Assembly: GCA_037574385.1 (NCBI GenBank)
Contig: GCA_037574385.1_4529.1
DNA length: 64,000 nucleotides
Strand: one strand, 5' to 3'
Source of the DNA: a phage
Shown here: piece by piece, positions 1 to 64,000 of the stretch
How the letters are laid out: each line of letters starts with the position of its first letter
How positions within the stretch are numbered: the first letter of the stretch is position 1
The notes under the pieces: model-generated
Database searches by the model: none
What the model was told of the DNA's origin: nothing
Seen by the model: only the letters and a program-made list of their open reading frames with translations
Made by a program: the position numbers and the translations under genes

Positions 1-363
1 CCCGATGGAAGCCCTGTTATTGTAAAAGTTTATGGACTTCCTGTTAATGCTACTGTAGGTATGACCGCCGACGAATTTGTTGTACAATTACGTACTACTC
101 TCCGGAATGCGATTTCCGACCAATTGGCTATTGCAGAGTATAAAGATGACCCTACTGTTGGGACTAAATTACAAATAACATATTTAGATAACCAAAGACA
201 CGTACTCCCAACGTATTCCTCTTATGGTATCACGGTTTCTCAAGAAATAGTGTCTCAGGCTAAGTCCGGGTACGGCACTTGGAATTTACTAGGTGCGCAA
301 ACCATTACTCTTGACAACCATATTTCACCTACAACCTTTTATTATTTTGTGAGAACCGCATGA
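1..363 (+). CDS. 11: baseplate wedge / short tail fibre attachment protein gp11, C-terminal fragment (5' end outside window)
   Basis: Frame 1 open from base 1; stop overlaps gp12 start (ATGA); sits immediately upstream of gene 12 as in T4. Assigned by synteny, not by recognised sequence. Confidence 0.7.
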
Positions 364-1910
364 GTAACAATACATATCAACACGTTTCGAACGAATCTGT
401 ATATGTTGAATTTGACCCGGTAGGGTCAAATTTTGATAGTTCAATAACCAATGTCCAGGCAGCCTTAGCCTCAATTAGCGCATATGGTGTTAAAGGTGTT
501 CCAGACGCAAGCGAAGCAGAAAAAGGTGTAATTCAATTAGCGACAGAACAAGAAGTTCTTGATGGATTTAATAGTACTAAAGCCGTTACACCCGCCACAT
601 TAAATGCAAGACTTCAGTATCCGAACGCGTCAGAAACACAATACGGTGTAACTAAATACGCAACACAAGAGGAAGCCATTGCCGGCACTTTAGACACTGT
701 TTCTATTACTCCGCTTAAATTAAACCAAACTATTGATAACACGTTCTCTACTCGTTATTCCACCGAAACAACTAATGGTGTTATTAAAATTGCAACTCAA
801 ACCGCTGCACTTGCCGGGTCTGATGATACCACAGCAATGACACCGCTTAAAACTCAGCAATTAGCAATAAAATTAATTTCTCAAATAGCTCCTAATAACG
901 ACCCGGCTTCGGAAGCTATTACTGGCGTTGTGCGTTTAGCTACAGTGGCCCAAACACGTCAAGGAACTCTTCGCGAAGGATATGCAATTTCCCCATATAC
1001 CTTTATGAATTCTGTTGCAACACAAGAATATAAAGGTGTTATACGTCTAGGAACACAAACGGAAATTAATAGTAATTTAGGAGATGTTGCTGTAACAGGT
1101 GAAACGCTAAATGGTAGAGGAGCTACCGGTTCTATGCGCGGAGTCGTAAAATTAACGACGCAGGCCGGTGTTGCACCAGAAGGCGATAGCTCTGGAGCAT
1201 TAGCATGGAACGCAGATGTAATTAATACACGCGGTGGGCAAACTATTAATGGTTCTTTAAATTTAGACCATCTCACAGCAAACGGAATTTGGTCACGTGG
1301 CGGAATGTGGAAAAACGGTGACCAGCCGGTTGCAACAGAGCGATATGCATCTGAACGTGTTCCTGTTGGAACAATTCAAATGTTCGCAGGTGATAGCGCT
1401 CCTCCAGGTTGGGTTTTATGTCATGGTGGGACCGTTTCTGGGAACCAATTTCCGGACTATCGAAATGTGGTTGGAACGAGATTTGGCGGTGATTGGAATA
1501 ATCCTGGAATTCCAGACATGCGCGGTCTTTTTGTTAGAGGAGCTGGTACAGGCAGCCATATTTTAAATAATCGCGGCCAAGACGGCTATGGAAAGGATAG
1601 ATTAGGTGTAGGATGTGACGGTATGCATGTTGGTGGTGTCCAAGCACAGCAAATGTCATATCATAAACACGCTGGTGGATGGGGTGAATATCAACGTCAT
1701 GAGGCACCGTTCGGAGCATCCGTATATCAAGGTTATTTGGGTACTAGAAAATACTCTGATTGGGATAACGCATCGTATTTCACAAATGACGGCTTCGAAT
1801 TAGGCGGTCACCGCGACGCAACAGGCACTCTTAACCGTGAAGGACTTATCGGATATGAGACTCGTCCATGGAATATATCTTTAAATTATATTATTAAAGT
1901 CCATTACTAA
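360..1910 (+). CDS. 12: short tail fibre protein gp12
   Basis: 516 aa; N-terminus [13 protein letters not shown], repeated G(V/I)xxLAT motifs and C-terminal [13 protein letters not shown] match T4 gp12 as recalled. Confidence 0.95.
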
Positions 1911-1919
1911 GGGTAAAAA

Positions 1920-3362
1920 ATGATCGAATTAAAAAGTCTACCATACGTTGATGGCCCTCCTGATGAGGGTCAAAAACGTTTAAACTGGATTAAAAATTCA
2001 GAAGAAATAACTGGCGCTGATACGTTATACGGTTCTGAAGGAGTAATGAACCGTCCAATAACAGAAGTTCAACGAAATGTAGAAACAATTAACGATAACG
2101 TTAAGACTATCGCAGAATCTTTAGATACCGCTAATGCTGATATTGTCACAATTAAAAGTATCTTAGATGTTTCTGGTGATGTAGATGCTTTAGCACAAAT
2201 TGGACATAACACTGATGATATTGAAGTATTAAAACACACTGTAAATTCACACAGTGTTGATATTTTAAACACTGAAGAAAAACTAGATGATACTATTGCT
2301 AATATCGGAGTAGTTAATCCAGAAACAGATTCAGTGTATCGTACGGTGCGTAACGACCTTCTTTGGATTAAAACCGAATTAGGGCAATATACTGGGCAAG
2401 ATATTAATGGTGTCCCAACCGAAGGTAATGAAAGCACCGGCATGAAACGACGTATTATTACTAACAGCTCAGTGTTGGTTGACCAAGGCGTTCGTTTAAC
2501 TGAGTTAGAAAATAAATTTGCCGATTCTGATGTTGGGGCTCTGACAACCGAAGTTGAAAACCTCCGTCAAGAAATAGGTCCTAGACCATCGTTAACAGTA
2601 CCGGTTTACACTCGTTTATCCGGTATTGATTCATCCATTTCTATCCAAACTAGAGATATTGCGGCATTAAAAGATTTTGTTGGATATCCTAATTCAACCG
2701 CTATTAAAACTCAAGTCGAGGCCAATCGTCTTTCTATATCAACAATAAATTCAGACATTAACTCGCCTGGCGGTATTAAACCACGTTTGACAACGTTAGA
2801 AACTACTATAGGCTCCCCAGATTTACCAACTACTCTTCAGGGTAGGATCAAATTAAATACCGATTCCATTTCAGGTATTAACACAGTTTTAGGTGTTGAT
2901 TCTTCTAGTGGTTTACGTTTTAATGTAGCATGGCTTAATCAGGTGGTTGGCGTTGATTCAAATGGTGGACAACCCGAACCGGCTGGTTCACTTTTATATA
3001 GGACTCGTATTCTTGAAACTGGTGTTACTGACCTAGACAATAACATTCAAAACGTTCAAACCGAATTGGGAACTAATTCGTCAGGTATTAAAGGACAAGT
3101 AACTAGTTTAAATAAACTTATAAGCGGCACTAACCCAAATGGTCAAACCATAGAAGAACGTGGTATATTGCCAACAGTTAAAAACCATGACACAACAATT
3201 ATGGCTTTAACTACGCGTGTTACCACTTTAGAAACCGACCTTGCTGCAGCAGAAGCAGAAATTCAGGCCCTTAAAGAGGCTGGATATATTGAAGATGCTC
3301 CTTCAGACGGTAAATTCTATGTTCGCAAAGATGGTGCATGGGTTGAACTTCCTACAGCTTAA
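1920..3362 (+). CDS. wac: fibritin (whisker / neck fibre)
   Basis: 480 aa; C-terminal foldon GYIEDAPSDGKFYVRKDGAWVELPT; position after gene 12. Confidence 0.95.
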   Translation: MIELKSLPYVDGPPDEGQKRLNWIKNSEEITGADTLYGSEGVMNRPITEVQRNVETINDNVKTIAESLDTANADIVTIKSILDVSGDVDALAQIGHNTDDIEVLKHTVNSHSVDILNTEEKLDDTIANIGVVNPETDSVYRTVRNDLLWIKTELGQYTGQDINGVPTEGNESTGMKRRIITNSSVLVDQGVRLTELENKFADSDVGALTTEVENLRQEIGPRPSLTVPVYTRLSGIDSSISIQTRDIAALKDFVGYPNSTAIKTQVEANRLSISTINSDINSPGGIKPRLTTLETTIGSPDLPTTLQGRIKLNTDSISGINTVLGVDSSSGLRFNVAWLNQVVGVDSNGGQPEPAGSLLYRTRILETGVTDLDNNIQNVQTELGTNSSGIKGQVTSLNKLISGTNPNGQTIEERGILPTVKNHDTTIMALTTRVTTLETDLAAAEAEIQALKEAGYIEDAPSDGKFYVRKDGAWVELPTA

Positions 3363-3368
3363 TGAAAA

Positions 3369-3382
3369 GGGCCTTCGGGCCC
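3369..3382 (+). terminator. stem-loop GGGCC-UUCG-GGCCC downstream of wac
   Basis: GC stem with UUCG tetraloop directly after wac stop; also overlaps the gene 13 RBS region. Confidence 0.5.
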
Positions 3383-3394
3383 TAAAGGATTTAT

Positions 3395-4321
3395 ATGTCA
3401 GGTTATAATGCACAAAACCCTAAAGAATTAAAGGATGTAATATTACGTCGTTTAGGCGCTCCTATTGTAAATGTCGAATTAACTACAGACCAAATTTATG
3501 ATTGTATTTCACGAGCGTTAGAACTTTATGGCGAATACCATTTTGACGGGTTGAATAAAGGTTTCCATGTATTTTTTGTTGATGACGAAGAAAAATACCG
3601 TCACGGCGTATTTGATATGCGTGGTTCTAATGTATTTGCTGTAACAAGAATTATAAGAACAAACGTTGGCTCTATTACTTCAATGGATGGTAACGCAACT
3701 TATCCATGGTTCACTGATTTCCTTTTAGGAATGGCAGGCGTTTCTGGTGGTATGGGTAGTAATTGTGGTAAATTCTACGGTCCGAACGCTTTTGGTGCCG
3801 ACCTCGGGTATTATTCTCAATTAGTATCTTATATGGGTATGCTTCAAGATATGATTGCTCCTCTTCCAGATTTTTGGTTTAACTCTGCAAACGAGCAATT
3901 AAAAGTAATGGGTAACTTTAGACAGAAAGATGTTATTATCGTTGAATCGTATGTTCGCTCTTATATTGAGACACATAAGATGGTAGGAAATACAGTAGGT
4001 TATGGTCAGGTCGGTCCTCGTGATTCATGGTCTATTTCTGAACGTTATGATAATCCAGACCATAATTTAGTCGGACGTCGAGTTGGTGAAGATCCTGCAA
4101 CTAAACAAGGCGCATATAACAACCGCTGGGTTAAAGATTATGCAACTGCATTAGCTAAAGAGCTTAATGGACAAATTCTTGCTAAACATCAAGGTATGAT
4201 GTTACCTGGTGGTGTCACTGTTGATGGTGTTCGATTAATTGAAGAAGCCCGTTTAGAGAAAGAAGCTTTACGAGAAGAGTTATATTTACTGGACCCTCCT
4301 GCAGGTATTTTGGTAGGTTAA
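3395..4321 (+). CDS. 13: neck protein gp13
   Basis: 308 aa, collinear with T4 gp13 ([23 protein letters not shown]...). Confidence 0.93.
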
Positions 4322-4322
4322 T

Positions 4323-5087
4323 ATGGCGACTTATGATAAAAATCTTTTCGCCAAACTAGAAAATCGCGGCGGGTATTCTCAGACAAATGAGACCGAAATC
4401 CTCAATCCATTTGTCAATTTTAATAACTATGAGAATAGTCAGACATTAGCTGATGTTCTAGTGGCAGAAAGCATACAAATGCGCGGTATTGAATGTTTTT
4501 ATGTTCCACGTGAATATGTTGCAGTGGATCTTATCTTTGGTGAGGACCTTAAAAATAAATTTACTAAAGCATGGAAATTTGCTGCGTATCTGAACTCTTT
4601 TGAAGGTTATGAAGGAGCGAAATCGTTCTTCAGCAACTTCGGAATGCAAGTTCAAGATGAAGTTACATTATCTATTAACCCAGGTCTTTTCAAACACCAG
4701 GTTAACAATCAGGAGCCTAAGGAAGGTGATTTAATATACTTCCCAATGGATAACAGTTTGTTTGAGATTAACTGGGTTGAACCATATGACCCATTCTATC
4801 AAGTAGGTAAAAATGCAATTCGTAAAATTACTGCAGGCAAGTTTATTTACTCTGGCGAAGAAATCAATCCGGTGCTTCAGAAAAATGAAGGTATCAATAT
4901 ACCTGAATTTAGTGACTTGGAACTTAACCCTGTTAGAAATCTTGACGGTATCCATGACATTAATATCGATGAATATTCTGAAGTTGAGCAAATCAATTCA
5001 GAGGCAAGTGAATACGTTGAGCCGTATGTAGTAGTTAACAACCGTGGTAGACAAAATTCACCATTTGACGATGGGTTTATGAATTAA
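4323..5087 (+). CDS. 14: neck protein gp14
   Basis: 254 aa, T4 gp14-like N-terminus [15 protein letters not shown]; synteny. Confidence 0.92.
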
Positions 5088-5136
5088 TAAATAGATAAGA
5101 TAAAGCAAACACCGGTCGAAAGGCCGGTTAGGAGAA

Positions 5137-5961
5137 ATGATGTTTGGTTATTTTTACAACTCGTCGTTCAGGCGATATATCACAATGATGGGCGATTTGT
5201 TTTCAAATATCCAAGTTAACCGTCAATTGTCTACAGGCAATAAATTAATTAGAGTTCCTATTACGTATGCATCTAAAGAGCACTTTATGATGAAACTTAA
5301 TAAATGGACCTCTATAAACTCACAAGAAGATGTGGCTAAAGTCGAAACTATTCTACCACGTATAAATCTCCAAATGGTAGATTTCGTTTATAACCCGACT
5401 TTTAAAACGAATATATTGAATAACTCTCTTTTGAGTAAATCGACTAAGGATATTGTAGACCAATACAACCCATCACCAATTAAAATGATTTTTGAACTGA
5501 GCATCTTTACTCGTTATGAAGATGATATGTTTCAAATCGTTGAGCAAATTATTCCGTATTTTCAGCCGCATTTTAATACGACTATGATTGAGCAGTATGG
5601 ACAGGATATTCCATTTGAAAGGGATATTAAAGTCGTATGGATGTCAGCAGCAATGGATGAACAAATAGATGGTGATAATTTATCCCGTCGACGTTTAGAG
5701 TGGTCATTAACATTTGAAGTAAATGGATGGATGTATCCTCCGGTAGGCGCAGCCGAAGGCCTTATTAAAACGACTTATCTTGATTTTCATGCTAATGAAC
5801 GAGACCTTCAAACAGCCGCCAGTGTTTTTGAATCAGTTGATACAGAAATTAAACCGAGAGACGTTGAAGCACAAGATTGGAATGGTGAAGTTGAACAAAC
5901 TTATACTCATGATATTCCAATCCCGACTCCACCAACCCCTCCTGGTCCTAGAAAACAATAA
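5137..5961 (+). CDS. 15: tail sheath stabiliser / tail completion protein gp15
   Basis: 274 aa; MFGYFYNSSFRRY... matches T4 gp15; start may be the second ATG at 5140. Confidence 0.93.
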   Translation: MMFGYFYNSSFRRYITMMGDLFSNIQVNRQLSTGNKLIRVPITYASKEHFMMKLNKWTSINSQEDVAKVETILPRINLQMVDFVYNPTFKTNILNNSLLSKSTKDIVDQYNPSPIKMIFELSIFTRYEDDMFQIVEQIIPYFQPHFNTTMIEQYGQDIPFERDIKVVWMSAAMDEQIDGDNLSRRRLEWSLTFEVNGWMYPPVGAAEGLIKTTYLDFHANERDLQTAASVFESVDTEIKPRDVEAQDWNGEVEQTYTHDIPIPTPPTPPGPRKQ

Positions 5962-8287
<2,326 letters not shown>

Positions 8288-8314
8288 AAATAAAGCAAAT
8301 TAAGAGGAATTAAA

Positions 8315-10297
8315 ATGGCACTTCTCTCTCCGGGCGTTGAGCTCAAAGAAACTACCGTACAGAGTACTGTAGTTAATAACTCCACTGGTACTGCTGCCCT
8401 GGCTGGAAAATTCCAATGGGGACCTGCATTCCAGATTAAACAAATCACCGATGAAGTTGCGTTGGTTGATATGTTTGGTACTCCTAACACAGACACCGCA
8501 GATTATTTCATGTCTGCTATGAACTTCCTTCAATATGGTAATGACCTTCGTGTTGTACGCGCTGTTGATCGTGATACTGCTAAGAACTCATCTCCTGTGG
8601 CAGGAAACATTAATTTTACTATTTCTTCGGCTGGCACCAACTACAGAGTCGGTGATAAAGTTGTAGTTAAATATTCTACAGATGTTATCGAACCAGACGG
8701 TGAAGTTACTTCGGTTGATTCTGACGGTAAAATTTTGAATATCTTTATTCCTTCAGGTAAAATTATCGCTAAAGCGAAAGAAATCGGCGAATATCCTGAA
8801 TTAGGTTCAAACTGGACTGCCGAAATGTCTGGGTCTTCTTCTGGTCTATCTGCAGTAATTACTATTGATTCCGTTGTAATGGATTCTGGTATTCTGTTGA
8901 CTGAAGTTGAAACTTCAGAAGAAGCTATTACTTCTCTAACTTTCCAAGAATCTATTAAAAAATATGGTGTCCCGGGTGTAGTTGCTCTTTATCCAGGTGA
9001 ACTTGGAGACCAGCTCGAAATTGAAATCGTATCTAAAGCAGACTATGACAAAGGTGCTTCAGCCCAGTTAAAAATTTATCCTGATGGTGGCACTCGTTAT
9101 TCTACTGCTAAAGCAATCTTTGGGTACGGTCCACAGACCGATGACCAATATGCAATTATCGTTCGTCGCAACGACGCGGTAGTCCAGAGCGTAGTTCTTT
9201 CTACTAAACGTGGTGAACGAGATATTTATGGTAGCAATATCTTCATTGACGATTTCTTTGCTAAAGGCGCAAGCAATTATATTTTCGCTACGGCACAAGG
9301 TTGGCCAAAAGGTTTCTCTGGCGTAATCAAACTGAATGGTGGCTTATCATCTAATGAAACGGTTGAAGCCGGTGATTTAATGGAAGCTTGGGATTTGTTT
9401 GCTGACCGCGAATCTGTTAATGCGCAGTTGTTTATTGCCGGTTCTTGTGCAGGCGAATCTTTAGAAGTTGCTTCCACTGTTCAGAAACATGTTGTAGCAA
9501 TTGGTGATTCTCGCCAAGATTGTTTGGTTCTTTGCTCACCGCCACGTGCAACTATAGTCGGTATTCCTGTTAATCGTGCAGTTGATAATCTGGTTGATTG
9601 GCGTACTGCGTCAGGAACTTACACCGATAATAACTTTAATGTAAGTTCTACTTATGCTGCTATTGACGGTAACTATAAATATCAATATGACAAATATAAT
9701 GACGTGAATCGTTGGGTTCCATTAGCTGCTGATATCGCTGGTCTTTGTGCTCGCACAGACAATATTTCTCAGCCTTGGATGTCTCCTGCCGGTTATAACC
9801 GTGGACAAATTCTTAACGTTATTAAGCTTGCAATTGAAACTCGCCAAGCGCAGCGTGATCGTTTATATCAGGAAGCTATTAACCCTGTTACTGGTACTGG
9901 TGGTGATGGGTATGTTCTGTACGGTGATAAAACTGCCACTTCTGTTCCTTCGCCATTTGACCGTATTAACGTTCGTCGTTTGTTCAATATGGTTAAAACG
10001 AACATTGGTTCAGCATCTAAATATCGCCTGTTTGAATTGAACAACGCATTTACCCGTTCTTCTTTCCGTACAGAGACTTCTCAATATCTACAGGGTATTA
10101 AAGCTCTCGGTGGTGTATATAACTTTAAAGTTGTTTGTGATACTACCAATAACACCCCGGCAGTTATCGACCGTAATGAATTTGTAGCTACTTTCTACTT
10201 ACAACCTGCCCGCTCGATAAATTATATTACGTTGAACTTTGTAGCAACAGCAACTGGTGCTGATTTCGACGAACTAATTGGTGCTGTAGGTGGCTAA
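8315..10297 (+). CDS. 18: tail sheath protein gp18
   Basis: 660 aa; T4 gp18 length and sequence pattern; synteny. Confidence 0.96.
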   Translation: MALLSPGVELKETTVQSTVVNNSTGTAALAGKFQWGPAFQIKQITDEVALVDMFGTPNTDTADYFMSAMNFLQYGNDLRVVRAVDRDTAKNSSPVAGNINFTISSAGTNYRVGDKVVVKYSTDVIEPDGEVTSVDSDGKILNIFIPSGKIIAKAKEIGEYPELGSNWTAEMSGSSSGLSAVITIDSVVMDSGILLTEVETSEEAITSLTFQESIKKYGVPGVVALYPGELGDQLEIEIVSKADYDKGASAQLKIYPDGGTRYSTAKAIFGYGPQTDDQYAIIVRRNDAVVQSVVLSTKRGERDIYGSNIFIDDFFAKGASNYIFATAQGWPKGFSGVIKLNGGLSSNETVEAGDLMEAWDLFADRESVNAQLFIAGSCAGESLEVASTVQKHVVAIGDSRQDCLVLCSPPRATIVGIPVNRAVDNLVDWRTASGTYTDNNFNVSSTYAAIDGNYKYQYDKYNDVNRWVPLAADIAGLCARTDNISQPWMSPAGYNRGQILNVIKLAIETRQAQRDRLYQEAINPVTGTGGDGYVLYGDKTATSVPSPFDRINVRRLFNMVKTNIGSASKYRLFELNNAFTRSSFRTETSQYLQGIKALGGVYNFKVVCDTTNNTPAVIDRNEFVATFYLQPARSINYITLNFVATATGADFDELIGAVGG

Positions 10298-10308
10298 TAA
10301 GACGCCTG

Positions 10309-10330
10309 ATGGGCTATTTAGGTAGCCCAT
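10309..10330 (+). terminator. 8-bp stem-loop AUGGGCUA/UAGCCCAU after gene 18
   Basis: Perfect inverted repeat 12 nt after gp18 stop, abutting the gene 19 late promoter. Confidence 0.5.
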
Positions 10331-10337
10331 ATAAATA
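10330..10337 (+). promoter_or_regulatory. late promoter TATAAATA for gene 19
   Basis: Exact TATAAATA about 70 nt upstream of gp19 ATG. Confidence 0.65.
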
Positions 10338-10362
10338 TACTATATCGTTTAAAAATTAATTC

Positions 10363-10392
10363 TATGGGCATCCGGTTAATCCTAAGCCCATA
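10363..10392 (+). promoter_or_regulatory. stem-loop in gene 19 5' leader
   Basis: Inverted repeat UAUGGGC...GCCCAUA with the same stem sequence as the upstream hairpin. Confidence 0.4.
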
Positions 10393-10409
10393 TTACTACA
10401 GAGGCTAAT

Positions 10410-10901
10410 ATGTTTGTAGATGACGTAACTCGTGCCTTCGAATCTGGTGATTTCGCTCGCCCTAACCTGTTCGAAGTAGAAATCTCTTATCTTGGGCAAA
10501 ACTTTAGCTTCCAGTGTCGTGCTACGGCTCTTCCTGCTGCGATCGTTGAAAAGGTTCCTGTTTCTTATATGAACCGTAAAATTAACGTGGCCGGTGACCG
10601 TACATTTGACGATTGGACTATTACAGTAATGAATGACGATGCTCATAGTATTCGTCAGAAATTTGTTGATTGGCAAGGTATTGCAGCAGGACAAGGTAAT
10701 GAAATTACCGGTGGTAAACCTGCTGAATATAAAAAGACTGCTATCGTTCGTCAATTTGCTCGTGATGCTAAAACGGTCACTAAAGAAGTTGAAATTGTTG
10801 GCTTGTGGCCTACTAACGTTGGCGAAGTATCTCTTGACTGGGACAGCAATAACGAGATTGAAACGTTCGAAGTAACTCTTGCTCTTGATTGGTGGGAATA
10901 A
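10410..10901 (+). CDS. 19: tail tube protein gp19
   Basis: 163 aa; MFVDDVTRAFESGDFARPNLF... as T4 gp19. Confidence 0.97.
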   Translation: MFVDDVTRAFESGDFARPNLFEVEISYLGQNFSFQCRATALPAAIVEKVPVSYMNRKINVAGDRTFDDWTITVMNDDAHSIRQKFVDWQGIAAGQGNEITGGKPAEYKKTAIVRQFARDAKTVTKEVEIVGLWPTNVGEVSLDWDSNNEIETFEVTLALDWWE

Positions 10902-10907
10902 TCTGGT

Positions 10908-10923
10908 TGGGGAGAAATCCCCA
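10908..10923 (+). other. stem-loop UGGGGA-GAAA-UCCCCA downstream of gene 19
   Basis: 6-bp GC-rich stem with GNRA loop; no U-tract, so probably an RNA stability or processing element rather than an intrinsic terminator. Confidence 0.4.
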
Positions 10924-10949
10924 GCTTCCCGTGATGACGGAGAAGTCCA

Positions 10950-10957
10950 TATAAATA
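10950..10957 (+). promoter_or_regulatory. late promoter TATAAATA for gene 20
   Basis: Exact TATAAATA about 28 nt upstream of gp20 ATG. Confidence 0.7.
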
Positions 10958-10985
10958 TAACTATAATTCCCATTCGGAGAATACA

Positions 10986-12557
10986 ATGAAATTTAATATC
11001 TTAAGTTTGTTTGCTCCATGGGCAAAAATGGACGAACGTGATTACAAAGACCAAGAAAAAGAAAATTTAGAATCGATTACCACACCAAAATTAGATGATG
11101 GTGCTAAAGAATACGAAGTATCTGAAAATGAAGCACAGCAAACATATAATGCTATGTTTCAGAGAATGTTTGGTAGCCAAGAACCAGGGCTCAAATCAAC
11201 CCGTGAATTAATCGATACATACCGAAATTTGATGACGAACTATGAAGTAGACAATGCAGTCTCTGAAATAGTTTCCGATGCTATCGTATACGAAGATGAT
11301 ACAGAAGTCGTTTCTATAAATTTAGACAACACAAAATTTAGTCCAAATATCAAATCAATGATGTTGGATGAATTTAACGAAGTGTTAAATCATTTATCTT
11401 TCCAACGTAAAGGTTCAGACCATTTTAGACGTTGGTATGTGGATTCTCGAATTTTCTTCCATAAAATTATTGACCCTAAACGCCCTAAAGAAGGTATTAA
11501 AGAGCTTCGTCGTTTAGACCCACGTCAAGTTCAATATGTCCGTGAAGTTATTACAACCACTGAAGCCGGTGTTAAAATAGTCAAGGGTTATAAAGAATAT
11601 TTCATTTATGACACATCACACGAATCTTATGCTTGTGACGGTCGCATATATGAAGCTGGCACAAAAATAAAAATCCCTAAAGCCGCGATTGTTTATGCCC
11701 ATTCTGGTTTAGTTGATTGTTGTGGTAAAAATATCATTGGTTATTTGCATCGGGCTATTAAGCCGGCGAACCAATTAAAACTTCTTGAAGATGCTGTCGT
11801 AATTTATCGTATTACTCGTGCTCCCGATCGTCGTGTATGGTACGTTGATACAGGTAATATGCCTTCAAGAAAAGCAGCAGAACATATGCAACATGTTATG
11901 AATACGATGAAAAACCGTATTGCATATGATGCTACTACAGGCAAGATTAAAAACCAGCAGCATATTATGTCGATGACCGAAGATTATTGGTTACAACGAC
12001 GTGATGGTAAAGCAGTAACAGAAGTTGATACATTACCGGGGGCAGATAATACTGGAAATATGGAAGATGTACGTTGGTTCCGTAATGCGCTTTATATGGC
12101 TTTACGTATTCCAATTACCCGTATTCCAAGCGACCAAGGCGGTATACAGTTTGATGCCGGTACTTCTATTACACGAGATGAATTGACATTTGGTAAATTT
12201 ATTCGTGAGCTGCAACATAAATTTGAAGAGATATTCCTAGATCCGCTTAAAACTAATTTAATTCTTAAAGGAATTATTACAGAAGATGAGTGGAATGATG
12301 AAATAAATAATATTAAGATAAAATTTCATCGGGATAGTTATTTCTCGGAATTAAAGGATGCTGAGATTCTGGAGCGTCGCATTAATATGCTTCAGATGGC
12401 CGAACCATTTATTGGTAAATATATTTCCCACAGAACAGCTATGAAAGATATTCTTCAGATGTCTGACGAGGAAATTGAACAAGAGGCTAAGCAAATTGAA
12501 GAAGAGTCGAAAGAGGCTCGTTTCCAAGACCCCGACCAAGAACAAGAGGATTTTTAA
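10986..12557 (+). CDS. 20: portal vertex protein gp20
   Basis: 523 aa; [18 protein letters not shown]... as T4 gp20. Confidence 0.97.
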
Positions 12558-12793
12558 TGGACGATTTAATTCAAGCTATTAAATCAAACGACCTCGTTGC
12601 TACTCGAAAGTTTTTTGAAAGTGCAATGGCAGAAAAAACGGTTCGTTTGATTGAAGCACGCAAAGCAGAAATCGCTTCTCAATTTTTGATTGAAGGCGAA
12701 GAACCTGAAGAAGAAAAGAAAGCTAAAGCTTCGGAAGACGACGCTGATGAAGGCGATGACGACGAAGACGAAGATGATGAGGACGATGAATAA
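12557..12793 (+). CDS. 67: prohead core protein gp67
   Basis: 78 aa with acidic D/E-rich C-terminus; position between 20 and 68. Confidence 0.85.
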
Positions 12794-13218
12794 TGTATCT
12801 TATCCCTGAATCTTATGAATTAGTACTCGAAAATGTCGAAGCACTTATTCCTGAAGCACAGGGCCGAATCGATGCATTGTCTTCTGCTCTCGATATTGAC
12901 GATATAAATACTATTATCGAGAACATGCTTGAAACTGAAACGGATTTAGCTGTTGCAATGGCTTCCATTATTAATGAAGAACAGTTAAATGAGTTTATCG
13001 TTAAACATGTTTCTTCTCGTGGTGAAGTCACCCGCACTAAAGACCGTAAAACTCGTGAACGTAACGCGTTCCAAACAACTGGTCTTTCTAAAGCAAAACG
13101 TAGACAAATCGCTCGTAAGGTCGTTAAAGCTAAAAAAGCTAACCCTTCAGGCCAAGTTAAAGGCTTGCGTAAGCGTAAAAAAGCTCTTAAACGTCGTAAA
13201 GCATTAGGATTAAGCTAA
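12793..13218 (+). CDS. 68: prohead core protein gp68
   Basis: 141 aa with basic C-terminal tail; synteny. Confidence 0.85.
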
Positions 13219-13859
13219 TGAATAAACCCGAGTTACTTATTGAAACTTGGGGTCAACTCGGTGAGATTATTGATGGCGTTCCAATGTTGGAATCTCATGA
13301 TGGAAAAGATTCTGGCTTAAAACCAGGGCTTTATATAGAAGGTATTTTTCTTCAGGCAGAGGTTGTTAACCGAAATAAACGTTTATATCCTAAACGCGTT
13401 TTGGAAAAAGCAGTAAGTGACTATATTAAAGAACAAGTCGCAACTAAACAGGCCCTTGGAGAATTAAACCATCCACCTCGCGCAAATGTTGACCCTATGC
13501 AAGCCGCTATCATTATTGAAGATATGTGGTGGAAAGGAAACGATGTATATGGACGCGCTAGAATTATTGAAGGCGACCATGGTCCCGGCGATAAATTAGC
13601 TGCTAATATACGAGCTGGTTGGATTCCAGGTGTTTCCTCTCGTGGTCTTGGTTCTTTAACCGACACCAATAAAGGGTACCGTATCGTGAACGAAGGATTT
13701 AAATTAACCGTCGGCGTAGATGCCGTATGGGGACCTTCTGCTCCAGATGCTTGGGTTACTCCTAAACAAATATCAGAATCAGAAAATTCGGTGGAAATCA
13801 CCAAAAACAGTGCTGATGAAGCATTTAAAGCTCTCGCAGAGAGTTTAAAAGCATTATAA
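13218..13859 (+). CDS. 21: prohead core protease gp21
   Basis: 213 aa; LLIETWGQLGEIIDGVPMLESHDGKD... as T4 gp21. Confidence 0.96.
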   Translation: MNKPELLIETWGQLGEIIDGVPMLESHDGKDSGLKPGLYIEGIFLQAEVVNRNKRLYPKRVLEKAVSDYIKEQVATKQALGELNHPPRANVDPMQAAIIIEDMWWKGNDVYGRARIIEGDHGPGDKLAANIRAGWIPGVSSRGLGSLTDTNKGYRIVNEGFKLTVGVDAVWGPSAPDAWVTPKQISESENSVEITKNSADEAFKALAESLKAL

Positions 13860-13862
13860 ATA
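13855..13862 (+). promoter_or_regulatory. late promoter TATAAATA for gene 22
   Basis: Exact TATAAATA overlapping gp21 stop, about 30 nt upstream of gp22 ATG. Confidence 0.7.
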
Positions 13863-13892
13863 ATAATGTAATCTAAACCACAGGACACTAAA

Positions 13893-14705
13893 ATGATCAA
13901 AGAACAACTTTTGAAAGAAGCTCAGAATATCGAGACTTCAGTTGCTCTTAATAGTGTTTTCGAATCAGTAGAACTGTCTCCGGACGTTAAAGCTAATTTC
14001 AGCACTGTATTCGAAGCCACCGTTAAGCAGGAAGCAGTCAAACTTGCTGAATCTCATATCAAAGCCATCGCCGAAAAAGCCGAAGAAGAAGTTGAAAAGG
14101 CTAAAGAAGATGCTGAAGAGAAAGCTGATAAAAAATTGGCTGAACAAGCTTCTAAATTCCTGGACCATCTTGCAAAAGAATGGCTCGCAGAAAACCAAAT
14201 CGCAGTTGATAAAGGCATTAAAGCTGATTTGTTCGAATCCATGCTTGGTGGTCTGAAAGAACTGTTTGTTGAACATAACGTTGTTGTTCCAGAAGAATCT
14301 GTAGATGTTGTAGCAGAAATGGAAGAAGAGCTGGCCGAACATAAAGAAGAAACCGCTCGTTTGTTCGAAGAAGTTACCAAACGTGATGCATATATCAATT
14401 ACGTTCAGCGTGAAACCGCTATTAATGAAAGCGTGAAAGACCTGACTGAATCTCAGAAAGAAAAAGTTATTGGCCTGGTTGAAGGTATGGATTATTCTGA
14501 CGCATTTGGTACTAAGTTAACTGCTATTGTAGAAATGGTTAAAGGTTCTACTAAAGAAGAAGCCGCTATTACCGAAAGTATAAATACAGTTGACAATGAC
14601 GCTGCCGGTCTTAATTTTGTTGCCGAAGCAGTTGACACTACCACAACTCAGGTAGAACAGAATTCTAATGTAAGTTTATATGCGAAAGTCGCATCTCGTT
14701 TCTAA
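13893..14705 (+). CDS. 22: prohead scaffolding core protein gp22
   Basis: 270 aa, highly acidic coiled-coil protein; synteny. Confidence 0.92.
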   Translation: MIKEQLLKEAQNIETSVALNSVFESVELSPDVKANFSTVFEATVKQEAVKLAESHIKAIAEKAEEEVEKAKEDAEEKADKKLAEQASKFLDHLAKEWLAENQIAVDKGIKADLFESMLGGLKELFVEHNVVVPEESVDVVAEMEEELAEHKEETARLFEEVTKRDAYINYVQRETAINESVKDLTESQKEKVIGLVEGMDYSDAFGTKLTAIVEMVKGSTKEEAAITESINTVDNDAAGLNFVAEAVDTTTTQVEQNSNVSLYAKVASRF

Positions 14706-14722
14706 TTTAAAGGTTAACACAA

Positions 14723-16291
14723 ATGACTACTATCAAAACTAAAGCTCAGCTCGTAGACAAATGGAAAGAACTGCTGGAAGGTGAAGGCCTGCCGGAAATC
14801 GCTAATAGCAAGCAGGCTATTATCGCTAAAATCTTCGAAAACCAGGAAAAAGATTTCGAAGTATCCCCTGAATATAAAGACGAGAAAATCGCTCAGGCAT
14901 TTGGTTCTTTCTTGACCGAAGCTGAAATTGGTGGTGACCACGGTTATAATGCTCAGAACATCGCAGCAGGTCAAACCTCTGGTGCAGTAACCCAGATTGG
15001 GCCAGCAGTTATGGGTATGGTTCGTCGTGCTATTCCTAATCTGATCGCTTTTGATATTTGTGGTGTTCAGCCTATGAACAGCCCTACCGGTCAGGTATTT
15101 GCTCTTCGTGCAGTATATGGTAAAGACCCTATCGCTGCTGGCGCTAAAGAAGCTTTCCATCCGATGTATGCTCCGGATGCAATGTTCTCTGGTCAGGGCG
15201 CTGCTAAGAAATTCCCGGCGTTGGCTGCTAGCACACAAACCGTTGTAGGTGATATCTATACTCACTTCTTCCAGGAAACTGGTACTGTATATCTGCAAGC
15301 TTCCGCTGTAGTAACAATCGATGCTAGTGCTAACGATGCAACTAAATTAGATGCTGAAATTAAGAAACAAATGGAAGCGGGTGTACTGGTAGAAATCGCT
15401 GAAGGTATGGCTACTTCTATTGCTGAACTTCAGGAAGGTTTCAACGGTTCTACTGATAACCCATGGAATGAAATGGGCTTCCGTATCGATAAACAAGTTA
15501 TCGAAGCTAAATCTCGCCAGCTGAAAGCTGCTTACTCTATCGAATTAGCACAAGACCTCCGTGCAGTACACGGTATGGATGCTGATGCTGAACTGAGCGG
15601 TATCCTGGCTACAGAAATTATGCTAGAAATCAACCGTGAAGTTGTTGACTGGATTAACTACTCTGCTCAGGTTGGTAAATCTGGTATGACCCTGACTCCG
15701 GGTTCTAAAGCTGGTGTATTTGACTTCCAGGACCCGATTGATATCCGTGGTGCTCGTTGGGCCGGTGAAAGCTTTAAATCTCTGTTGTTCCAGATTGATA
15801 AAGAAGCAGTTGAAATCGCTCGTCAAACCGGTCGTGGTGAAGGTAACTTCATTATCGCTTCCCGTAACGTAGTTAACGTACTGGCTTCAGTTGATACTGG
15901 TATTTCTTACGCTGCACAGGGTCTGGCTTCTGGTTTTAATACTGACACTACTAAGTCTGTATTTGCCGGTGTACTTGGTGGTAAATACCGCGTATACATC
16001 GACCAGTATGCTAAACAGGATTACTTCACCGTTGGTTATAAAGGCGCTAACGAAATGGATGCAGGTATTTACTATGCTCCTTACGTTGCACTTACCCCGC
16101 TGCGTGGTTCCGATCCTAAGAACTTCCAGCCGGTAATGGGCTTTAAAACTCGTTACGGTATCGGTGTTAACCCGTTTGCTGAAAGTTCCCTGCAGGCTCC
16201 AGGTGCTCGCATCCAGTCCGGTATGCCGTCTATCCTGAACAGCCTTGGTAAGAACGCTTACTTCCGCCGTGTATATGTAAAAGGCATCTAA
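14723..16291 (+). CDS. 23: major capsid protein gp23
   Basis: 522 aa; matches T4 gp23 (521 aa) as recalled. Confidence 0.97.
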   Translation: MTTIKTKAQLVDKWKELLEGEGLPEIANSKQAIIAKIFENQEKDFEVSPEYKDEKIAQAFGSFLTEAEIGGDHGYNAQNIAAGQTSGAVTQIGPAVMGMVRRAIPNLIAFDICGVQPMNSPTGQVFALRAVYGKDPIAAGAKEAFHPMYAPDAMFSGQGAAKKFPALAASTQTVVGDIYTHFFQETGTVYLQASAVVTIDASANDATKLDAEIKKQMEAGVLVEIAEGMATSIAELQEGFNGSTDNPWNEMGFRIDKQVIEAKSRQLKAAYSIELAQDLRAVHGMDADAELSGILATEIMLEINREVVDWINYSAQVGKSGMTLTPGSKAGVFDFQDPIDIRGARWAGESFKSLLFQIDKEAVEIARQTGRGEGNFIIASRNVVNVLASVDTGISYAAQGLASGFNTDTTKSVFAGVLGGKYRVYIDQYAKQDYFTVGYKGANEMDAGIYYAPYVALTPLRGSDPKNFQPVMGFKTRYGIGVNPFAESSLQAPGARIQSGMPSILNSLGKNAYFRRVYVKGI

Positions 16292-16315
16292 TCTTAATTG
16301 ATTAAATCTTATTTT

Positions 16316-16333
16316 GGGAGACTTCGGTCTCCC
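16316..16333 (+). terminator. intrinsic terminator GGGAGAC-UUCG-GUCUCCC + U-tract after gene 23
   Basis: 7-bp GC stem, UUCG loop, followed by AUUUUUGG. Confidence 0.8.
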
Positions 16334-16343
16334 ATTTTTGGTT

Positions 16344-16613
16344 TTATTTCTGGGCAATTTCGATGTAAGTTTTCAAAATATTTTGCCAATTAGGCATACC
16401 TTCTTGGACATATGCTGGAGAACCGTCTTTGTTTTTGAATGATGCAAGTTTATCAGTGGCCCAATAGCCTTTAGCTCGAGCTTCAGAATCAACTTTCATC
16501 CATACTTTGTTGAAGGCATTACCATTAACTTTTGCACCATATTTTTCTACTAACTTAACCGCTTCAGCTTCCAGAACTTTTAAAGTATCTCGTAAGAAAC
16601 GTGCTTTAGTCAT
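16344..16613 (-). CDS. hypothetical protein (89 aa), convergent to gene 23
   Basis: ORF preceded by early-type promoter and AGGAG RBS; sits at the 23/24 junction where T4 carries segD. Confidence 0.6.
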   Translation of the reverse strand: MTKARFLRDTLKVLEAEAVKLVEKYGAKVNGNAFNKVWMKVDSEARAKGYWATDKLASFKNKDGSPAYVQEGMPNWQNILKTYIEIAQK

Positions 16614-16643
16614 TTTGTTTACTCCTCTGTAGTTGATAAGTCT

Positions 16644-16673
16644 ATAGTATCACATACCAAATACGTTGTAAAC
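16644..16673 (-). promoter_or_regulatory. early-type sigma70 promoter (GTTTAC -35, TACTAT -10)
   Basis: Reads GTTTACA-N17/18-TACTATAGAC on the minus strand upstream of the 89-aa ORF. Confidence 0.55.
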
Positions 16674-16679
16674 AATCTT

Positions 16680-16687
16680 TATAAATA
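16680..16687 (+). promoter_or_regulatory. late promoter TATAAATA for gene 24
   Basis: Exact TATAAATA about 27 nt upstream of gp24 ATG. Confidence 0.7.
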
Positions 16688-16713
16688 ATCTATATCACAT
16701 AAGGAAAAATGCA

Positions 16714-17994
16714 ATGAGTAAAATCCAAAAATTATTGCGTGAATCTACAACGTCTACTAGCAACTCAATTGGTCGCCCAAATCTTGTTGCTTTGACTCGC
16801 GCTACGACTAAATTAATATATTCTGACATTGTGGCAACACAAAGAACTAATCAACCTGTTGCTGCTTTTTATGGTATTAAATATCTTAACCCAGACAACG
16901 AATTAACGTTTAAAACTGGTGCTACTTATGCCGGCGAAGTTGGATATGTAGACCGAGAAAAAATTACTGAACTCACAGAAGAATCAAAAGTCACACTAAA
17001 TAAAGGCGATTTTTTCAAATATAATAATATCGTCTATAAAGTGTTAGAAGATACACCATTTGCAGATATTCAAGAAAGTGATCTAGAATTAGCTCTTCAG
17101 ATTGCAGTCGTTCATTTAAAGGTACGGTTATTTTCAGATGCAGCGGTGACAAGCAAATTTGAAAGCTCTGGTAGCGAAATTTCTGATGCAAGATTCCAAA
17201 TTAATAAATGGCAAACTTCGGTCAAATCTCGTAAACTTAAAACCGGTCTCACGGTTGAATTAGCGCAAGATTTGGAAGCGAATGGATTTGATGCCCCTAA
17301 CTTCTTAGAAGATTTGCTTGCTACTGAAATGGCTGATGAAATTAATAAAGATATTCTTCAGTCTTTAATTACTGTATCGAAACGTTATAAAGTTACTGGA
17401 ATTACTGACACCGGATTTATTGACTTGAGCTATGCATCCGCTCCAGAAGCAGGTCGTTCGTTATATCGAATGGTGTGTGAAATGGTATCACACATTCAAA
17501 AAGAGTCAACTTATACTGCGACGTTTTGTGTAGCTTCAGCTCGTGCAGCTGCTATTCTTGCTGCTTCAGGTTGGTTAAAACATAAACCAGAAGATGATAA
17601 GTATCTTTCACAAAATGCTTACGGGTTCTTAGCTAATGGTTTACCGCTTTATTGCGATACTAACAGCCCATTAGATTATGTGATCGTTGGCGTAGTAGAA
17701 AATATCGGTGAAAAAGAAATTGTTGGATCAATTTTCTATGCCCCGTATACAGAAGGTCTCGACTTAGATGACCCGGAACATGTTGGTGCATTTAAAGTTG
17801 TAGTTGATCCAGAAAGCTTGCAACCGTCTATTGGTTTATTGGTTAGATACGCTTTATCTGCGAATCCTTACACAGTAGCAAAAGATGAAAAAGAAGCGAG
17901 AATAATTGATGGCGGGGACATGGATAAAATGGCGGGACGTTCGGACTTGTCTGTTTTACTTGGTGTTAAATTGCCTAAAATTATTATAGATTAA
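16714..17994 (+). CDS. 24: capsid vertex protein gp24
   Basis: 426 aa, gp23 paralogue; synteny. Confidence 0.95.
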   Translation: MSKIQKLLRESTTSTSNSIGRPNLVALTRATTKLIYSDIVATQRTNQPVAAFYGIKYLNPDNELTFKTGATYAGEVGYVDREKITELTEESKVTLNKGDFFKYNNIVYKVLEDTPFADIQESDLELALQIAVVHLKVRLFSDAAVTSKFESSGSEISDARFQINKWQTSVKSRKLKTGLTVELAQDLEANGFDAPNFLEDLLATEMADEINKDILQSLITVSKRYKVTGITDTGFIDLSYASAPEAGRSLYRMVCEMVSHIQKESTYTATFCVASARAAAILAASGWLKHKPEDDKYLSQNAYGFLANGLPLYCDTNSPLDYVIVGVVENIGEKEIVGSIFYAPYTEGLDLDDPEHVGAFKVVVDPESLQPSIGLLVRYALSANPYTVAKDEKEARIIDGGDMDKMAGRSDLSVLLGVKLPKIIID

Positions 17995-18000
17995 TAAAAA

Positions 18001-18016
18001 GGGACCGTAAGGTCCC
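18001..18016. terminator. bidirectional terminator GGGACC-GUAA-GGUCCC flanked by A- and U-tracts
   Basis: Lies between convergent gp24 (+) and rnlB (-); AAAAA upstream and UUUUUU downstream. Confidence 0.8.
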
Positions 18017-18024
18017 TTTTTTCG

Positions 18025-19032
18025 TTATGATACTAATTCAATCCATGCAGGACGCAGAACATCTTGCACCATTCGGACTAATTCTTTCTTAACAAGATTC
18101 GGATTATCAGATGATGTTAATACAATACCTTCACGAGAAGTTTCTTCCAGAATATCTTGAACAGTCAATCCCATCACTTTGCCAAAATCTTTTGACGTTA
18201 CAGTCCCAATCTTAGAAATAACATTATTAACAGGATTTAATGTAACATAACAAGCTAGAACATCAAGCAAGTTTTTGTCAATTTCAGTTAATGGAACCCG
18301 GGTTTTAATAGGCTTATCAGACTTTTTCTTTTCACTGAATTTAGAGTTCTTGCACTTAATCGCTACACGAGTACCGTTTGGCAGCCATTTAGGGAAACAA
18401 GGCTTCAGAACATAACCTTCTGCCGTATTATCGCCAATAACATTAGCATCAAATACGCAATTATTTGCTTCGACAAGGTCTTCTGATGCAGTAGCGTTAT
18501 AAGCGGCTAAGACGGAATCAAGGTCGTTTGGAATCATGATAAGAGCATCAAATGTTCCACGTCCAAGCATTGGTGCCATTTTAAAACCAAACGTATTACA
18601 TAAATCTTGCATTTCGTAATCACTCATGTAATAAGTATCACCGCTTTCCGTGTTTATGATGATATCGAATACATAGAAATCTTTTTCACCGTAGTCAACA
18701 CCTTTCTGAATTCCACCACCAGCGAATTCACCAAAGACTTGATATGTCACCGGCACTGAAGTTGAAATACTGCCCATGACTTCTTGAACGCCTTTAATAG
18801 CTTTATCATACTTTTTGAGTACTATTTCATAGCCATAAAAATCTTCTGCTGGAAGAATAGGGCCTGTGCGCTTGGCGCATGTGACGTTGTCACGTTCAAT
18901 TATTAACGAGAAGTTAGTCCCATGGATTTTCTCACGTGCTACCCAAACACCAGTAGTCAAACCGTTAGTGTAGAGTTTTTCAATAAACTTAGAGTTGTAG
19001 TGGTTTTCAAGACTGCTGTATTTCTTAAACAT
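18025..19032 (-). CDS. rnlB: RNA ligase 2
   Basis: 335 aa; near-identical N-terminus to T4 Rnl2 including KIHGTN adenylation motif. Confidence 0.96.
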
Positions 19033-19123
19033 AAATCACCATTATAAATAATAATATCAAAATAATTAGCAGAGACTCTATCTCCGACCCGATGTTTAAT
19101 TTGAATGGATAGAACCTAGATTC

Positions 19124-19149
19124 ATTATACCATCAAAAAATGTAAAGCA
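19124..19149 (-). promoter_or_regulatory. middle-type promoter (MotA box TGCTTTA + extended -10 TGGTATAAT) for rnlB
   Basis: Minus strand reads aTGCTTTAcattttttgaTGgTATAAT. Confidence 0.55.
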
Positions 19150-19151
19150 TA

Positions 19152-19403
19152 TTAGAACTTGATTTCTATCCAATGTCCATCACGTTGGTCGTGATTAATT
19201 TTGTACTGAAAGCCATTATCACGTAACCACTGCCCGACTTGCTCTGTGATAGTTAAATCATTCTTTGATGGATAGTACGTGAATTGTGTCTGGCCTTTGT
19301 CAGCGGCTTTCTCTGCCATCACAGAGAAGTTAGTAATAAAATCACTCAACAAATTGGCTTTAGCGGCCAGAGCCCTTTCTCTTAATTCCTGTGCAAAACT
19401 CAT
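19152..19403 (-). CDS. hypothetical protein (83 aa)
   Basis: ORF coupled to upstream gene by ATGA overlap; in the variable 24-hoc interval. Confidence 0.6.
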   Translation of the reverse strand: MSFAQELRERALAAKANLLSDFITNFSVMAEKAADKGQTQFTYYPSKNDLTITEQVGQWLRDNGFQYKINHDQRDGHWIEIKF

Positions 19404-19600
19404 TTCTTCACCTTTTTGTTAATCAAACGTTTACGGTATACAACTTTTTCTTTTGCTTTAAACTTTGACCGAGCTGTCTCGGCTTTAGTCCATAGTAATC
19501 CAACTTCTTTAGGTTGTAAACCGATTTTTTGAGCAATTTCTACGAATGAAAATCCTGCCTCATGTAATGTATAAACTTCAACTTCAGCTCTCATAATCAA
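19400..19600 (-). CDS. small HTH protein resembling sigma-70 region 4 (66 aa)
   Basis: FSFVEIAQKIGLQPKEVGLLWTKAETARSK resembles region-4 type helix-turn-helix; Lys-rich C-terminus. Confidence 0.55.
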   Translation of the reverse strand: MIMRAEVEVYTLHEAGFSFVEIAQKIGLQPKEVGLLWTKAETARSKFKAKEKVVYRKRLINKKVKK

Positions 19601-19674
19601 TCCAGTGTTATTTGGTTTGTGCCATTATATACATCAATCTCAAGTTGTGTTTTATATGCTTTAAAACGAAGAAA

Positions 19675-19688
19675 GGGGCCGAAGCCCC
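19675..19688 (-). terminator. intrinsic terminator GGGGC-UUCG-GCCCC + U-rich tail downstream of hoc
   Basis: GC stem with UUCG loop 6 nt after hoc stop, followed on the minus strand by UUUCUUCGUUUU. Confidence 0.75.
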
Positions 19689-19694
19689 TTACGA

Positions 19695-21110
19695 TTATGG
19701 ATATGTATAAATGATACCAGTTTCTAGCGCAGTTTTATGGATGATGTATCCATTACGTGATTCTTGAACATCAACTTCTGGATAGTCTTTCATCATCTTC
19801 TGAAGAGTGTAACGATGCAGGTAGTATTTACTATCTGGATCGTCAATTTTCCAATCTTTACCTTCTTCAGTCATTTTTTGGATTTCATCCATAACCCACC
19901 AACCACACCAGATGTAAGCTGAAGTACGGTGTGGAAGAGGATGAACATAAGGTAGTTCACCTTCTGGTTCAATTGGAGTCCGTTCAGCAATAACAACTTC
20001 AGCGGTTGAACTAATTGTCTTTGAAGTATAGTTATCTTTAGTTAATACTGCTTCAACTTTAATTGTATGAGTACCAGCTGAGGAGGTATCAATACTGTAA
20101 GTATTAGTAGAATTACTTTCTGCTACGTTGTCTTTCTTCCAAGAATACACAATATTAGTATCACCTGGAGCACCAGTAACAGATGCTGTTAAAGTTGCAG
20201 TTCCACCAACAGTAGTATTAACTGATGGCGGAGATAAAGAAATGGTGGCACTATTAAATGTCGCATTATTAGTTACTACTGTTGCTTCTGCTGAAATTTC
20301 TTTTGTAACATAATTTGTTGCAGAAACAGATACGGTGCATTTAAGAGTTTTACTTCCTACCTCGGTTGGAGTGAATTTATACGTAGCAGAAGTTGCATCC
20401 GGAATATTACTGTCATCCATTGACCACTGGAATGATGTAGTAGCACCTGAAGGTGCACCAGAGACATTTGCAGTTAAAGTAATAGGAACACCAAAGACTG
20501 TAGTCGGAGACTCAGGCGTAATTTTTAGTGTTGAAGAATTAGCCTTTTTATTTACAGTCAAAGAAACCGCTGATGATTCTACTGTTTTATCAACGTAATC
20601 AGTTGCAGTCACTGTGACGGAGCAAGTTATAGACTTAGTTCCTTCAGATGTTGGTGTATATTCAAAGGTTGATTGCTTTTGACCATCAACAGCGACCCCG
20701 TCAACTTTCCATGTATAAGCAATAGCAGCACCACTAGGTTGATTGCTTACATTAGCAGTGAATGTTGTTGCTGTTCCAATTTCTACTGCAGCCGGAGAAG
20801 CCGGAGTAACAGCGACGGTAGAATTATTTTCTTTCTTATTAACAGTGATAGTTGTTGATGCTTCAGCTATTTCCGGATCTCCTGCGGAAAGTGTATTAGT
20901 TGCAACCACTTTAATTTTTTTTGTTCCTGCCGGAGAAGCAAGAGTATAATCCATTGTAGCAGCCGTAGACTCCTGTGCTATATCATCTACAGTCCAGACG
21001 TATGTAATAGTACCATCTGGAGTTTCACCTGCAGGTGTAGCAGTGAATGTTTGTGAACCTCCAATAACCCCTGTAGGAGTTAAAGGAGATAATGTGACAG
21101 TGAATGTCAT
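19695..21110 (-). CDS. hoc: highly immunogenic outer capsid protein Hoc, four Ig-like domains
   Basis: 471 aa; four ~90-aa Thr/Ser-rich Ig-like repeats plus T4 Hoc-like C-terminal capsid-binding module ending YTYP. Confidence 0.9.
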   Translation of the reverse strand: MTFTVTLSPLTPTGVIGGSQTFTATPAGETPDGTITYVWTVDDIAQESTAATMDYTLASPAGTKKIKVVATNTLSAGDPEIAEASTTITVNKKENNSTVAVTPASPAAVEIGTATTFTANVSNQPSGAAIAYTWKVDGVAVDGQKQSTFEYTPTSEGTKSITCSVTVTATDYVDKTVESSAVSLTVNKKANSSTLKITPESPTTVFGVPITLTANVSGAPSGATTSFQWSMDDSNIPDATSATYKFTPTEVGSKTLKCTVSVSATNYVTKEISAEATVVTNNATFNSATISLSPPSVNTTVGGTATLTASVTGAPGDTNIVYSWKKDNVAESNSTNTYSIDTSSAGTHTIKVEAVLTKDNYTSKTISSTAEVVIAERTPIEPEGELPYVHPLPHRTSAYIWCGWWVMDEIQKMTEEGKDWKIDDPDSKYYLHRYTLQKMMKDYPEVDVQESRNGYIIHKTALETGIIYTYP

Positions 21111-21119
21111 AAGTTATCC

Positions 21120-21788
21120 TTATTTTAATGTTACGAAAGAAGAATTACGAGTTTCACGAATTAGAACTGATCCATCGCGATTAATATAATAAATTAAGCT
21201 AAATAATGTTTGGTGAGCAGAAGCGTGCACAAAACTGGTTGGGCGAGATTTCCAATCAGGTGTTTCGGCTATCCATTGATAAATCCACCAAGGAACAGTA
21301 ACATATCCTAGGCCTTTGCCTAATTTAATGAGTGTAGGACTAAAATTTTCAGGCAGAACAAATTTTACTTCTTTATTTACCTCTGTCTCAGGCTCCTTTT
21401 CAGATTCAACAACCTGAGTAATTGCTTCTTCGAATTTATCATGGTCGAATTCTTTTTCTTGTTCGACAACTTCTAATACTTCAACTTGTTCTGTTGGAGA
21501 ATCAAACAACAGAATAGCTTCTTCTTTAACTTCTTCGTTGGTGAAATTAACACCGTCCACATCATCTGCGGCAGTAATTAAATCGGTTATAGATAATCCA
21601 TCAGTTTCAGGTAACGGTTCATCAGCCAGTGCGTTAAGAGCTTCTTCGATATCAATAACAATATTATCGAATGATTTTGTTTTCTTAACACTAATGCCAA
21701 ATTGTTTCGCATATTCGAACAGTTTAGCTTTGGCTTCCTTTTTATCAGAAAGAGCACGCAACTCTTCAATATAGTCTTTATCGATCAT
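21120..21788 (-). CDS. inh: inhibitor of prohead protease Inh
   Basis: 222 aa; position between hoc and uvsW as in T4. Confidence 0.8.
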   Translation of the reverse strand: MIDKDYIEELRALSDKKEAKAKLFEYAKQFGISVKKTKSFDNIVIDIEEALNALADEPLPETDGLSITDLITAADDVDGVNFTNEEVKEEAILLFDSPTEQVEVLEVVEQEKEFDHDKFEEAITQVVESEKEPETEVNKEVKFVLPENFSPTLIKLGKGLGYVTVPWWIYQWIAETPDWKSRPTSFVHASAHQTLFSLIYYINRDGSVLIRETRNSSFVTLK

Positions 21789-21801
21789 GGTATTTCCTCA
21801 T

Positions 21802-21809
21802 TATAAATA
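21802..21809 (+). promoter_or_regulatory. late promoter TATAAATA for uvsW
   Basis: Exact TATAAATA about 30 nt upstream of uvsW ATG. Confidence 0.65.
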
Positions 21810-21838
21810 TAACTATATTTATTACATGGTAATTTGAC

Positions 21839-23353
21839 ATGACTGACATTAAAGTACATTTTTATGATTTTAGTCACGTTCGCATTGAATGCGACGAAAG
21901 TACGTTTTACGAACTTCGTGACTTTTTTAGCTTTGAAGCTGACGGGTATAAATTTAACCCAAAATATCGCTATGGGCAATGGGATGGTAGAATTCGACTT
22001 TTAGATTACAATCGTTTGTTACCATATGGACTTGTAGGACAAATAAAAAAGTTCTGTAACAATATGAGTTATTCTGTATGGATTGACCCTAAAATCTTTG
22101 AGACCGAAGACCTTACCAGGGAAGATTTTGACGCATGGCTTTCTAAACAAGAAATTTATTCAGGCAATACCAAAATCGAACCGCATTGGTATCAAAAAGA
22201 TGCAGTATATGAAGGTCTAGTTAATCGTCGTCGAATTTTAAACCTTCCGACATCAGCAGGTAAATCACTAATCCAAGCACTTTTAGCTCGGTATTATCTA
22301 GAGAACTATGAAGGTAAAATTCTCATTATCGTCCCTACAACAGCATTGACAACCCAGATGGCTAATGATTTTGTTGATTATCGCTTGTTTAGTCATTCGA
22401 TGATTAAGAAAATTGGCGGTGGTGCTGATAAAGCGGACAAATCTAAAAACGACGCCCCAATTATTGTTGGCACATGGCAAACAGTAGTTAAGCAGCCTAA
22501 AGAATGGTTCTCTCAGTTCGGTATGATGATGAACGATGAATGCCACTTAGCAACAGGCAAAAGTATTTCTTCAATCATCTCAGGATTAAATAATTGCATG
22601 TTTAAATTCGGTTTATCCGGCTCATTAAGAGACGGAAAAGCCAATGTAATGCAGTACGTAGGTATGTTCGGCGAAATCTTCCGTCCTGTTAGCACGTCTA
22701 AATTAATGGAAGACGGACAGGTAACTGAGCTTAAGATTAATAGTATTTTCCTTCGTTATCCAGACGAATTCGCCACTAAATTAAAAGGTAAAACATACCA
22801 AGAAGAAGTTAAAATTATTACCGGACTAAAACGTCGTACAAAGTGGATTGCTCAACTTTCAGTCAAATTGGCTAAGAAAGACGAGAACGCCTTTGTAATG
22901 TTTAAACACGTTACACACGGTAAAGAAATATTTGAAGCTATTAAAGAGCTTGGATACGAAAAAGTTTATTACGTATCAGGTGAAGTTGATACTGAAACAC
23001 GTAACGCGCTTAAAGTCATGGCAGAAAATGGTAAAGGCATTATTATTGTCGCATCATATGGAGTGTTCTCTACCGGTATTTCAGTCAAGAATCTTCATCA
23101 TGTTATTTTTGCCCATGGTGTTAAATCAAAAATTATCGTACTTCAAACCGTAGGTCGCGTGCTTCGTAAGCATGGTTCTAAAGCTGTTGCTACAGTTTGG
23201 GATCTCATCGATGACGCAGGTGTAAAACCTAAATCATTAAATACTAAAAAGAAGTATACTCATCTTAATTACTTGTTAAAACACGGTATTGATCGTATCC
23301 AACGTTACGCTGATGAGAAATTTAACTATGTAATGAAAACAATTAATTTATAA
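21839..23353 (+). CDS. uvsW: UvsW RNA-DNA / DNA-DNA helicase
   Basis: 504 aa; SF2 helicase motifs (PTSAGKS Walker A, DECH); T4 UvsW-like N-terminus. Confidence 0.96.
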   Translation: MTDIKVHFYDFSHVRIECDESTFYELRDFFSFEADGYKFNPKYRYGQWDGRIRLLDYNRLLPYGLVGQIKKFCNNMSYSVWIDPKIFETEDLTREDFDAWLSKQEIYSGNTKIEPHWYQKDAVYEGLVNRRRILNLPTSAGKSLIQALLARYYLENYEGKILIIVPTTALTTQMANDFVDYRLFSHSMIKKIGGGADKADKSKNDAPIIVGTWQTVVKQPKEWFSQFGMMMNDECHLATGKSISSIISGLNNCMFKFGLSGSLRDGKANVMQYVGMFGEIFRPVSTSKLMEDGQVTELKINSIFLRYPDEFATKLKGKTYQEEVKIITGLKRRTKWIAQLSVKLAKKDENAFVMFKHVTHGKEIFEAIKELGYEKVYYVSGEVDTETRNALKVMAENGKGIIIVASYGVFSTGISVKNLHHVIFAHGVKSKIIVLQTVGRVLRKHGSKAVATVWDLIDDAGVKPKSLNTKKKYTHLNYLLKHGIDRIQRYADEKFNYVMKTINL

Positions 23354-23367
23354 GGGCTTCGGCCCTT
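23352..23367 (+). terminator. stem-loop AAGGGC-UUCG-GCCCUU after uvsW
   Basis: GC stem with UUCG loop at the uvsW stop; overlaps uvsW.1 RBS region. Confidence 0.5.
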
Positions 23368-23378
23368 AGGAGATAAAA

Positions 23379-23609
23379 ATGGTACTTGAATTTAAACAAT
23401 TTTTATACGAAGCATCTATTGACGAATTCATGGGTAAAATTGCTAGTTGTCATACCCTAGAAGGGCTTGAAGAATTGGAAGCTTATTATAAGAAACGTAT
23501 AAAAGAAACGGAATTAAAAGATACAGATGATATTTCTGTCAGGGATGCCTTAGCAGGTAAGCGTGCCGAACTTGAAGGCGACGATGAGGATGCGGAAGAA
23601 GATTTCTAA
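23379..23609 (+). CDS. uvsW.1: UvsW.1 small acidic protein
   Basis: 76 aa directly after uvsW as in T4. Confidence 0.85.
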   Translation: MVLEFKQFLYEASIDEFMGKIASCHTLEGLEELEAYYKKRIKETELKDTDDISVRDALAGKRAELEGDDEDAEEDF

Positions 23610-23612
23610 TTA

Positions 23613-23640
23613 AAAAAGGCCCGACCTTTTTGGAAGGGCC
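23613..23640. terminator. bidirectional terminator between uvsW.1 and the uvsY operon
   Basis: AAAAAAGGCCCgaccUUUUUggaaGGGCC; stems flanked by A- and U-tracts between convergent genes. Confidence 0.6.
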
Positions 23641-23665
23641 AAAACCATAGGCAAAAAAGGTAACA

Positions 23666-23833
23666 CTATAGTAAAAGTTGGGTTTCGTTCAATTGCTCTT
23701 CTGAACTTTCTGAAACCGGTAATTGTTGGACATAATTATAACAAGGACCAGGATGTGCCGGACCTTTGTCTGTTTCAACAACCAATGCAGAATCGATTGG
23801 AGTTTTACAGACAACACAAATCTTATCTGACAT
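23666..23833 (-). CDS. small Cys-containing protein (55 aa), uvsY.-2-like position; missed by ORF track
   Basis: ATG with strong GGAGG RBS at 5-nt spacing; translation MSDKICVVCKTPIDSALVVETDKGPAHPGPCYNYVQQLPVSESSEEQLNETQLLL; possible CxxC..H..C zinc-ribbon-like spacing. Confidence 0.6.
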   Translation of the reverse strand: MSDKICVVCKTPIDSALVVETDKGPAHPGPCYNYVQQLPVSESSEEQLNETQLLL

Positions 23834-23861
23834 GATTGCCTCCTCTGAATTATATATCTAT

Positions 23862-24086
23862 TTATACCACTCGCATGCACATATCGATACCCATATCTTT
23901 TGTATAAAAATACTCGTCGATGTACCCAGCAAACTTCCCTTTAATATAAAGGACGTCTTCGCCACAAGGATGGTCCGCCAGAATACGAATATCCTGGCGA
24001 CGTAGACGATACTTTTCCATTAAGAATTTAATTTCAGTTTCAAATTCTTCATCATTATTAAAGGCATCTTCAATTGAATAACGCAT
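23862..24086 (-). CDS. conserved small protein downstream of uvsY (uvsY.-1-like), 74 aa
   Basis: Start overlaps uvsY stop; position as T4 uvsY.-1. Confidence 0.7.
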   Translation of the reverse strand: MRYSIEDAFNNDEEFETEIKFLMEKYRLRRQDIRILADHPCGEDVLYIKGKFAGYIDEYFYTKDMGIDMCMRVV

Positions 24087-24499
24087 TATTGCCCCGCTTC
24101 AAATTCTCGCATATCTTGAATATGTTTAAGTGCAAAACTACGAGACTTAACTGCGTCAAGTGCACCACTACAGAACTCAAGTAAAATTCCCCAGTATTGT
24201 AAAGTAGTCTCTATTTTAAGCACATCTTTATCTGCAGCCAGGACAGTTTTCATTTCAGATTTCTCGTATCGGTCCATACTGAATTCATCACCATCACCTC
24301 GTCCCGAGTAGTAGTCTAATCTTGCTTTTAGAGCAGTTTTCTTCTGAGTCTCTATACGCAACATTTCTTTACGAATAAATGAGTGCTTACGTAGCCATTT
24401 GCTGTATAACTTAACATTATTCGCCGTCTCATATTGCAACTTTGTCGTATCAATAGCTAAGTCTGCGTCTAACTCTTCCTGTAAATCTTCCAGCTTCAT
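24086..24499 (-). CDS. uvsY: UvsY recombination mediator
   Basis: 137 aa from internal ATG (MKLEDLQEEL...) matching T4 UvsY; the track ORF has a 27-codon upstream extension that I do not accept. Confidence 0.93.
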   Translation of the reverse strand: MKLEDLQEELDADLAIDTTKLQYETANNVKLYSKWLRKHSFIRKEMLRIETQKKTALKARLDYYSGRGDGDEFSMDRYEKSEMKTVLAADKDVLKIETTLQYWGILLEFCSGALDAVKSRSFALKHIQDMREFEAGQ

Positions 24500-24579
24500 A
24501 ATGTTCTCTCTTTTAACTAATAATCTCCCGGCTGTATCGGAAGGACCTAAAACCATTATACATAGGTTGCCTTGAAGCA

Positions 24580-24978
24580 TTACACTCTATTGCTTGACGC
24601 TAACTGAAGTTTAATTTGTTCAATATCGTCAGGGTTGTCTACGACCGAAAATCTAATCTCTACTATAACCGTATAGTCATCATATACTGGCGTTACACTT
24701 ACAGAAAGTTTGTCGATGCGTGGCTCATAGTTACGAACAGCTGCTTGGATATTACGCTCAATCGTATCGGCTGTAAGTGGTGTCATGTTCTCGAAAAGTT
24801 CATCAACCAAATCGCATCCAAATTCAGGGTCGAATGGGCGTGAGCCTTTTCTGGTTGTCACTATGCCAAGAAGACTATTTTTAATAGAACGAAGTCCTAC
24901 AGAACGAGCAACGTCCTTGTTCCAATCCATACGCATTTCTGGGTCGATATCTGAATAAAGTTTATTGATATTAGACAT
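24580..24978 (-). CDS. 25: baseplate wedge protein gp25
   Basis: 132 aa; MSNINKLYSDIDPEMRMDWNKDV... as T4 gp25. Confidence 0.97.
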   Translation of the reverse strand: MSNINKLYSDIDPEMRMDWNKDVARSVGLRSIKNSLLGIVTTRKGSRPFDPEFGCDLVDELFENMTPLTADTIERNIQAAVRNYEPRIDKLSVSVTPVYDDYTVIVEIRFSVVDNPDDIEQIKLQLASSNRV

Positions 24979-25604
24979 TATAATAACTCAAAGAATTCTT
25001 TGAGGCCTCGTATTGTGTGAACGTGTGACGCCCCACATTTGGGACATTTAATAGGGGTTGCTAGATAAATTGATGGCGATACCAAAAGATTTTTAATATT
25101 GATCATGTCATCTTCTGTTATAAGGCCGTAAAGGTCATTTATTTCTGCTTCAGTTAAATCTTCAACAGGGATGGACTCTCCATTGACAAAAACAGCCTCA
25201 ATACATGAAGCAATCATTAATGCGATATTTTTATCATCAAATAATTTAGGTTGACGGAACTTAATTTTAATACCACTGAACGAATACCAGGGATCGGCCT
25301 GTTCATCTAATTGAGTGTGCAATAAATTCATATAGACTTGAAATGAATGCCCACAGGAACAATTCCAGGTGTGTTCTTGATTCACTTCACCTAATGAATG
25401 TGCCCACAGATTTACCAACAATAACTCGGCTTCTTGTTTAGACAAGTTTTTAGCATTAGAGCAATTAGTGATAATATTGTTCACTGCTGATTCAATAGTA
25501 CCGGTAGCACGAGCACCTATGAGCCCTAAATATTCTTTTAAAGTAAAGGCTCTACAATTCACTTCTTTATCGCCTAAACGTACGGTAAACGTATATTTGT
25601 ACAT
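24978..25604 (-). CDS. 26: baseplate hub protein gp26
   Basis: 208 aa; synteny and length as T4 gp26. Confidence 0.9.
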   Translation of the reverse strand: MYKYTFTVRLGDKEVNCRAFTLKEYLGLIGARATGTIESAVNNIITNCSNAKNLSKQEAELLLVNLWAHSLGEVNQEHTWNCSCGHSFQVYMNLLHTQLDEQADPWYSFSGIKIKFRQPKLFDDKNIALMIASCIEAVFVNGESIPVEDLTEAEINDLYGLITEDDMINIKNLLVSPSIYLATPIKCPKCGASHVHTIRGLKEFFELL

Positions 25605-25622
25605 GTTAACTCCTTTATTGTG

Positions 25623-25634
25623 TATTTATAAATA
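25623..25634. promoter_or_regulatory. divergent late promoters for genes 26 and 51 sharing a 12-bp palindrome TATTTATAAATA
   Basis: The palindrome contains TATAAATA on both strands, about 18-19 nt from each start codon. Confidence 0.6.
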
Positions 25635-25651
25635 ATAGAAAAGGAGTAATT

Positions 25652-26404
25652 ATGGCTAATATAATTCGTTGTAAATTACCGGATGGTGTTCATCGTTTTA
25701 AGCCGTTCACTGTGGCGGATTATAGAGACTTTTTACTAGTTAGAAATGATATCGAACATCGTTCGCCGCAAGAACAAAAAGAAATAATTGCTGATCTGAT
25801 TGATGATTATTTTGGCGAGTACCCTAAAACATGGCAACCATTTATATTCCTGCAAGTTTTTGCAGGCTCTATAGGCAAAACAAAAGTTCCCGTTATTTTC
25901 ACTTGTCCTAAATGCTCTAAAGAAAAAACTGCACCATTTGAAATATATCAAAAAGAACTAGTCGAACCTGAACTTGATGTTGCTGGTATAAAAATACGTT
26001 TTTCTTTCCCTGAAAAGTTTTATGACAACAAAGCATTAATGATAAGTGAAAACATAAAAGAAATATATTATAACGATGAATGGTACCCATGGAATGATTT
26101 GACTGAAGAGAACCAAATCCAAGTAATAGAAGCAATAGACATTGACTCGCTCGAGAAGGTTATTGCTTCTATGAATCCTATTAATTTGACCCTTAGATTA
26201 GGTTGTTGTGAACGTCATGTTAAAACATACACTGATATCTTAGAGGTTTTTAAATTGTTAGTTAACCCTGATGAGATTTTTACATTCTATCAGATAAACC
26301 ATTCACTTGTAAAGAGTCAATACACATTGGATTCTATTATGCAAATGATTCCTGTTGAACGTGGTATTGCTTTAACATTAGTAGAAAAGGACCATAAAAA
26401 ATGA
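25652..26404 (+). CDS. 51: baseplate hub assembly catalyst gp51
   Basis: 250 aa; synteny (26/51 divergent pair). Confidence 0.9.
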
Positions 26405-27573
26405 CAGTATTCCAACGTCCAGGATATCCTAACTTAAGCGTTAAATTATACCAAGATTATTCGGCTTGGCAAGAAAATAGATATGTTGAACTCGCAGCAA
26501 CAATAACAACTTTAACCATGCGAGATTCACTATATGGAAGAAATGAAGGGATTCTTCAATTTTATGACACTAAAAACATCCACACTAAAATGGATGGTAG
26601 ACAGATAGTTCAAATCTCTGTTTCAAATTCAAACACACCTCTTCAAGTTAGAACTCGAATTTACGGATGTAGACATTATTCTGTGTCTGTGGACTCAAAA
26701 GGTGACAATATTATTGCAATTGAGCTTGGAACAATACATTCTATAGAGAACCTTAAATTTGGGCGTCCATTCTTCCCAGACGCAGGAGAATCTATACGTG
26801 AAATGTTAGGTGTCATATATAAAGACCGTACGTTAATTACTCCGCCAATAAACACTATTAATGCTTATGTTCCTGATATTCCTTGGACAAGCACATTTGA
26901 TGATTATTTGGCATATGTCAGAGAATTAGGACTTGCTACAGCGAGTGATAAGTTCGTATTCGTATGGCAAGATATTTTAGGCGTAAACATGATTGACTAC
27001 GATACTCTTATTGGCCAGGAAGGCATTAAGATGGTTGTAGGCGAGCCAAATACTGTAGGTCAGTATATTCAAGAGCTTGAGTATCCATTAGTATGGGATT
27101 TTACCTGGATGACTAAAGCTAACCAATTTACAAGAGACCCTATTAAAAACGCCACAATATTCGCCCATTCATTTTTAGATACATCTATTCCGGTTATTGT
27201 TACAGGTGATGGTGATAATGCTATTCTTGTGTCAAGATCCGGCGGATATTCCGAAATGACCTATCGTAATGGATTTGAAGAAGCAAGTCGTCTTCAGACA
27301 ATGGCTCAATATGACGGATATGCTAAATGCACTACTACAGGTAATTTTAACATAACGCCTGCTACTAAAATTATATTTGTTGACCAAAAGAATCAATTCA
27401 AATCCGAATTTTACGTCGATGAAGTTATTCATGAGTTATCAAATAACAACTCACAAACTCATCTGTACATGTTTACCAACTCAATGGTGTTAGAACCTGT
27501 TAACCCAGTTAAGGTTAAAAATGAACTTAAATCTGATTCTACCTCTAAAGAAAATAATTCTACCACAGTCTAA
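26401..27573 (+). CDS. 27: baseplate hub protein gp27
   Basis: 390 aa; synteny and length as T4 gp27. Confidence 0.93.
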
Positions 27574-28054
27574 TAAAAAGGTAATGATTCCCAAATTAGG
27601 GCTCAAACATTATAATCTTTTAAAGGACGTTAAAGGTCCTGATGAAAACATGAAAATCTTAGCTGATTCTATTTGTAAAAATATGAGTCCCGCAGATTTT
27701 GATTTTGCATGTCTACACATATTGGAATTTAATAACAAACTTAAGTCTGAAGTTGAAAAAGACGGATTCACTTATAAACTAGATGACGTTTATGTATGTC
27801 AACGAACGGAATTCCAATTCCAAGGTAATACTTTTTATTTTAGACCCCCAGGCAAATTTGAACAATTCGCTACAATCAGTGAAATGCTATCAAATTGCTT
27901 AATAAAAGTTAATGACGAAGAGAAAGAAATTTCTTTCCTTGAGATGCCTGCTTTTGTAATCAAATGGGCAGAAGACCTTTCGACAACTATTGCTATTCCA
28001 GGCCCTAATGGCCCTATTAAGGGTATAGCAGAAATTATTGGATTGCTTGAATGA
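27521..28054 (+). CDS. 28: baseplate hub distal subunit gp28
   Basis: 177 aa; overlaps gp27 3' end as in T4. Confidence 0.88.
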
Positions 28055-29823
28055 AACCTGAAGAAATGAAATCCATGCGTAGAAATAAGGTCATTGCCGA
28101 TAATAAACCACAAAAAGTAGCTGCAACAGCAGCTACCGATTCATTAGAAGCATTGAATAACATTTCATCAAAACTAGACGATGTCCAAGCCGCGTCTGAA
28201 CTCACATCACAAAGTGTAGAAGATAAAGGCAATGGAATTATTGAATCAATTGGAGACTTAAAGAATTCGACAGATAATACTGCTGAAGGCACAGAGCTTA
28301 TCGCAGAAGTTATTGAAAAACAAACTGAAGTCACTAAAAGTATAAACGAAGTTTCTAGTGCAATAAGCTCTAAGTTAGACCGATTAGCTACATTATTAGA
28401 GCAAAAATTACAAACATCTACCGCTATTCAAAATACAGGAGGCACCTCTCTTGAAGTAATTGAGAACGCGATACCTGTTAAAGTGGTTGAGAACGAAACT
28501 TCTGATGAGTTGTTTAAAGCATTACCTACACCTGAAAAGATTGATAATAAGCCAGACGAAGATTTCTTCCCAGCACCGGTTCAAGAAAGCGCTAATTCTA
28601 CTTCCGATTCTAAAGGCGGGATTAGCTTTAAATTGAGCGATAAAATTGCAATGCTCACCAAAACAGTTCAAACCGGGTTTAATAAATCAATATCAATTTC
28701 AGACAGAATTGCTGGAATGCTTTTCAAATACACTATAACGGCTGCTATTGAAGCAGCAAAAATGGCCGCACTTATTCTTGGTATTGTTATCGGTATTGAT
28801 TTATTGATAGTCCATTTCAAATATTGGACAGACAAGTTCACTTCTGCCTGGGATTTATTTGATGAAAACTTTACTAAATTCTCTGATGAAGCTAAAGAGT
28901 GGGGTAAATTCTTAAGTGATATATTCACTTCTATTGACTCGATAAAACAATTGTGGGAAGCTGGAGACTGGGGTGGTTTAACCGTTGCTATTGTCAAAGG
29001 TGTAGGAACAGCATTAATGAACTTAGGTGAACTAATTCAATTAGGAATGGCTAAACTCTCTGCGTCTATATTGCGTGCTATAGGTTTTGGTGATACTGCG
29101 GACGAAATAGAAGGACGTGCTTTAGAAGGATTCCAAGAAACTACTGGGAACAAATTAAAGAAAGAAGACCAAGAGAAAGTCGCTAAATACCAAATGAAGC
29201 GTGACGATGGGGAATTAGGAACCGTTTCTAAAGGTCTTGATATGTTACAACGCGGCAAAACATTCGTTACTAACTGGGTTCGTGGTAATGACAATAAAGA
29301 AGAGTTTAGTACAAGCGATGAGCGTGCTGCGGAATCAGCAAAATTAAAAGAGCTACCTGAAGAGGAGCGTAAAGAGGCATATATAAAAGCTAATGAAACT
29401 CGGGCAGCCTTAGTTAGATTTGAGGATTATATCGATAAAATCGATATGACTAATCCGGAAAATGCTAAAAACGTTGAGAAGTCTTATGCTGATTTAAGTA
29501 AACTTATTAAAGACCCTGAACTTAATAAAACTCCTGTCGTTAAAAAGGAATTAGATGCTAGATTTGAAAAGCTAAATAATAAAATGGCTGAAGCCAAAAA
29601 AGCTCAGACAACAGTTAAGCCTGAATCTTCAACTAAATCTCCAGAAGCAAAACAAGTTCAGTCAATAGAGAAAGGACGTGCTTCTGAATCTAAACAACAG
29701 CAACCGGTAGCGACGATTAGTAACACAAACAATGTCGTCAAAAAGAATACCGTAGTCCAGAATATGACCCCTGTAACAAGTACAACGGCTCCTGGAATTT
29801 TCCATGCCACCGGTGTTAATTAA
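28051..29823 (+). CDS. 29: baseplate hub / tail length determinator gp29
   Basis: 590 aa, same length as T4 gp29; internal hydrophobic segment. Confidence 0.93.
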   Translation: MKPEEMKSMRRNKVIADNKPQKVAATAATDSLEALNNISSKLDDVQAASELTSQSVEDKGNGIIESIGDLKNSTDNTAEGTELIAEVIEKQTEVTKSINEVSSAISSKLDRLATLLEQKLQTSTAIQNTGGTSLEVIENAIPVKVVENETSDELFKALPTPEKIDNKPDEDFFPAPVQESANSTSDSKGGISFKLSDKIAMLTKTVQTGFNKSISISDRIAGMLFKYTITAAIEAAKMAALILGIVIGIDLLIVHFKYWTDKFTSAWDLFDENFTKFSDEAKEWGKFLSDIFTSIDSIKQLWEAGDWGGLTVAIVKGVGTALMNLGELIQLGMAKLSASILRAIGFGDTADEIEGRALEGFQETTGNKLKKEDQEKVAKYQMKRDDGELGTVSKGLDMLQRGKTFVTNWVRGNDNKEEFSTSDERAAESAKLKELPEEERKEAYIKANETRAALVRFEDYIDKIDMTNPENAKNVEKSYADLSKLIKDPELNKTPVVKKELDARFEKLNNKMAEAKKAQTTVKPESSTKSPEAKQVQSIEKGRASESKQQQPVATISNTNNVVKKNTVVQNMTPVTSTTAPGIFHATGVN

Positions 29824-29831
29824 GGATTATT

Positions 29832-30941
29832 ATGATTAGTGTAAAAGAAATAGTAGTAGATGCAAAGGATTTAAATAAAGCAATCCCAGTCTCAGAAAGT
29901 GCTGGGCAAAGCACTAAAACCGAAACAACTACTAAAACTTATGTTGCTCAATTTCCTACAGGAAGAGCAGCCGGAAATGACTCCACAGGAGACTTCCAGG
30001 TAACAGACCTTTATAAGAATGGATTATTATTTACCGCGTACAATATGTCTGCACGCGATTCAGGATCCCTCAGGAATTTACGTCCGGCATACGCCGGGAC
30101 TTCATCTAATGGTATCATATCAGATTTAACTGATAATGTGAAAGATGCGGTGACTAAATTCTCAAACGGATTGCTTCCTGCTGGAGCTAATAAATCTACT
30201 ATAAATAAAACTCCTGTTGCTAATATACTTTTGCCACGTTCCAAATCTGACGTTGATACAACTTCACATCGTTTTAATGATATCGGTGATAGCCTTATTA
30301 CTAAAGGTGGAGGTACTGCTACGGGCGTTTTAAGTAACATTGCTTCTACTGCAGTTTTTGGTGCATTAGATTCTATTACTCAAGGTCTTATGGCTGATAA
30401 TAACGAACAGATTTATACGACTTCTCGTAGTATGTACGGCGGTGCTGAGAACCGTACTAAAGTCTTTACATGGGATTTAACTCCACGTTCAACTGAAGAC
30501 CTTATGGCTATTATAAACATTTACCAATATTTTAACTATTTCTCATATGGCGAGACTGGTAAATCACAATACGCCCAAGAGATTAAAAGTTATTTAGACG
30601 AATGGTACCGTTCAACGTTTATTGAGCCTATGACACCAGACGATGCTGTAAAAAATAAGACATTGTTTGAAAAGATTACTGCGTCATTAACAAACGTATT
30701 AGTTGTAAGCAACCCTACAATTTGGATGGTTAAAAACTTTGGACACACGTCTAAATTTGACGGGTTAACTGATGTATTTGGCCCATGTCAAATTCAAAGC
30801 GTACGTTTTGATAAAACTCCAAATGGACAATTTAATGGTCTCGCTGTTGCTCCTAACTTACCATCAACATTTACGTTAGAGATAACAATGCGAGAAATTA
30901 TTACATTAAACCGTTCTTCACTTTATGCGGGGACTTTCTAA
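29832..30941 (+). CDS. 48: baseplate tail tube cap gp48
   Basis: 369 aa; synteny. Confidence 0.9.
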   Translation: MISVKEIVVDAKDLNKAIPVSESAGQSTKTETTTKTYVAQFPTGRAAGNDSTGDFQVTDLYKNGLLFTAYNMSARDSGSLRNLRPAYAGTSSNGIISDLTDNVKDAVTKFSNGLLPAGANKSTINKTPVANILLPRSKSDVDTTSHRFNDIGDSLITKGGGTATGVLSNIASTAVFGALDSITQGLMADNNEQIYTTSRSMYGGAENRTKVFTWDLTPRSTEDLMAIINIYQYFNYFSYGETGKSQYAQEIKSYLDEWYRSTFIEPMTPDDAVKNKTLFEKITASLTNVLVVSNPTIWMVKNFGHTSKFDGLTDVFGPCQIQSVRFDKTPNGQFNGLAVAPNLPSTFTLEITMREIITLNRSSLYAGTF

Positions 30942-31903
30942 TGTACTCTTTAGAAGAATTTAATAACCAAGCTATAAATGCAGATTTTCAACGAAACAAT
31001 ATGTTTAGTTGTGTATTTGCTACTACACCATCGACCAAATCGTCTTCACTAATTTCGTCAATTGGTAGTTTTGCTTATAATAACTTAGGGTTGGATTCTG
31101 ATTGGCTAGGATTGACTCAAGGTGATATCAATCAGGGCGTAACAACCCTGATTACAGCAGGAACACAGAAATTAATTCGAAAATCAGGTGTAAGTAAATA
31201 TCTGATTGGAGCAATGAGTCAACGTACGGTACAAAGCTTGTTAGGTGAGTTCACAGTAGGAGCTTATCTGATAGACTTCTTCAATATGGCATATAATAAT
31301 ACAGGTTTAATGATTTATTCTGTAAAAATGCCTGAGAACCGATTATCTTATGAAACAGATTTCAACTATAACTCACCGAACATCCGAATTACCGGTCGTG
31401 AAATGGACCCGTTAGTAATAAGCTTTAGAATGGATTCTGAAGCATCTAACTTTAGAGCAATGCAAGACTGGGTAAACTCGGTCCAAGACCCTGTAACAGG
31501 TCTTCGTGCTTTACCACAAGACGTCGAAGCAGATATTCAGGTTAATTTACATGCACGAAACGGTTTACCACATACCGCTGTCATGTTCACCGGATGTATT
31601 CCTGTTAGTGTCTCTTCTCCTGAGTTAACGTATGATGGTGATAATCAGATAACAGTTTTTGATGTAACATTTGCTTATCGCGTTATGCAATCAGGTGCTG
31701 TAAATAGACAGGCTGCTTTAGAATGGCTGGAATCAGGACTTATTAGTAGTGTTTCAGGAATGTTCGGAAATAATCAAAATGATTCTGGGCTAGGAAGTGC
31801 AGTATCAAGACTTTCTAGATTAGGTGGGACTGCTGGAGGTGTGTCTAATATAAACACATTGACAGGCGTGGTGAATTCTGCATCAAGAGTTTTAGGTCTA
31901 TAA
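30941..31903 (+). CDS. 54: baseplate tail tube initiator gp54
   Basis: 320 aa; synteny. Confidence 0.9.
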   Translation: MYSLEEFNNQAINADFQRNNMFSCVFATTPSTKSSSLISSIGSFAYNNLGLDSDWLGLTQGDINQGVTTLITAGTQKLIRKSGVSKYLIGAMSQRTVQSLLGEFTVGAYLIDFFNMAYNNTGLMIYSVKMPENRLSYETDFNYNSPNIRITGREMDPLVISFRMDSEASNFRAMQDWVNSVQDPVTGLRALPQDVEADIQVNLHARNGLPHTAVMFTGCIPVSVSSPELTYDGDNQITVFDVTFAYRVMQSGAVNRQAALEWLESGLISSVSGMFGNNQNDSGLGSAVSRLSRLGGTAGGVSNINTLTGVVNSASRVLGL

Positions 31904-31913
31904 GAAAAAAAAA

Positions 31914-31930
31914 GGGAGACAACGTCTCCC
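31914..31930. terminator. bidirectional terminator GGGAGAC-aac-GUCUCCC between gene 54 and the alt operon
   Basis: A9 tract upstream, UUU downstream; lies between convergent transcription units. Confidence 0.8.
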
Positions 31931-31939
31931 TTTAGGGGT

Positions 31940-32233
31940 TTATTTACGGAATGAAAGGAATGCTGGTGCTCGGAATGGAGTATCATCTTTAGAGTATTTA
32001 ACTAATACGACCATTGGTACCTCTGTTTCTAAATGTCCTGACAATACACCGATAAAAATTTGATCAGTGTGCTCAGGGTCACGAAAGTTTTTAAGAGGTT
32101 CCATAGCAATATGGAATGCACCTGGGAATACTCGATTCAATTCGTCAATCACAGCTTCGTTAAAAACATCATCTGCCGGGATAACATCTTCAACTACTAG
32201 TTCTTGACCATTAAAGCGAAGCATAGATTTCAT
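31940..32233 (-). CDS. hypothetical protein (97 aa) downstream of alt
   Basis: Start at internal ATG (MKSMLRFNGQ...) preceded by GAGGA RBS; early-type promoter upstream. Confidence 0.6.
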   Translation of the reverse strand: MKSMLRFNGQELVVEDVIPADDVFNEAVIDELNRVFPGAFHIAMEPLKNFRDPEHTDQIFIGVLSGHLETEVPMVVLVKYSKDDTPFRAPAFLSFRK

Positions 32234-32262
32234 AACGTTTTCCTCATGTTGTTGATGGGATG

Positions 32263-32292
32263 ATAGTATCACACATCCATGTGTTTGTAAAC
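32263..32292 (-). promoter_or_regulatory. early-type promoter GTTTAC-N18-TACTAT overlapping alt stop
   Basis: Minus strand GTTTACaaacacatggatgtgtgaTACTAT. Confidence 0.5.
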
Positions 32293-34379
32293 TATCCTTG
32301 GACAAATTTAAACGGAACCGATTCCAAATCCATTAAAGATGCTAACAGTTTCAATCCTTTAGGTGCACTGTTTATTTCTACGAATGAGGCAAAAGATACC
32401 GGCTCATCTGATTCGATTTCACCCGTCATAGCAACCACCTCGCCTGTTTCCATGAGAACATCACCGTCGTAAATGACTGCTTCATCCAACTGGTCAGAGG
32501 ACATGACTTCGGCTTGAATAAATTTAAGGTTGGATTCTAAACCTGCACCAGTGTCAGATGACGCATCTGTAATTTTATTTATCTGCAAGAGAATGCCTCT
32601 AGGCAAAATAATTTCTTGCTCATTAGGGTGATTACTCAACTGTCCTGGATAAATCACGTTAACTTTATGAGCACCATCAATAGCCCATCCAACGTTAACA
32701 CGGATTTGTTCTGGTGCATGCATAGCTGTTCTTACTTGACTAGGAGAAATAGTAACACCTTCGTCATTATTGTCAATGTTAAGCTCTTTGCGAACTTCTT
32801 CAGGAGCAAGTCCAAGGGCAACGTTTTCTTTAAACCCGCCAAAAATAATAGGAGCTAATGAAGTAGAAACATAGTTTCTGAAGTAGAATACCTTATTTTT
32901 AACCATTGCTTCATAAATAGGCATTCTGATAGACTGAGCTCTATACAACGTTAGTCCTTCAGGTAAACGGTCTCCGTTTAAAAACGCTGAATCAAGACCA
33001 TCAATAGCGCGTTTAACTTCATCTTCATCTGCAACATCGTAAAAATCTGGTTTATAACGTCCTAACAACATATTATTGATATCGGTATACGCAGAAGAGG
33101 CATATTCACGAATAGCTCGTTTTTCAGCAACAGAGTATTGTTTAGGGTCCCGATTCATTGTTATATTAAAGGTGCCTCTAGCCGATTCTCGTGCATAAGT
33201 ATACATCACATTAGACAAGAACGCTGATTTACGTTGTTTCCAAGTTTTTTCAGATACTTCAGCTAAAACGTCGTCAGCCAGTTGGAAATTATCTCGTCTA
33301 AAATCTTCAAACCATTCGTCTTTAATAGAGTCTGCAATTTCGTTTGCAGCTTCAACAAAAGCAGCTAATGCTTTAACAGATGTTGTTTTTTCGGTTTTAA
33401 TTTTCTTAGCAAACTTTTCTAAAGTTGGCTTAATAACACTACCATAAGAAACTTCATCAGCAAATCTAAAGGATTCATCAATACGATTATAAATCTTATT
33501 TTCGATATCAGCAACTAAAGTGCCTTTTGCTGTGGATGATGCTTGGGCTAGTACGATTTCATATGCTTCAGGAAGTAATTCGGCTGTAGCTGGGCCACTA
33601 ACTTCTTTAGCAGAATTTTCGTATTTCTGGAATAACTCACCTTCTTGGCGGTCAGCTTCTAAAGATTGGCTTGCTGCAATAGCACGACGAGAAATTTTAG
33701 TATGAGCAATAACAGGCTTATCTTTACGTTTTTCTTCTACAGCAGCAATAGAACCAGCGATAGCAGTTTCTTTGGTGACCGTTTCGCCGGTCTTTTTACT
33801 CACATAAACTTCGCCAACATCAGAATCTACTTTCGTGTACAACTCTGTGTTAATGTTAGGGATGCCTTTAATATCTTCAATGTTGGCATTTTTACGAACC
33901 ATCATCACATAGGTGTGTTTACCTGTGAATTGATACATTGCAGACAATACTTTAAAACGACCACCAGTTTTAGTAGAAACTAAACGAGCAAGAAGAGTTT
34001 GAAGCTGCTGACCACGTCCTTTCAATTTCTTGGTAGGGAATCGGAACAGAACTGCATCCATACGAAGAGCTTTAACCTGTTCATATACTGTATTGAAAAT
34101 GGTGTTGATTGCATCAATAGGAGCAGGACCAAGGCCATTTTTCAATTCAGCGAGATTACCCTTTTCAGACAGACTCATAATAACAACATGAGCATATTTA
34201 TCGCCAAGTTTAACTTGTTTTACAGCGTCGCCTTCAGAAAGGTAAGAGAATAAGCGAACTACGATGTTTGTATCGATATCACCAATTTTCCAGACTTGTG
34301 GAACTTTAGCTTTAGGGTTCAAATTGACGACAGGAAGACTGCCTTCAGATTCAAACACTTCATTTAATTGTTCAGACAT
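32292..34379 (-). CDS. alt: Alt ADP-ribosyltransferase (packaged into the capsid in T4)
   Basis: 695 aa; N-terminal and central similarity to T4 Alt; position between gene 54 and DNA ligase. Confidence 0.88.
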   Translation of the reverse strand: MSEQLNEVFESEGSLPVVNLNPKAKVPQVWKIGDIDTNIVVRLFSYLSEGDAVKQVKLGDKYAHVVIMSLSEKGNLAELKNGLGPAPIDAINTIFNTVYEQVKALRMDAVLFRFPTKKLKGRGQQLQTLLARLVSTKTGGRFKVLSAMYQFTGKHTYVMMVRKNANIEDIKGIPNINTELYTKVDSDVGEVYVSKKTGETVTKETAIAGSIAAVEEKRKDKPVIAHTKISRRAIAASQSLEADRQEGELFQKYENSAKEVSGPATAELLPEAYEIVLAQASSTAKGTLVADIENKIYNRIDESFRFADEVSYGSVIKPTLEKFAKKIKTEKTTSVKALAAFVEAANEIADSIKDEWFEDFRRDNFQLADDVLAEVSEKTWKQRKSAFLSNVMYTYARESARGTFNITMNRDPKQYSVAEKRAIREYASSAYTDINNMLLGRYKPDFYDVADEDEVKRAIDGLDSAFLNGDRLPEGLTLYRAQSIRMPIYEAMVKNKVFYFRNYVSTSLAPIIFGGFKENVALGLAPEEVRKELNIDNNDEGVTISPSQVRTAMHAPEQIRVNVGWAIDGAHKVNVIYPGQLSNHPNEQEIILPRGILLQINKITDASSDTGAGLESNLKFIQAEVMSSDQLDEAVIYDGDVLMETGEVVAMTGEIESDEPVSFASFVEINSAPKGLKLLASLMDLESVPFKFVQG

Positions 34380-34419
34380 AGTGTTTTCCTTTTAGTAATA
34401 ATTTATATTTATGCCAAAA

Positions 34420-34435
34420 AGAGCCCGAAGGCTCT
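34420..34435 (-). terminator. terminator AGAGCC-UUCG-GGCUCU + UUUUUGG upstream of alt
   Basis: GC stem, UUCG loop and U-tract on the minus strand; followed by ATAAATA late-like element before alt. Confidence 0.7.
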
Positions 34436-34623
34436 TAATCCACAATCGGGAGCAAAGTACGATAAACTTCAAAATTAGGGCCTTTTTCGTACCCATTAAC
34501 GTTATCTACGAAAACCCGATACGAATTTTCATTAGGAAAATCTAATATAATCTGAGAGCAAGAGGTGGAAACATCTCCACCATCCTTCTTAGCTACAATA
34601 ACTGTTTCTAAATAAGCTTTCAT
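34435..34623 (-). CDS. hypothetical protein (62 aa), coupled to DNA ligase
   Basis: ATG overlaps ligase stop (TAATG); track ORF extended 7 codons upstream. Confidence 0.6.
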   Translation of the reverse strand: MKAYLETVIVAKKDGGDVSTSCSQIILDFPNENSYRVFVDNVNGYEKGPNFEVYRTLLPIVD

Positions 34624-36116
34624 TATAAACCTGTCTGGGACCACGGTCCAAATACGTCTTCAAACGAATCCGCTTCTGTTTTATCAAAACGGAACCCTTT
34701 AATAATTGGAAGGAAAATACCTACAGTACCTTCACGGCCTTTAGAATGAACCCAACCATTACATTCGCAATCAGCAATACGTCCGATCAATTTACCTTCA
34801 CGAGCTTCGGTCATTAATCGTTCACGGTCTAAATCATGACGCTCGTCTAAAGGAATAAGAACCTTTACACCGTCAACTGTTTTATGAGTTGTATCTTTAA
34901 AACCTGAACCACAATCGGTTGTAATACGACGACAACGTGATACGAGTTCGACACCGCCTAATTTGTTAGGGTCTTTAGAGTGTTCATAGTATCCTACAAC
35001 TTCTAAAGCGATATCAATAACTTCTTTAAATTTAATTAGGTTCTTAGAGCGTTTGTTTTCCCAATATGAATCACGGTTTTTAAGGATAATACCTTCAAGA
35101 CCTTGGTCAACATATTTTTTATAAACCACTTTAGCTTCATCAAGATTACGAACTAACTGGTTTTCGATAGGTTCAATTCGTTTAAAGCCTTCAGCCATAT
35201 TTTCAAGAGCAGCAAAACGAACATCGTATTTCTGACCTTTAATTTTGCCATCAGAATAGACTTCATCTAAAGGAACATAGTCCCAGGCTTGAAGAACCAT
35301 ACCTTCCGCTTCTTTAGGAGAAATAGTCCCTTGAAGAGATTTATTTGCTAAACCATTTGAAGTGCTACGGTCTGCAACTTGTACTTCTTCGGATTCTTCA
35401 TTATCACCAAATAAGAACGACAGGTCATTTCCTGAGCTCACAGCCTTTTTAATATCAAATGAATGATAAACTAATTCACCATCAATTAAAACCCCATTAG
35501 GGTGTCTTTCACGAGCTTCTTTAGTCATTTCCATTAGTTCATCTGCTAATAGGGTAAGACCATGGTATTCGTTACCGGCGCGAGAAAAGAATTGAACACC
35601 ATCATCGCGAACTTCAGCGAAACAACGAGCACCATCTGCTTTTAATTGGGCAAATGCGGGCCATTTAATATTTTTAGTAATCAATTTCTCATCATATGCA
35701 GATGCTAACATCTGTGGTTGCAATTGAATAAGACCAGGCCACACCTTATTCGCGATAGACACTGAAGCACCTACTTCAAGGTCGCGCATCATTACACGAC
35801 GAAGGACTTCTACATCATCAGGTTTACCATCAGCGATATAACCCATGAGCTCTTTAATTGCAGCATTACCAGTGAGTTTACGAGTGGCTAATGTGAACTC
35901 AATAAAATCCAACATGTCATCTAATTCAAGAAGACCATATGCTTGGGACCTTTCACCTGGTCCTGGCCATTTCTTAATATAATACTGGATACCACGTGCA
36001 TATGTTAAACGATACACACGTTCAAGTAATTTGTTGTCCTTATTTTTCTTAAGGATTTCCTGTTTTGTTTTAGTAGAACCGATCGCAGCTATTTGGTTTA
36101 AAATATCTAAAATCAT
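34623..36116 (-). CDS. 30: ATP-dependent DNA ligase gp30
   Basis: 497 aa; KADGARC adenylation motif; N-terminus near-identical to T4 ligase. Confidence 0.97.
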   Translation of the reverse strand: MILDILNQIAAIGSTKTKQEILKKNKDNKLLERVYRLTYARGIQYYIKKWPGPGERSQAYGLLELDDMLDFIEFTLATRKLTGNAAIKELMGYIADGKPDDVEVLRRVMMRDLEVGASVSIANKVWPGLIQLQPQMLASAYDEKLITKNIKWPAFAQLKADGARCFAEVRDDGVQFFSRAGNEYHGLTLLADELMEMTKEARERHPNGVLIDGELVYHSFDIKKAVSSGNDLSFLFGDNEESEEVQVADRSTSNGLANKSLQGTISPKEAEGMVLQAWDYVPLDEVYSDGKIKGQKYDVRFAALENMAEGFKRIEPIENQLVRNLDEAKVVYKKYVDQGLEGIILKNRDSYWENKRSKNLIKFKEVIDIALEVVGYYEHSKDPNKLGGVELVSRCRRITTDCGSGFKDTTHKTVDGVKVLIPLDERHDLDRERLMTEAREGKLIGRIADCECNGWVHSKGREGTVGIFLPIIKGFRFDKTEADSFEDVFGPWSQTGL

Positions 36117-36382
36117 TTGATGTCCTCGATTTTGGTTACGGTTCTATTATAAGCCACTTCATCTAGAAGCGATTTCAGCGTTTTCTGATAAGTGGTAATC
36201 CGTTTACCGAGTCCTTCAACATAATATTCTGAAATGTAGATAAACCCTTGTTCAACACACTCTTTAAATATTTCTGCGTCTTTTACTGAACGAAACAACG
36301 GCCAGTCTCGAAAGAACATGTTAACGTGACCGTAGTCACGTATGGTATTTTTGCCATCTGTAATATCATGAACTACAAACAT
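36113..36382 (-). CDS. hypothetical protein (89 aa)
   Basis: ORF coupled to ligase start (ATGA overlap). Confidence 0.6.
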   Translation of the reverse strand: MFVVHDITDGKNTIRDYGHVNMFFRDWPLFRSVKDAEIFKECVEQGFIYISEYYVEGLGKRITTYQKTLKSLLDEVAYNRTVTKIEDIK

Positions 36383-36391
36383 AATTAACCC

Positions 36392-37210
36392 TTAACAATT
36401 TATAGTCCATTTAGACGAATCTAAAGGAAAGTTTTGAATCGTCCACCATGGCTGCATATCGGTTGGTCCTGGGGTTCGCCAGGTATATGGAGTACGTGTT
36501 GTCGAGGGGCCACCAATTTGATTAGGCCATGCACCTGGACTTGTTGCACCAGATTCTTTAAGCAAATCCGCCAATCGTTTTAAAAGGTCTTCACGATCTG
36601 AATCCGAATTATGCTCGGGTGGAACCAAACGAGATTCAATATCATCCCACGTGTGTACACGTTGTGCAGTACGAGGAATATCATCACGTTCACCACGGGC
36701 CAACCAATAAATCGGTACATTAAGAATTTCTGCCGCATGGTCACAATGATGAGCTAAATCGTCAACGTAACAAATTACGTTATATTTTGTTTTAGCTAGT
36801 TCGAATAATTGTTCCTTTGAAGAATCATGACCACACATCATTACTTCAGAGAAAGCGCCTGGGAACAAAGCATTCAAATTAAATTGTCTATTCAATCGAG
36901 CATCAATTGAATCACCTAACGCCGTTACGGCTACAAAATTATAGTCTTCTTTTAGTTTATTGATAACTCGAAGAGCATCCGAATAAGGCGCTAAGTAACG
37001 AATAAAATCAGAGCGATTATATTTTTCTATTAATTGTTTACCAAGGTTATCGTCGGTATTGAATAGTTTACCAGGAGAAATAAATTTTTCGTCCTGAATC
37101 ATTTTTAAAATATGTTCTAATGGAAGATTATATTTTTGGGCAAAATAAGGAAGTCCAGATTGCCAGCTTAAACATACACCATCAATATCAGTCAAAATAG
37201 TAGGCTTCAT
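36392..37210 (-). CDS. HAD-superfamily hydrolase-like protein with unusual Trp/Pro/Thr-rich C-terminal tail
   Basis: 272 aa; HAD motif I DIDGV near N-terminus and motif IV CYVDD; C-terminal ~50 aa low complexity. Confidence 0.7.
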   Translation of the reverse strand: MKPTILTDIDGVCLSWQSGLPYFAQKYNLPLEHILKMIQDEKFISPGKLFNTDDNLGKQLIEKYNRSDFIRYLAPYSDALRVINKLKEDYNFVAVTALGDSIDARLNRQFNLNALFPGAFSEVMMCGHDSSKEQLFELAKTKYNVICYVDDLAHHCDHAAEILNVPIYWLARGERDDIPRTAQRVHTWDDIESRLVPPEHNSDSDREDLLKRLADLLKESGATSPGAWPNQIGGPSTTRTPYTWRTPGPTDMQPWWTIQNFPLDSSKWTINC

Positions 37211-37674
37211 AAAGAGTCTCTTAATAGGTTTAACACATCAATAAATTCAGCTTCAGTTAGTATTGTATCATCTTTTGTTAGGTGGCTGGCCATGCTATGC
37301 TTCAAAATTTTTCCTTTAGAGGCTTGTAAGGCATCGCGAAACCCCTTGTTTTGGATCGCTGCTTCAAAATATGCATTTGTGTATAATTCTTTCCACGCTT
37401 CAGAGTATCTTGAAAATGGAACTCCTAACCAGAAGAGAGTCCCATAGTCCTGAGCTCTTGCATAAGACCTTCCAGCTTGCTGTGCAGCCAATCCAGACAA
37501 CCCAAATATACGTCTTTGATGTTCAACATTTTTCACCTTACATCCTTGGAGAAATCCTTCAAGACCTCCGAATTGAATACCATCCATGACAAAAGGCCAT
37601 TGGGCGAAATTACTTAATGCACATGACGGCCATTTGAAATTACTTCTTATTTCTAATTCAGACATCTTTAACAC
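37207..37674 (-). CDS. NADAR / YbiA-like (DUF1768) protein
   Basis: 155 aa; ALSNFAQWPFVMDG, EGFLQGCK and C-terminal LNLLR segments align with E. coli YbiA motifs. Confidence 0.7.
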   Translation of the reverse strand: MLKMSELEIRSNFKWPSCALSNFAQWPFVMDGIQFGGLEGFLQGCKVKNVEHQRRIFGLSGLAAQQAGRSYARAQDYGTLFWLGVPFSRYSEAWKELYTNAYFEAAIQNKGFRDALQASKGKILKHSMASHLTKDDTILTEAEFIDVLNLLRDSL

Positions 37675-37864
37675 TTATAATTTCAACATCAGCCCAATGA
37701 CCATAACCAGGTATACGGTCTTCGATAGATAAATTTCCGTCATTTTTAGGCATTTTAATTGACGTAATGTATGGTTCTAAACGGTTTTCTGCATAATATG
37801 GAAAAACGTCTGTTACACGATAAGTAACTTCAATCATTTCCGTACCAAACAATTTCTTAAGCAT
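37658..37864 (-). CDS. hypothetical protein (68 aa)
   Basis: ORF in co-directional array. Confidence 0.5.
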   Translation of the reverse strand: MLKKLFGTEMIEVTYRVTDVFPYYAENRLEPYITSIKMPKNDGNLSIEDRIPGYGHWADVEIISVKDV

Positions 37865-37868
37865 TTTA

Positions 37869-38156
37869 TTAGAACCTCATCTGAAAGCCATGTGATTTAA
37901 CATTACCGCCGCCAATATCAGAAATGTTAATTTCACTTGCAATCGAAGGATCGATGTCAATTTCACGATTAAGTTTAGTGATAGCTAAAGTATCATGCCC
38001 ATTTACTGTACGAAACTCCAAAGGACATACTACGTTGACATAGTGTTTAATTGACTCGCTAGTAGGTTGCAAATGGGCCGGAAGGTCTTTAGGTGCTTTA
38101 GAGAAAACAACTTCACAAAAGTTTTTGCGGGTATCAAAATAAGTGGTCATAAACAT
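37869..38156 (-). CDS. hypothetical protein (95 aa)
   Basis: ORF in co-directional array. Confidence 0.55.
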   Translation of the reverse strand: MFMTTYFDTRKNFCEVVFSKAPKDLPAHLQPTSESIKHYVNVVCPLEFRTVNGHDTLAITKLNREIDIDPSIASEINISDIGGGNVKSHGFQMRF

Positions 38157-38172
38157 AATATTTTCCTCAATA

Positions 38173-38188
38173 GGGAGCCGAAGCTCCC
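38173..38188 (-). other. stem-loop GGGAGC-CGAA-GCUCCC
   Basis: Intergenic GC hairpin between two minus-strand ORFs; no clear U-tract. Confidence 0.4.
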
Positions 38189-38195
38189 AGTTAAA

Positions 38196-38561
38196 TTAGA
38201 TATCGAATTCATTAAGAACTACATCAAAGATTGCTTCGAGATGTTCAGGTTTAGCTCGGTTACTCAGGATATGACGAATCCAAGTTTTAACCAAAAGTTT
38301 ACGATTGACACCGTTCCAGCAAGGATGAGTACCTAAATCACGCTGACGGAAATCATCATCTAATGCAATTTTGAAGTTGGAACCTTCCATCGTGATTGAA
38401 ACCGTGATGCCATTTTCAAATCGCATATAAACGTAATTAGGAGTCATGCACTGTTCGATTTCACAAACTGTACCGTTTTTGTGTTTCCATAAGCAAATAA
38501 CTTCAGAAGAACCAGCGATACCGTTAGAAACATATTTACGTTCGAAGTTGATGTAGTTCAT
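38196..38561 (-). CDS. hypothetical protein (121 aa), member of tandem cassette pair
   Basis: Preceded by early promoter + GGAGA RBS cassette nearly identical to that of the next gene upstream; contains CMTP motif shared with neighbour. Confidence 0.65.
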   Translation of the reverse strand: MNYINFERKYVSNGIAGSSEVICLWKHKNGTVCEIEQCMTPNYVYMRFENGITVSITMEGSNFKIALDDDFRQRDLGTHPCWNGVNRKLLVKTWIRHILSNRAKPEHLEAIFDVVLNEFDI

Positions 38562-38602
38562 TTTATTCTCCAGATGTTTAAGTTGTTTGTTGGTACAGGT
38601 CT

Positions 38603-38631
38603 ATAATAACATAACCTGTACCAAAGTAAAC
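38603..38631 (-). promoter_or_regulatory. early-type promoter GTTTAC-N17-TATTAT
   Basis: Minus strand GTTTACtttggtacaggttatgtTATTATagacc upstream of the 121-aa ORF. Confidence 0.5.
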
Positions 38632-38635
38632 TGTT

Positions 38636-39004
38636 TTATGCAACTTTAATCCAATTGTCTAAATTTAAAACACCTTTGGCTTTCATTTTTTCGATAAGGT
38701 TATCTGCTGTAATGCGTCCATTTTGATACCATGTAACATCTTCAGAGTAACCAGTTTCTTCGTCAACATATGTTTCTGAACGAATTTTACCGGTAATAAT
38801 AGTTTTTAATTCGTATGTGTCACCTGTGAAAAAGTTTGCTAACACAATTTTCCAAGAGAAATCATTTGAAGGACCTTCAGGGGTCATACAACCTACGATC
38901 TCAAATTGCTCTTTGTATAACATCCATTGGAATTCTTTAATTTCGATAGCTTTATAACCGTCGTGGTCTTTACATTCGATGTATGAGTTCAGATTGATTT
39001 TCAT
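38636..39004 (-). CDS. hypothetical protein (122 aa), member of tandem cassette pair
   Basis: Own early promoter (GTTTACtctcc...TACTATAGAC) and identical leader cattttattctccag. Confidence 0.65.
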   Translation of the reverse strand: MKINLNSYIECKDHDGYKAIEIKEFQWMLYKEQFEIVGCMTPEGPSNDFSWKIVLANFFTGDTYELKTIITGKIRSETYVDEETGYSEDVTWYQNGRITADNLIEKMKAKGVLNLDNWIKVA

Positions 39005-39111
39005 TTTATTCTCCAGTTTGTTTTATTGATTAGGTGGTACAAGTCTATAGTAACACATCCTACAGGAGAGTAAACATCTTTTTAAACTTTTTCTGCCCTA
39101 AACACACAAAA

Positions 39112-39129
39112 GGGAGACCGAAGTCTCCC
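39112..39129 (-). terminator. intrinsic terminator GGGAGAC-UUCG-GUCUCCC + CUUUUGUGUGUUU
   Basis: Hairpin 6 nt downstream of the 58-aa basic ORF stop on the minus strand. Confidence 0.8.
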
Positions 39130-39134
39130 TAAAA

Positions 39135-39311
39135 TTATGCAACAACCTTTCCAAAACGAGAAGCATCATCTCGAAGAACTGCACGTGCTCTGCGCATGAT
39201 CTTCTCAACTGTTTGATTAATACGAGAGTTCGACCCACGCTTGTATCCAGCGCGTTTAGAATCACCGACTTTCTTTTCAACTGCTTTCTTTGCTTTAGTT
39301 TGTTTTGCCAT
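39135..39311 (-). CDS. very basic small protein (58 aa), missed by ORF track
   Basis: ATG-to-TAA ORF translating MAKQTKAKKAVEKKVGDSKRAGYKRGSNSRINQTVEKIMRRARAVLRDDASRFGKVVA; terminator immediately downstream; track reports different frames here. Confidence 0.55.
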   Translation of the reverse strand: MAKQTKAKKAVEKKVGDSKRAGYKRGSNSRINQTVEKIMRRARAVLRDDASRFGKVVA

Positions 39312-39683
39312 TATAAATTCTCTTTAAATGAAAATGCAGGACTTATTGACATTGCCTGCTCAAGCCCTCAAGGGGAACATAGGTTTTTGGATATTTAACG
39401 ACCAGGATAACCATAAACCCGTCATCATACCTTATAGCTCTTATCTGTTGCACACCGTTAGCTTAAAGGTTCCGGGTTCGATTTCTCGAGGATAAGATAT
39501 ATACTGATGGATATATAGGCCTTGAGGCGTACTCCCGATTAGCCATCACCTCGGGGTAGCATGCACTTACCGCTATAAGAACAACATTCAAGAGGTACAC
39601 CGTAAAATTGTCGGGGCGGTACTTCTAAAACATACCGATTCGCAAATCGATAATCAGACAATTCGACGGCTCCTCGATTTAAC

Positions 39684-39932
39684 TTACTTCAGGGTAATAA
39701 CAAAATGACGAACTGCTTTACGAGCTGCTGAAGCCAGAGGCTTAGCATATTTCAATTCATCTTTCTGAGCCAGGATATCACGAAGATCGGCCTGTGCTGG
39801 ATTCAGATGTTTGAAATATCGCAGGATTTCCAGTGCTTCGGCTTCAACATCAATTGACGCGCCGTAGTTTTCGTGGCCATTATTCCATGCATGGCGTTGC
39901 AGTTCAAGAGCGTGTTGTAATTGTTTAATCAT
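39684..39932 (-). CDS. rIII: RIII lysis inhibition accessory protein
   Basis: 82 aa; MIKQLQHALELQRHAWNNGHENYGASIDVEAEALEILRYF as T4 RIII; adjacent to gene 31. Confidence 0.93.
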   Translation of the reverse strand: MIKQLQHALELQRHAWNNGHENYGASIDVEAEALEILRYFKHLNPAQADLRDILAQKDELKYAKPLASAARKAVRHFVITLK

Positions 39933-40056
39933 TTTAAATTCTCAATTCGAGATAATATTTAGTAGCCACGTTCGTCTGAATTTCACCTTCTTTCGACAGG
40001 TCTCTCAGTTGTAGGCTACCGCTTAGAAGAGTGTTCTCTTCATATAGTTATTTATA

Positions 40057-40389
40057 TCACTTATAAAGACACGGAATAGCTTTATAGTGGCATGTTACGA
40101 ATTTCTGTTTAATTTCTTTAGGTTGTTTAAGACCTAAAGCCACAAATGGATGTGGAACATTTCGAATTTGTCCAACTGGTAGTGGAGTCAAATCACCGAC
40201 TTCAACAAAACCTTCAGGAACATCAGGACCTACAGAATGAACTACACATAGTTCAGGAACTTCACCTTGAACACGTTTACCAATCACAAGTCCTGATTCG
40301 GTAACTTCTTCATCACCTGCTTGAGCGGGTTCAGAAACCAGAATGACATATTCACCAACAGCACGAATTGGGAGTTGTACTTCAGACAT
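40057..40389 (-). CDS. 31: co-chaperonin for GroEL gp31
   Basis: 110 aa; [29 protein letters not shown]... and C-terminal [15 protein letters not shown] as T4 gp31. Confidence 0.97.
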
Positions 40390-40419
40390 CTTATTTCCTT
40401 GTTGTTTGACGATAGATTA

Positions 40420-40444
40420 ATAATACCATACTATTTGTAAAGCA
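40420..40444 (-). promoter_or_regulatory. middle-type promoter (MotA box TGCTTTA, -10 TATTAT) for gene 31
   Basis: Minus strand aTGCTTTAcaaatagtatggTATTAT about 35 nt upstream of gp31 ATG. Confidence 0.5.
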
Positions 40445-40446
40445 TA

Positions 40447-40755
40447 TTACATAAGAAGCAAACGTTCCACCGGAGTACCATCAACCGAAATTACTTTATC
40501 AAGGCGGAAAGAACGCCACTGACCTAACTTGGTATCGAATGCTCGAACTGATTCACGAGGTTCATAACGAACTTCTGTTGCCGGATTGTTATTTTCGTAT
40601 TTGACTTCAAGTTCGTCGCGCGAAGCAAACATCGTACGAACATCACCGTTAGCCTTTTCAAATACAACACAATGAACGCCTACAGACAGAATAGTTTTAA
40701 TACGTTCACGAAGAACCATAGTTTCTTGTTCAGTTAAAATCATATTATTCACCAC
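40447..40755 (-). CDS. hypothetical protein (102 aa)
   Basis: ORF between gene 31 and cd. Confidence 0.6.
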   Translation of the reverse strand: MVNNMILTEQETMVLRERIKTILSVGVHCVVFEKANGDVRTMFASRDELEVKYENNNPATEVRYEPRESVRAFDTKLGQWRSFRLDKVISVDGTPVERLLLM

Positions 40756-41326
40756 AAAAGTTTCGGATTTGTTCCCAATTCAGAGAACGAAGATTATTAC
40801 GAGAGTACTGAATTACTTCAATACCAGCTTGTTTTAGAATATCTGCCCAATTTTCAGGAGATCTGTCATATAATTCTGCGTATACAACCTTTTTAATACC
40901 TGACTGCGTAATAGCTTTAGTGCAATCAGGACACGGAGAAAGCGTCGTATATAACGTAGCACCTTCAATAGAATTACCTTTACGAGCGGCAAACAAAATT
41001 GCATTCAATTCTGCGTGGATTTCATTATTAGCAGACCATGCACTATGAGCAGCTCGATGTTCTTTAGCTAAAACAAAATTATCTACCCGTCCAAATGCTG
41101 TAGTGCCTTCTTTATGACCAGCAATGATGACAGGACTCGGCTTGTTCTTCAACCAACCTTGTTCAGTAGCATGGTCACAACAGTTTATACCACCTGCCGG
41201 GCTACCGTTATACCCAGTAGAAATGATACGTCCATCTTTTTCAATGACGGCACCTACTTTCCATGAACAACATTTTGATTCTTGAGAAATCAGATATGCA
41301 ATCTGAAGGTATGTGCTAGCTTTCAT
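40745..41326 (-). CDS. cd: dCMP deaminase
   Basis: 193 aa; zinc-binding HAELNA and PCPDC motifs; length as T4 Cd. Confidence 0.95.
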   Translation of the reverse strand: MKASTYLQIAYLISQESKCCSWKVGAVIEKDGRIISTGYNGSPAGGINCCDHATEQGWLKNKPSPVIIAGHKEGTTAFGRVDNFVLAKEHRAAHSAWSANNEIHAELNAILFAARKGNSIEGATLYTTLSPCPDCTKAITQSGIKKVVYAELYDRSPENWADILKQAGIEVIQYSRNNLRSLNWEQIRNFCGE

Positions 41327-42318
41327 TATTGAACCTTATTAATATAAGTTAACAGCTCTTTAGTTTGTTCCCAACTGATGCACGCATCGGTAACGGAAAC
41401 GCCATAGGACATATTATCAGAAATTTTTTGATTTCCTTCATGTAGGAACGATTCTATCATAATTCCTTTGACCAAATCATTAGCTGCTAAATTTTTACCA
41501 ATACCAATTTGATTGCTATAATGCCCATCAGCGTTTGCATGGCTACAGTCAACCATCACATAATGATTCAGACCTACTGCCCTTGCTTTGTTAGAAGCTT
41601 CTTGAATATCAGAAGAATGATAGTTCGGGCCGTTGGTCCCGCCACGCAATACGATATGCGTATTCTGATTACCTTCAGCTTCAACAATGCCTACAGTACC
41701 ATCGACGTCCATACCCATATACCGATGAGGCCAGGCGGCACTATACATCGCGTCTGTAGCTACTTTAATAGAACCATTGGTTGCGTTCTTAAAGCCTACG
41801 CACATCGGTAGACCTGAAGCAATTTCACGATGTGTCTGACTTTCAGTCGTACGGGCGCCAATAGCAACCCATGAGAAAATACCAGAAAGATACTTAATCG
41901 TGAATGGGTCTAATACTTCAGTTGCTAATGGAAGTCCCATACGTAGAAGTTTACGACACAATGTTCGTGCAACTATAAGACCGTGGTTCATATCAAAACT
42001 TCCGTCAAGATATGGATCATTTACAAGACCTTTCCAACCTACGGTAGTTCGAGGCTTTTCAAAATAAACGCGCATCACTAACAGAACATTAGGAAGACGA
42101 GTTTGAAGTTCAGCCAGACGTTTGCCGTATTCAACAGCAGCAATAGGGTCATGAATTGAACAAGGACCTACAACAATAAGTTTGCGTGGGTCTTCACCGT
42201 TCATAATCGAATTAACTTGTTCGCGATGAGAAGCCACTTGTGATGCGTAAGCTTCCGACAAAGGAATAATCTCAGCCAGTTCTTTTGGAGAAATAAGTTT
42301 TCCGACGACAGGTAACAT
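41326..42318 (-). CDS. 3-deoxy-D-arabino-heptulosonate 7-phosphate (DAHP) synthase, class I AroG/F/H-like
   Basis: 330 aa; LIVVGPCSIHD, KPRTTVGWKGL, IGARTTESQ, CVGFKN, IVLRGG motifs align with E. coli AroG over full length; stop overlaps cd start. Confidence 0.9.
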   Translation of the reverse strand: MLPVVGKLISPKELAEIIPLSEAYASQVASHREQVNSIMNGEDPRKLIVVGPCSIHDPIAAVEYGKRLAELQTRLPNVLLVMRVYFEKPRTTVGWKGLVNDPYLDGSFDMNHGLIVARTLCRKLLRMGLPLATEVLDPFTIKYLSGIFSWVAIGARTTESQTHREIASGLPMCVGFKNATNGSIKVATDAMYSAAWPHRYMGMDVDGTVGIVEAEGNQNTHIVLRGGTNGPNYHSSDIQEASNKARAVGLNHYVMVDCSHANADGHYSNQIGIGKNLAANDLVKGIMIESFLHEGNQKISDNMSYGVSVTDACISWEQTKELLTYINKVQ

Positions 42319-42438
42319 AACAATCCTTAGGAGATATAAACAGATTCTGATTCAACAATACCTTTAACCGGATTAGACAGGTTAAGTTGGTAGTGCTCAG
42401 ATTTATGACCATTCTCGATAGTAATGAGATAGCTCTCA

Positions 42439-42675
42439 TTATAGTGTTCCATATACTCGAGTTGCTTCAACAAGACCATCACTGCCTAATTTAAGATTAG
42501 TAATTTGGTCACCATCTTTAGGATTAACGATTATGAGAAAAGAACGTGGAGATTCTTGAATAACTCGTAATGTTGCATCCTGGAAACGTTCAGACACTTT
42601 ATTGATGAGTGCTTGAGCAAATTCTTTTACTTTAATCTGAAATTCGTGTACTGTAATTGGATTTTCACTTAGCAT
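42439..42675 (-). CDS. hypothetical protein (78 aa)
   Basis: ORF in co-directional array. Confidence 0.55.
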   Translation of the reverse strand: MLSENPITVHEFQIKVKEFAQALINKVSERFQDATLRVIQESPRSFLIIVNPKDGDQITNLKLGSDGLVEATRVYGTL

Positions 42676-42732
42676 TTCAATTTCCTCATTGTTGGTAGAG
42701 TCATCATATCACAACTCTACGGTGTTGTAAAC

Positions 42733-43008
42733 TTAAATTGCAAAACATTTAATTTCTTGTGAATCGAAATCAACTTCACACTGAATTACTAGTTCAGCAT
42801 CAAGACCAAACACAACAATCACATGAGCCGAGCTGGGCAACAATGTAACAGACACAGAATCCACTTGGTCAGGCACTAGTGTATTCAAAACGTAGAGTAG
42901 TTCAGAGTGGACCTTAAGCTCGGTAGCAGTATCCAGCTTATCAAAGAAATGATTTGCGATAATCTGACTAAAAACGACCTTTACAATTTCAGAATATTTA
43001 GGGAACAT
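42733..43008 (-). CDS. hypothetical protein (91 aa)
   Basis: ORF with early-type promoter upstream. Confidence 0.55.
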   Translation of the reverse strand: MFPKYSEIVKVVFSQIIANHFFDKLDTATELKVHSELLYVLNTLVPDQVDSVSVTLLPSSAHVIVVFGLDAELVIQCEVDFDSQEIKCFAI

Positions 43009-43015
43009 AATTACC

Positions 43016-43240
43016 TCAGTGTACAGTATTTACTTTAACTCGAACAACAAATTGCTCGGTCGGTTCGCCTACAGGAACAAACTCTATATGATATTCGCCT
43101 TTGTAACGAGTATTCAGGTCGTTACGAATTTCGGTAAGCTTGTTGATTAATGTAGAACTCATATTAAGTCCTACTAGTTTACGAAGCATTTTGTATGCTT
43201 CATCTTCGATTTCATGATGTTTATCGTACATAATTTTCAT
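43016..43240 (-). CDS. hypothetical protein (74 aa)
   Basis: ORF in co-directional array. Confidence 0.55.
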   Translation of the reverse strand: MKIMYDKHHEIEDEAYKMLRKLVGLNMSSTLINKLTEIRNDLNTRYKGEYHIEFVPVGEPTEQFVVRVKVNTVH

Positions 43241-43411
43241 TTAACCATTCAATTGTCTGGTCGACGTTATCAAATATACCACCGTCCAAACGTTCTTCAT
43301 GCTCATAGTCCAGCACATCAATACCGAACTGTCCATTTACTAAAGGCCAGGCTACAAACAAATATTCTTTATGCTGTTCGATGGCCTCAATCACTTCATA
43401 TAATCGTTTCA

Positions 43412-43412
<1 letters not shown>
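43221..43412 (-). CDS. hypothetical acidic protein (63 aa)
   Basis: ORF whose stop overlaps pseT start. Confidence 0.5.
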
Positions 43413-44498
<1,086 letters not shown>

Positions 44499-44499
<1 letters not shown>

Positions 44500-44798
44500 T
44501 ATTTTATTCCTAAGAAAGCTTCAAGAATACGAATGTTATGTTCGCGCCGGTCTTTATTAATTTCAGCAACGTTTTTATTAATTGACGTACTTCTAACGTT
44601 TGAAGAAATAAATTTAATCATATGACTTTTGAGTTGTTGCAAATCCAACCCTTTTTCTTTAGCAGCTTTACGAAGAGCTTTACCTGCTTCGTCTAGGGCC
44701 TTTGCTGCATCTTTATCATAATTGACAAGTGACATTCCACGGCAGATATCAATATACTCATCTGACCGTTTGATATAATTCTCTAGTAATGTTTTCAT
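44499..44798 (-). CDS. hypothetical protein (99 aa)
   Basis: ORF with early-type promoter upstream. Confidence 0.6.
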
Positions 44799-44826
44799 TT
44801 AGATTTCCTCAATTATCCATAGGAGC

Positions 44827-44856
44827 ATTATACTCTGCTCCCGAGAGTTTGTAAAC
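44827..44856 (-). promoter_or_regulatory. early-type promoter GTTTAC-N18-TATAAT
   Basis: Minus strand GTTTACaaactctcgggagcagagTATAAT. Confidence 0.55.
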
Positions 44857-45080
44857 TATTTTACTAAAGATTCAATATACTCATGAAGAGCTTTAGTCGC
44901 TACTGCCCACTTGTTCTGATATTCATTTTTCAGATTAGCACGAGACTGAACTAACAAGCGGTCGTTAGTCGGAGGCAAAGATTCTAATCGTTGAATCTGA
45001 CGGCCATAAATCATAGCCGCCATTTCAGAGTCATAGATAAGTCCTTTAAGGTATTCATGCTGTTCTTTAGTCATTGACAT
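44856..45080 (-). CDS. hypothetical protein (74 aa)
   Basis: ORF downstream of the spanin pair. Confidence 0.55.
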   Translation of the reverse strand: MSMTKEQHEYLKGLIYDSEMAAMIYGRQIQRLESLPPTNDRLLVQSRANLKNEYQNKWAVATKALHEYIESLVK

Positions 45081-45361
45081 TTTTCCTCTTTTAAACCACT
45101 ACGATAATAACATAACATAGTCTTCTGGTCATGTACATATCTTTTTACGTCGTTTAACCAGATACGAAATTCTTGAGAGTCTTCAAATGGCATTCCAACC
45201 CATGGATTACCATCAATAACCTTTACCTGCCATTTCTGGTTATATTCAACAATAGATTCAGGCCATTGCGGATGTAAAGTTTCTTTAGGGCTTAAGGGCA
45301 CATCTTGGGCACATCCAGCCAAAATGCCAATAGATAATACAACTGCGGTTAATTTAATCAT
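45071..45361 (-). CDS. outer-membrane spanin lipoprotein (T4 pseT.2-like)
   Basis: 96 aa; signal peptide with lipobox LAGC; follows the i-spanin gene. Confidence 0.8.
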   Translation of the reverse strand: MIKLTAVVLSIGILAGCAQDVPLSPKETLHPQWPESIVEYNQKWQVKVIDGNPWVGMPFEDSQEFRIWLNDVKRYVHDQKTMLCYYRSGLKEEKCQ

Positions 45362-45714
45362 TCTGAGAGCTTCCTGAGGTCTTCTGCAAAGGAATCGAAG
45401 GACCTGTTGATTTGTTTTTCAACCAATCCTGGTTTACTTGCCACCACGTTCTTCTTCTTCGAATCCTTACGGAGCTTTTCATTTTCAGCCTTAAGTTGGT
45501 CAACTAAAACACGGTTCTTATAAGTCATTTCTTCGATTGACTGATATTGAACTTTGAAGTCGTCTAATACTTTAGCATTGTTTTTAGCAGTCTCTTTAAC
45601 AGAAGCCAATTCAGTATTCAACGAATCAACTTTGTTGTTTAAGACAACTATTGTTACAGTAGAAACTAGAGCAAAAGCTGCTACTATAGCATAAATCGGA
45701 TTTACTTTAAGCAT
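45358..45714 (-). CDS. inner-membrane spanin (T4 pseT.3-like)
   Basis: 118 aa; N-terminal transmembrane helix then coiled-coil. Confidence 0.8.
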   Translation of the reverse strand: MLKVNPIYAIVAAFALVSTVTIVVLNNKVDSLNTELASVKETAKNNAKVLDDFKVQYQSIEEMTYKNRVLVDQLKAENEKLRKDSKKKNVVASKPGLVEKQINRSFDSFAEDLRKLSE

Positions 45715-46202
45715 GTTTTAATAATCTCAATGATTTCATCTCGGGATAATCCATTGATAAGAACGGTTTTCAAACCATCACACTGGATTTTGTACGATTC
45801 AAACAATACACACAACTCTTCTGCTGTATGATACGGGCTTGAAATTCCGAGGCGGTTGAATTTGTCGGTAAGAGGGTCGCAAATAATGTAGAATTTTATA
45901 CCTGCGATATGTACGTTTGGTTGACTAATATTAATGAACACATTAGCGTCATATTTAGTCAAATTGTTTTGAAGAAATTCTACCATGGCATTAACTGCTT
46001 CCGGCATCGCTTCGCGTTTCTCTTCGGCGTATCGAGTGGAATACTCTTTTTGTTTTACTTTCTTTTTAAGATTTTTGGCCAGTGTAACACGGAGGTCAGT
46101 AAGATAACCAACTGGACGTCCTTTCTTAAAGACTCGGATTCCGTCAGTTGTGTCTCCAAAAGCGGTTACGACCATATCGTTAGTAATCAATTGCATATTC
46201 AT
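45702..46202 (-). CDS. alc: Alc-like protein (host transcription inhibitor) by position
   Basis: 166 aa from internal ATG with GAGGA RBS; located between spanins and rnlA as T4 alc; sequence match not independently verified. Confidence 0.6.
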   Translation of the reverse strand: MNMQLITNDMVVTAFGDTTDGIRVFKKGRPVGYLTDLRVTLAKNLKKKVKQKEYSTRYAEEKREAMPEAVNAMVEFLQNNLTKYDANVFINISQPNVHIAGIKFYIICDPLTDKFNRLGISSPYHTAEELCVLFESYKIQCDGLKTVLINGLSRDEIIEIIKTCLK

Positions 46203-46232
46203 AATTTTCTCCTCGTGTTGTTGATAAAAGCC

Positions 46233-46262
46233 ATAGTAACACCTTCCTTGGTGTTTGTAAAC
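46233..46262 (-). promoter_or_regulatory. early-type promoter GTTTAC-N18-TACTAT
   Basis: Minus strand GTTTACaaacaccaaggaaggtgtTACTAT just downstream of rnlA stop. Confidence 0.5.
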
Positions 46263-46264
46263 CA

Positions 46265-47398
<1,134 letters not shown>

Positions 47399-47415
47399 TC
47401 AGTTAGTTTTTTTAA

Positions 47416-47445
47416 ATTGTACCACAATCCTTGTGGTATGTAAAC
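47416..47445 (-). promoter_or_regulatory. early-type promoter GTTTAC-N18-TACAAT for rnlA
   Basis: Minus strand GTTTACataccacaaggattgtggTACAAT; overlaps denA stop codon. Confidence 0.5.
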
Positions 47446-47855
47446 TACTTTTTCTTATGTTGGATATTCCAAGGCGGGTTGAACTTTTTGATAAAAAGTG
47501 GTTCTTCAAGGTCCATTGTTGCGATGGTCATTGAACCAAGTTCATTGGTGACTGAAAGGTCAAAACATTGGCGGGCCCAGAATTCAACCTTTTTGCCTTG
47601 CATTAAGGCATCCAAAATCATAAGTGATTTTCTTGAATCTGAAGTCTGGTCTTTTCGATTTATGGCTGTTCGATAATAGTTAATGCGTTTCTTTAAATTC
47701 TTGGTTTTACCAATATACACAAGTTCGTCATCTATAGCAATAGCGTATATGACATTTTTCTTATTAGGGGCATCAATGGTTTTAATTGTTGCATCTTCTA
47801 ATAGCTCCAATTCTATATATTTAATAAAGGAATATTCGGCGGCAATATCTTTCAT
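47445..47855 (-). CDS. denA: endonuclease II (GIY-YIG)
   Basis: 136 aa; VIYAIAIDDELVYIGKTKNLKKRINYYR GIY-YIG core and C-terminal FNPPWNIQHKKK match T4 EndoII; position between rnlA and nrdB. Confidence 0.95.
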   Translation of the reverse strand: MKDIAAEYSFIKYIELELLEDATIKTIDAPNKKNVIYAIAIDDELVYIGKTKNLKKRINYYRTAINRKDQTSDSRKSLMILDALMQGKKVEFWARQCFDLSVTNELGSMTIATMDLEEPLFIKKFNPPWNIQHKKK

Positions 47856-47863
47856 AATAAAGT

Positions 47864-47877
47864 GGGACCGAAGTCCC
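47864..47877 (-). terminator. stem-loop GGGAC-UUCG-GUCCC between nrdB and denA
   Basis: GC hairpin with UUCG loop directly after nrdB stop; followed by ACUUUAUUAUG containing the denA start. Confidence 0.55.
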
Positions 47878-47881
47878 GTCC

Positions 47882-49057
47882 TTAGAAATATTTTTTGTAT
47901 GAATTGATTACATTTTGGTCTACATCATTATCAATTTGTGCAACAAGATAAGAACTGATTTCAACTTCCTGAGGAGCTGCTTGAACTAAATCAGAGTTCA
48001 GATATTCACGAATCCAAGGATACGGATGTTTGGTCGGAGCATCAGTAATTGGACACGGCAAACCACACTGTTTCATACGAGACACAGTCAAGTAATCAAC
48101 AAAAGCACACATACTCTGTGTATTGATACCTGGACATGTACCGTCTTTAAAGAGGTGCGCAGCCCATTCCTTCTCTTGACTATTTACTTCCATAAAAATG
48201 TCAACTGCTTCTTGTTCACATTCTTTAGCAATTTGAACCCACTCATCGCCGTCAGTACCAGATTGAAGTTGACGGATAATGTACTGAGTACCCTTAAGGT
48301 GGAGTTGTTCGTCACGAGCAATGAACTTCATAATCTTTGCATTGCCTTCCATAATTTCCATATTTTTATGGAAGTTGAAAGTACATGCAAATGATACGTA
48401 AAAACGAATAGCTTCTAAGGCGTTGATAACGTGCAAACAGAGATAAAGAGATTTCATTAGCTCACGCTTGGCGTTAAACATTATTTCTTCGTACATCTCA
48501 ATATCATTCTGCTGGCATGAGCCTAGTGAATACTCATAATTTTCCTTAGCATTTTCCCAATGGCGAGTCTTGACTAGAACATCATCATAATATTTACCTA
48601 TTGATTCAGCTCGTTTCATGATTGCTTCGTCTAATACAATTTCATCAAATACCTTAGATGGATCGGTATAAAGATTTCGCATAATATGAGTATATGAACG
48701 AGAGTGAATAGTTTCACTGAATGTCCATGTTGCAACCCATGTATCTAATGAAGGGTCAGAAATAAGTGCCATAAGTACCGCAGATGGGGCCCTGCCTTGT
48801 ATAGAATCTAATAATGATTGATACTTAAGATTGTTTGTAAAGATGTCCTGTTGGAACTGAGGAAGCTTATTGAACTGCGCAGAGTCCAACATCAAGTTTA
48901 CCTCTTCTGGGCGCCAGAAAAACGACAATTGCTTTTCAATAAGTTCTTCGAAAACTTTATGACGCTGAATATCATACCGTGCGAGGCCAAGACCAGAACC
49001 AAAGAACATCGGTTCATTCAAAACATCGACTTGTTGCGTGTTAAAAACTGTACTCAT
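47882..49057 (-). CDS. nrdB: ribonucleotide reductase small subunit, intron-less
   Basis: 391 aa uninterrupted ORF with di-iron carboxylate motifs. Confidence 0.96.
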   Translation of the reverse strand: MSTVFNTQQVDVLNEPMFFGSGLGLARYDIQRHKVFEELIEKQLSFFWRPEEVNLMLDSAQFNKLPQFQQDIFTNNLKYQSLLDSIQGRAPSAVLMALISDPSLDTWVATWTFSETIHSRSYTHIMRNLYTDPSKVFDEIVLDEAIMKRAESIGKYYDDVLVKTRHWENAKENYEYSLGSCQQNDIEMYEEIMFNAKRELMKSLYLCLHVINALEAIRFYVSFACTFNFHKNMEIMEGNAKIMKFIARDEQLHLKGTQYIIRQLQSGTDGDEWVQIAKECEQEAVDIFMEVNSQEKEWAAHLFKDGTCPGINTQSMCAFVDYLTVSRMKQCGLPCPITDAPTKHPYPWIREYLNSDLVQAAPQEVEISSYLVAQIDNDVDQNVINSYKKYF

Positions 49058-49112
49058 TATATTTTCTCACTTAGTTATTAACTCATCCATGAGTAAATTA
49101 TAATCAAAAGTC

Positions 49113-51368
49113 TTAAAGCTTACAAGCAGAGCAATCTTCGGCTTTAGGTGTTTCTAATTCATAGTCATCTGTACCTGACCCATCACGAGTGTTATGATAG
49201 TAGAGATTTTTTCCGCCAAAGTACCAGAAGTAAAGCAGATCGTCAAGCATTACTGACATTGGCACTTTACCTTTCTCAAATACTGTCGGGTCATAGTAAG
49301 TATTAGCAGAAGCAGATTGGCACACCCATTTCAACATGATAGCAACTTGGGTCAAATAAGGTTTATTACCTTTCTTAGCAAGTTTCCACGCGTAGTCGTA
49401 AAGACTCATGTTATGTTCGATATTAGGAACAACCTGACGGAAGTTGCCTTCTTTAGATTCTTTAATACTTACAGGTCCACGAGGTGGTTCTATACCGTTT
49501 GTGCTATTTGAGACTTGACTGCTTGATTCGCATGGCATGAGAGCACTAAGTGTACTGTTACGAATTCCATGTTCTTTGAGTTCAGCTCGAAGTTCTTCCC
49601 AGTCACAGACGTAGTTCGGGGCTGCGATTTGGTCAATCTTTTTATTGTACCAGTCGATAGGTAATTCGCCTCTAGACCATTTAGTGTCTGAATAATACTC
49701 ACAAGGTCCTTTTTCTTTGGCGAGTTTGATTGAAGCTTTGATAAGGCCATATTGCAATCTCTCAAACAATTCATGAGTCAAATCGTTAGCGTCTTCATAT
49801 GAAGCAAAGTTAGAAGCTAACCATGCAGCATAGTTCGTCACACCAACACCGAGATTTCGACGCTTTTTAGCTTTTAAAGCTTCTGGAACCGGATAATCTT
49901 GATAGTCTAACAGGTTATCAAGTGCACGTACTTGTACTTCAGCAAGTTCATTAATTTTATCTTGGTCTTGCCAATCAAATTTATCTAATACAAAAGCAGA
50001 TAACGTGCATAAACCAATTTCAGCATCAGGACCATTCACATCATTAGTTGGAATAGCGATTTCACAGCATAAGTTACTCTGACGAATTGGAGCTTTTTCA
50101 CGAATAAACGGAGTGTAGTTATTCGTGTTATCAACAAACTGTGGATAAATTCGAGCAGTACCAGAACGTTCAGTCATGAACAATTCAAAGAGTTCTAGTG
50201 CTTTGATTCTTTTCTTTCTGATTGTTGGGTCTTTTTCAGCTTTCTCATAAAGCTCACGGAATTTATCTTGATCTTCAAAGAATGAGTAATATAGTTCGCC
50301 TGACATTTCGTGAGGGCTAAATAAAGTAATATAATCATTTTTACCAAGGCGTTCCATCATAAGGTCATTAATCTGAATTCCGTAGTCCATATGTCGAATA
50401 CGGTTTTCATCCACACCTTTGTTATTTTTCAGAACCAACAGGTTCTCTACTTCTAAGTGCCACATCGGATAATACGCCGTAGCAGCACCACCACGAATAC
50501 CACCTTGAGAACAAGATTTTACTGCAGTTTGGAAATGTTTCCAGAACGGAATAACACCCGTATGTCGAACTTCACCCATACCGATCTTAGAACCTTCTGC
50601 ACGAAGCATACCAACGTTGATACCGATACCAGCTCGTTTAGAAATATATTCAATAATTGATGCTGAAGTTTTGTTAATAGATTTTAATGAATCACCGGCT
50701 TCAATAACTACGCAACTAGAGAACTGGCGAGTTGGAGTACGAGCACCTGCCATAATTGGGGTTGGCAATGAAACTTGATGAGTAGAAACAGCATCATAAA
50801 AACGAATAATATGTTTCAAACGGTCATGAGTTTCGTCTTGATGTAAGGCCATACCAATAGCCATGATAGCAAACTGTGGAGTTTCATAAATCTTCCCAGT
50901 TGTTTTATCTTTAACTAGGTATTTTTCTTTAAGCTGCATAGCACCAGCATAAGTCAGATCAAAATCTCGCTCATGTCTAATCCGAGAATCAAGATAAATG
51001 ATTTCTTCTGCAGAATATCTAGACAACAACTCAGGATCGTATTTGCCTTCATTAACACAATACGAGATATGGTCGATAAAAGCAGGAGGTTCAAACTGTC
51101 CGTATACATCTTTACGAAGCGCAAACATTAATCCTTTAGCGGCAACATATTGATAATCAGGTTCTTCAACAGAAATCGAGTTAGCTGCAACTTTAATACA
51201 AATCTTCTGGATATCTTTAGTGCTCATCCCATCAACCAGATGAGTCTTAATTTCTTCATATAATTCGTATGGGTCTATTTGTGTTCCTTCACATTGCCAA
51301 GTTAATACTTGAATAATTTTCTGTGCATCAAAATTTTGGGATACCCCACTGCTCTTAGTTACTTGCAT
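49113..51368 (-). CDS. nrdA: ribonucleotide reductase large subunit
   Basis: 751 aa; class Ia RNR catalytic and C-terminal Cys motifs. Confidence 0.96.
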   Translation of the reverse strand: MQVTKSSGVSQNFDAQKIIQVLTWQCEGTQIDPYELYEEIKTHLVDGMSTKDIQKICIKVAANSISVEEPDYQYVAAKGLMFALRKDVYGQFEPPAFIDHISYCVNEGKYDPELLSRYSAEEIIYLDSRIRHERDFDLTYAGAMQLKEKYLVKDKTTGKIYETPQFAIMAIGMALHQDETHDRLKHIIRFYDAVSTHQVSLPTPIMAGARTPTRQFSSCVVIEAGDSLKSINKTSASIIEYISKRAGIGINVGMLRAEGSKIGMGEVRHTGVIPFWKHFQTAVKSCSQGGIRGGAATAYYPMWHLEVENLLVLKNNKGVDENRIRHMDYGIQINDLMMERLGKNDYITLFSPHEMSGELYYSFFEDQDKFRELYEKAEKDPTIRKKRIKALELFELFMTERSGTARIYPQFVDNTNNYTPFIREKAPIRQSNLCCEIAIPTNDVNGPDAEIGLCTLSAFVLDKFDWQDQDKINELAEVQVRALDNLLDYQDYPVPEALKAKKRRNLGVGVTNYAAWLASNFASYEDANDLTHELFERLQYGLIKASIKLAKEKGPCEYYSDTKWSRGELPIDWYNKKIDQIAAPNYVCDWEELRAELKEHGIRNSTLSALMPCESSSQVSNSTNGIEPPRGPVSIKESKEGNFRQVVPNIEHNMSLYDYAWKLAKKGNKPYLTQVAIMLKWVCQSASANTYYDPTVFEKGKVPMSVMLDDLLYFWYFGGKNLYYHNTRDGSGTDDYELETPKAEDCSACKL

Positions 51369-51455
51369 ATATTCCTCAGTATAGGTTGATAGACATTACT
51401 CCAAACGGGATAGTATTTATCCCGTTAATTTATTATACACTTTTAAACTGAAGCG

Positions 51456-51710
51456 TTAATTATTCTTAGCAATAATTTCTTTGTATTCTTTAGGTGTCAA
51501 GACCGTGATATTGAAATAAACCAACGGTTCTTTTTCCATACCGTAACCACCACAAAATTCACGATATTCATAAATTCGTTCATGTGAATAACAAACGAAT
51601 CGTTCACCTTTAACTGTGATTTCACTATTTGGTGAAGGGATATCCAGTTCACTTGGATTTTTCATTTCAAAAATTGTGGTGCCATATGAATTAATAAAAC
51701 GTAAAATCAT
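51456..51710 (-). CDS. hypothetical protein (84 aa)
   Basis: ORF between nrdA and td. Confidence 0.6.
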   Translation of the reverse strand: MILRFINSYGTTIFEMKNPSELDIPSPNSEITVKGERFVCYSHERIYEYREFCGGYGMEKEPLVYFNITVLTPKEYKEIIAKNN

Positions 51711-51711
51711 T

Positions 51712-52572
51712 TTATACCGCCATTTTAGCTTTGATAGCTGGATGTGATTCGTAATTTTTAAGAATAAAGTCTTTAGGACGAAGTTTTAATACGTATTCGA
51801 TTTGTTCTTCGGTTGATAGATGTCTAAATTTGTATGGTAATCCGTTAATAACTAATTCACACAACTCTTTAGGTTCACGACGTAAAACTTCTTTGCATTG
51901 CTCTACGTGGTTGCTGTAGATATGCGTATTGCCGCCTGAGAACACTAAATCACCCGGGATAAGGTTACACATCTTCGCTACAATATGCGTCAAGGCAGCG
52001 TACGAGGCAATGTTGAACGGCAAGCCCAAGAAAACATCAACACTTCTCTGGTACCATTGTAAATCAAGATAACCATTACGCACATTGAACTGATAGAACA
52101 TATGGCAAGGAGGAAGAGCCATTTGATTTATTTCGGCCGGATTCCAGGCAGAAACAATTTGACGACGATCAGTTGGTAATTTTTTAATACGGTCGATTGT
52201 TTCAACTAATTGGTCCACACCACCGAAATCACGCCATTGTTTACCATATATAGGACCAAGTTCACCACTATGATAACCAAGGTCTTTTGCCTGATTTTCG
52301 TAATTATCGTCCCAAATAGTTTTACCTTCAATTAGACTACCATGAGTACGAAGACGTAATTCATTAACATTAGTAGAACCTGACATGAACCACAGTAACT
52401 CGGCAATACAAGCTTTCCATGCTAATTTCTTAGTTGTTACTGCAGGGAATCCTTTAGTCAGATCCCAACGTAATTTAGTTCCGAACAGGGCAATTGTTCC
52501 TGTGCCTGTACGGTCGTCTGTTTCGTAGCCATTTTCTAGGATATCATTAATCAGGTATTGGTATTGTTTCAT
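51712..52572 (-). CDS. td: thymidylate synthase, intron-less
   Basis: 286 aa continuous ORF; ThyA motifs including catalytic PPCH. Confidence 0.97.
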   Translation of the reverse strand: MKQYQYLINDILENGYETDDRTGTGTIALFGTKLRWDLTKGFPAVTTKKLAWKACIAELLWFMSGSTNVNELRLRTHGSLIEGKTIWDDNYENQAKDLGYHSGELGPIYGKQWRDFGGVDQLVETIDRIKKLPTDRRQIVSAWNPAEINQMALPPCHMFYQFNVRNGYLDLQWYQRSVDVFLGLPFNIASYAALTHIVAKMCNLIPGDLVFSGGNTHIYSNHVEQCKEVLRREPKELCELVINGLPYKFRHLSTEEQIEYVLKLRPKDFILKNYESHPAIKAKMAV

Positions 52573-53156
52573 TTATATACGCTCTCAGTAATTTCGGTGA
52601 GTTCATCGATTCTGTAGTAATGAGATTCTACCATAGAACGTTGAAGCATAATATCTTGGATGAAATCTTTATCAAGTTGAACGTCTGAATTAACACGACA
52701 TTTCTTAATGATTTTAGTCATAACAATTTCATCAGCATAAGGCAATGCTTGTTTAAGTAGAGCAGGACCGCCGATAACCGAGACATCGACATGTTCAGTA
52801 GAAAGTTTAAACGGTACGTCGGTTGAAGGGCTTAACAAGTTAATTTCACTACCCATTACCAAGGTAATAAATTCTGCTTGGGTGATATAGAACCGTGCAA
52901 GTTCATCAGTTTTAGTCCTAGGCAGTTTTCTGGCCATATCAGTGACAACCACATGAGTACGATCTGGTAGTAGACGAGGTAATGATGCAAAAGTCTTAGC
53001 ACCCATAACCAATACAGTGTTTTTAGTGCGAGCAACAAAGTTACTCATATCTTGTTTGATATGCTTCCATGGAAGTCCATCACCTAATCCAAAAGCATAT
53101 TCCAGATTATCATCAACTGTTTTAGTCGGAGCACACGCGAATACTAATTTAAGCAT
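52569..53156 (-). CDS. frd: dihydrofolate reductase
   Basis: 195 aa; stop overlaps td start. Confidence 0.9.
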   Translation of the reverse strand: MLKLVFACAPTKTVDDNLEYAFGLGDGLPWKHIKQDMSNFVARTKNTVLVMGAKTFASLPRLLPDRTHVVVTDMARKLPRTKTDELARFYITQAEFITLVMGSEINLLSPSTDVPFKLSTEHVDVSVIGGPALLKQALPYADEIVMTKIIKKCRVNSDVQLDKDFIQDIMLQRSMVESHYYRIDELTEITESVYK

Positions 53157-53158
53157 TT

Positions 53159-53407
53159 TTATTTCCTCAGATTTTTCTTAACAACTTTCCAATCAGCTTT
53201 AAACAATTCAACGTCAGAGTGGTGAATCCAGAATCCTGCACTTTCGCCGTCTTCGTAGAGTGGACATCCGTCACATTCTTCGTTCCAACCCATTTCACGT
53301 AAAGCTTCTTCAGCTTGTTCAAGGAGTTCAGCATCTTTACCAACGACGTTGAAGTACCATTTACCTTTAACTTCAGAATCTTTGATGCTCTGACGTTGTA
53401 ATCTCAT
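53159..53407 (-). CDS. hypothetical protein (82 aa)
   Basis: Start at internal ATG (MRLQRQS...) with GGAGA RBS; track ORF has a 21-codon upstream extension. Confidence 0.6.
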   Translation of the reverse strand: MRLQRQSIKDSEVKGKWYFNVVGKDAELLEQAEEALREMGWNEECDGCPLYEDGESAGFWIHHSDVELFKADWKVVKKNLRK

Positions 53408-53469
53408 TTTATTCTCCTTCACTTTTGATTTGATAGGGCTACTATAACATAACCCTATCTGATTATACA

Positions 53470-53862
53470 CTACTTTTTAAAAGTTTTTTGCAAAAGTTTG
53501 ATGATTTCGTCGACGTTGGTTTCATCTACGATACAATGGATTTTTGTTACACCTAAAGTTATACCTTCGTTAGTAGGTTGAGGCTTTACTAAATCTACCT
53601 CAGTAAAGTATTTGAACTCGTCAGGATAAATCTCAAAATAAGTTTCAATTTCACCACCGGCAGAACATACAGTACCATCTTCCATAGTTACACTTACTAC
53701 GTTTGGCGTATCATTATCATAATCAGGTTCCATTCCGTTTACAACAAAACTAGGCCCATGGAGTTCAATCAATTTTAACATCTTAGCGTTATTGTGTGGT
53801 GCTTCTTGAACAAAGTCGTCTTTAAATAAAGGGTTAATGATATAAGATTTTCCGATTTCCAT
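53470..53862 (-). CDS. hypothetical protein (130 aa)
   Basis: ORF with early promoter cassette upstream. Confidence 0.6.
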   Translation of the reverse strand: MEIGKSYIINPLFKDDFVQEAPHNNAKMLKLIELHGPSFVVNGMEPDYDNDTPNVVSVTMEDGTVCSAGGEIETYFEIYPDEFKYFTEVDLVKPQPTNEGITLGVTKIHCIVDETNVDEIIKLLQKTFKK

Positions 53863-53951
53863 TTTGATTTCCTCATGTTGTTGATAAGTCTATACTAACA
53901 CATCCAGGGAAGAAGTAAACAACTTTTTCGGTAATTTACAGATACTCAAAA

Positions 53952-53969
53952 GGGAGACCGAAGTCTCCC
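53952..53969 (-). terminator. intrinsic terminator GGGAGAC-UUCG-GUCUCCC + CUUUUGAG after gene 32
   Basis: Hairpin 6 nt downstream of gp32 stop on the minus strand. Confidence 0.8.
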
Positions 53970-53975
53970 GATTTA

Positions 53976-54878
53976 TTATAGACCGGCTAACAGGTCATCG
54001 AGGTCACCATCATCAGAGGATGAGGTAGAGCTCATGAAGTCATCTTCAGTTTTTGCAGAACTAAAGGCTTCCATGTCTTTATCAAAATCGTCAAGGTCAG
54101 AAGCAACTTTATCTGCAACAGAAGCTGCTGCGGCTGCTGCACCACCAAGAGCGGCAGTACCAAGAACCTTAGCGAAAGATTCATTTAATTTTTCAAAAGA
54201 TTTGAACTGGTCTTTAGCCGTCAAAGTAGTAAGGTCTACCATCTGGTCATACAGTTCTTTCTGGAATGCTTCGTCATTAATACGAGGAATTTCAGATTGA
54301 CCCAAGAATTTAGATTCGTCATAGTTGCTAAAACCGGAAACCTGCTTAGCTTTCAGAACGAAGTTAGCACCTTCAAACGGACAAGTAACATCAACTGGAG
54401 TTTCACCCATTTCGGTATCAACAGCAATCATTGCATTGATTTTGTCCCAAATCTTTTTACCGAAACGATATTTAAATACTTTACCTTCGTTATCTGGAGC
54501 TTGAGGGTCTTTAACAACCAGAATATTAGCCCAATAGGAAGTTTTACGTTTCAGTTGAGAATATTCAGTTTTGTTGGTATTGTACAGGTCATTTTTACTA
54601 ATGTACTGACATACAGGACAAGAGTCGTAATCACCATGTGTAGAAGAGCAATTTTCAATATACCATTTACCATTTTTCTTGAAACCGTGGTTAACAAGAA
54701 TTGCAAATGGTAGTGCATCATCAGTTTTTGCTGGCAAGAAACGAATTACCGCTTGACCATTACCTGATGCATCTAGCTTCAGCTTCCATTCGCCTTTATC
54801 TTCTGAAGAGAAACCTTTGTTACCGTTCAGTTTAGCCATTTGAGCAGCGAGGTCAGCAGTAGATTTACGTTTAAACAT
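53976..54878 (-). CDS. 32: single-stranded DNA-binding protein gp32
   Basis: 300 aa; zinc-binding Cys/His cluster and acidic C-terminus as T4 gp32. Confidence 0.97.
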
Positions 54879-54965
54879 TATATTTACCTTTATTTAGATT
54901 ATTTAATTTATTTACAGTTGGTTGCTACGACACTTATACCTCGTAGCTGGTATGATTTATTTATA
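54879..54965 (-). promoter_or_regulatory. gene 32 leader: late promoter TATAAATA, hairpin/pseudoknot GCUACGA...UCGUAGC and AU-rich operator
   Basis: Minus strand reads TATAAATAaatcataccaGCTACGAggtataagtgTCGTAGCaaccaactgTAAATAAATTAAATAATCTAAATAAAGG..ATG, the architecture of the T4 gene 32 translational operator. Confidence 0.75.
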
Positions 54966-54994
54966 AAGTAATTTTAACACACAAGAAATAAAGC

Positions 54995-55648
54995 TTAATA
55001 CTTACATGATTTGATTGTTTCTATGAACAATTTCTTAGCAGCATTTCCATCGATTTGAAGTATTTTTCGATATGCCTTTAATTTGGTAGAATAATTTTGC
55101 CAGACTAAATTGTCAGTAAGTTCGTCATGCTTATCTATAATATTCAAGAATGAATCCAACAACAAGAAGGTTTCAAACGAAATTATATTGCTTTGTAGCA
55201 ATTTAAATATGTAGCTCGACTGAACTTTATTATTATAATCAAATATCTCTTGAAGCGCACTAACTTCCACTTTCTTACTGAAATAGTAGATGTTACGTAC
55301 ATCTTCAGCAAACGTCTCCTTGGCCTGTTTGAGACGTCCAATATATTCCCTATAGAAAACTAATGCATCAGCGTCTGATATCTCACCAATCCATGCATCT
55401 TGGTTAGCAACTAAGTTACTGATGAATATCAAAGTGAGTTCCTTTAACTTATATTTCTCTGCTAGTTTCTCAAAGAAATATTTATCTCGGCGTTTTTGAT
55501 ACGCATTATCCGAAACACGCATGCACCAGTTATATTTGATTACGTCATACCGACCATTAAAATGTTGTTTGCACATCAAGTATAGTTTGTATACCGATTT
55601 TCCGTTAATATAACGTTCTCCATCAGGAGGCATGCGTATTTTAATCAT
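54995..55648 (-). CDS. 59: helicase loader gp59
   Basis: 217 aa; MIKIRMPPDGERYINGKSVYKLYLM... as T4 gp59. Confidence 0.96.
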   Translation of the reverse strand: MIKIRMPPDGERYINGKSVYKLYLMCKQHFNGRYDVIKYNWCMRVSDNAYQKRRDKYFFEKLAEKYKLKELTLIFISNLVANQDAWIGEISDADALVFYREYIGRLKQAKETFAEDVRNIYYFSKKVEVSALQEIFDYNNKVQSSYIFKLLQSNIISFETFLLLDSFLNIIDKHDELTDNLVWQNYSTKLKAYRKILQIDGNAAKKLFIETIKSCKY

Positions 55649-55983
55649 AATAAGAAATCTAACGTATTAGTTTTTTCACCACGAGCAACTGATGGGCGAA
55701 GCATGTTTTCGTCAATTGCTTCACTTGTAATTTTTTCAACAATTCCTGTAGGAATAAATTTAGCAAATTGTGTTTCTGGAATAGAATTTTCTTCCAAGAA
55801 AGCAGTTGTTGCTTCTAAATAAGACATACCAAATTGTTCAACCATGGATTCGATAATGAATCCGTTTTCTTGACGGTCAAGCAATTTAGCGATATCATCT
55901 TTATCGTGTTTTACTGCTAATTCTTGTTCAGATAAACCGGCCTCATCAACCGGTTTAATATCACTTAGTGAAAACTGTGTCAT
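55645..55983 (-). CDS. 33: late transcription co-activator gp33
   Basis: 112 aa; MTQFSLSDIKPVDEAGLSE... and C-terminal KTNTLDFLL as T4 gp33. Confidence 0.96.
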   Translation of the reverse strand: MTQFSLSDIKPVDEAGLSEQELAVKHDKDDIAKLLDRQENGFIIESMVEQFGMSYLEATTAFLEENSIPETQFAKFIPTGIVEKITSEAIDENMLRPSVARGEKTNTLDFLL

Positions 55984-56230
55984 AAAGCTCGACTACCTCT
56001 TCGTTTTCAGCTTCAAATTGGTCACGAGCATCTTTATGATAAAGAGCTAACAAACGATTAAACATTTTTCCATCGACGCCAAGCTCTTCTTTAGCACGAG
56101 TACGAATGTCTTTAATCAGTTCATTATAACCAGAAATTTTAAGTTTGTTATCGGAAGCTTCCTTGACTAGTTTAGCCAGTTCTTCACCATGCACATCTTG
56201 ATTAAATTCAACTGCTTCTTTCTTAGCCAT
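55961..56230 (-). CDS. dsbA: dsDNA-binding protein DsbA
   Basis: 89 aa from internal ATG (MAKKEAVEF...) with GAGGT RBS; matches T4 DsbA. Confidence 0.93.
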   Translation of the reverse strand: MAKKEAVEFNQDVHGEELAKLVKEASDNKLKISGYNELIKDIRTRAKEELGVDGKMFNRLLALYHKDARDQFEAENEEVVELYDTVFTK

Positions 56231-56237
56231 GTTTACC

Positions 56238-57155
56238 TCAGAATTCATTAATTACACTTGTTAATTTAGAAAGTCCAGATTTTACAAAGTACGAATAAAT
56301 CTTGCCTTTAGGTTGTGGTTTATATGAGTTATAATACTCTATAATGGTTGAAGCAATATTATCAGGGATATAATCAAAATCAATTAGAACCAAATTTTCT
56401 TGGTACCGTTTATATTCTTCTGCACTTAATAATACTTCAGCTTGAGAACGGTCATTAGCAATTGCTTCAATAATCGTTGTTTTCATGCTTGGAGTTCGTT
56501 CGCCTTCAACTCGAGTAAACCAGAAATCACCACGAACTCGAACAGACGCAACACCATCTTTACGGTCGCCTTTAAGAATTTTAGTCATGCAATCAATTTC
56601 GGCAGAACCATTCTTAATTTTAACCCATTTTTTCTGCGGTGGCGACCACTGTTTAACGTTAGGGTATTTGTGTAATTGTGTAAAGTCACCATCTGATGCA
56701 ACAATACACACCTTATGACCGGCTAATGACAAATATTTAGTTAATACACCGATATGGTCATCTGCTTCGTATTTGTCAATATCCATTACAACGTATGGCA
56801 TATATTTCTTAATCTCATCAACGACTTGATGGAGTGCAGTAAAATATCCTTCCCAATCCCACTTTGAAGCTTCACGATCGGTTTTACGATTTTTCTTATA
56901 ATAGTAAGCAAAGTCGCGTCGCCAATACCCAGAAGTAGCGTTATCCATGCACAATACAAATTTTGTATAACCTTGCTTACGGAACATCACTACGTTTTTA
57001 CGAATTGAATTCAAGATTACATGGCGAACCATCGGAACAGTAATTTTATCACCGTCTTCAAAGTTGTTTAATGCAGCTGCTAATGCAATGTTACTAAAGT
57101 CTGCAAGTGCAATACCTTCTTTGTAATCTTCATCCAACATCATTTCTAAATCCAT
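56238..57155 (-). CDS. rnh: RNase H (5'-3' exonuclease, FEN-1 family)
   Basis: 305 aa; MDLEMMLDEDYKEGIALADFSNIAL... as T4 RNase H. Confidence 0.97.
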   Translation of the reverse strand: MDLEMMLDEDYKEGIALADFSNIALAAALNNFEDGDKITVPMVRHVILNSIRKNVVMFRKQGYTKFVLCMDNATSGYWRRDFAYYYKKNRKTDREASKWDWEGYFTALHQVVDEIKKYMPYVVMDIDKYEADDHIGVLTKYLSLAGHKVCIVASDGDFTQLHKYPNVKQWSPPQKKWVKIKNGSAEIDCMTKILKGDRKDGVASVRVRGDFWFTRVEGERTPSMKTTIIEAIANDRSQAEVLLSAEEYKRYQENLVLIDFDYIPDNIASTIIEYYNSYKPQPKGKIYSYFVKSGLSKLTSVINEF

Positions 57156-57188
57156 ATGAACCTCTTGTTCAGTTAGTCAACTTGGACT

Positions 57189-57218
57189 ATAGTAACATAC
57201 TAGTTCGAAAGCGTAAAT
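57189..57218 (-). promoter_or_regulatory. early-type promoter ATTTAC-N18-TACTAT for rnh
   Basis: Minus strand ATTTACgctttcgaactagtatgtTACTATAGTC in the divergent rnh/34 intergenic region. Confidence 0.45.
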
Positions 57219-57233
57219 AGTCTTTTACTCATT

Positions 57234-57241
57234 TATAAATA
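57234..57241 (+). promoter_or_regulatory. late promoter TATAAATA for gene 34
   Basis: Exact TATAAATA about 35 nt upstream of gp34 ATG. Confidence 0.7.
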
Positions 57242-57275
57242 GTAAAATAGAACACATAATGATAAGAGGACTACC

Positions 57276-60200
57276 ATGGTTGACATCAAACGTAAGTTCA
57301 GGGCCGAAGATGGTCTTGACGCAGGCGGTGATAAGATAGTTAACGTTGCGCTTGCTGACCGCACAGTTGGCACCGATGGCGTGAACGTTGACTTTTTGGT
57401 GCAAGAAAACACCGTACAGAATTATGACGAGACGCGCGCGTATACAAAAGATTTTATTGTTCTTTATGATAATCGTTTTTATCAAGCTTTAAACGATATT
57501 CCAGCTCCGGCAGGCCCTTTCTCTTTGGCTAAATGGAAGGCAACTCGTACAGATGCAGAATGGATTACAGTTCAAGGCGGAGATTTCCAATTATCAGTAG
57601 GTAACTCTATCGCGGTTGATACTTCAGCTGGCACTGATATTAATTTCACTTTGCCTCAAAATCCTTTAGATGGCGATACAGTTATTTTGTCTGATATTGG
57701 TGGTAGAGTAGGCTATGTAAAAGTTCAAATTACTGCAGAGGCTCAAAGTATTGTAAACTTTAGAGGACAACAGGTTCGTTCAGTTTTAATGACGCACCCA
57801 AAATCTAAAATGGTCTTCATTTTTAGCAACCGCCTATGGCAAATGTATGTTTCTGATTACGAACGTAATGCAGTCACAGTAACTCCTGCTAAGCCATATC
57901 AGGCGCAACCTAATGATTTTATCATTCGACGTTTTACATCAGCCGCTCCTATTAATATTACATTGCCTCGTAATGCTAATAATGGCGATATTATTAATTT
58001 AGTTGATTTAGACAAATTAAACCCATTATATCACACAATTGTCAAAACTTACGATGAAACAACTTCTATACGAGAAGCTGGTGTTCATGTAGCAGAAGGA
58101 CGTAATACTGCGGAAGCATTCTTTGTTTATGATTCTGCTAATAGCTTATGGCGTGTTTGGGAAGGTGACCAGAAATCTCGTTTACGTATAGTTCGTAATG
58201 ATACTGATTTACACCCTAATGAAGAAGTTCTTGTTTTTGGAACTAATAATGATACAATCTCGACGGTAAATCTTACTTTGCCTACAGATATTTTGTCTGG
58301 CGATACTGTTAAAATATCGTTGAATTATATGCGTAAAGGGCAAACTGTAAAAATTAAAGCTGCTGAAGGCGATACAATTGCTAGCAGTATTTCTTTATTA
58401 CAGTTCCCAAAACGTTCGGAGTATCCACCTGATGCACAATGGGTTTCTGTTAGTGAGCTGGAATTTAATGGTGATACTTCGTATGTACCTGTACTTGAGT
58501 TAGCTTATATAGAAGATTATTCATCTGAAACAAAATATTGGGTAGTTCAACAAAACACCGTAACCGTCGAACGAGTCGATGCATCGAGCAATACAACTAG
58601 AGCTCGTTTAGGTGTTATTGCGCTTGCTTCTCAAGCGCAAGCAAATGTTGATTTAGAAAATGCTCCTGGTAAAGAACTGGCTATTACTCCGGAAACATTA
58701 GCAAATCGTACAGCAACTGAAACTCGTCGTGGTATTGCTCGTATTGCAACAACTGCACAAGTTAACCAGAATACCGATTTTGCATTCCAAGACGACTTGA
58801 TTATTTCTCCTAAGAAATTGAACGAACGTACAGCAACTGAAACCCGTAGAGGTGTTGCTGAAGTTGCAACTCAGGCTGAAACTAATGCTGGCATAGATGA
58901 TACCACTATTATTACTCCTAAGAAATTGGATGCCCGTCAAGGTTCTGAAGTTTTATCTGGTATTGTAAAATACACATCTACGACTGGTACTACAGCTGCT
59001 ACTATTCGTGGTAATGCTGGGACTAACGTTTATAACAAAGCTGTAGATAATTTAACTATTTCTCCAAAGGCTCTTGACCAGTATAAAGCTACCCCTACTC
59101 AACAGGGCGCAGTAATTCTTGCTATTGAAAGTGAAGTTATCGCTGGCGAATCACAAGCTGGTTGGGCTAATGCTGTAGTGACCCCTGAAACTCTGCATAA
59201 GAAAACTTCTACTGATGGGCGTATTGGTTTAATTGAAATTGCTACGCAAGCAGAAACTAACACTGGAATTGATTATACTAGAGCAGTAACGCCTAAGACG
59301 TTAAATGATAGGAAAGCTACGGAAGGATTATCCGGCATAGCCGAAATTGCTACGCAAGTTGAATTTGATACTGGAACTGACGATACTCGTATCTCGTCTC
59401 CACTGAAAATTAAAACTCATTTTGATTCTTCTGACCGTACCAGTGTTAATTCTGATTCCGGACTTATTGAAGAAGGAACCTTGTGGAACCATTATACTCT
59501 TGATATTTCTAAAGCAAATGAAACACAACGTGGTACACTTCGCGTAGCAACCCAAGCAGAATCTAATGCAGGAACTTTAGATGATGTTCTTATTACTCCT
59601 AAAAAGCTTTTAGGGACTAAGTCCACTGAAACGTCTGAAGGCGTAATTAAGGTTGCTACTCAGGCTGAAACTGTAACAGGAACTTCTGCTAATACTGCTG
59701 TATCTCCTAAGAATTTAAAATGGATTGTCCAGAATGAACCAACATGGGCTGCTACTACTGCAATAAGAGGTTTTGTTAAAACTTCATCAGGTTCAATTAC
59801 ATTCGTTGGTAATGATACAGTTGGTTCAACACAACCTTTAGAATCATATGAAAAAAATAGCTATGCGGTGTCACCATATGAATTAAACCGTGTACTTGCT
59901 AACTATTTGCCATTGAAAGCTAAAGCCGTAGATAGTAATCTGTTAGATGGTCTAGATTCTCTTCAGTTCATCCGTAGAGACATCGACCAGACGGTTAATG
60001 GTTCTTTAAGTCTTACTAAGCAGACCAACCTGAGTGCTCCTTTAGTATCTACAAGCACTGCTTCTTTTGGGTCCGAAGCATCTGTTACTCGTAGATTAAC
60101 TCTTAACGACTCTAGCGGTTCTGAAATAGTTTTCACTAAAGGAACCCAATCTCTTAGTAATAAAGAGAATTTCGTTGTTAGAGCATGGGGTAATAGCGCT

Positions 60201-61109
60201 ACAGATGGTGCCCGTGATACAGTATTTGAAGCGGGTGACGAAACAGGATACCATTTCTATTCTCAGCGCGCTTCTGATAATAAAGTATCATTTAATATTA
60301 ATGGAACACTTTATTCAACAGGCATTGTTTCTACAAATGGATTAAATGTTACAGGTGTTTCTACCTTTACCGGGCCTATTAGTGCTACAGGCGAAATTGT
60401 TTCTAGTTCTCCTATTGCATTCAGAGCTATTAACGGTAACTATGGTGTTATGCTTTATAATGCTGGTGACAGTTCTTATATTGCATTAACTAACTCAGGT
60501 GACCAGACCGGGACGTTTAATAACTTACGCCCGATCACGATTAACAATGCCACAGGATTAGTTCGTCTTGACAATGGTGTTCAAATCACAAGTGGTGCAA
60601 CAATAACTACCGGTGGGTTAACTGTAAATAACAGAATTATTTCTAACGGCGTTAAAACTGCCACGGTTTATACCGATAAACCAACAGCTTCTACTGTAGG
60701 TTTTTGGTCTATTGACATTAACGATTCTGCTGTATATAGCCAATTCCCTGGATATTGGACGCGTGATAACAAAGGTAACCGTGACCAAGAAATTAAATAT
60801 CCTGGTACTTTGACTCAATTTGGTAATAGCTTAGATTCGCTTTATCAGGATTGGATTTGTTATCCTACTGGTGCAAATGGTGGTAGTATTCGATATACTC
60901 GTACCTGGCAGAAAAATAAAGATGCTTGGACCTCATTTGCAATGGTATTTGATAGTGGCAACCCACCTTCACCTAGCGATGTCGGTGCTATCCCATCCGA
61001 TAATGCTGTGATTGGAAACCTTACTGTTCGAGACTTCTTACAATTAGGAAATGTGAGAATTGTTCCAGACCCGGTTAACAAAACCGTTAAATTTATATGG
61101 GTTGAATAA
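57276..61109 (+). CDS. 34: long tail fibre proximal subunit gp34
   Basis: 1277 aa; long collinear identity with T4 gp34 (N-terminus, ETRRG repeats, C-terminus VRIVPDPVNKTVKF). Confidence 0.97.
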   Translation: MVDIKRKFRAEDGLDAGGDKIVNVALADRTVGTDGVNVDFLVQENTVQNYDETRAYTKDFIVLYDNRFYQALNDIPAPAGPFSLAKWKATRTDAEWITVQGGDFQLSVGNSIAVDTSAGTDINFTLPQNPLDGDTVILSDIGGRVGYVKVQITAEAQSIVNFRGQQVRSVLMTHPKSKMVFIFSNRLWQMYVSDYERNAVTVTPAKPYQAQPNDFIIRRFTSAAPINITLPRNANNGDIINLVDLDKLNPLYHTIVKTYDETTSIREAGVHVAEGRNTAEAFFVYDSANSLWRVWEGDQKSRLRIVRNDTDLHPNEEVLVFGTNNDTISTVNLTLPTDILSGDTVKISLNYMRKGQTVKIKAAEGDTIASSISLLQFPKRSEYPPDAQWVSVSELEFNGDTSYVPVLELAYIEDYSSETKYWVVQQNTVTVERVDASSNTTRARLGVIALASQAQANVDLENAPGKELAITPETLANRTATETRRGIARIATTAQVNQNTDFAFQDDLIISPKKLNERTATETRRGVAEVATQAETNAGIDDTTIITPKKLDARQGSEVLSGIVKYTSTTGTTAATIRGNAGTNVYNKAVDNLTISPKALDQYKATPTQQGAVILAIESEVIAGESQAGWANAVVTPETLHKKTSTDGRIGLIEIATQAETNTGIDYTRAVTPKTLNDRKATEGLSGIAEIATQVEFDTGTDDTRISSPLKIKTHFDSSDRTSVNSDSGLIEEGTLWNHYTLDISKANETQRGTLRVATQAESNAGTLDDVLITPKKLLGTKSTETSEGVIKVATQAETVTGTSANTAVSPKNLKWIVQNEPTWAATTAIRGFVKTSSGSITFVGNDTVGSTQPLESYEKNSYAVSPYELNRVLANYLPLKAKAVDSNLLDGLDSLQFIRRDIDQTVNGSLSLTKQTNLSAPLVSTSTASFGSEASVTRRLTLNDSSGSEIVFTKGTQSLSNKENFVVRAWGNSATDGARDTVFEAGDETGYHFYSQRASDNKVSFNINGTLYSTGIVSTNGLNVTGVSTFTGPISATGEIVSSSPIAFRAINGNYGVMLYNAGDSSYIALTNSGDQTGTFNNLRPITINNATGLVRLDNGVQITSGATITTGGLTVNNRIISNGVKTATVYTDKPTASTVGFWSIDINDSAVYSQFPGYWTRDNKGNRDQEIKYPGTLTQFGNSLDSLYQDWICYPTGANGGSIRYTRTWQKNKDAWTSFAMVFDSGNPPSPSDVGAIPSDNAVIGNLTVRDFLQLGNVRIVPDPVNKTVKFIWVE

Positions 61110-61117
61110 GAGGTTAT

Positions 61118-62242
61118 ATGGAAAAATTTATGGCAAGGTTTGGACAGGGATACGTCCAAACGCCATTTTTATCGGAAAGCAATTCAGTTAGATTTAAACT
61201 AAGTATAGCGGGTTCATGCCCGCTTTCAACAACTAATCCGTATATTTTGTTCCAAAATGAGCCTTTAGGGTTGCAGTCTTTTGGTATTGGACTAAATGTT
61301 AGGGTAATAAATCCGGAAAATGGAACTATAGTTGATAGTAAATTATACAATTTTGCGCCTACAAATAATGCAACTTCAGCTGCATTTATTTCGTTTGTTA
61401 ATACATACGCAGATAATTTCATTTTCGCATTTATTTCTAATAACAAATTTAATTTGCCGCCAGAAATAATTGAATGGTTTAAAGCTGCTGGGAGTTCAGT
61501 TATACCGTCAATTGAAGTTGCTAGTCTTGTTGATATTTCATATTCAGCGTTTTATGTTTCAGGTAAAAATACTATTGCATTAGAACACATAAAATACAGT
61601 AATAAGAAAACAATTTCGGATTACTCAACTCCATTAGATATTGTATATGACTCTATTGCTGATATAGGTGCTACCGGCTATCCTAGACGTACATATGAAG
61701 CTCTAGAAACGTTTTTATCTCCTGTTGGAGGAACTAACAATGAAATAAAAAGGGTGCCTACATCATCCCTTGTTACTCCTATCGCAAACTATGGATTAAA
61801 GCCTACAGATTTTCTTTATTTGAAATTTCAATTAATGGCTGATGAAGCATTACTAGAGGAAGGAACCACAAGACTTTCAATTCGTTTCTTTAAGTCTCCA
61901 TCTAGCTCTCCTATATCGTCTAAAGATATAAACTTTGACGGAACTGCTGGTGAATGGAAGCTATATGAAGAATACGTTGAAATACCAGCTGAAGCCGATG
62001 GCTTTACAGTATATTGTTACCGTACGGCCCCAGTCGGTCAAGGTGGACTAAGAAATGTTATTTTTACTGAAGTATCATGTAACGGAAGTATAGCAAAACC
62101 TGCCGAGTTTGGCCTAAATGGTATTCGTGCTAATTACATCGATGAATCATTAACCGGTAATGATATAATGGACTTGCCTACTCAGTTATCTAACGACACA
62201 GGTAAGGTATTTGGGCAGGAATTTAAAGAGTACACAGAATAA
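61118..62242 (+). CDS. 35: long tail fibre hinge connector gp35
   Basis: 374 aa; synteny and length as T4 gp35. Confidence 0.88.
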   Translation: MEKFMARFGQGYVQTPFLSESNSVRFKLSIAGSCPLSTTNPYILFQNEPLGLQSFGIGLNVRVINPENGTIVDSKLYNFAPTNNATSAAFISFVNTYADNFIFAFISNNKFNLPPEIIEWFKAAGSSVIPSIEVASLVDISYSAFYVSGKNTIALEHIKYSNKKTISDYSTPLDIVYDSIADIGATGYPRRTYEALETFLSPVGGTNNEIKRVPTSSLVTPIANYGLKPTDFLYLKFQLMADEALLEEGTTRLSIRFFKSPSSSPISSKDINFDGTAGEWKLYEEYVEIPAEADGFTVYCYRTAPVGQGGLRNVIFTEVSCNGSIAKPAEFGLNGIRANYIDESLTGNDIMDLPTQLSNDTGKVFGQEFKEYTE

Positions 62243-62260
62243 AGGAGGCTTCGGTCTCCT
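62243..62260 (+). terminator. intrinsic terminator AGGAGGC-UUCG-GUCUCCU + UUUUCG after gene 35
   Basis: 7-bp stem with one G-U pair, UUCG loop, U-tract. Confidence 0.7.
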
Positions 62261-62267
62261 TTTCGCG

Positions 62268-62275
62268 TATAAATA
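62268..62275 (+). promoter_or_regulatory. late promoter TATAAATA for genes 36-37
   Basis: Exact TATAAATA about 27 nt upstream of gp36 ATG. Confidence 0.7.
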
Positions 62276-62301
62276 CTTTAATATTAATAAGGAGACACGA
62301 A

Positions 62302-62958
62302 ATGGCCGATTTAAAAGCCGGAAGTACAGTTGGTGGTTCCGTCATATGGCATCAAGGCAATTTTCCTTTAATGCCAGCTGGCGATGACATCCTATATAAA
62401 ACATTTAAATTATACACTGAATATAACAAGCCAAAAGCGGCTGATAACGATTTCGTATCTAAAGCAAACGGCGGGACATATCTCAAAAAGGTAATCTTTA
62501 ACGAAGGTGTTGCAGTCAAAACAGCTGATGACCAAACGAATGGTATTTTTTCTGGTGGTGGTGACGCCGCGACATTCGACCAAACAAACATGGATATTGT
62601 TTCGTGGTATGGTATTGGGTTTAAATCATCTCAAGGTACCGGTGAAAGAACTGTTGTAATTGATACTCGCACCGGTAATATAAGTTCTAAAGGCGTTATT
62701 GAAGCATCTCAATTCAGAGCCACAACGTTAGCACCTTTAAATAATTACGACCTTACTCGCAAAGATTATGTTGATAGTCAAATAAATACAGTTAATGCTA
62801 ATGCAAACAGTCGTGTACTCCGTTCAGGAGATACGATGACCGGCGCGCTAACAGCCCCAAACTTTTTCTCACAGAATCCTGCATCTCAACCCGCGCATGT
62901 TCCACGATTTGACCAAATTGTTATTAAGGATTCTGTTCAAGATTTCGGCTATTATTAA
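62302..62958 (+). CDS. 36: long tail fibre distal connector gp36
   Basis: 218 aa; synteny and length as T4 gp36. Confidence 0.9.
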   Translation: MADLKAGSTVGGSVIWHQGNFPLMPAGDDILYKTFKLYTEYNKPKAADNDFVSKANGGTYLKKVIFNEGVAVKTADDQTNGIFSGGGDAATFDQTNMDIVSWYGIGFKSSQGTGERTVVIDTRTGNISSKGVIEASQFRATTLAPLNNYDLTRKDYVDSQINTVNANANSRVLRSGDTMTGALTAPNFFSQNPASQPAHVPRFDQIVIKDSVQDFGYY

Positions 62959-62966
62959 GAGGACTT

Positions 62967-64000
62967 ATGGCTACTTTAAAACAAATACAATTTAAAAGAA
63001 GCAAAACTGCAGGAGCACGTCCTGCCGCTTCAGTATTAGCCGAAGGTGAATTGGCTATAAACTTAAAAGACCGTGTACTTTTTACCAAAGATGACCAAGG
63101 AAATATTATTGATCTAGGTTTTGCTAAAGGCGGTAGTATTGACGGGAATGTTATTCATACAGGCAATTATAACCAAACCGGCGATTATACTTTAAATGGC
63201 GTCTTCACTCAGACTGGTAATTTTAATTTAACTGGTATTGCTCGAGTAACTCGTGATATTATCGCCGCTGGGCAGATTATGACTGAAGGCGGAGAACTTA
63301 TTACAAAAAGTTCAGGTACAGCACATGTTCGTTTTTTCGATAACAATAGCCGCGAACGTGGAATCATTTATGCCCCGGCTAATGATGGTTTAACTACACA
63401 AGTACTTAATATCAGGGTTCAAGACTACGCCGCTGGTGATGAAAGCACCTATGCATTTTCGGGCAGTGGACTATTTACTTCACCTGAAGTATCAGCATGG
63501 AAATCTATTTCGTCTCCACAAATTCTGACCGACAAAGTTATTACAAATGGGAAGAAGACAGGCGATTATGACATCTATTCATTATCAAATAACACTCCAT
63601 TGGCAGAAAGCGAAACGGCTATTAACCACCTCCGTGTTATGCGAAATGCTGTAGGAGCAGGTATTTTCCACGAAGTTAATGTTAATGACGGAATAACCTG
63701 GTATTCCGGAGATGGCTTAGACACTTATCTTTGGTCGTTTACCTGGTCCGGTGGATTGAAAGCCGGTCATTCTATCGCTGTAGGTCTTCCAGGCGGTCCA
63801 AAAGGATATTCTGAATTAGGAACGGCCTCAATTGTTCTTGGTGATAATGATACCGGATTTAAGTGGCATCAGGATGGATATTTCCATACAGTAAACAACG
63901 GAACAAAAACTTTCATTTACGGTCCTGCGGAAACACAAAGCCTTAGAAAAATGGTTATGGGTTATTCTCCAGATGGGCTTCTTATGACAACGCCACCGAC
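62967..64000 (+). CDS. 37: long tail fibre distal subunit gp37, N-terminal part (3' end outside window)
   Basis: MATLKQIQFKRSKTAGARPAASVLAEGELAINLKDR... matches T4 gp37 N-terminus; open to window end. Confidence 0.93.
   Translation, partial: MATLKQIQFKRSKTAGARPAASVLAEGELAINLKDRVLFTKDDQGNIIDLGFAKGGSIDGNVIHTGNYNQTGDYTLNGVFTQTGNFNLTGIARVTRDIIAAGQIMTEGGELITKSSGTAHVRFFDNNSRERGIIYAPANDGLTTQVLNIRVQDYAAGDESTYAFSGSGLFTSPEVSAWKSISSPQILTDKVITNGKKTGDYDIYSLSNNTPLAESETAINHLRVMRNAVGAGIFHEVNVNDGITWYSGDGLDTYLWSFTWSGGLKAGHSIAVGLPGGPKGYSELGTASIVLGDNDTGFKWHQDGYFHTVNNGTKTFIYGPAETQSLRKMVMGYSPDGLLMTTPP

Follow-up and report, generated by a model that had tools for sequence, protein, structure and literature searches.

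An 89-codon gene with an early-type promoter between capsid genes 23 and 24 of T-even phages: a probable accessory cassette of unassigned function

Introduction

Morons, described by Hendrix and colleagues in lambdoid and other tailed phages, are autonomous units of promoter, open reading frame (ORF) and terminator located between structural genes; in the classical case, expression is from a prophage and is often of benefit to the lysogen. In T4, the junction between genes 23 and 24 is occupied by segD, the gene of a free-standing GIY-YIG homing endonuclease. Elsewhere, T4 encodes small prereplicative effectors such as AsiA, a protein of ~90 aa that binds sigma-70, and MotB, which is associated with DNA/H-NS (PMC7827196). 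For the T4-type phages as a whole, promoter-early stem-loop (PeSL) cassettes have been proposed to mediate the modular shuffling of small ORFs (Arbiol et al. 2010, PMC2839356; Comeau et al. 2014, PMC4122927). PeSL elements within the conserved core are said to go with plastic, non-essential adaptive genes, and elements of this type are reported to be rarer in regions encoding conserved virion structural genes (PMC2839356; PMC4122927). Their T-even consensus is TTTACW-N17-TAYWAT (PMC4122927).

Here we analyze an 89-codon ORF located between gene 23 and gene 24 of a T-even phage, on the strand opposite to both, within a 64-kb stretch of DNA hereafter called the window (Table 1). Like a moron, this ORF has its own predicted host-type promoter, is bounded by a hairpin, and lies between two structural genes, while the relatives RB6 and Roth04 carry an uninterrupted junction and homologues in other phages show a stand-alone layout. 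Unlike the classical case, the phage is strictly virulent, so that the ORF would be expressed early in the lytic cycle. The ORF also resembles T4 segD in its junction, its antisense orientation, and the position of its promoter (with one mismatch in T4), but SegD is a GIY-YIG protein of ~220 aa to which the 89-aa protein is unrelated. Finally, AsiA and MotB offer a "works like" analogy through their size class, the predicted early expression and non-enzymatic look of the 89-aa protein, and the apparent laboratory dispensability of its gene, although no sequence or fold similarity was detected. Taken together, we consider that this unit is probably an autonomous, non-essential accessory cassette of the moron/PeSL type, set between the terminator of gene 23 and the late promoter of gene 24. 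The gene is already catalogued, and is an ordinary accessory cassette of "unknown function" rather than a new kind of system.

Table 1. Features of the 23/24 junction and of the related module at 53.9 kb (window coordinates)
Feature	Position	Strand	Basis or remark
Gene 23, major capsid protein	14723..16291	+	ORF list, annotation of near-identical phages
Gene 23 intrinsic terminator	16315..16340	+	GGGAGAC-UUCG-GUCUCCC followed by U-run; stem-loop 16315-16334
89-aa gene	16344..16613	-	RB69ORF188c/189c orthologue, phrog_6003; ATG start, 89 codons, stop TAA at 16344-16346 (ORF list); 10.1 kDa, pI 9.6
5' UTR, predicted	16614..16643	-	With the end of the -10 element contains the 15-mer TATAGACTTATCAAC (16632-16646)
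Shine-Dalgarno AGGAG	16622..16626	-	8 nt upstream of the ATG of the 89-aa ORF
T4-type early (host sigma-70) promoter, predicted	16644..16673	-	Promoter scan, motif class, conservation; -35 GTTTAC 16668-16673, extended -10 TG 16651-16652, -10 TACTAT 16644-16649
Late promoter TATAAATA of gene 24	16680..16687	+	Pattern search
Gene 24, capsid vertex protein	16714..17994	+	ORF list, annotation of near-identical phages
Sister PeSL-type module	53860..53969	-	Gene 32 terminator stem-loop, then early promoter and 5' UTR

Results and discussion

A conserved protein gene within the late capsid cluster

A first-pass annotation of this DNA had proposed that a gene of 89 codons lies on the opposite strand within the late capsid cluster, with an early-type GTTTAC/TACTAT promoter and an AGGAG ribosome-binding site, and each of these elements was recovered (Table 1). 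The protein matched phrog_6003 across its entire length (E=2.1e-45, residues 1-89 on profile positions 1-90 of 90). When the protein was searched with tblastn, 240 phage records were obtained, including 238 that were covered over at least 80% and counted as intact. These fell into ~120 Mosigvirus records with 95-100% identity to the 89-aa protein and ~119 records with 30-38% identity, the latter range including the Dhakavirus and Gaprivervirus homologues that share this site. An M-x-K-x-x-F N-terminus and the overall length were kept in every homologue. The window's protein was 100% identical to the one of phage PhAPEC2, with 0 non-synonymous changes and a pS of 0.054 between the two genes, and Nei-Gojobori dN/dS ratios ranged from 0.08 to 0.10 in two pairs with unsaturated synonymous sites (WG01/AV115 and WG01/IME08) and from 0.12 to 0.14 in more diverged ones. 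Since the ORF is intact in 238 of the 240 records and dN/dS is low, it is not a chance ORF, and these sequence comparisons identify it as a genuine protein gene under purifying selection.

This gene is annotated as "hypothetical protein" in >200 genomes, and named members of the family include RB69ORF188c/RB69ORF189c, PhAPEC2 gp220, IME08 orf166, and VR7ORF190c. It is thus a "known unknown", one among dozens of small early ORFs per T-even genome. A literature full-text search for the name "RB69ORF188c" returned no match. Emp, an early protein of the Mosigvirus AV110 (doi 10.64898/2026.09.14.751387), is probably the product of a different gene, as the terms "capsid" and "89 aa" are never used in the 2026 preprint that describes it.

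A foreign base composition could be rejected, as the GC content of the ORF (36.3%, vs 38.1% in the window) is ordinary for this genome, and no paralogue was found within the window. Among 1.84 billion representatives scanned exhaustively with HMMER, only nine matched the family, which is therefore narrow. Two candidate homologues, the giant Big_2/Ig-repeat proteins P0022 and P0024, were discarded as repeat-sum artefacts: their matches consisted of 9-11 weak repeats, and the predicted fold of the 89-aa protein is not Ig-like. In addition, the contig of candidate P0020 carries a Dhakavirus fragment and looks chimeric.

An early-type promoter back-to-back with a late promoter

A generic promoter scan reads the region upstream of the 89-aa gene as TTTACA-17-TACTAT with an extended TG. 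The motif GTTTAC-N15-TGnTAnnAT occurs in five exact copies in the 64-kb window, all on the minus (early) strand, and with up to one mismatch it yields seven matches vs 0.72 expected from shuffled sequences. This enrichment indicates that the site is a member of a genuine class of promoters in this genome, one which matches the T4 early consensus. The promoter of the 89-aa gene thus has the sequence of the early class, i.e., the class used by unmodified host sigma-70 polymerase, and judging from this sequence the gene would be transcribed within the first minutes of infection.

An early promoter motif precedes the homologue in all T-even loci compared except VR20, where the upstream region reads GTTTAC...CATAAT without TG. 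Versions of the motif with one mismatch were found in T4 and in contigs L012 and L013, and the sequence GAGGAG upstream of the ORF is kept in both the Mosigvirus and the Dhakavirus rows of the alignment. On the other strand, the late promoter TATAAATA of gene 24 stands back-to-back with this early promoter, 6 nt away from the -35 hexamer, and is invariant in an alignment of seven junctions. A pattern search for the same late motif on the strand of the 89-aa ORF near the locus found none. Nolan et al. 2006, in their supplements, had already predicted three elements of this junction for RB69: the early promoter as Pe:109605(-), the late one as Pl:109573(+), and the terminator as "23-><-RB69ORF188c".

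Elements repeated in the genome and their relation to PeSL cassettes

Stem-loops of the form GGGAGAC-NNNN-GTCTCCC were detected three times in the window (at 16316, 39112-39129, and 53952-53969) vs 0.05 expected. The last of these, identical to the gene 23 stem-loop, is the gene 32 terminator in a sister module at 53.9 kb (Table 1), which drives a 130-aa ORF assigned to phrog_622. A blastn self-match links the promoter and 5' UTR of the 89-aa gene to this second copy (79% identity over 71 nt), and the 15-mer TATAGACTTATCAAC is found as an exact match at two sites of the window, 16632-16646 and 53880-53894; looser matches to this 15-mer in the window were not enriched over shuffles.

Several characteristics of the 23/24 junction are those of a PeSL. 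The promoter fits TTTACW-N17-TAYWAT and is followed by a Shine-Dalgarno sequence and start codon (AGGAG-8 nt-ATG), the GC-rich UUCG stem-loop and the promoter are both repeated elsewhere in this genome, and what they flank is a non-essential small ORF whose junction varies among related phages, with insertion, deletion, and replacement states and, in phage AV115, breakpoints at the ORF boundaries. Unlike the canonical arrangement, where the stem-loop immediately precedes the promoter, as it does in the sister module, the stem-loop at the 23/24 junction is downstream of the 89-aa ORF, and the promoter abuts the late promoter of gene 24. Because these elements bracket the ORF instead of preceding it, the junction is not a PeSL in the strict sense; by analogy, the exchange mechanism suggested for PeSL cassettes is nevertheless plausible here.

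A small basic protein with a confidently predicted fold

Proteins of this family are typically basic (pI 9.2-9.9 for 13 of 14 members), and the one encoded in the window is hydrophilic. An AlphaFold2 model of the latter, built from a 14-sequence alignment (pLDDT 91.3, pTM 0.75), displayed two helices (residues 3-25 and 31-48), a beta-hairpin (52-60/66-70), and a third helix (76-88). The same topology was obtained when P0021, a homologue with 35% identity, was modelled independently (pLDDT 94.5), and the 89-aa model could be superposed on that of a Dhaka-type member in BFVD (TM score 0.84). The product is thus confidently predicted to be a three-helix bundle with a protruding beta-hairpin. Residues M1, K3, F6, G31, N32, N35, and Q70 are invariant across the family, with N30, L14, L21, A45, and S57 nearly so. 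These include a polar conserved set (N30-G31-N32, N35, and Q70) displayed on a small scaffold, and there is no obvious constellation of catalytic residues among the conserved positions.

Domain searches gave no Pfam match above threshold for any of the 14 members, including none to GIY-YIG. The closest candidate, DUF4859, was rejected: it matched two of the 14 members and reached 17.9 bits (E=0.003) for the 89-aa protein, below a cut-off of 22.6. Profile searches against the PDB, PADLOC, and NCBIfam returned noise only, and no characterised defence or anti-defence protein in the libraries searched matched the 89-aa protein in sequence or fold. The profile, domain, and fold searches are thereby in agreement with the initial view of this product as a protein unrelated to SegD and with no assigned function. 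An identity as an acidic DNA mimic of the Ocr/Arn type was also rejected, because the family is basic.

Based on these features, we propose that the protein may lack catalytic machinery and act stoichiometrically. From its net charge and size, it may bind an acidic host macromolecule, i.e., a nucleic acid, a nucleic-acid-associated protein, or a defence protein, and the benefit it provides would depend on the host (host takeover or counter-defence) and be dispensable on laboratory hosts. A role in host takeover or anti-defence, which the first-pass annotation had put forward, is thus plausible as a category, with support from context and not from homology. If the target of the protein was found, it would add one more mechanism of host takeover or counter-defence.

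Homologues outside of the T-even phages

Beyond T-even phages, homologues were found in two other genomic backgrounds. P0021, P0025, P0026, and the protein of phage ABPH49, which is classified in Vequintavirinae, are all encoded inside long arrays of co-directional ORFs of 40-160 aa without Pfam matches, and we interpret these arrays as the early accessory regions of large myoviruses. P0023 is encoded on a siphovirus-like contig with a distant relationship to Serratia phages; upstream of its gene lie a terminator and a TTGACG-17-TATATT promoter (with TG), and downstream of it lies a hairpin. Contig L007 displays a similar promoter-ORF-hairpin layout around its homologue. Although distant members of the family, P0021 and P0023 also match phrog_6003. 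Neither capsid nor endonuclease genes were found next to the Vequintavirinae-like and siphovirus-like homologues. In every background, the gene looks small and accessory, and in contigs L007 and L008 at least it has the appearance, from its flanking sequence, of a unit with its own promoter.

This distribution also invites a more ambitious reading, which we regard as possible and put forward tentatively. The 89-aa protein, with its three-helix and beta-hairpin fold, invariant N-G-N...N...Q surface, and basic charge, may found a structurally distinct, new-fold family of early effectors, common through horizontal transfer to T-even, rV5-like (Vequintavirinae), and siphovirus-type enterobacterial phages, that neutralises a specific host defence or takes over a nucleic-acid-associated target of the host, and whose placement in the capsid cluster of T-even phages would ensure co-inheritance with essential genes.

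Four states of the 23/24 junction and exchange between genera

The 601 bases around the 89-aa gene are at least 99% identical to those of many Mosigvirus (RB69-like T-even phages), e.g., OLB35, PhAPEC2, and ST0. Across T-even phages, the 23/24 junction was observed in four states: empty, with the ORF, with the ORF and segD, and with segD alone. Homologues of the 89-aa protein are encoded at this junction, on the opposite strand, in PhAPEC2, RB69, VR20 (Gaprivervirus), WG01 and IME08 (both Dhakavirus), AV115 (Mosigvirus), and four metagenomic T-even contigs. The empty junction is 81-83 bp long in RB6 (Tequatrovirus) and Klebsiella phage Roth04, where it consists of the terminator and TATAAATA alone. 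Both the early-promoter motif and the ORF are absent from these two junctions, and promoter and ORF are therefore gained or lost together.

In T4 and T6, segD is found in the same orientation without the 89-aa ORF, in line with the first-pass annotation, which had placed segD at this site in T4. A 2010 review stated that no segD-specific promoter is identifiable in T4 (PMC2988022). We found ATTTAC-N15-TGATATTAT upstream of T4 segD, one mismatch away from the early motif, so that, contrary to this review, T4 segD may have a recognisable and slightly degenerate early promoter.

Evidence for exchange is clearest in AV115. This phage is 95.5% identical to the window up to the stop codon of the ORF and 93.6% identical from just upstream of its start, and between these boundaries it carries a replacement made of a Dhaka-type ORF and segD. 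The two parts of this block are 92% and 89% identical to IME08, whereas the flanking genes 23 and 24 are only 81% and 69% identical to that phage. As read from these alignments, AV115 is one clear inter-genus cassette swap. Contig L012 presents the reverse association: its gp23 and gp24 (82% and 71% identical to the window) have a Dhaka-like divergence, and its ORF is of the RB69 type (62%). Together, the AV115 and L012 patterns indicate two old allele types whose circulation is somewhat uncoupled from the phage backbone. Inter-genus identity is 33-37% for the ORF vs 84% for gp23 and 70% for gp24.

We propose that homologous recombination through the highly conserved gene 23 and gene 24 flanks and the PeSL-like repeats would both keep the cassette at this site and swap it, and that where segD is present, co-conversion would swap the cassette as well. 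Exchange at the junction is better explained by this combination of flank/PeSL recombination and segD-linked co-conversion than by recent arrival. The site had been described in the first-pass annotation as an insertion hotspot, which holds for its variability (four states and the AV115 swap) but not for a recent arrival of the gene, which is found at this site in three genera, its two allele types being 30-38% identical to each other. More broadly, this locus is a case in which PeSL-type repeats and a seg endonuclease would jointly remodel even the conserved capsid cluster.

Damaged copies of the gene also exist. The RB69 locus is 97% identical to the window at the DNA level, and in the RB69 reference +1 and -1 indels leave the gene in two fragments, RB69ORF189c (29 aa) and RB69ORF188c (41 aa). 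In phage mogra and in one metagenomic contig, an A5 run of the gene has lost 1 nt, and phage 310Ecol104PP carries a truncated/frameshifted Dhaka-type copy. Frameshifts in relatives had been named at the outset as evidence that would speak against the gene; such frameshifts are confined to a small minority of phages, namely the RB69 reference, mogra, and 310Ecol104PP. They could be homopolymer sequencing errors. If genuine, these database frameshifts, along with the absence of the gene from T4, RB6, and Klebsiella T4-likes, suggest that it is dispensable for propagation. The gene would make a test case of some value: it forms a one-gene unit under its own promoter, and it has candidate natural knock-outs (RB69 reference and mogra), two deeply diverged alleles swapped between genera, and homologues in three phage lineages.

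Alternative roles at the junction

The accessory cassette has to be weighed against three other explanations, each of which we consider less likely: a SegD helper, a head morphogenesis factor, and a regulatory or antisense element. In the first, the 89-aa gene would be tied to SegD as the first of the two genes of a mobile operon, to which it supplies the promoter, perhaps with a modulating or protecting role, and the copy in the window would be a remnant. This fits the organization of AV115 and IME08, where segD begins 3 nt past the stop of the small ORF on the same strand without a promoter of its own in between, the movement of the ORF and segD between genera as one block, the one-mismatch promoter copy kept directly before segD in T4, and the presence of this segD type in ~38 phage records at 80% identity or more. 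Yet the ORF is found without segD in ~120 Mosigvirus records and most Dhakavirus and Gaprivervirus records, purifying selection acts on it in these segD-less lineages, segD occurs without the ORF in T4 and T6, and the Vequintavirinae-like and siphovirus-like homologues have no endonuclease neighbour, all of which makes a link to SegD improbable.

Equally improbable, in our assessment, is a role of the protein in head morphogenesis, e.g., as a chaperone or regulator of gp23/gp24. That the gene has long resided at one site in three genera could speak against a cassette and for a function linked to the neighbouring genes, and the strict gene 23-gene 24 synteny of the ORF in Mosigvirus, Dhakavirus, Gaprivervirus, and several metagenomic T-even contigs would be explained in this way. 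This synteny is expected anyway, however, because exchange runs through the conserved flanks. Moreover, the gene is on the opposite strand with an early-type instead of a late promoter, is missing from T4, T6, RB6, and Klebsiella T4-likes despite close gp23/gp24 homologues, and is frameshifted in the RB69 reference and the mogra record. Similarly, gp23 and gp24 of AV115 are 98-99% identical to those of the window while its ORF is only 31% identical, and distant homologues are not located beside capsid genes.

The last explanation draws in part on the far end of the gene, which the first-pass annotation had taken to be bounded by the gene 23 terminator. This stands for the hairpin itself, which begins 10 nt beyond the stop codon of the ORF, and whose stem is also predicted to form in minus-strand RNA (-13.5 kcal/mol, z=-5.9). 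On the strand of the ORF, the stem-loop is followed by AAAAUAAGAUUU and not by a U-run. The hairpin thus bounds the 89-aa gene physically, and is a candidate end for the 89-aa transcript. No other terminator-like site was found on the minus strand down to position 14000, and, with the U-run missing from this strand, antisense read-through into gene 23 is possible. It could therefore be argued that the functional element is DNA or RNA, either an antisense "anti-late" RNA over the 3' end of gene 23 or an insulation of the gene 24 late promoter, with an incidental or decaying ORF, as the back-to-back early and late promoters and the frameshifted copies might suggest; but a dN/dS of ~0.1 and the conservation of start, ribosome-binding site, and length across 30-100% identity point to selection on the protein, two divergent members share a confident and conserved predicted fold, homologues are found in unrelated genomic contexts, and an Rfam search at the locus gave nothing meaningful and no family match, so that we rank this explanation as the least likely of all. 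On the far side of the junction, gene 24 is itself followed by an opposite-strand gene, the one for RNA ligase 2.

Early-promoter units at the segD- and segG-equivalent sites

For the region downstream of gene 32, we detected on the minus strand a stem-loop that precedes an early promoter with its 5'UTR, an arrangement that, judged from its sequence, is a canonical PeSL-type (promoter-early stem-loop) unit. The gene 32 terminator stem-loop has the same sequence as the gene 23 terminator stem in the window, while the early promoter and 5'UTR share 79% identity over 71 nt with those of the 89-aa gene located between genes 23 and 24. In T4, the equivalent post-gene 32 site carries segG, in parallel to the homing endonuclease gene segD after gene 23. 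Directly upstream of the T4 segD, we also identified a sequence with a single mismatch to the early-promoter motif (GTTTAC-N15-TGnTAnnAT), in a position homologous to that of the 89-aa gene promoter; according to a 2010 review (PMC2988022), no segD-specific promoter could be found in T4.

Promoter and stem-loop features in the window and in T4
Feature	Location	Strand	Remark
GGGAGAC-NNNN-GTCTCCC stem-loop	39112-39129		third exact copy in the window; UUCG on minus strand
130-aa ORF (phrog_622)	53470-53862	-	function unknown; putatively driven by the PeSL-type unit promoter
Predicted PeSL-type regulatory unit	53860-53969	-	stem-loop, then early promoter and 5'UTR
Gene 32	53976-54878	-	its terminator stem-loop opens the PeSL-type unit
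ATTTAC-N15-TGATATTAT	T4 (L006, NC_000866) 2506-2535	-	directly upstream of segD

Cassette exchange and disrupted copies

Although AV115 is a Mosigvirus, its block comprising the small ORF and segD is of the Dhakavirus type: the block (L004, 1827-2756) is ~90% identical to that of the Dhakavirus IME08 (L005, 1783-2739), whereas its flanks reach only 69–81% identity to IME08. These identity levels mark the AV115 block as a clear case of inter-genus cassette transfer. A segD of this AV115/IME08 type was found at ≥80% identity in about 38 phage records.

Disrupted copies of the 89-aa gene were found in RB69, phage mogra, and a metagenomic contig. In RB69 (L011, NC_004928; 9292-9532, i.e., 109291-109531 of the record), the orthologue is split into ORF189c and ORF188c by two indels: one of +1 close to codon 20, where substitutions also cluster, and one of −1 close to codon 70. 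Either the laboratory strain carries a true pseudogene, or the original RB69 reference sequence contains errors. In mogra (L023, MN850579; 288-556), deletion of 1 nt from an A5 homopolymer causes a frameshift, and the annotation of the gene shows two ORFs, of 38 and 51 aa. The identical lesion is present in an independent metagenomic contig (L022), which argues that it is real rather than a sequencing error.

Annotation and neighboring genes

A 2026 bioRxiv preprint (10.64898/2026.09.14.751387) concerns early-expressed proteins of Mosigvirus AV110 (Emp, an elongasome-modulating peptide); it may include expression or toxicity data extending to the 89-aa gene. One 90-aa homologue (P0006) is named "NADPH-dependent curcumin reductase CurA" by a single source (JGI), an evident misannotation in view of the protein's size and of its position between genes 23 and 24.

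Gene 24 is duplicated in tandem (24a/24b) at five comparison loci (L002, L003, L005, L012, and L014) from Dhakavirus, Gaprivervirus, and related contigs, while Mosigvirus and T4 encode a single copy. Finally, just downstream of the homologue on one contig (L007), ~90 nt (4657-4749) display 85–99% identity to many Erwinia, Salmonella, and other phages, with no match detected for the remainder of that contig; this segment may encode a tRNA or serve as a conserved regulatory element.

Follow-up and report, generated by a model that had tools for sequence, protein, structure and literature searches.

The 64,000-nucleotide stretch of phage DNA analyzed here (the window; contig GCA_037574385.1_4529.1 of assembly GCA_037574385.1) represents an RB69-like (Mosigvirus) T4-type phage, and the 3.2 kb surrounding the locus discussed below share 98% identity with Shigella phage ESh27 and with Escherichia phage phiC120, as against 96.4% with RB69. 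The minus strand carries, in order, inh (21120-21788), hoc (19695-21110), 24.3 (19400-19594), 24.2 (19152-19403) and rnlB (18025-19032), in agreement with the T4 and RB69 annotations, with gene 24 (16714-17994) lying beyond them on the plus strand. The Hoc protein encoded here has several Ig/PKD-like repeats and is 471 residues long as against 376 in T4; its length varies widely between related loci. The two small ORFs between hoc and rnlB are genes 24.3 and 24.2 in the annotations of both T4 and RB69, where each is labeled as a conserved hypothetical protein.

The original prediction described a stand-alone 66-residue protein encoded at 19400-19600, with a helix-turn-helix resembling region 4 of sigma factors and a Lys-rich tail. 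That ORF is present as given, including the sequence cited for its helix-turn-helix, with 66 codons counted from a TTG at 19600, and lies on the minus strand, a detail that had been left out, but its likelier product is a 64-residue protein starting at the ATG at 19594 (19400-19594 with the stop codon). This ATG is favored as the start because a Shine-Dalgarno-like GGA triplet (19601-19603, minus strand, read from the sequence) is placed 6 nt upstream of it while directly abutting the TTG, because the RB69 annotation has the same 195-nt CDS, and because the family profiles begin at the same methionine, with the Pfam match starting at residue 3 of the 66-residue form. In T4 the equivalent of the GGA triplet is a GAG at the same place.

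The protein shows 100% identity to RB69 gp24.3 and 59-65% identity to orthologs from the T4 group, which marks the ORF as gene 24.3 of an RB69-like T4-type phage and an ortholog of T4 gene 24.3. It matches the Pfam family DUF2774 (PF11242) over profile positions 1-63 of 63 (E = 6.9e-31; 106.7 bits against a gathering cut-off of 29.2), as well as phrog_1566 (E = 9e-31), and is a full member of this family that occupies the same position between hoc and rnlB/gene 24 as T4 gp24.3, from which it does not differ in these respects. The expectation of a stand-alone mini-protein in a T4-type phage was borne out, but its membership in a catalogued family had been missed. A search of the literature with the family name, the gene name, the accessions and the Pfam and PHROG identifiers recovered no paper on the family, and the PADLOC models yielded no family at E <= 1 for either gp24.3 or gp24.2.

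The phyletic pattern of DUF2774 is confined to T4-type phages, with tblastn recovering homologs in 1,083 phage records, mostly from phages of Escherichia, Klebsiella, Shigella, Enterobacter, Yersinia, Salmonella, Serratia and Citrobacter, and one from a phage of Pseudomonas. The full-length family match, these 1,083 records and the synonymous drift around fixed motif residues (see below), together with the RNA and protein classes of the T4 ortholog in time-resolved omics, place the ORF far above chance. Profile searches of 5.8 billion proteins gathered 130 clusters, all of 55-167 residues, whose long contigs are always phage genomes of 160-175 kb; none is fused to a nuclease, and region 2 is absent from every longer homolog. 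All clusters are named hypothetical except for two obvious mis-annotations; among public records, some DUF2774 proteins are wrongly labeled "DNA primase-helicase subunit" (Yersinia phage vB_YenM_P8 and Enterobacter phage fGh-Ecl01) or "cyanate lyase" (a JGI record). When 1.84 billion representatives were scanned exhaustively with HMMER, the only additions were proteins with tandem helix-turn-helix repeats, which match residues 6-39 of gp24.3 and, outside phages, are closest in sequence to the DUF2774 helix-turn-helix; their top Pfam match is Sigma70_r4, with HTH_7, HTH_23 and HTH_38 scoring nearly equally. Examples of 457-836 residues (P0004, P0016, P0019 and P0025) contain 4-8 or more tandem sigma-4-like repeats, and two of these end in homing-endonuclease-associated repeats (PF18780). 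No NUMOD-type or other nuclease-associated helix-turn-helix family of Pfam was matched at E <= 1 by gp24.3 or 25 of its relatives.

Several related phages carry irregular copies of the gene. The T4 reference version (L001 2916-3086; NC_000866 109915-110085) has, by comparison with close T4-like phages (locus L008 4001-4204), lost 33 nt in frame between two CTCGAG direct repeats, a deletion that removes 11 residues of helix 3 while keeping the VVYRKR tail; hence T4 may be a poor model for gp24.3. In Escherichia phage Bp7 (L006 3001-3169) the DUF2774 region is split over two frames covering residues 5-45 and 28-60, by either a frameshift or a sequencing error, and the record annotates only a 53-residue ORF. 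A 193-residue ORF in IMGVR_UViG_650627040_000001 (L013 3992-4573) continues in frame from DUF2774 into the downstream ORF, whereas a close relative (L014) has the latter as a 117-residue gene of its own; this fusion may be either natural or a sequencing error. Klebsiella phage vB_Kpn_AM_K4 (L005 2800-3303) has a 167-residue ORF with two DUF2774 copies and a nonsense tail. We rejected this tandem arrangement as evidence for dimerization: the copies are identical in amino acid sequence, differ synonymously, and sit in an oversized 288-kb record, which along with the nonsense tail suggests a probable chimeric assembly of two strains.

An AlphaFold2 model of gp24.3, built on a 25-sequence alignment, has a mean pLDDT of 88.5 and comprises helices at residues 3-12, 17-24 and 28-47. 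These form a three-helix sigma-4/LuxR-like helix-turn-helix domain (residues 3-47; 19454-19588, minus strand), with the long third helix in the recognition position, followed by a tail (residues 48-64) that is extended in the model with a pLDDT of about 70. Both the model and the fold searches uphold the helix-turn-helix proposed for this ORF. The top structural matches are all DNA-binding helix-turn-helix domains, several of them solved on DNA, and include sigma-E region 4 with the -35 element (PDB: 2h27), SigW region 4 with DNA, RcsB, TraR and NarL. In a Foldseek comparison of the model with the PDB no match reached E <= 0.001, and the top of the list is mixed, with an archaeal Lrp/AsnC regulator, sigma factors, LuxR-type regulators and the helix-turn-helix of the IstA transposase. 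Profile searches of PDB sequences likewise returned marginal matches only (IstA 0.04, VirB 0.06, RpoE 0.08).

Comparison of the family alignment by hhalign with 11 reference helix-turn-helix domains, the sequences of which might contain small errors, placed region 4 of E. coli sigma-E best at 45% probability, with the alignment in register over gp24.3 residues 9-41. NarL reached 7%, GerE 4% and the remainder 3% or less, while the alignment of RpoD region 4 with DUF2774 was out of register. In Pfam, Sigma70_r4 gave no match at E <= 1 for gp24.3, Sigma70_r4_2 gave sub-threshold matches only (4 of 25 relatives; best E = 0.023), and GerE/LuxR (PF00196) also stayed below threshold (best E = 0.0029, in 2 of 25 relatives). 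By structure, LuxR/NarL-type domains score nearly as high as sigma region 4. The proposed resemblance to sigma region 4 therefore holds as a structural intuition, given that fold searches and hhalign place that region among the best matches, but it does not extend to sequence membership in Sigma70_r4, and the signal is common to LuxR-type domains. As modeled, gp24.3 folds like sigma region 4, and what is new is this fold assignment for an already catalogued family.

With region 4 of the ECF sigma factors (Sigma70_r4/r4_2) gp24.3 shares a helix-turn-helix ending in a long recognition helix, but it is a stand-alone 64-residue protein without region 2, falls below the Pfam thresholds, and has an invariant basic C-terminal arm where sigma factors have none. 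Nor does it have a counterpart of the first region 4 helix: no more than three helices are present in the model, the first from residue 3, and the hhalign alignment begins at the second region 4 helix of sigma-E. In sigma factors the missing region 4.1 helix completes the pocket for the beta-flap tip. Furthermore, sigma-E residues R171, S172, F175 and R176, which we take to be those contacting the -35 element, align by hhalign to G32, L33, T36 and K37 of gp24.3, and these columns are small (A/G/M) or variable in 128 family sequences; going by the alignment, the -35-reading residues of sigma factors are not conserved in the DUF2774 family. Relative to the LuxR/NarL/GerE effector domains, gp24.3 is devoid of the fourth (dimerization) helix and of a receiver or ligand domain, and its tail is extended instead. 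The Hin recombinase and the homeodomain offer a different parallel, being, like gp24.3, small monomeric helix-turn-helix units with a short Arg/Lys arm beside the recognition helix. In both of these the arm lies in the minor groove; however, they show no detectable sequence relationship to gp24.3 (hhalign <3%), and its arm, for which DNA contact is predicted, is C-terminal. Sigma mimicry has precedents in PhyR, which combines region 2-like and region 4-like parts with a receiver domain and has a known anti-sigma partner, and in Srd and Srh, which are proposed sigma decoys of T4. Unlike PhyR, gp24.3 has neither a region 2-like part nor a receiver domain.

The strongest conservation in the family lies in an (R/K)-E-K-V-V-Y-R-K-R motif at residues 48-56, within which E49, V52, Y53, R54, K55 and R56 are 95-99% conserved across the 128 sequences. 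Its invariant part, the basic arm E49-K-V-V-Y-R-K-R56 (19427-19450, minus strand), constitutes the family signature. In the helix-turn-helix, the conserved core residues are E12, G14, F17, I20, A21 and A41, with I20, A21, G25 and V31 fitting the canonical pattern, and the exposed positions of helix 3 have a polar or basic consensus (S/T 27, K/Q 29, K/Q 33 and K 37). A conserved basic stripe runs from helix 3 into the arm (R/K42, K44, K46, R/K48 and R54-K55-R56). Residues 42-64 have a family mean net charge of +7.1 +/- 2.0 and the helix-turn-helix part is neutral on average (-0.3). The Lys-rich C-terminus noticed earlier is indeed found in gp24.3, as a variable end (L57-K64; 19403-19426, minus strand), but judging from the alignment the defining feature of the family is the VVYRKR arm and not this end; recognition of the arm as the family signature is new. 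Across 21 distinct loci the codons of the motif vary synonymously (GTT/GTC/GTA/GTG; CGT/AGA/CGG/CGC/CGA; TAT/TAC), and selection therefore acts on the protein and not on a DNA element. This free variation, along with the lack of any Rfam match near threshold, rules out conservation of the VVYRKR segment as a DNA or RNA element. A clamp-binding C-terminal peptide was set aside, given that T4 clamp motifs are acidic/hydrophobic.

Downstream, gp24.3 is translationally coupled to the 83-residue gp24.2 (phrog_2416; 19152-19403, minus strand) through an ATGA stop/start overlap (19400-19403, minus strand, read from the sequence). The coupling had been singled out in the original prediction; the overlap is real (19403-19400), but the downstream partner is not conserved across the family, with recognizable 24.2 occurring only in phages of the T4, RB69 and Marfa types and in two other lineages. 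In other phages the DUF2774 stop often overlaps the downstream ORF by 1 to 35 nt, with differing partners. A conserved 24.3-24.2 module of a toxin-antitoxin-like or sigma/anti-sigma-like kind was rejected, as 24.2 is present in some loci only and the overlapping ORFs have no detectable homology to it (hhalign <2%); overlaps of stop and start codons are commonplace in T4-type genomes, and the coupling reflects ordinary T4 gene packing instead of a conserved two-gene module. In many phages, as at loci L014, L015, L027, L021, L024 and L007, 24.2 is replaced immediately behind the DUF2774 gene by a second, fast-evolving set of ORFs of 94-145 residues, which have in common a C-terminal beta-hairpin-like pattern (e.g. 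QLEVKFTRGGEYKFRIVP), with no homology to 24.2 detected. In the loci compared, the DUF2774 gene always lies between hoc/inh and rnlB/gene 24; in PspYZU05 the region is rearranged, and the gene is separated from rnlB. The rnlB gene was not found between the DUF2774 gene and gene 24 in three loci (L024-L026), which together with the rearrangement in PspYZU05 rules out an obligatory link to rnlB.

The late gene hoc is separated from 24.3 by a terminator hairpin, GGGGCTTCGGCCCC, followed by a T run (19673-19690, minus strand). Between this hairpin and the start of 24.3 lies a -10-like TATAAT hexamer (19624-19629, minus strand), kept in the window, RB69 and T4 and lacking a good -35 hexamer, which is probably the pre-replicative promoter of 24.3-24.2. 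Other genera have at the same intergenic position either GTTTACA-17-TAAGAT or else a -10-like hexamer with a TGCTTTA box 12 nt ahead of it; these resemble the T4 early and the MotA-dependent middle promoter consensus, respectively. A second terminator-like hairpin (19070-19086, minus strand; from a consensus scan only) lies between 24.2 and rnlB, in a spacer that measures 119 nt both here (window 19033-19151) and in RB69 and 9 nt in T4. In RB69-type phages, this hairpin and spacer may give 24.3-24.2 partial insulation from rnlB. The supplementary table of a time-resolved omics study, which groups genes by transcriptome-based and proteome-based classification, lists T4 24.3, 24.2 and rnlB all as "early-RNA, middle-protein" (PMC9697503). 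Gene 24.3 lies among late head genes and yet is expressed before replication, as seen from the early-class mRNA of the T4 ortholog.

The reading that we favor, at a probability of about 0.45, is that gp24.3 is an accessory, pre-replicative nucleic-acid-binding protein which combines a helix-turn-helix with a basic arm and acts most probably on DNA. In enterobacterial T4-type phages its synthesis would precede DNA replication and start from a dedicated promoter directly behind the hoc terminator, yielding a compact three-helix domain of the sigma-region-4/LuxR type, followed by the invariant arm and a variable Lys/Arg-rich end. We infer that its long third helix might be placed in the major groove of DNA and that the arm, continuing this helix, could follow the adjacent backbone or minor groove in the manner of the Hin recombinase or the homeodomain. 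By such binding gp24.3 might influence transcription, or some other DNA transaction, in the early phase of infection. This reading is suggested by the matches to DNA-binding folds, the canonical helix-turn-helix register with its polar or basic exposed positions in helix 3, the basic stripe and the charge of the tail, the protein-level selection on the arm, the early-RNA, middle-protein class of T4 24.3, and the early and MotA-type promoter elements. Counting against it are the neutral charge of the helix-turn-helix and the residues G32, L33, T36 and K37 of the predicted recognition helix, which would be poorly suited for reading bases; no candidate operator was identified for gp24.3. The concentration of the strongest conservation in the arm and not in the recognition helix would also be compatible with a conserved partner of protein or RNA. 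Given that T4 has lost 11 residues of helix 3, the protein may not strictly need the complete helix, or the gene may be dispensable under laboratory conditions.

The same observations bear on several other readings. Sites that normally receive region 4 of sigma-70 are found on RNA polymerase (the tip of the beta-flap), on AsiA, a co-activator of T4, and on the host anti-sigma factor Rsd, and gp24.3 might, as a mimic or decoy of this region at any of these partners, tune the early-to-middle transcription switch. The best hhalign match to an ECF sigma region 4 fits this idea, as does the timing of 24.3 expression, which coincides with the early action of AsiA and MotA on the host RNA polymerase; even the loss of the -35-reading residues is as expected if a mimic need not read DNA. 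Nevertheless, we consider it unlikely, given that the first region 4 helix is absent, with gp24.3 starting two residues before the equivalent of the second, that LuxR/NarL domains match almost equally, that no Pfam sigma match rises above threshold, and that the invariant part of the protein is precisely the arm absent from sigma factors. The broader proposal of a free-standing sigma-region-4 module working on RNA polymerase, be it as a decoy that binds the beta-flap, AsiA or Rsd and thereby competes with or shields sigma-70 region 4, or as a detachable DNA anchor tethered through VVYRKR, appears quite unlikely. A protein-binding adaptor would shift the emphasis to the arm, with VVYRKR serving as a short linear motif that docks onto a conserved host or phage protein, for instance by beta-strand addition, and the helix-turn-helix as a scaffold or dimerization unit. 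The arm is indeed the most conserved part while the helix surface varies, hydrophobic residues take turns with basic ones along it, its predicted conformation is extended, and the helix-turn-helix domain is not basic; however, the uniformly basic flanking residues are more typical of nucleic-acid binding and no neighboring gene is co-conserved among the loci compared, leaving this reading unlikely.

Alternatively, the Arg- and Lys-rich arm could bind RNA, making gp24.3 a factor of an early 24.3-24.2-rnlB unit that assists or targets RNA ligase 2. The three genes are adjacent and fall into the same T4 expression class, but the adjacency is weak evidence because T4-type genomes generally conserve their gene order. 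With rnlB not found beside the DUF2774 gene in L024-L026 and separated from it in PspYZU05, 24.2 missing from many loci and the structural model of gp24.2 resting on a 3-sequence alignment, such a role strikes us as rather improbable. Finally, some features hint at a functionless, decaying remnant of a DNA-binding module from a mobile element (for instance a homing endonuclease or transposase): the nearest non-phage relatives are the tandem arrays, with homing-endonuclease-associated repeats at the end of two of them; of the solved structures, the helix-turn-helix of the IS21-family IstA gives the best sequence match for a single domain; segD and segE flank the region in T4; and the T4 deletion and the Bp7 frameshift are apparent lesions. 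This is very hard to reconcile with a gene that is intact, full-length and syntenic in more than 1,000 genomes, with an arm under strong purifying selection as protein, with promoter elements of its own, with the protein expression class of the T4 ortholog, and with the failure to match any NUMOD or nuclease family at E <= 1, and we regard it as extremely improbable.

The phage T4 is a model for the takeover of host transcription, much of which it achieves through region 4 of sigma-70 by means of AsiA, MotA and gp33; a conserved, early-made protein with a region-4-like fold can therefore reasonably be proposed as an accessory factor that has escaped notice. The present analysis provides DUF2774, a catalogued family whose sigma-region-4-like fold is of an ordinary kind, with a fold assignment, a defined eight-residue motif and a short list of candidate partners, namely DNA, the beta-flap, AsiA, Rsd and RNA. 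Should gp24.3 turn out to be a small DNA-binding regulator of the ordinary sort, the benefit would be limited to improved annotation of about a thousand phage genomes; if it were instead to function as a sigma module, it would be an unrecognized player in the early-to-middle transcription switch.

Follow-up and report, generated by a model that had tools for sequence, protein, structure and literature searches.

A conserved 12-bp palindrome between the divergent baseplate genes 26 and 51 of a Mosigvirus phage, read as a back-to-back pair of T4-type late promoters

The DNA analysed here (the window) is a 64,000-nt stretch from a Mosigvirus, i.e., an RB69-like T-even phage. A 1.6-kb piece around the feature under study was 98–99% identical to about 150 Mosigvirus phages, the best match being Shigella phage ESh27 (99.3%), and approximately 72% identical to T4. 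At this locus, genes 26 and 51 diverge from a 47-nt spacer (Table 1). Both products match PF12322 over their full length, and the records of RB69 and T4, among others, name their homologs gp26 and gp51; the gene names given in an earlier note, made from the sequence alone, were therefore right. A review of the T4 virion lists gp26 and gp51 as hub-assembly chaperones (Leiman et al., PMC3004832). Gene 26 heads a leftward unit, 26-25, followed by uvsY and further ORFs on the same strand, while gene 51 heads a rightward unit that continues with 27 and 28. The two genes are paralogs that share the full-length T4_baseplate domain and 28% pairwise amino acid identity (E = 3e-10). That these paralogs stand head to head, with a promoter palindrome on the dyad axis, is implicit in Pfam and seldom mentioned.

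Table 1. Features at the gene 26/51 junction, in window coordinates, and further junctions that carry the same 12-mer
Feature	Position	Strand	Basis or remark
Gene 26, 208 aa, baseplate hub protein/chaperone	24978-25604	-	PF12322, E = 3e-60; homolog annotations; start codon at 25604
Gene 26 mRNA leader, ~12 nt (predicted)	25605-25618	-	Sequence; mirrors the gene 51 side
12-bp perfect palindrome TATTTATAAATA	25623-25634	.	Strand-symmetric; dyad axis between 25628 and 25629
Late-promoter box TATAAATA of gene 26 (P26)	25630-25623	-	Taken as -13 to -6 on the minus strand
Late-promoter box TATAAATA of gene 51 (P51)	25627-25634	+	Taken as -13 to -6
Gene 51 mRNA leader, 12 nt (predicted)	25640-25651	+	Sequence and the -13 to -6 rule
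Gene 51, 250 aa, baseplate hub assembly protein	25652-26404	+	PF12322, E = 5e-59; homolog annotations; start codon at 25652
Other 12-mer junctions, environmental viral contigs	L040, L045, L072, L096, L100, L152		Among the matches listed

T-even phages encode genes 55 and 45. In the window, a homolog of gp33 (phrog_254, "late promoter transcriptional regulator") is encoded at 55645-55983 and adjoins a dsbA homolog (phrog_639). The pair spans 55645-56248 on the minus strand, and the two ORFs overlap at 55961-55983, which is the translational-coupling arrangement noted for 33 and dsbA in T4 (Geiduschek review, PMC2988020).

Read from one start codon to the other, the spacer runs CAT GTTAACTCCTTTATTGTG TATTTATAAATA ATAGAAAAGGAGTAATT ATG. 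The coordinates and sequence of the palindrome, its identity with its own reverse complement, and the presence of the late-promoter core on both strands were confirmed as first described. The 12-mer consists of two overlapping late-promoter boxes, TATAAATA, each a perfect match to the 8-bp consensus and each located just upstream of a late gene on the strand of that gene, with 17 nt between the plus-strand box and the ATG of gene 51 and 18 nt between the minus-strand box and the ATG of gene 26. Counted from the last base of the box to the A of the ATG, these distances become 18 and 19 nt, respectively, in agreement with the earlier note. The base pairs common to both boxes are the TATA at 25627-25630, corresponding to -13 to -10 of each promoter. 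A check of suffix and prefix matches disclosed that two perfect divergent boxes can overlap by 4 bp at most, the sole alternative being 2 bp; two such boxes thus cannot be packed more compactly than in the 12-mer.

The T4 late promoter is an 8-bp TATAAATA at -13 to -6 that functions without a -35 element (PMC1524935; PMC2988020). Each box of the palindrome resembles a canonical single promoter of this kind, such as P23, which is recognised by gp55 and activated through gp33 and gp45, in having the same octamer at the same positions and no -35 element. The palindrome differs in that two copies are fused in opposite orientation with their -13 to -10 base pairs in common, and in the short leaders described below.

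In the 64-kb window, TATTTATAAATA occurs once, compared with 0.02 occurrences expected from dinucleotide shuffles, and TATAAATA occurs 18 times against 7.7 expected, a count reached by none of 100 shuffles. A scan of the same window for alternative boxes of the two units found the next minus-strand TATAAATA upstream of gene 26 only at 40049, and the next plus-strand copy upstream of gene 51 only at 21802, beyond genes on the opposite strand.

Applying the -13 to -6 rule, transcription of gene 51 is predicted to begin near A25640, six nucleotides past the end of the box, with a Shine-Dalgarno GGAG at 25643-25646. For gene 26, the predicted start lies at about 25616-25618 on the minus strand, with its GGAG (CTCC on the plus strand) at 25610-25613. 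Both predicted leaders would be approximately 12 nt long and begin with AAAGGAG, as mirror images of each other. The other window boxes that closely precede an ORF do so at 25–34 nt (eight boxes) or 14 nt (one box); the gaps of 17 and 18 nt are shorter than most of these, and the predicted leaders would therefore be unusually short, which speaks against the promoter reading. The symmetry extends beyond the 12-mer, as the whole CAT-to-ATG spacer (25602-25654) is quasi-palindromic, with 80% complementarity between 25602-25616 and 25640-25654.

Two other roles for the spacer were considered and rejected. A hairpin or cruciform is not favoured, as the single-stranded DNA fold of the spacer was weak (-5.3 kcal/mol, z = -2.7) and its pairing came from the Shine-Dalgarno and leader arms, not from the 12-mer; a functional fold was rejected because neither predicted mRNA would hold both arms. 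A sigma-70 promoter or a terminator was likewise discarded, the scan being no better than shuffles (two promoter-like sites against 2.7 expected), and it found no site with the palindrome as its -10 element.

Overlapping late promoters for divergent transcription of the T4 baseplate gene cluster were reportedly mapped experimentally by Scarlato, Storlazzi, Gargano and Cascino in 1989 (Virology 171:475). The T4 junction has the same flanking genes in the same divergent orientation, the same 12-mer (NC_000866, 116450-116461), and a plus-strand box 17 nt from the gene 51 ATG, as in the window. It differs in the flanking spacer sequence, in a spacer length of 50 nt rather than 47, and in a minus-strand box located 21 nt from the gene 26 ATG instead of 18. 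No promoter is annotated at the 26/51 locus in the T4 GenBank records NC_000866 and AF158101, and a literature search on late promoters in palindromic or divergent arrangement found no relevant paper.

In RB69, which belongs to the same genus and whose 47-nt spacer is base-for-base identical to ours, two late promoters have been predicted here, Pl:118620 (+, score 12.7) and Pl:118672 (-, score 11.2) (Nolan et al. 2006, Virol J 3:30, Additional file 5). Both hits of the hidden Markov model (HMM) centre on the two boxes, such that P51 corresponds to Pl:118620 and P26 to Pl:118672. Nothing in the sequence sets RB69 apart; its promoters are computational predictions listed in a table, in which the palindrome is not discussed. 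Escherichia phage vB_EcoM_SA79RD (OL960576) likewise has an identical spacer and identical boxes, and carries "TATAAATA T4-late promoter" features at 118266-118273 (-) and 118270-118277 (+), annotated by similarity only. In phage fPS-2, the annotation marks the minus-strand box. The promoter pair is thus already known, as a prediction in RB69 and as an annotation in SA79RD.

Conservation of the palindrome in other T4-like genomes, the check proposed in the earlier note, was carried out on the 26/51 junction of 16 annotated phages and 14 IMG/VR contigs. A single copy of the exact 12-mer, located at this junction, was seen in 26 of 32 loci, in representatives of Mosigvirus, Tequatrovirus (T4), Karamvirus, Gelderlandvirus, Gaprivervirus, Dhakavirus, Kagamiyamavirus, Jiaodavirus, Zedzedvirus (infecting Acinetobacter), and Muldoonvirus. 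Hence the same junction, with boxes overlapping by TATA, is found in T4 and nine other genera. In an alignment of 14 lineage representatives from at least 10 genera, anchored on the palindrome, all 12 palindrome columns were invariant at 2.0 bits each, while the four columns on either side carried 0–0.6 bits and the flanks showed a mean pairwise identity of 37%. A chance origin of the 12-mer is ruled out by this invariance together with the single occurrence in the window against the low expectation from shuffles.

The extent of the conserved block is informative about which box is under selection. Of the bases outside the shared TATA, the left TATT belongs to the minus-strand box alone, and the right AATA to the plus-strand box alone. 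Since the block is exactly two 8-mers overlapped by four bases, and a single box would constrain only 8 bp, both boxes appear to be under selection. This bears directly on the possibility that only one box is active and that the match on the other strand is a by-product of an AT-rich, near-symmetric consensus. A partial match on the opposite strand does come cheaply, the TATA that forms the first half of TATAAATA being nearly self-complementary; furthermore, fPS-2 is annotated for the minus-strand box only, and the 50 listed sites of T4 late promoters have not all been demonstrated to work in vivo (Geiduschek review, PMC2988020), so that a consensus match is not by itself proof of activity. 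Against these points, it is 12 bp and not 8 that are invariant in the 14 lineages, with conservation ending sharply on both sides, the HMM scores are good on both RB69 strands, and both genes head transcription units with no other box nearby on the correct strand. We consider that one active box has a very slim chance of being the whole explanation.

The same alignment addresses a second possibility, that the symmetry is an unselected relic of the inverted duplication that made the paralogs 26 and 51. Their paralogy and the quasi-palindromic nature of the entire CAT-to-ATG spacer would be in line with such an origin. With only 28% amino acid identity left between the paralogs, however, neutral DNA of that age would have been randomised, and the flanks vary freely among genera whereas the 12-mer does not. 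Drifting flanks around an invariant 12-mer indicate ongoing selection, for which a duplication relic is insufficient; the chance that the symmetry is nothing but a relic is negligible.

Taken together, the findings show a genuine feature under strong selection, which was correctly read as a divergent pair of late promoters. The proposal of the earlier note that one palindrome holds divergent gp55-type late promoters for genes 26 and 51 is supported by the 12-bp invariance, the lack of any other nearby box, the RB69 prediction and SA79RD annotation, and the presence of the 12-mer in T4. We assign a probability of roughly 0.9 to the reading in which a pair of T4-type late promoters stands back to back in the palindrome, packed as closely as their consensus permits.

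Some lineages have other arrangements at this junction. In Krischvirus G2494 (L027, 859-877), a plus-strand TATAAATA and a ACTAAATA-like element on the other strand lie 2 bp apart and do not overlap. Aeromonas phages AhMtk13a (L028, approximately 873-882) and AS4 (L030) carry a different, 10-bp palindrome at the 26/51 junction, TATTTAAATA, which amounts to TTTAAATA on both strands with a 6-bp overlap. The Aeromonas and Krischvirus junctions are lineage-specific variants of the back-to-back design. One IMG/VR contig carries CATTTATAAATA at the junction. In Slopekvirus P-KP2 (infecting Klebsiella, L031) and Pectobacterium phage POP12 (L032), gene 51 and its upstream neighbour do not diverge, and no palindrome is present. 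In POP12, genes 54, 51, 26, and 25 are co-directional, and P-KP2 looks alike over the genes that precede 51. An inversion beside a tandem paralog pair may therefore have given rise to the T-even arrangement, or the reverse may have occurred.

Recurrence of the module elsewhere was evaluated with a pattern scan of IMG/VR for CTCC...TATTTATAAATA...GGAG, in which the flanking CTCC and GGAG were required, so that the resulting set is biased. The scan returned at least 120 such stretches, a count that is not a frequency, as chance alone could, by rough estimate, account for a few hundred matches in so large a collection; only loci with identified flanking proteins were used as evidence of recurrence. 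Among the matches listed, about 20 had at least one flanking ORF matching the gp26/gp51 profile, and in 19 both ORFs did. Several other 12-mers among the matches listed sit between divergent structural genes on contigs whose proteins are T4-like. These include, again among the matches listed, junctions between a gp13-like adaptor and an unknown protein, between a baseplate tail-tube cap and a head-closure protein, and between two tail-tube paralogs, and one contig (L152) has three such junctions. The scan shows that the 12-mer module recurs at other divergent structural-gene junctions, and it bears on recurrence only, not on frequency.

These junctions are pertinent to a third possibility, in which the palindrome would primarily or additionally be an operator for a dimeric DNA-binding protein, for example DsbA, that co-regulates both units. 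Recurrence of the 12-mer at unrelated divergent structural-gene junctions, among the matches listed, is more readily explained by a promoter module than by an operator specific to one locus, and the conserved block coincides with the two 8-mers and extends no further. The idea draws on the perfect dyad symmetry, which is typical of dimer-binding sites, on the dsbA homolog in the window that overlaps gene 33, and on the weak binding of DsbA to A/T-rich sites overlapping two late promoters; DsbA is, however, non-essential and binds with micromolar affinity (PMC2988020). An operator is not needed to account for the palindrome and fits poorly with the sharp 8+8 boundaries, and we give this possibility a slim chance.

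Returning to the promoter pair, the overlap of the two boxes raises the matter of how they could be used. The earlier note had suggested that a single recognition site for gp55-bearing RNA polymerase could serve both units, and this part of its reading does not hold, as there are two sites offset by 4 bp with different nucleotides read on each strand. In the open complex seen by cryo-EM, the bases that gp55 reads belong to the non-template strand and are flipped into pockets at -12, -9, and -8 (PMC7892883). For the rightward promoter these positions are A25628, A25631, and A25632 on the plus strand, and the corresponding bases of the leftward promoter are the adenines paired on the minus strand with T25629, T25626, and T25625, respectively. 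The bases read by gp55 thus differ between the two promoters and lie on opposite strands, which makes them two mirror-image sites and not one shared site.

According to the mechanism we propose, gp55-bearing RNA polymerase would recognise TATAAATA at -13 to -6 in either of two orientations. The plus-strand copy (25627-25634) would drive gene 51 and then 27 and 28, while the minus-strand copy (25630-25623) would drive gene 26 and then 25. Transcripts would start near 25640 (+) and 25616-25618 (-), some 6 nt beyond the respective box, giving mirror-image leaders of about 12 nt that would begin just ahead of a GGAG ribosome-binding site. Because either polymerase has to open the shared TATA and occupies tens of base pairs, and with them the whole spacer, the two mirror-image sites are almost certainly mutually exclusive, so that one orientation at a time would be used per DNA molecule. 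The active orientation may be set by that of the gp45 sliding clamp delivering the gp55/gp33 polymerase, in which case each clamp orientation would serve only one of the two promoters.

A broader proposal is that the 12-mer, instead of reflecting compaction alone, serves the T4 superfamily as a minimal bidirectional late-promoter module, selected and reusable, with exclusive orientations that each need one gp45 clamp polarity. We regard this as unlikely; recurrence of the 12-mer at unrelated structural-gene junctions is compatible with a reusable module without demonstrating it. If the proposal were true, the balance of clamp orientations that replication leaves behind would determine the ratio of 26-25 to 51-27-28 transcription, and the stoichiometry of hub and wedge components would be coupled to replication geometry.

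As a textbook-type T4 late promoter pair, the locus has small discovery value. The exact 12-bp invariance over at least 10 genera with unconstrained flanks is unusually sharp comparative evidence that both boxes are functional, and the junction is a natural substrate suited to in vitro tests of promoter competition and of gp45 clamp-polarity rules. Minor additions made here are the head-to-head paralogy of genes 26 and 51, the Aeromonas and Krischvirus variants, and the presence of the 12-mer at other structural-gene junctions.

Other late-promoter boxes were observed in passing. RB69 (AY303349, approximately 80613-80684) has a second back-to-back pair of predicted late promoters, Pl:80613 (+) and Pl:80684 (-) (Nolan et al.), whose boxes do not overlap by offset estimate. 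In the window, a minus-strand TATAAATA at 54958-54965 lies between the homologs of genes 59 and 32, downstream of the former and upstream of the latter. A further perfect TATAAATA, at 23859-23866 (-), overlaps the 3' end of the uvsY.-1 homolog; it is located 25 nt upstream of the uvsY.-2 homolog (23666-23833) and corresponds to an annotated late promoter in SA79RD.

Follow-up and report, generated by a model that had tools for sequence, protein, structure and literature searches.

We identified a minus-strand gene in a 64,000-nucleotide stretch of phage DNA (the window; GenBank assembly GCA_037574385.1) that is very probably a functional orthologue of T4 adfN (gene 30.3), encoding a NADAR DNA guanine ADP-ribosylglycohydrolase that counters DarTG1. 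The identity and intactness of the gene, its fold and the conservation of its catalytic residues come from the present analysis and are laid out first, followed by the published activity of its close relatives and by what its neighbours may, or may not, contribute.

The minus-strand ORF at 37207..37674 opens with GTG and encodes 155 amino acids, and its translation includes CALSNFAQWPFVMDG, EGFLQGCK and LNLLRDSL; an earlier note on this DNA, made from the letters alone, had described an ORF of this length and quoted signature strings that are indeed present in it. This is a genuine gene and not a chance ORF, as it matches PF08010 (Phage_30_3; ‘Bacteriophage protein GP30.3’) over the full model length (E = 1.7e-68, 229 bits against a cut-off of 36) and as tblastn with its protein found matches in 1511 phage records. 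The locus shares 98.7% identity with Shigella phage ESh27 and 96.3% with phage RB69, by which the window can be assigned to a T-even Mosigvirus phage. Synteny with RB69 and T4, with 30.4 upstream and 30.2, 30.1, DNA ligase (30), alt.1 and alt downstream, places the ORF as gene 30.3, and on these comparisons we take it to be the adfN of a Mosigvirus phage close to RB69.

The length and start of the ORF require correction. Translation of adfN most likely begins at the ATG at 37665 and yields 152 rather than 155 amino acids, because the equivalent ATG is the annotated start in the T4, RB69, Bas46 and Bas47 orthologues, because it shares 8 nucleotides (ATGTCTGA) with the stop of gene 30.4, and because the published E36/K43 numbering is reproduced by this start only. 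The adfN coding sequence (152 amino acids plus stop) would then span 37207..37665 on the minus strand, assigned by homology as an intact allele of a phage-type NADAR DNA ADP-ribosylglycohydrolase. Three extra codons before this ATG (GTG TTA AAG, 37666..37674, minus strand), included by the mechanical ORF call, belong to the 3′-terminal part of gene 30.4 and probably lie outside the translated AdfN.

AdfN is a minimal, core-only NADAR-fold N-glycosidase. The window protein has the YbiA-like alpha+beta fold by which the NADAR superfamily is recognized, and a profile built from 62 members of the gp30.3 family matched E. coli YbiA (PDB 2b3w; E = 0.0036) across the LSNF...E...K segment; together with the conserved catalytic residues described below, this bears out the earlier description of a NADAR/YbiA-like protein. 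The check proposed for that description, an HMM search with the generic NADAR/DUF1768 model PF08719, fared differently: the window protein gave no match to this model even at E <= 10, and taking that result literally as a refutation rejects a true NADAR wrongly. Because 21 of the 62 family members individually do match PF08719 (best E = 1.5e-7), the miss shows how far the sensitivity of this one model reaches and does not speak against a place in the superfamily. A search of solved structures with the single window sequence returned a marginal match to YbiA alone (E = 0.99), as the closest structure, and PADLOC and NCBIfam gave no match for gp30.3, gp30.2 or gp30.4.

Six residues, L17, S18, N19, F20, E36 and K43, are invariant across the 62 family sequences and align with the FSNF...E...K of YbiA. 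Glu36 (codon GAA, 37558..37560, minus strand) reads as the catalytic glutamate equivalent to E43 of PnNADAR and E88 of the E. coli C7 NADAR; it is the glutamate whose absence the earlier note had named as refuting. Lys43 (AAG, 37537..37539, minus strand) would be the lysine that coordinates the phosphate, corresponding to K50 of PnNADAR and K95 of the C7 NADAR; both catalytic residues were defined structurally in PnNADAR, where the role of the lysine was also described (PMC11543638). The putative third active-site position is His123 (CAT, 37297..37299, minus strand), which is invariant in the 62-member alignment and directly follows the strand at 120–122 in the structure model. At this position the YbiA type carries Glu, the DarG1 type Asp and the phage NADARs His (PMC11543638, PMC12945103). 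The Glu that the YbiA subfamily carries on the last beta-strand (equivalent to PnNADAR E125) is absent from the window protein, which has His123 instead and by this residue would be a NADAR of the phage type.

Both the activity of the enzyme and its phenotype in counter-defence come from the literature on orthologues 95–98% identical to the window protein. Johannesman et al. (Nat Commun 2025, PMC11825919) renamed T4 gene 30.3 adfN, for anti-DarT factor NADAR. In their study, all DarTG1-escaping recombinants from RB69 × T2/T4 crosses had gained the 3′ part of 30.3, deletion of adfN made T4 and T2 sensitive to DarTG1, and ectopic adfN alone fully rescued RB69 on DarTG1. Purified AdfN stripped ADP-ribose from DarT1-modified DNA, the E36A, K43A and C-terminally truncated variants were impaired, the C-terminal helix was required for full activity, and a two-hybrid test between AdfN and DarT1 was negative, with no toxin binding (PMC11825919). 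Independently, Cihlova et al. (PMC11125620) found that T4 gp30.3 hydrolyses guanosine-ADPr in vitro and is inactive on thymidine-ADPr, and a 2026 study lists the phage NADAR family among the G-ADPr hydrolases and does not name it as removing C-ADPr (PMC12945103). In a T4 transposon (HIDEN-SEQ) screen, 30.3 was non-essential on K-12 and was lost on DarTG1 (log2FC -7.25; preprint 10.1101/2025.11.20.689424). The counter-defence role suggested from the bare sequence, reversal of guanine ADP-ribosylation by a DarT-type toxin, has thus been demonstrated for T4 gp30.3, 95% identical to the window protein (PMC11825919, PMC11125620).

By analogy with these orthologues, infection of a DarTG1 host would lead the DarT1 toxin to ADP-ribosylate guanines of the replicating phage DNA and block replication. 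AdfN would then hydrolyse the N-glycosidic bond between guanine N2 and ribose, with Glu36 and His123 placed around the distal ribose and Lys43 on the diphosphate, releasing free ADP-ribose and restoring replicable DNA so that replication could resume. It would do so enzymatically on the DNA, without binding the toxin. This mechanism is incomplete, as AdfN-T4 fails to replace DarG1 or to rescue uninfected cells from DarT1 (PMC11125620, PMC11825919) and gives phages T5 and Bas25 barely any help, independently of T4 DNA modifications (PMC11825919). A T-even factor or context is needed besides AdfN, and the authors of that work suspect a further T-even protein.

A different main role, as a small-molecule N-glycosidase acting on riboflavin intermediates, like YbiA, or on soluble ADP-ribose-derived immune signals, with DNA repair as a side activity, would fit the chemistry of E. 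coli YbiA and the plant COG3236 enzymes (cited in PMC11543638), and YbiA is the closest single-sequence match among solved structures. We give this reading very little credence: the third catalytic position has the His of phage NADARs and not the Glu of YbiA, DNA de-ADP-ribosylation and conditional essentiality specific to DarTG1 have been directly shown in T4, and the gene is non-essential without DarTG1. YbiA itself differs further from the window protein in having riboflavin-intermediate N-glycosidase and swarming roles and in removing C-ADPr, an activity for which the phage NADAR is not listed (PMC12945103). AdfN may nevertheless have a further small-molecule substrate besides DNA.

We compared the window allele with its characterized orthologues, which it would be expected to resemble in behaviour. 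The window protein is identical to T4 AdfN at 145 of 152 positions (95%), with identities of 98% to the Bas47 allele and 97% to the Bas46 allele. None of the seven substitutions from window to T4 (K11R, H49Q, Y74R, E89P, I120V, M125I and H128G) falls at an invariant or nearly invariant column of the family; H49 and Y74 of the window protein are absent from the T4, RB69, Bas46 and Bas47 alleles. At the DNA level, adfN is 88.9% identical to its T4 counterpart, with 35 codon changes that are synonymous and 7 that are not, and identity to T4 drops to 54–66% for alt, ligase, 30.1 and 30.4 and to only 54–68% over the flanks of the locus. By this ratio, and by its high identity between diverged flanks, adfN is under strong purifying selection.

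The C-terminus decides whether the allele is alive. In RB69, a T inserted at gene position 411 removes the last 15 residues, which inactivates the protein and accounts for the DarTG1 sensitivity of this phage (PMC11825919). A decayed, non-functional allele like that of RB69 might have been suspected here, as the locus is 96.3% identical to that of RB69, and RB69 is indeed the closest genome background, with 96% protein identity over the 137 shared residues. DNA alignment shows that RB69 carries its one additional T after ...ATACTAAC and that the window lacks it; RB69 gp30.3 stops at residue 137, whereas the window ORF continues to the conserved terminus ...EAEFIDVLNLLRDSL. The C-terminal helix (residues 138–152, modelled as a helix at 138–151; 37210..37254, minus strand) is present in full in the alignment and the structure model. 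By exact match, the RB69-type insertion occurs in 2 of the 599 phage records containing the stretch, both of them RB69, and is private to that phage. With the RB69 frameshift missing, the window allele is intact and full-length; every invariant residue is in place, and the 35:7 ratio also speaks against decay. We see virtually no chance that the allele is dead in the manner of RB69, a reading that is refuted at the sequence level and could be revived only by a sequencing error in the window. As the phage carries the full-length rather than the frameshifted allele, it is predicted to be DarTG1-resistant, unlike RB69. The Mosigvirus phages Bas46 and Bas47 are fully DarTG1-resistant although they carry the inactive R164 variant of AdfA (PMC11825919).

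Downstream, gene 30.2 (36392..37210, minus strand; phrog_420) encodes a 272-amino-acid protein, and 4 nucleotides (ATGA) are common to its start and the adfN stop. The protein comprises a HAD phosphatase-like core (about residues 1–200) and a disordered, hypervariable C-terminal tail: the AlphaFold (AF2) model is confident over residues 1–200 (pLDDT >90) and disordered after about residue 225 (tail <50). Foldseek with this model returned 106 PDB matches at E <= 1e-3, all of them HAD proteins, with 5′(3′)-deoxyribonucleotidases as the most compact matches (target-normalized TM of about 0.62–0.69). The four HAD motifs, I (DxD), II (T/S), III (K) and IV (DD), could be traced, with D8, D10 and K132 invariant and T96 and D150/D151 nearly so. 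Sequence models saw less: Pfam HAD models stayed below threshold (HAD_2 scored 15.5 bits, below the 23.8 cut-off), and among 50 relatives of gp30.2, 11 matched PF00702, 8 HAD_2 and 7 NT5C, all weakly. A gp30.2 profile found no meaningful match among PDB sequences, so that the HAD fold was revealed by the fold search only. The model thus shows a genuine, Rossmannoid HAD fold, and the HAD-like hydrolase that the earlier note had placed next to the NADAR holds up. Our literature search found no study of gp30.2.

Functional coupling of the two proteins, which the same description implied, was not supported. We surveyed 86 loci encoding a gp30.3 relative for a gp30.2 homologue within 4 kb. One directly overlapped gp30.3 at 17 loci, all T4-, RB69- or Acinetobacter-type, and the 4-nucleotide ATGA overlap was kept in every one of the 17. 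It lay apart from gp30.3 at six others, 0.7–1.2 kb downstream at five and 0.7 kb upstream at one, and was missing from the remaining 63, where the downstream genes form about 47 unrelated clusters. In the T4 DarTG1 screen, insertions in 30.2 were neutral (71 sites, log2FC -0.12, p = 0.61; 10.1101/2025.11.20.689424), so the gene is dispensable there. Given its absence from 63 loci and its neutrality in the screen, gp30.2 as a cofactor of AdfN is rejected as the main explanation; the NADAR–HAD pairing is restricted to T-even-like and Acinetobacter phage lineages.

A two-enzyme pathway, in which the NADAR frees ADP-ribose or a ribosyl intermediate that the translationally coupled HAD protein then processes, would make gp30.2 the ‘additional T-even protein’. 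The conserved ATGA overlap, the HAD fold complete with its four catalytic motifs and the T-even context needed by AdfN-T4 would fit such a pathway, as would the 5′ end of 30.2, which is as conserved as adfN (90–93% nucleotide identity). In Vibrio phage nt-1, moreover, a different HAD gene (‘deoxyribonucleotidase’) at another genomic position overlaps the 3′ end of gp30.3. We considered this protein as a gp30.2 homologue and rejected it, as motif I alone aligns between the two (23 columns, probability 74%). That the nt-1 protein shares only this motif, that insertions in 30.2 are neutral and that most loci lack the gene leave the pathway very unlikely; the rescue of RB69 by ectopic AdfN alone is uninformative on this point, as RB69 has its own gp30.2.

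The gene alt (32292..34379), encoding a bona fide ADP-ribosyltransferase (ART; PF03496), lies 2.8 kb from the ORF. The earlier note had remarked on an Alt about 3 kb away; the distance stands, and the functional relevance does not, since alt was dispensable in the same T4 screen (log2FC -0.01; 10.1101/2025.11.20.689424) and its position is ordinary T4 synteny. That gp30.3 might reverse or tune ADP-ribosylation by the phage’s own transferases Alt, ModA and ModB would explain this distance and would suit the early expression of T4-like NADARs alongside ARTs (Iyer et al.). We regard this as extremely improbable. Alt-type enzymes target arginines in proteins. The linkages on which NADARs have been found to act are instead N-glycosidic ones at bases, at guanine in all families tested and at cytidine in the NADAR and YbiA families only, not the phage family (PMC11125620, PMC12945103). 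The alt insertions were without a DarTG1 phenotype, and the distance between alt and gene 30 reflects conserved T-even order, gp30.3 lying elsewhere in distant phages.

The ORF had also been placed within a block of repair counter-defence genes. The window does contain pseT (43412..44311), rnlA (46265..47389) and rnlB (18025..19032); calling them a block is generous, as they lie about 5.7, 8.6 and 18 kb from the ORF, respectively, in standard T-even gene order and not in a dedicated island. A promoter and terminator scan of 36000–40000 gave sites no more numerous than in shuffled sequence. Taken with the survey and the neutrality of 30.2 and alt in the screen, the NADAR–HAD pairing and the proximity of Alt are T-even synteny and not a demonstrated functional link.

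Among known systems, the window gene is closest in kind to T4 adfN, with which it shares PF08010, the 152-residue length and 95% identity, E36, K43 and H123, the C-terminal helix and the overlapping gene order 30.4–30.3–30.2–30.1–30. It differs in its setting, as the window phage, with its arabinosyl-hmC DNA (PMC8594841), belongs to Mosigvirus and T4 to Tequatrovirus, and as the annotated internal ORF 30.3′ and gene 30.5 of T4 are missing from the window. In contrast to DarG1 (G. lovleyi 8bat; E. coli C7), the window gene is an orphan: its neighbours are 30.4 and 30.2, no DarT1 toxin gene lies beside it, and the sole nearby ART, Alt, belongs to another family. DarG1 also has an N-terminal basic DNA-binding extension of the YbiA fold, where the window protein is core-only, and Asp rather than His as the third catalytic residue, and AdfN-T4 cannot take its place in uninfected cells. 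AdfN-Bas32, AdfN-Bas60 and AdfM are likewise phage-borne, orphan antitoxin-like hydrolases that remove ADP-ribose from DNA. The NADARs of Bas32 (T5-like) and Bas60 (Vequintavirinae) belong to other clades and, unlike AdfN-T4, are active without T-even context, and AdfM (the T4 Tk.4 macrodomain, anti-DarTG2) is unrelated in fold, with thymidine-ADPr as its substrate.

Directly upstream, gene 30.4 (37658..37864, minus strand; 68 amino acids, phrog_2042) ends 8 nucleotides inside adfN. Its product is 53% identical in amino acids between window and T4 and is limited to Tevenvirinae loci (15 of the 86 gp30.3 loci). Two genes were significant in the T4 DarTG1 transposon screen, and the second, after 30.3, was 30.4 (log2FC -1.79, adjusted p = 0.014), a hit that the authors left undiscussed (10.1101/2025.11.20.689424). 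The simplest reading of this signal, because 30.4 overlaps the adfN start, is a polar effect on adfN expression, though 30.4 may have an accessory role of its own; it may also be translationally coupled to adfN. A more speculative reading, which we consider unlikely, is that the overlapping 30.4–adfN–30.2 trio forms a functional module, in which the fast-evolving gp30.4 would be the T-even helper and gp30.2 would have some other task, linked to ADP-ribose or to nucleotides, to which DarTG1 assays are blind. A helper role for gp30.4 would explain why AdfN works only in T-even infection.

The gene family, its fold and chemistry, the phenotype and the loss-of-function allele of RB69 were already known, having been published in 2024–2025. 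That an anti-DarT NADAR function was correctly inferred from raw sequence is a calibration point for such readings, and the PF08719 result shows that this HMM by itself overlooks true phage NADARs. The upstream overlapping gene 30.4, as second hit of the T4 screen, offers one small lead. For the phage itself, an intact adfN in an RB69-like background predicts plating on DarTG1 hosts, which is relevant to the choice of therapeutic and model phages.

Directly upstream of adfN, the gene for the NADAR-fold DNA ADP-ribosylglycohydrolase AdfN, lies gene 30.4 (37658-37864, minus strand); its stop and the start of adfN share 8 nt. In a T4 transposon screen against DarTG1, 30.4 was the sole significant gene besides adfN (log2FC -1.79, adjusted p 0.014), a signal left without comment by the authors (10.1101/2025.11.20.689424). 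Because of the overlap, the 30.4 signal could reflect either polarity on adfN or an accessory role. gp30.4 evolves fast, with 53% amino-acid identity between the window and T4, and the adjoining adfN is 95% conserved.

AdfN of the window carries His49 and Tyr74, neither of which was seen in the T4, RB69, Bas46 or Bas47 alleles, which have Q at position 49 and R or H at position 74. Variation occurs at both sites, and the loop that holds residue 74 is the one modelled with the lowest confidence. The annotated internal out-of-frame ORF of T4, 30.3' (8403-8630 of the T4 comparison sequence, L002), was compared with 37207-37674 (minus strand) and had no counterpart there, adfN containing no same-strand ORF of at least 40 aa, which speaks against the conservation of 30.3' as a gene.

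Gene 30.5 is missing between 30.4 and 30.6 in the window (37864-37869), as it is in RB69, whereas it is present in T4, Bas46 and Bas47. The window therefore has the RB69 arrangement at this point within the genus, here combined with an intact adfN. Further upstream, before 30.8, a GC-rich terminator-like hairpin followed by a T-run on the gene strand (39111-39130, minus strand) may mark the start of a 30.8-to-30 transcription unit; in a scan of 36000-40000, the count of terminator-like sites was not above that in shuffled sequence.

Downstream of adfN, the HAD-fold gene 30.2 is 90–93% identical in nucleotides to its T4 counterpart over the first ~50 codons but hypervariable in its tail (32–50%). 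This 3' end (36392-36610, minus strand) encodes the C-terminal ~70 residues of gp30.2, a segment with many P, W and T residues that is predicted to be disordered (AlphaFold, pLDDT < 50). Vibrio phage nt-1 has gp30.3 at a different genomic position, between a-gt.4 and gp47 (5001-5952 of comparison sequence L006), and an unrelated HAD 'deoxyribonucleotidase' gene overlaps its 3' end; the NADAR–HAD juxtaposition in nt-1 may have arisen independently.

Elsewhere in the window, a 330-aa DAHP synthase (41326-42318, minus strand; PF00793, E = 5e-75) is encoded directly beside the dCMP deaminase gene cd, a site occupied by small cd.x genes in T4 and RB69. This gene was found in 213 phage records, mostly of T-even-like phages of E. 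coli, Shigella and Klebsiella, with at least 95% amino-acid identity in 140 of them. It appears to be an auxiliary metabolic gene that serves the synthesis of aromatic amino acids.

What the first reader, a model, noticed from the sequence alone, without database searches (positions are those of the whole stretch)
38196..39085. Tandem pair of promoter-leader-gene cassettes (121-aa and 122-aa ORFs)
Two adjacent minus-strand genes are each preceded by almost the same roughly 80-nt unit: GTTTAC -35, TA(c/t)TAT(a)GAC -10/+1 region, a conserved leader and the identical string cattttattctccag spanning RBS and start codon. The proteins share only a short motif (E-I-x-x-CMTP), so they may be diverged paralogues or unrelated genes captured by a duplicated expression cassette.
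Basis: seen in the sequence. Interest (0 to 1): 0.4.

Follow-up and report, generated by a model that had tools for sequence, protein, structure and literature searches.

The report
Two T4-type early-gene expression cassettes
Two unrelated small genes of an RB69-like T4-type phage (30.8 and 30.7) each have their own known-type early promoter and a ribosome-binding site that matches the published RegB RNase target; the repeated control units look like recombination handles for swapping the gene between them, which is ordinary for these phages.

Summary
The window is an RB69-like Mosigvirus, and the ORFs are genes 30.8 (122 aa) and 30.7 (121 aa). Each follows a T4-type early promoter (GTTTAC-N17-TAyTAT), a 42-43-nt leader and the string CTGGAGAATAAAATG.

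The proteins are not paralogues. They fall in different Pfam and PHROG families, hhalign gives 0.07% probability, and the Foldseek hit lists do not cross. The shared CMTP motif is chance.

The core promoters and upstream regions are only generically alike (ranks 102 and 427 of 990 cassette pairs). The leaders are unusually alike (rank 2 of 990). GGAGAATAAAA is exactly the published 11-nt RegB/S1 cleavage consensus. Both leaders are predicted to be unstructured.

Comparison with other phages points to recombination between the two cassettes:
- Against RB69, only the 30.8 ORF is swapped, bounded by the cassettes.
- Some lineages have 98-100% identical leaders.
- One contig has a ~1-kb deletion whose junction lies inside the repeat.

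This matches the published PeSL model, and the RB69 orthologous promoters were already predicted in 2006.

One side observation may be new. The 30.7 promoter sits inside a covarying inverted repeat around its -10 element. Across the genome, early-promoter spacers are complementary to their own leaders (permutation p <= 5e-5).

The parts
39111..39130 (-). Intrinsic terminator hairpin (AGGGAGAC-UUCG-GUCUCCCU, then a T-run) between gene 30.9 and the 30.8 promoter. It is the stem-loop part of a PeSL-type cassette.
   Evidence: Terminator scan; sequence; the orthologous RB69 terminator '30.8<--30.9' was predicted by Nolan 2006; annotated terminator in PhAPEC2.
39076..39105 (-). A-rich region upstream of the -35 element (gcagaaaaagtttaaaaagat), in the position of a UP element. 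Only generically similar to the same region of the 30.7 unit.
   Evidence: Sequence; rank 427 of 990 for upstream similarity; A-rich -40..-44 described for T4-like early promoters. A UP-element function is inferred.
39047..39075 (-). Early promoter of gene 30.8: -35 GTTTAC (39075-39070), 17-nt spacer, -10 TACTAT (39052-39047).
   Evidence: Pattern match; census; the RB69 orthologue Pe:132117 was predicted by Nolan 2006. Activity is not tested here.
39015..39046 (-). A/C-rich, G-poor leader of 30.8 (AGACTTGTACCACCTAATCAATAAAACAAACT). It resembles the 30.7-type leader but has no complementary partner in its own spacer.
   Evidence: Alignment; leader pair rank 2 of 990; the 59-nt 5' region has MFE 0 kcal/mol and all 200 shuffles fold at least as well; cassette fold z = -0.7.
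39004..39014 (-). GGAGAATAAAA: the Shine-Dalgarno sequence of 30.8 and an exact match to the 11-nt RegB/S1 endoribonuclease target consensus. Its last A is the A of the ATG.
   Evidence: Exact match; consensus GGAGAAUAAAA / GGAGRAYARAA from Durand 2006. Cleavage is not tested.
38636..39004 (-). Gene 30.8 (122 aa), Pfam Phage_30_8, function unknown. It is a swapped module: 55% identical to RB69 gp30.8 and 37% to T4 gp30.8.
38603..38631 (-). Early promoter of gene 30.7: -35 GTTTAC (38631-38626), 17-nt spacer, TGn, -10 TATTAT (38608-38603). It starts 4 nt after the 30.8 stop codon.
   Evidence: TG before the -10; the RB69 orthologue Pe:131670 was predicted by Nolan 2006.
38614..38624 (-). 5' arm (TTGGTACAGGT) of an 11-bp inverted repeat, lying in the promoter spacer.
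   Evidence: Sequence; duplex -19.6 kcal/mol, rank 0 both ways among 45 cassettes; hairpin z = -3.7, 0 of 200 shuffles.
38590..38600 (-). 3' arm (ACCTGTACCAA) of the inverted repeat, from just after the -10 element into the start of the transcript.
   Evidence: arms covary between genera.
38572..38602 (-). A/C-rich leader of 30.7 (AGACCTGTACCAACAAACAACTTAAACATCT). Unstructured when transcription starts at its own promoter.
   Evidence: The 58-nt 5' region has MFE 0 and all 200 shuffles fold at least as well.
38561..38571 (-). GGAGAATAAAA: the Shine-Dalgarno sequence of 30.7 and a second exact RegB/S1 consensus site.
38196..38561 (-). Gene 30.7 (121 aa), Pfam Phage_T4_Gp30_7, function unknown. 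100% identical to RB69 gp30.7.
   Evidence: AlphaFold pLDDT 85.
38173..38188 (-). GGGAGC-UUCG-GCUCCC tetraloop hairpin after the 30.7 stop codon, with no T-run and no promoter behind it. It closes the two-gene block before gene 30.6.
   Evidence: Sequence; not called as a terminator; only Rfam noise there. Any role as a 3' stabiliser or weak terminator is inferred.

Best explanation
These are two neighbouring immediate-early expression cassettes of the T4 type, driving two unrelated small genes (30.8 and 30.7) in the variable region between rIII and DNA ligase of an RB69-like phage. Each cassette has a strong sigma-70 early promoter (A-rich upstream region, GTTTAC, 17 nt, TGn/TAyTAT) and an unstructured A/C-rich leader. 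Its Shine-Dalgarno sequence is the optimal target (GGAGAAUAAAA) of the phage endoribonuclease RegB with ribosomal protein S1. The expected behaviour is a burst of transcription and translation right after infection, followed by RegB cutting the ribosome-binding site to switch the messages off. The promoter cores are alike only because all early promoters of this phage are alike. The extra similarity of the leaders comes from homologous recombination or gene conversion between the two adjacent cassettes. The same cassettes act as handles for exchanging, inserting or deleting the gene between them, which is the published PeSL model of modular shuffling. Shown here: the anatomy, the non-homology of the proteins, the exact match to the RegB consensus, the unstructured leaders, the mosaic pattern and the cassette-bounded swaps and deletion. 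Inferred: promoter activity and timing, RegB cleavage, and the recombination mechanism.
For: Identity: 98% to Mosigvirus phages. RB69, T4 and PhAPEC2 annotate the ORFs as 30.8 and 30.7. Promoters: GTTTAC-N17-TAyTAT at both genes; the RB69 orthologues were predicted as early promoters, along with the 30.9/30.8 terminator. Proteins unrelated. RegB: Durand 2006 gives GGAGAAUAAAA as the sequence needed for efficient cleavage, states it must be single-stranded, and notes most tested GGAG motifs were Shine-Dalgarno sequences. Only 6 sites in ~164 kb match GGAGRAYARAA; all lie on the early strand, all are the Shine-Dalgarno sequence of an ORF, and two are this pair. regB is present in a 98%-identical genome (Pfam REGB_T4, 6e-69). 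Both 5' regions have MFE 0. The string is kept at 30.8 and 30.7 orthologues in many genera. Recombination: against RB69, identity is 92-100% up to the 30.8 ATG, 55-87% inside the 30.8 ORF, and 92-100% again from the 30.7 cassette onward. Within-genome leader identity ranges from 0.65 (T4) through 0.84 (window) to 0.98-1.00 (L010, L014), while cores stay at 0.63-0.83. L037 lacks ~1 kb present in L036, with an 83-nt junction that aligns to both cassettes. The 30.8 spacer resembles the 30.8 spacers of other genera while its leader resembles a 30.7-type leader. PeSL definition and minicircle crossovers between the -10 element and the ATG.
Against: No transcript or cleavage data exist for this phage. 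Promoter use, the +1 site and RegB cutting all rest on consensus matches and orthology. The accessible text of Durand 2006 does not say whether T4 30.7 or 30.8 were among the cleaved sites. regB is not inside the window itself. Three other cassette pairs in the genome are at least as similar over -35..ATG without being adjacent, so part of the leader similarity could reflect sub-families under common selection rather than exchange between these two. The 30.7 unit lacks the separate upstream terminator that defines a PeSL.
Confidence: 0.8

Rival explanations
1. Tandem duplication of a whole promoter-plus-gene unit, after which the two coding regions diverged beyond recognition while the control regions stayed alike.
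For: Similar ORF lengths (121 and 122 aa), the same orientation and adjacency, an 80% identical 73-74-nt upstream unit, and a shared EIxxCMTP string at the same residue positions.
Against: Different Pfam and PHROG families. hhalign probability 0.07%. Each confident AlphaFold model hits only its own family in BFVD. The secondary-structure orders differ. CMTP varies within the 30.7 family (Y or W variants) and is absent from T4 gp30.8. In other genera one or two other genes separate 30.8 and 30.7.
Confidence: 0.03
2. There is no special relationship: the upstream similarity is just the generic early promoter, leader and RBS consensus of this phage.
For: The core promoter ranks 102 of 990 and the upstream region 427 of 990. 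Many other cassettes carry AGAC..ATCAACAAC..GAGGA leaders. Three non-adjacent cassette pairs score higher overall. GGAGAATAAAA is a functional consensus.
Against: The leader pair ranks 2 of 990, about 4.4 sd above the mean. The shared box GAC(C/T)TGTACCA occurs nowhere else in the window with fewer than 3 mismatches. In related lineages the two leaders are 98-100% identical over 44 nt while the cores are 66-69%. Each genus has its own shared leader string.
Confidence: 0.12
3. The conserved leader and start region is a specific cis-regulatory element of another kind, such as an operator for the translational repressor RegA, a structured RNA switch, or a DNA operator formed by the inverted repeat at the 30.7 promoter.
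For: RegA sites overlap or lie just 5' of the AUG, and regA is present in the related genome. The 30.7 promoter carries an 11-bp inverted repeat around its -10 element.
Against: Both leaders are predicted to have no structure. There is no Rfam match. The conserved string equals the RegB consensus exactly. The arms of the inverted repeat change sequence between genera while keeping their complementarity, which argues for a nucleic-acid structure rather than a fixed protein-binding sequence. RegA binding could not be scored with these tools.
Confidence: 0.05

Closest known systems
PeSL (promoter-early stem-loop) mobile regulatory cassettes of T4-type phages (Arbiol et al. 2010; Comeau et al. 2014)
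   Same: The 30.8 unit has every sequence part: terminator stem-loop, A/T-rich stretch, early promoter, Shine-Dalgarno sequence and ATG, conserved over ~100 bp. It flanks a variable small ORF in a hyperplastic region. Gene swaps and a deletion have their breakpoints in the cassettes, as in the PeSL model.
   Different: The 30.7 unit has no separate upstream terminator; its stem-loop is laid over the promoter itself. Minicircles were not and cannot be tested here. PeSLs were described for RB49/phi1, PST/T4 and nt-1/KVP40, not for RB69-type phages.
T4 early promoters (Pe) as catalogued for T4 and predicted for RB69 (Nolan et al. 2006; Hinton 2010 review)
   Same: GTTTAC -35 element, 17-18-nt spacer, TGn plus a TAnnnT -10 element, A-rich -40s, C-rich -3..-1. 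The orthologous RB69 promoters Pe:131670 and Pe:132117 are in the published list.
   Different: Nothing essential. The published descriptions I could read do not mention complementarity between the spacer and the leader.
RegB/S1 endoribonuclease target sites in T4 early mRNAs (Durand et al. 2006)
   Same: Exact 11-nt consensus GGAGAAUAAAA, used as the Shine-Dalgarno sequence, in an unstructured intergenic leader of an early gene. regB is present in the genome type.
   Different: Cleavage at these two sites has not been shown, here or in the text I could access.
Promoter-inside-hairpin translational control of T4 genes e, soc, 49 and I-TevI
   Same: At 30.7 the promoter lies within a sequence that folds into a hairpin only in RNA coming from upstream; RNA started at the promoter lacks the 5' arm. 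In Karamvirus-type orthologues and several other cassettes the 3' arm is the Shine-Dalgarno sequence itself.
   Different: The known cases use late promoters and always bury the Shine-Dalgarno sequence or AUG. Here the promoter is early, and in this window the hairpin ends 18 nt before the Shine-Dalgarno sequence, which stays free.

Membership tests
T4-type early promoter (Pe) | -35 GTTTAC, 17 +/- 1 nt spacer, -10 TAnnnT (TGn-extended) | tested here: met
   Both units have GTTTAC-N17-TACTAT / TATTAT; TG precedes the -10 element at 30.7.
T4-type early promoter (Pe) | A-rich UP-like region around -40 to -44 | tested here: met
   aaaaagat and cataaaaca lie directly upstream of the -35 elements. 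Function is inferred.
T4-type early promoter (Pe) | Correctly oriented just 5' of an ORF; orthologue listed as an early promoter | tested here: met
   RB69 Pe:131670 and Pe:132117.
T4-type early promoter (Pe) | Transcription immediately after infection, independent of phage protein synthesis | not testable with these tools
   Needs RNA from infected cells.
PeSL cassette | Terminator stem-loop just upstream of the promoter | tested here: inconclusive
   Met for the 30.8 unit (39111-39130). Not met for the 30.7 unit, which starts 4 nt after the 30.8 stop codon and instead has a hairpin overlapping the promoter.
PeSL cassette | Conserved ~100-bp unit including the A/T-rich stretch, promoter, Shine-Dalgarno sequence and ATG, repeated through hyperplastic regions | tested here: met
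   45 cassettes of the same build were found in ~164 kb; the pair ranks 4 of 990.
PeSL cassette | Indels or replacements between close relatives have breakpoints in the cassettes | tested here: met
   The 30.8 ORF swap against RB69 is bounded by the cassettes; the L036/L037 deletion junction lies in the repeat.
PeSL cassette | Formation of minicircles by recombination between flanking cassettes | not testable with these tools
   Needs inverse PCR on infected cells.
RegB/S1 target site | GGA + G/U followed by the 7-nt A-rich consensus (GGAGRAYARAA) | tested here: met
   Exact GGAGAATAAAA at both genes; consensus.
RegB/S1 target site | Single-stranded, intergenic, in an early transcript | tested here: met
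   MFE 0 for both 5' regions; the site is the Shine-Dalgarno sequence downstream of an early-type promoter. Prediction only.
RegB/S1 target site | Phage encodes RegB | tested here: met
   REGB_T4 at 6e-69 in ESh27, which is 98% identical to the window in this region. The gene lies outside the window.
RegB/S1 target site | RegB-dependent cleavage within GGAG in vivo | not testable with these tools
   Needs primer extension with wild type versus a regB mutant.
Paralogous gene pair | Detectable sequence, profile or fold similarity | tested here: not met
   BLASTP E 0.06 over 8 aa; hhalign 0.07%; no cross hits in Foldseek.
RBS-sequestering hairpin with internal promoter (T4 e / soc / 49 / I-TevI type) | Hairpin forms in read-through RNA; the promoter lies inside it, so its own RNA lacks the 5' arm | tested here: met
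   30.7: -20.2 kcal/mol hairpin in read-through RNA against MFE 0 for its own RNA.
RBS-sequestering hairpin with internal promoter (T4 e / soc / 49 / I-TevI type) | Shine-Dalgarno sequence and/or AUG lies within the helix | tested here: not met
   In the window the Shine-Dalgarno sequence is unpaired in the read-through fold. It is met in the Karamvirus-type 30.7 orthologue and in other cassettes.
RBS-sequestering hairpin with internal promoter (T4 e / soc / 49 / I-TevI type) | The internal promoter is a late promoter | tested here: not met
   It is an early-type promoter.

The most novel reading that the evidence does not exclude
Early promoters of T4-type phages are often built into a hairpin. 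The promoter spacer, between the -35 and -10 elements, is complementary to the cassette's own first transcribed bases or to its own Shine-Dalgarno sequence. RNA reading through from upstream therefore folds, while RNA started at the promoter is open. The 30.7 promoter is the clearest conserved case: stems of 11-15 predicted pairs, different arm sequences in at least seven lineages, and G.U wobbles. This would extend the 'promoter inside a hairpin' logic known for late genes (e, soc, 49, I-TevI) to immediate-early genes. It could tie translation, or RegB access, to the gene's own early promoter, and so help explain the poorly understood sharp shut-off of early protein synthesis. A DNA-level role, such as a cruciform that presents the -10 element or marks a recombination site, is not excluded.
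Probability: 0.3. Interest if true: 0.6.

Novelty: already known. Interest (0 to 1): 0.3.

Why it matters
As described, the finding is a textbook piece of T4-type genome organisation: autonomous early cassettes with a RegB-sensitive ribosome-binding site. It is also a clean natural illustration of how repeated regulatory cassettes let small accessory genes be swapped, inserted or deleted without disturbing their neighbours. That is useful for annotation. It names both genes, places both promoters, the terminator and the RegB sites, and warns that 30.8 alleles are mosaic. It does not change understanding.

The part worth a specialist's attention is the side observation. Promoter spacers are complementary to their own leaders, and the 30.7 promoter hairpin is conserved with compensatory changes. 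If this is functional and not already described, it offers a testable link between promoter choice and the fate of the message in the early phase of T4 infection. Reviews state that the shut-off mechanism of that phase is not fully understood.

Tried and rejected
- Generic sigma-70 scan: 4 promoter-like sites against 6.6 expected. It is uninformative for T4-type promoters, although it did find the 30.7 promoter and the terminator.
- Rfam at E <= 1: only terminator-hairpin noise.
- Literature: searches for gp30.7/gp30.8 function and for inverted repeats at T4 early promoters found nothing relevant. The T4 genome review (PMC150520) is not held. I therefore cannot exclude an older description of the spacer/leader complementarity.
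- The extra ORF in p000v-type relatives lies between 30.4 and 30.6 (in the position of T4 30.5), not between the cassettes.
- Counting G.T against A.C mismatches to separate RNA-level from DNA-level selection was confounded by chance extensions into the -35 hexamer. Deep inside stems the count is 4 G.T to 0 A.C, which is only suggestive.
- An intrinsic-terminator role for the 30.7 hairpin was rejected because no U-run follows it.
- Sequestration of the Shine-Dalgarno sequence at 30.7 in this window was rejected because the Shine-Dalgarno sequence is free in the read-through fold.
- A whole-genome census in T4 itself was not run.
Full report
WHAT IS THERE. The window is an RB69-like T4-type phage (genus Mosigvirus). 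The 1.6 kb around the finding is 98% identical to phages phiC120 and ESh27 and 90% identical to RB69. In RB69, PhAPEC2 and T4 the same two ORFs are annotated as genes 30.8 and 30.7. They lie in the block of small genes between rIII/30.9 and DNA ligase. On the minus strand the order is as follows:
- gene 30.9;
- a terminator hairpin (39130-39111);
- an A-rich stretch;
- GTTTAC (39075-39070), 17 nt, TACTAT (39052-39047);
- a 42-nt leader;
- GGAGAATAAAATG;
- gene 30.8 (39004-38636);
- four bases;
- GTTTAC (38631-38626), 17 nt, TATTAT (38608-38603);
- a 41-nt leader;
- GGAGAATAAAATG;
- gene 30.7 (38561-38196);
- a UUCG-tetraloop hairpin (38188-38173) with no T-run;
- gene 30.6.

CHECK OF THE OBSERVATION. 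From the -35 element to the ATG the units are 74 and 73 nt with 59 identical positions. The 15-mer CTGGAGAATAAAATG occurs exactly only at these two places in 64 kb. The protein motif EIxxCMTP exists but is the only similarity, at BLASTP E = 0.06.

IS THE DNA SIMILARITY MORE THAN THE GENERIC EARLY-PROMOTER CONSENSUS? I collected 45 early promoter-leader cassettes. The criteria were GTTTAC with at most one mismatch, a 16-18-nt spacer, TAnnnT, then a Shine-Dalgarno sequence, a start codon and an ORF. The sources were the window plus the first 100 kb of ESh27, which by the hit coordinates lies outside the window. Among the 990 pairs, the 30.8/30.7 pair ranks as follows:
- 4th for -35..ATG;
- 2nd for the leader (score 27 against a mean of 8.6, sd 4.2);
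- 102nd for the -35..-10 core;
- 427th for the 30 nt upstream.
So the promoter itself is generic and the leader is specially shared. Nolan et al. (2006) had already predicted the orthologous RB69 promoters (Pe:131670 and Pe:132117) and the 30.9/30.8 terminator.

THE IDENTICAL RBS STRING. Durand et al. (2006) showed how the T4 endoribonuclease RegB, stimulated by ribosomal protein S1, inactivates early mRNAs. It cuts inside GGAG motifs, most of which were Shine-Dalgarno sequences. The site must be single-stranded, and efficient cleavage in T4 needs the 11-nt sequence GGAGAAUAAAA (general form GGAGRAYARAA). Both genes carry exactly GGAGAATAAAA, with the last A being the A of the ATG. In about 164 kb only six sites match the general consensus. 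All six are on the early strand, all are the Shine-Dalgarno sequence of an ORF, and two of them are this pair. A regB gene is present in the 98%-identical genome ESh27 (Pfam REGB_T4, 6e-69). The first 58-59 nt of both predicted mRNAs have a minimum free energy of 0 kcal/mol, and all 200 shuffles fold at least as well. This fits the requirement for a single-stranded target and for easy ribosome loading. The same string is kept in front of 30.8 and 30.7 orthologues in T4 and in Klebsiella, Enterobacter and Erwinia phage lineages. It is therefore a conserved functional motif, not a trace of recent duplication. Cleavage itself is inferred.

WHY THE LEADERS ARE ALIKE. Four comparative results point to recombination between the two cassettes.
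- Against RB69, identity is 92-100% through 30.9, the terminator and the 30.8 cassette. It falls to 55-87% exactly within the 30.8 ORF and returns to 92-100% from the 30.7 cassette onward. RB69 gp30.7 is 100% identical to the window's protein while gp30.8 is 55% identical. At least four 30.8 allele types sit next to near-identical 30.7 genes.
- Identity between the two leaders of one genome runs from 0.65 in T4 through 0.84 here to 0.98-1.00 in two other lineages. The cores stay at 0.63-0.83, and each genus has its own shared leader string.
- The window's 30.8 spacer (TCTCCTGTAGGATGTG) resembles the 30.8 spacers of other genera (TTCTCCTAGGATTGTG), while its leader is of the 30.7 type. The closest leader overall is the 30.7 leader of a Klebsiella-phage-like contig. 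The unit is therefore a chimera joined near the -10 element.
- Contig L037 lacks about 1 kb (30.8 plus the following sequence) that is present in its relative L036. An 83-nt junction aligns to both the 30.8 and the 30.7 cassette.
This is the behaviour described for PeSLs. Those are ~100-bp units made of a terminator, an A/T-rich stretch, an early promoter, a Shine-Dalgarno sequence and an ATG. They flank variable ORFs and recombine, with crossovers mapped between the -10 element and the ATG. The 30.8 unit is a complete PeSL by sequence. The 30.7 unit lacks the separate upstream terminator.

The box GACCTGTACCA after the 30.7 -10 element is the 3' arm of an 11-bp inverted repeat: TTGGTACAGGT, 13 nt containing the -10 element, then ACCTGTACCAA. 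Its 5' arm lies in the promoter spacer.
- RNA reading through from 30.8 folds it (-20.2 kcal/mol). RNA started at the 30.7 promoter cannot.
- The 30.7 cassette has such a hairpin in seven lineages. ΔG runs from -19.4 to -26.1 kcal/mol and z from -3.7 to -6.8, with 0 of 200 shuffles as good.
- The arm sequences differ between lineages, for example GGTGAGAGTCT/AGACTCTCACC, TGGTGTAGGAGT/ACTCTTACACCA with a G.U pair, and GCTGATTGGGTGT/ACACTCAATCAGC.
- In Karamvirus-type phages the 3' arm is the Shine-Dalgarno sequence itself (CTCCGTTGTAT/ATACAACGGAG).
- The hairpin is weak in two distant lineages.
- The 30.8 cassettes do not have it (z -0.7 here). This fits a 30.8 leader that was copied without its partner arm.

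THE GENOME-WIDE PATTERN. The pattern is general.
- Across the 45 cassettes, spacers pair better with their own leader than with other leaders: mean -9.2 against -7.1 kcal/mol, permutation p <= 5e-5.
- 12 of 45 cassettes have an exact complementary run of at least 7 nt, against 5.3% of non-cognate pairs.
- The same holds for 31 cassettes from other genera: -12.7 against -8.4 kcal/mol, p <= 5e-5.
- Controls are negative for the 30 nt upstream of the -35 element (p = 0.35). The signal lies mainly in the first 14 nt after the -10 element.
- Several cassettes bury their Shine-Dalgarno sequence, for example CTCCTCTAGTTG/CAACTAGAGGAG.
The nearest known logic is the late-promoter-inside-a-hairpin control of T4 genes e, soc, 49 and I-TevI. 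In this window the 30.7 Shine-Dalgarno sequence stays free, so that membership test fails on a defining feature. The role of the hairpin here is open. It could be a 3' barrier or insulator in read-through RNA, or it could have a DNA-level role. I found no description of this in the papers I could read. The older T4 promoter literature is not in the held library.

VERDICT. The finding is real. It is an instance of known things: two T4-type early promoter cassettes, one of them a full PeSL, in front of the unrelated genes 30.8 and 30.7. Their ribosome-binding sites are the published RegB target, and their leaders have been homogenised by the same cassette recombination that shuffles gene 30.8. 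The paralogue idea is rejected. The 'duplicated expression cassette' idea is partly right. Interest for the finding as given is low. The promoter-embedded hairpin is recorded as the most novel reading that the evidence does not exclude.

Noticed in passing
window 38590-38624 (-); also the ESh27 loci L041 and L042 and loci L004-L040: Early-promoter spacers are complementary to their own leader. 12 of 45 cassettes have an exact complementary run of at least 7 nt against 5.3% of non-cognate pairs, with permutation p <= 5e-5 in two independent sets. The 30.7 promoter hairpin is conserved with different arm sequences in seven lineages.
   Followed up: partly
L041:29178-29240, L042:20170-20230, L042:32914-32970, L041:25707-25770 (ESh27, outside the window): Several early cassettes carry an anti-Shine-Dalgarno stretch right after the -35 element (GTTTACttCTCC...) that pairs perfectly over 8-12 nt with their own Shine-Dalgarno region, with compensatory changes between related cassettes. 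Read-through RNA would hide the Shine-Dalgarno sequence, and with it any RegB site.
   Followed up: partly
window 38636-39004 (-) versus L001 (RB69), L003 (T4), L010, L014, L018: Gene 30.8 exists as at least four strongly diverged alleles (100%, ~85%, 55% and 37% identity classes) next to near-identical 30.7 genes. The divergence starts at the ATG and ends at the stop codon.
   Followed up: yes
L036:1408-2500 versus L037:2423-2505 (IMG/VR contigs with the same cassette as Klebsiella phage Mineola): A natural ~1-kb presence/absence difference (30.8 plus the next gene). Its junction is an 83-nt stretch that matches both cassettes.
   Followed up: yes
window 53405-53419 (-): The third exact GGAGAATAAAA site in the window serves as the Shine-Dalgarno sequence of an 82-aa ORF. 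No GTTTAC-type promoter was detected just upstream by my census.
   Followed up: no
window 38636-39004 (-), gp30.8 residues 13-16 and 39-49: Invariant D-H-D-G and C-x-T-P-x-G-x-S-x-D-F motifs across 21 homologues suggest a binding or catalytic site. T4 gp30.8 lacks them. No fold match gives a function.
   Followed up: partly
window 38196-38561 (-), gp30.7 residues 72-92: A very conserved R-x-R-D-L-(G)-x-H-P-x-W-(N)-x-x-N-R-(K)-x-x-V-K segment at the start of the helical C-terminal part; brackets mark positions that are only nearly invariant. Function unknown.
   Followed up: no
window 38173-38188 (-): A GGGAGC-UUCG-GCUCCC hairpin after 30.7 with no T-run and no promoter behind it. It looks like half a PeSL, and T4 has an equivalent hairpin with a different stem.
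   Followed up: no
L001 (RB69) 30.8 promoter, locus ~3770-3800 on the minus strand: RB69 has TTCTAT where the window and PhAPEC2 have TACTAT at the 30.8 -10 element, which loses the conserved A at position 2. This may be a weakened promoter in the reference strain.
   Followed up: no
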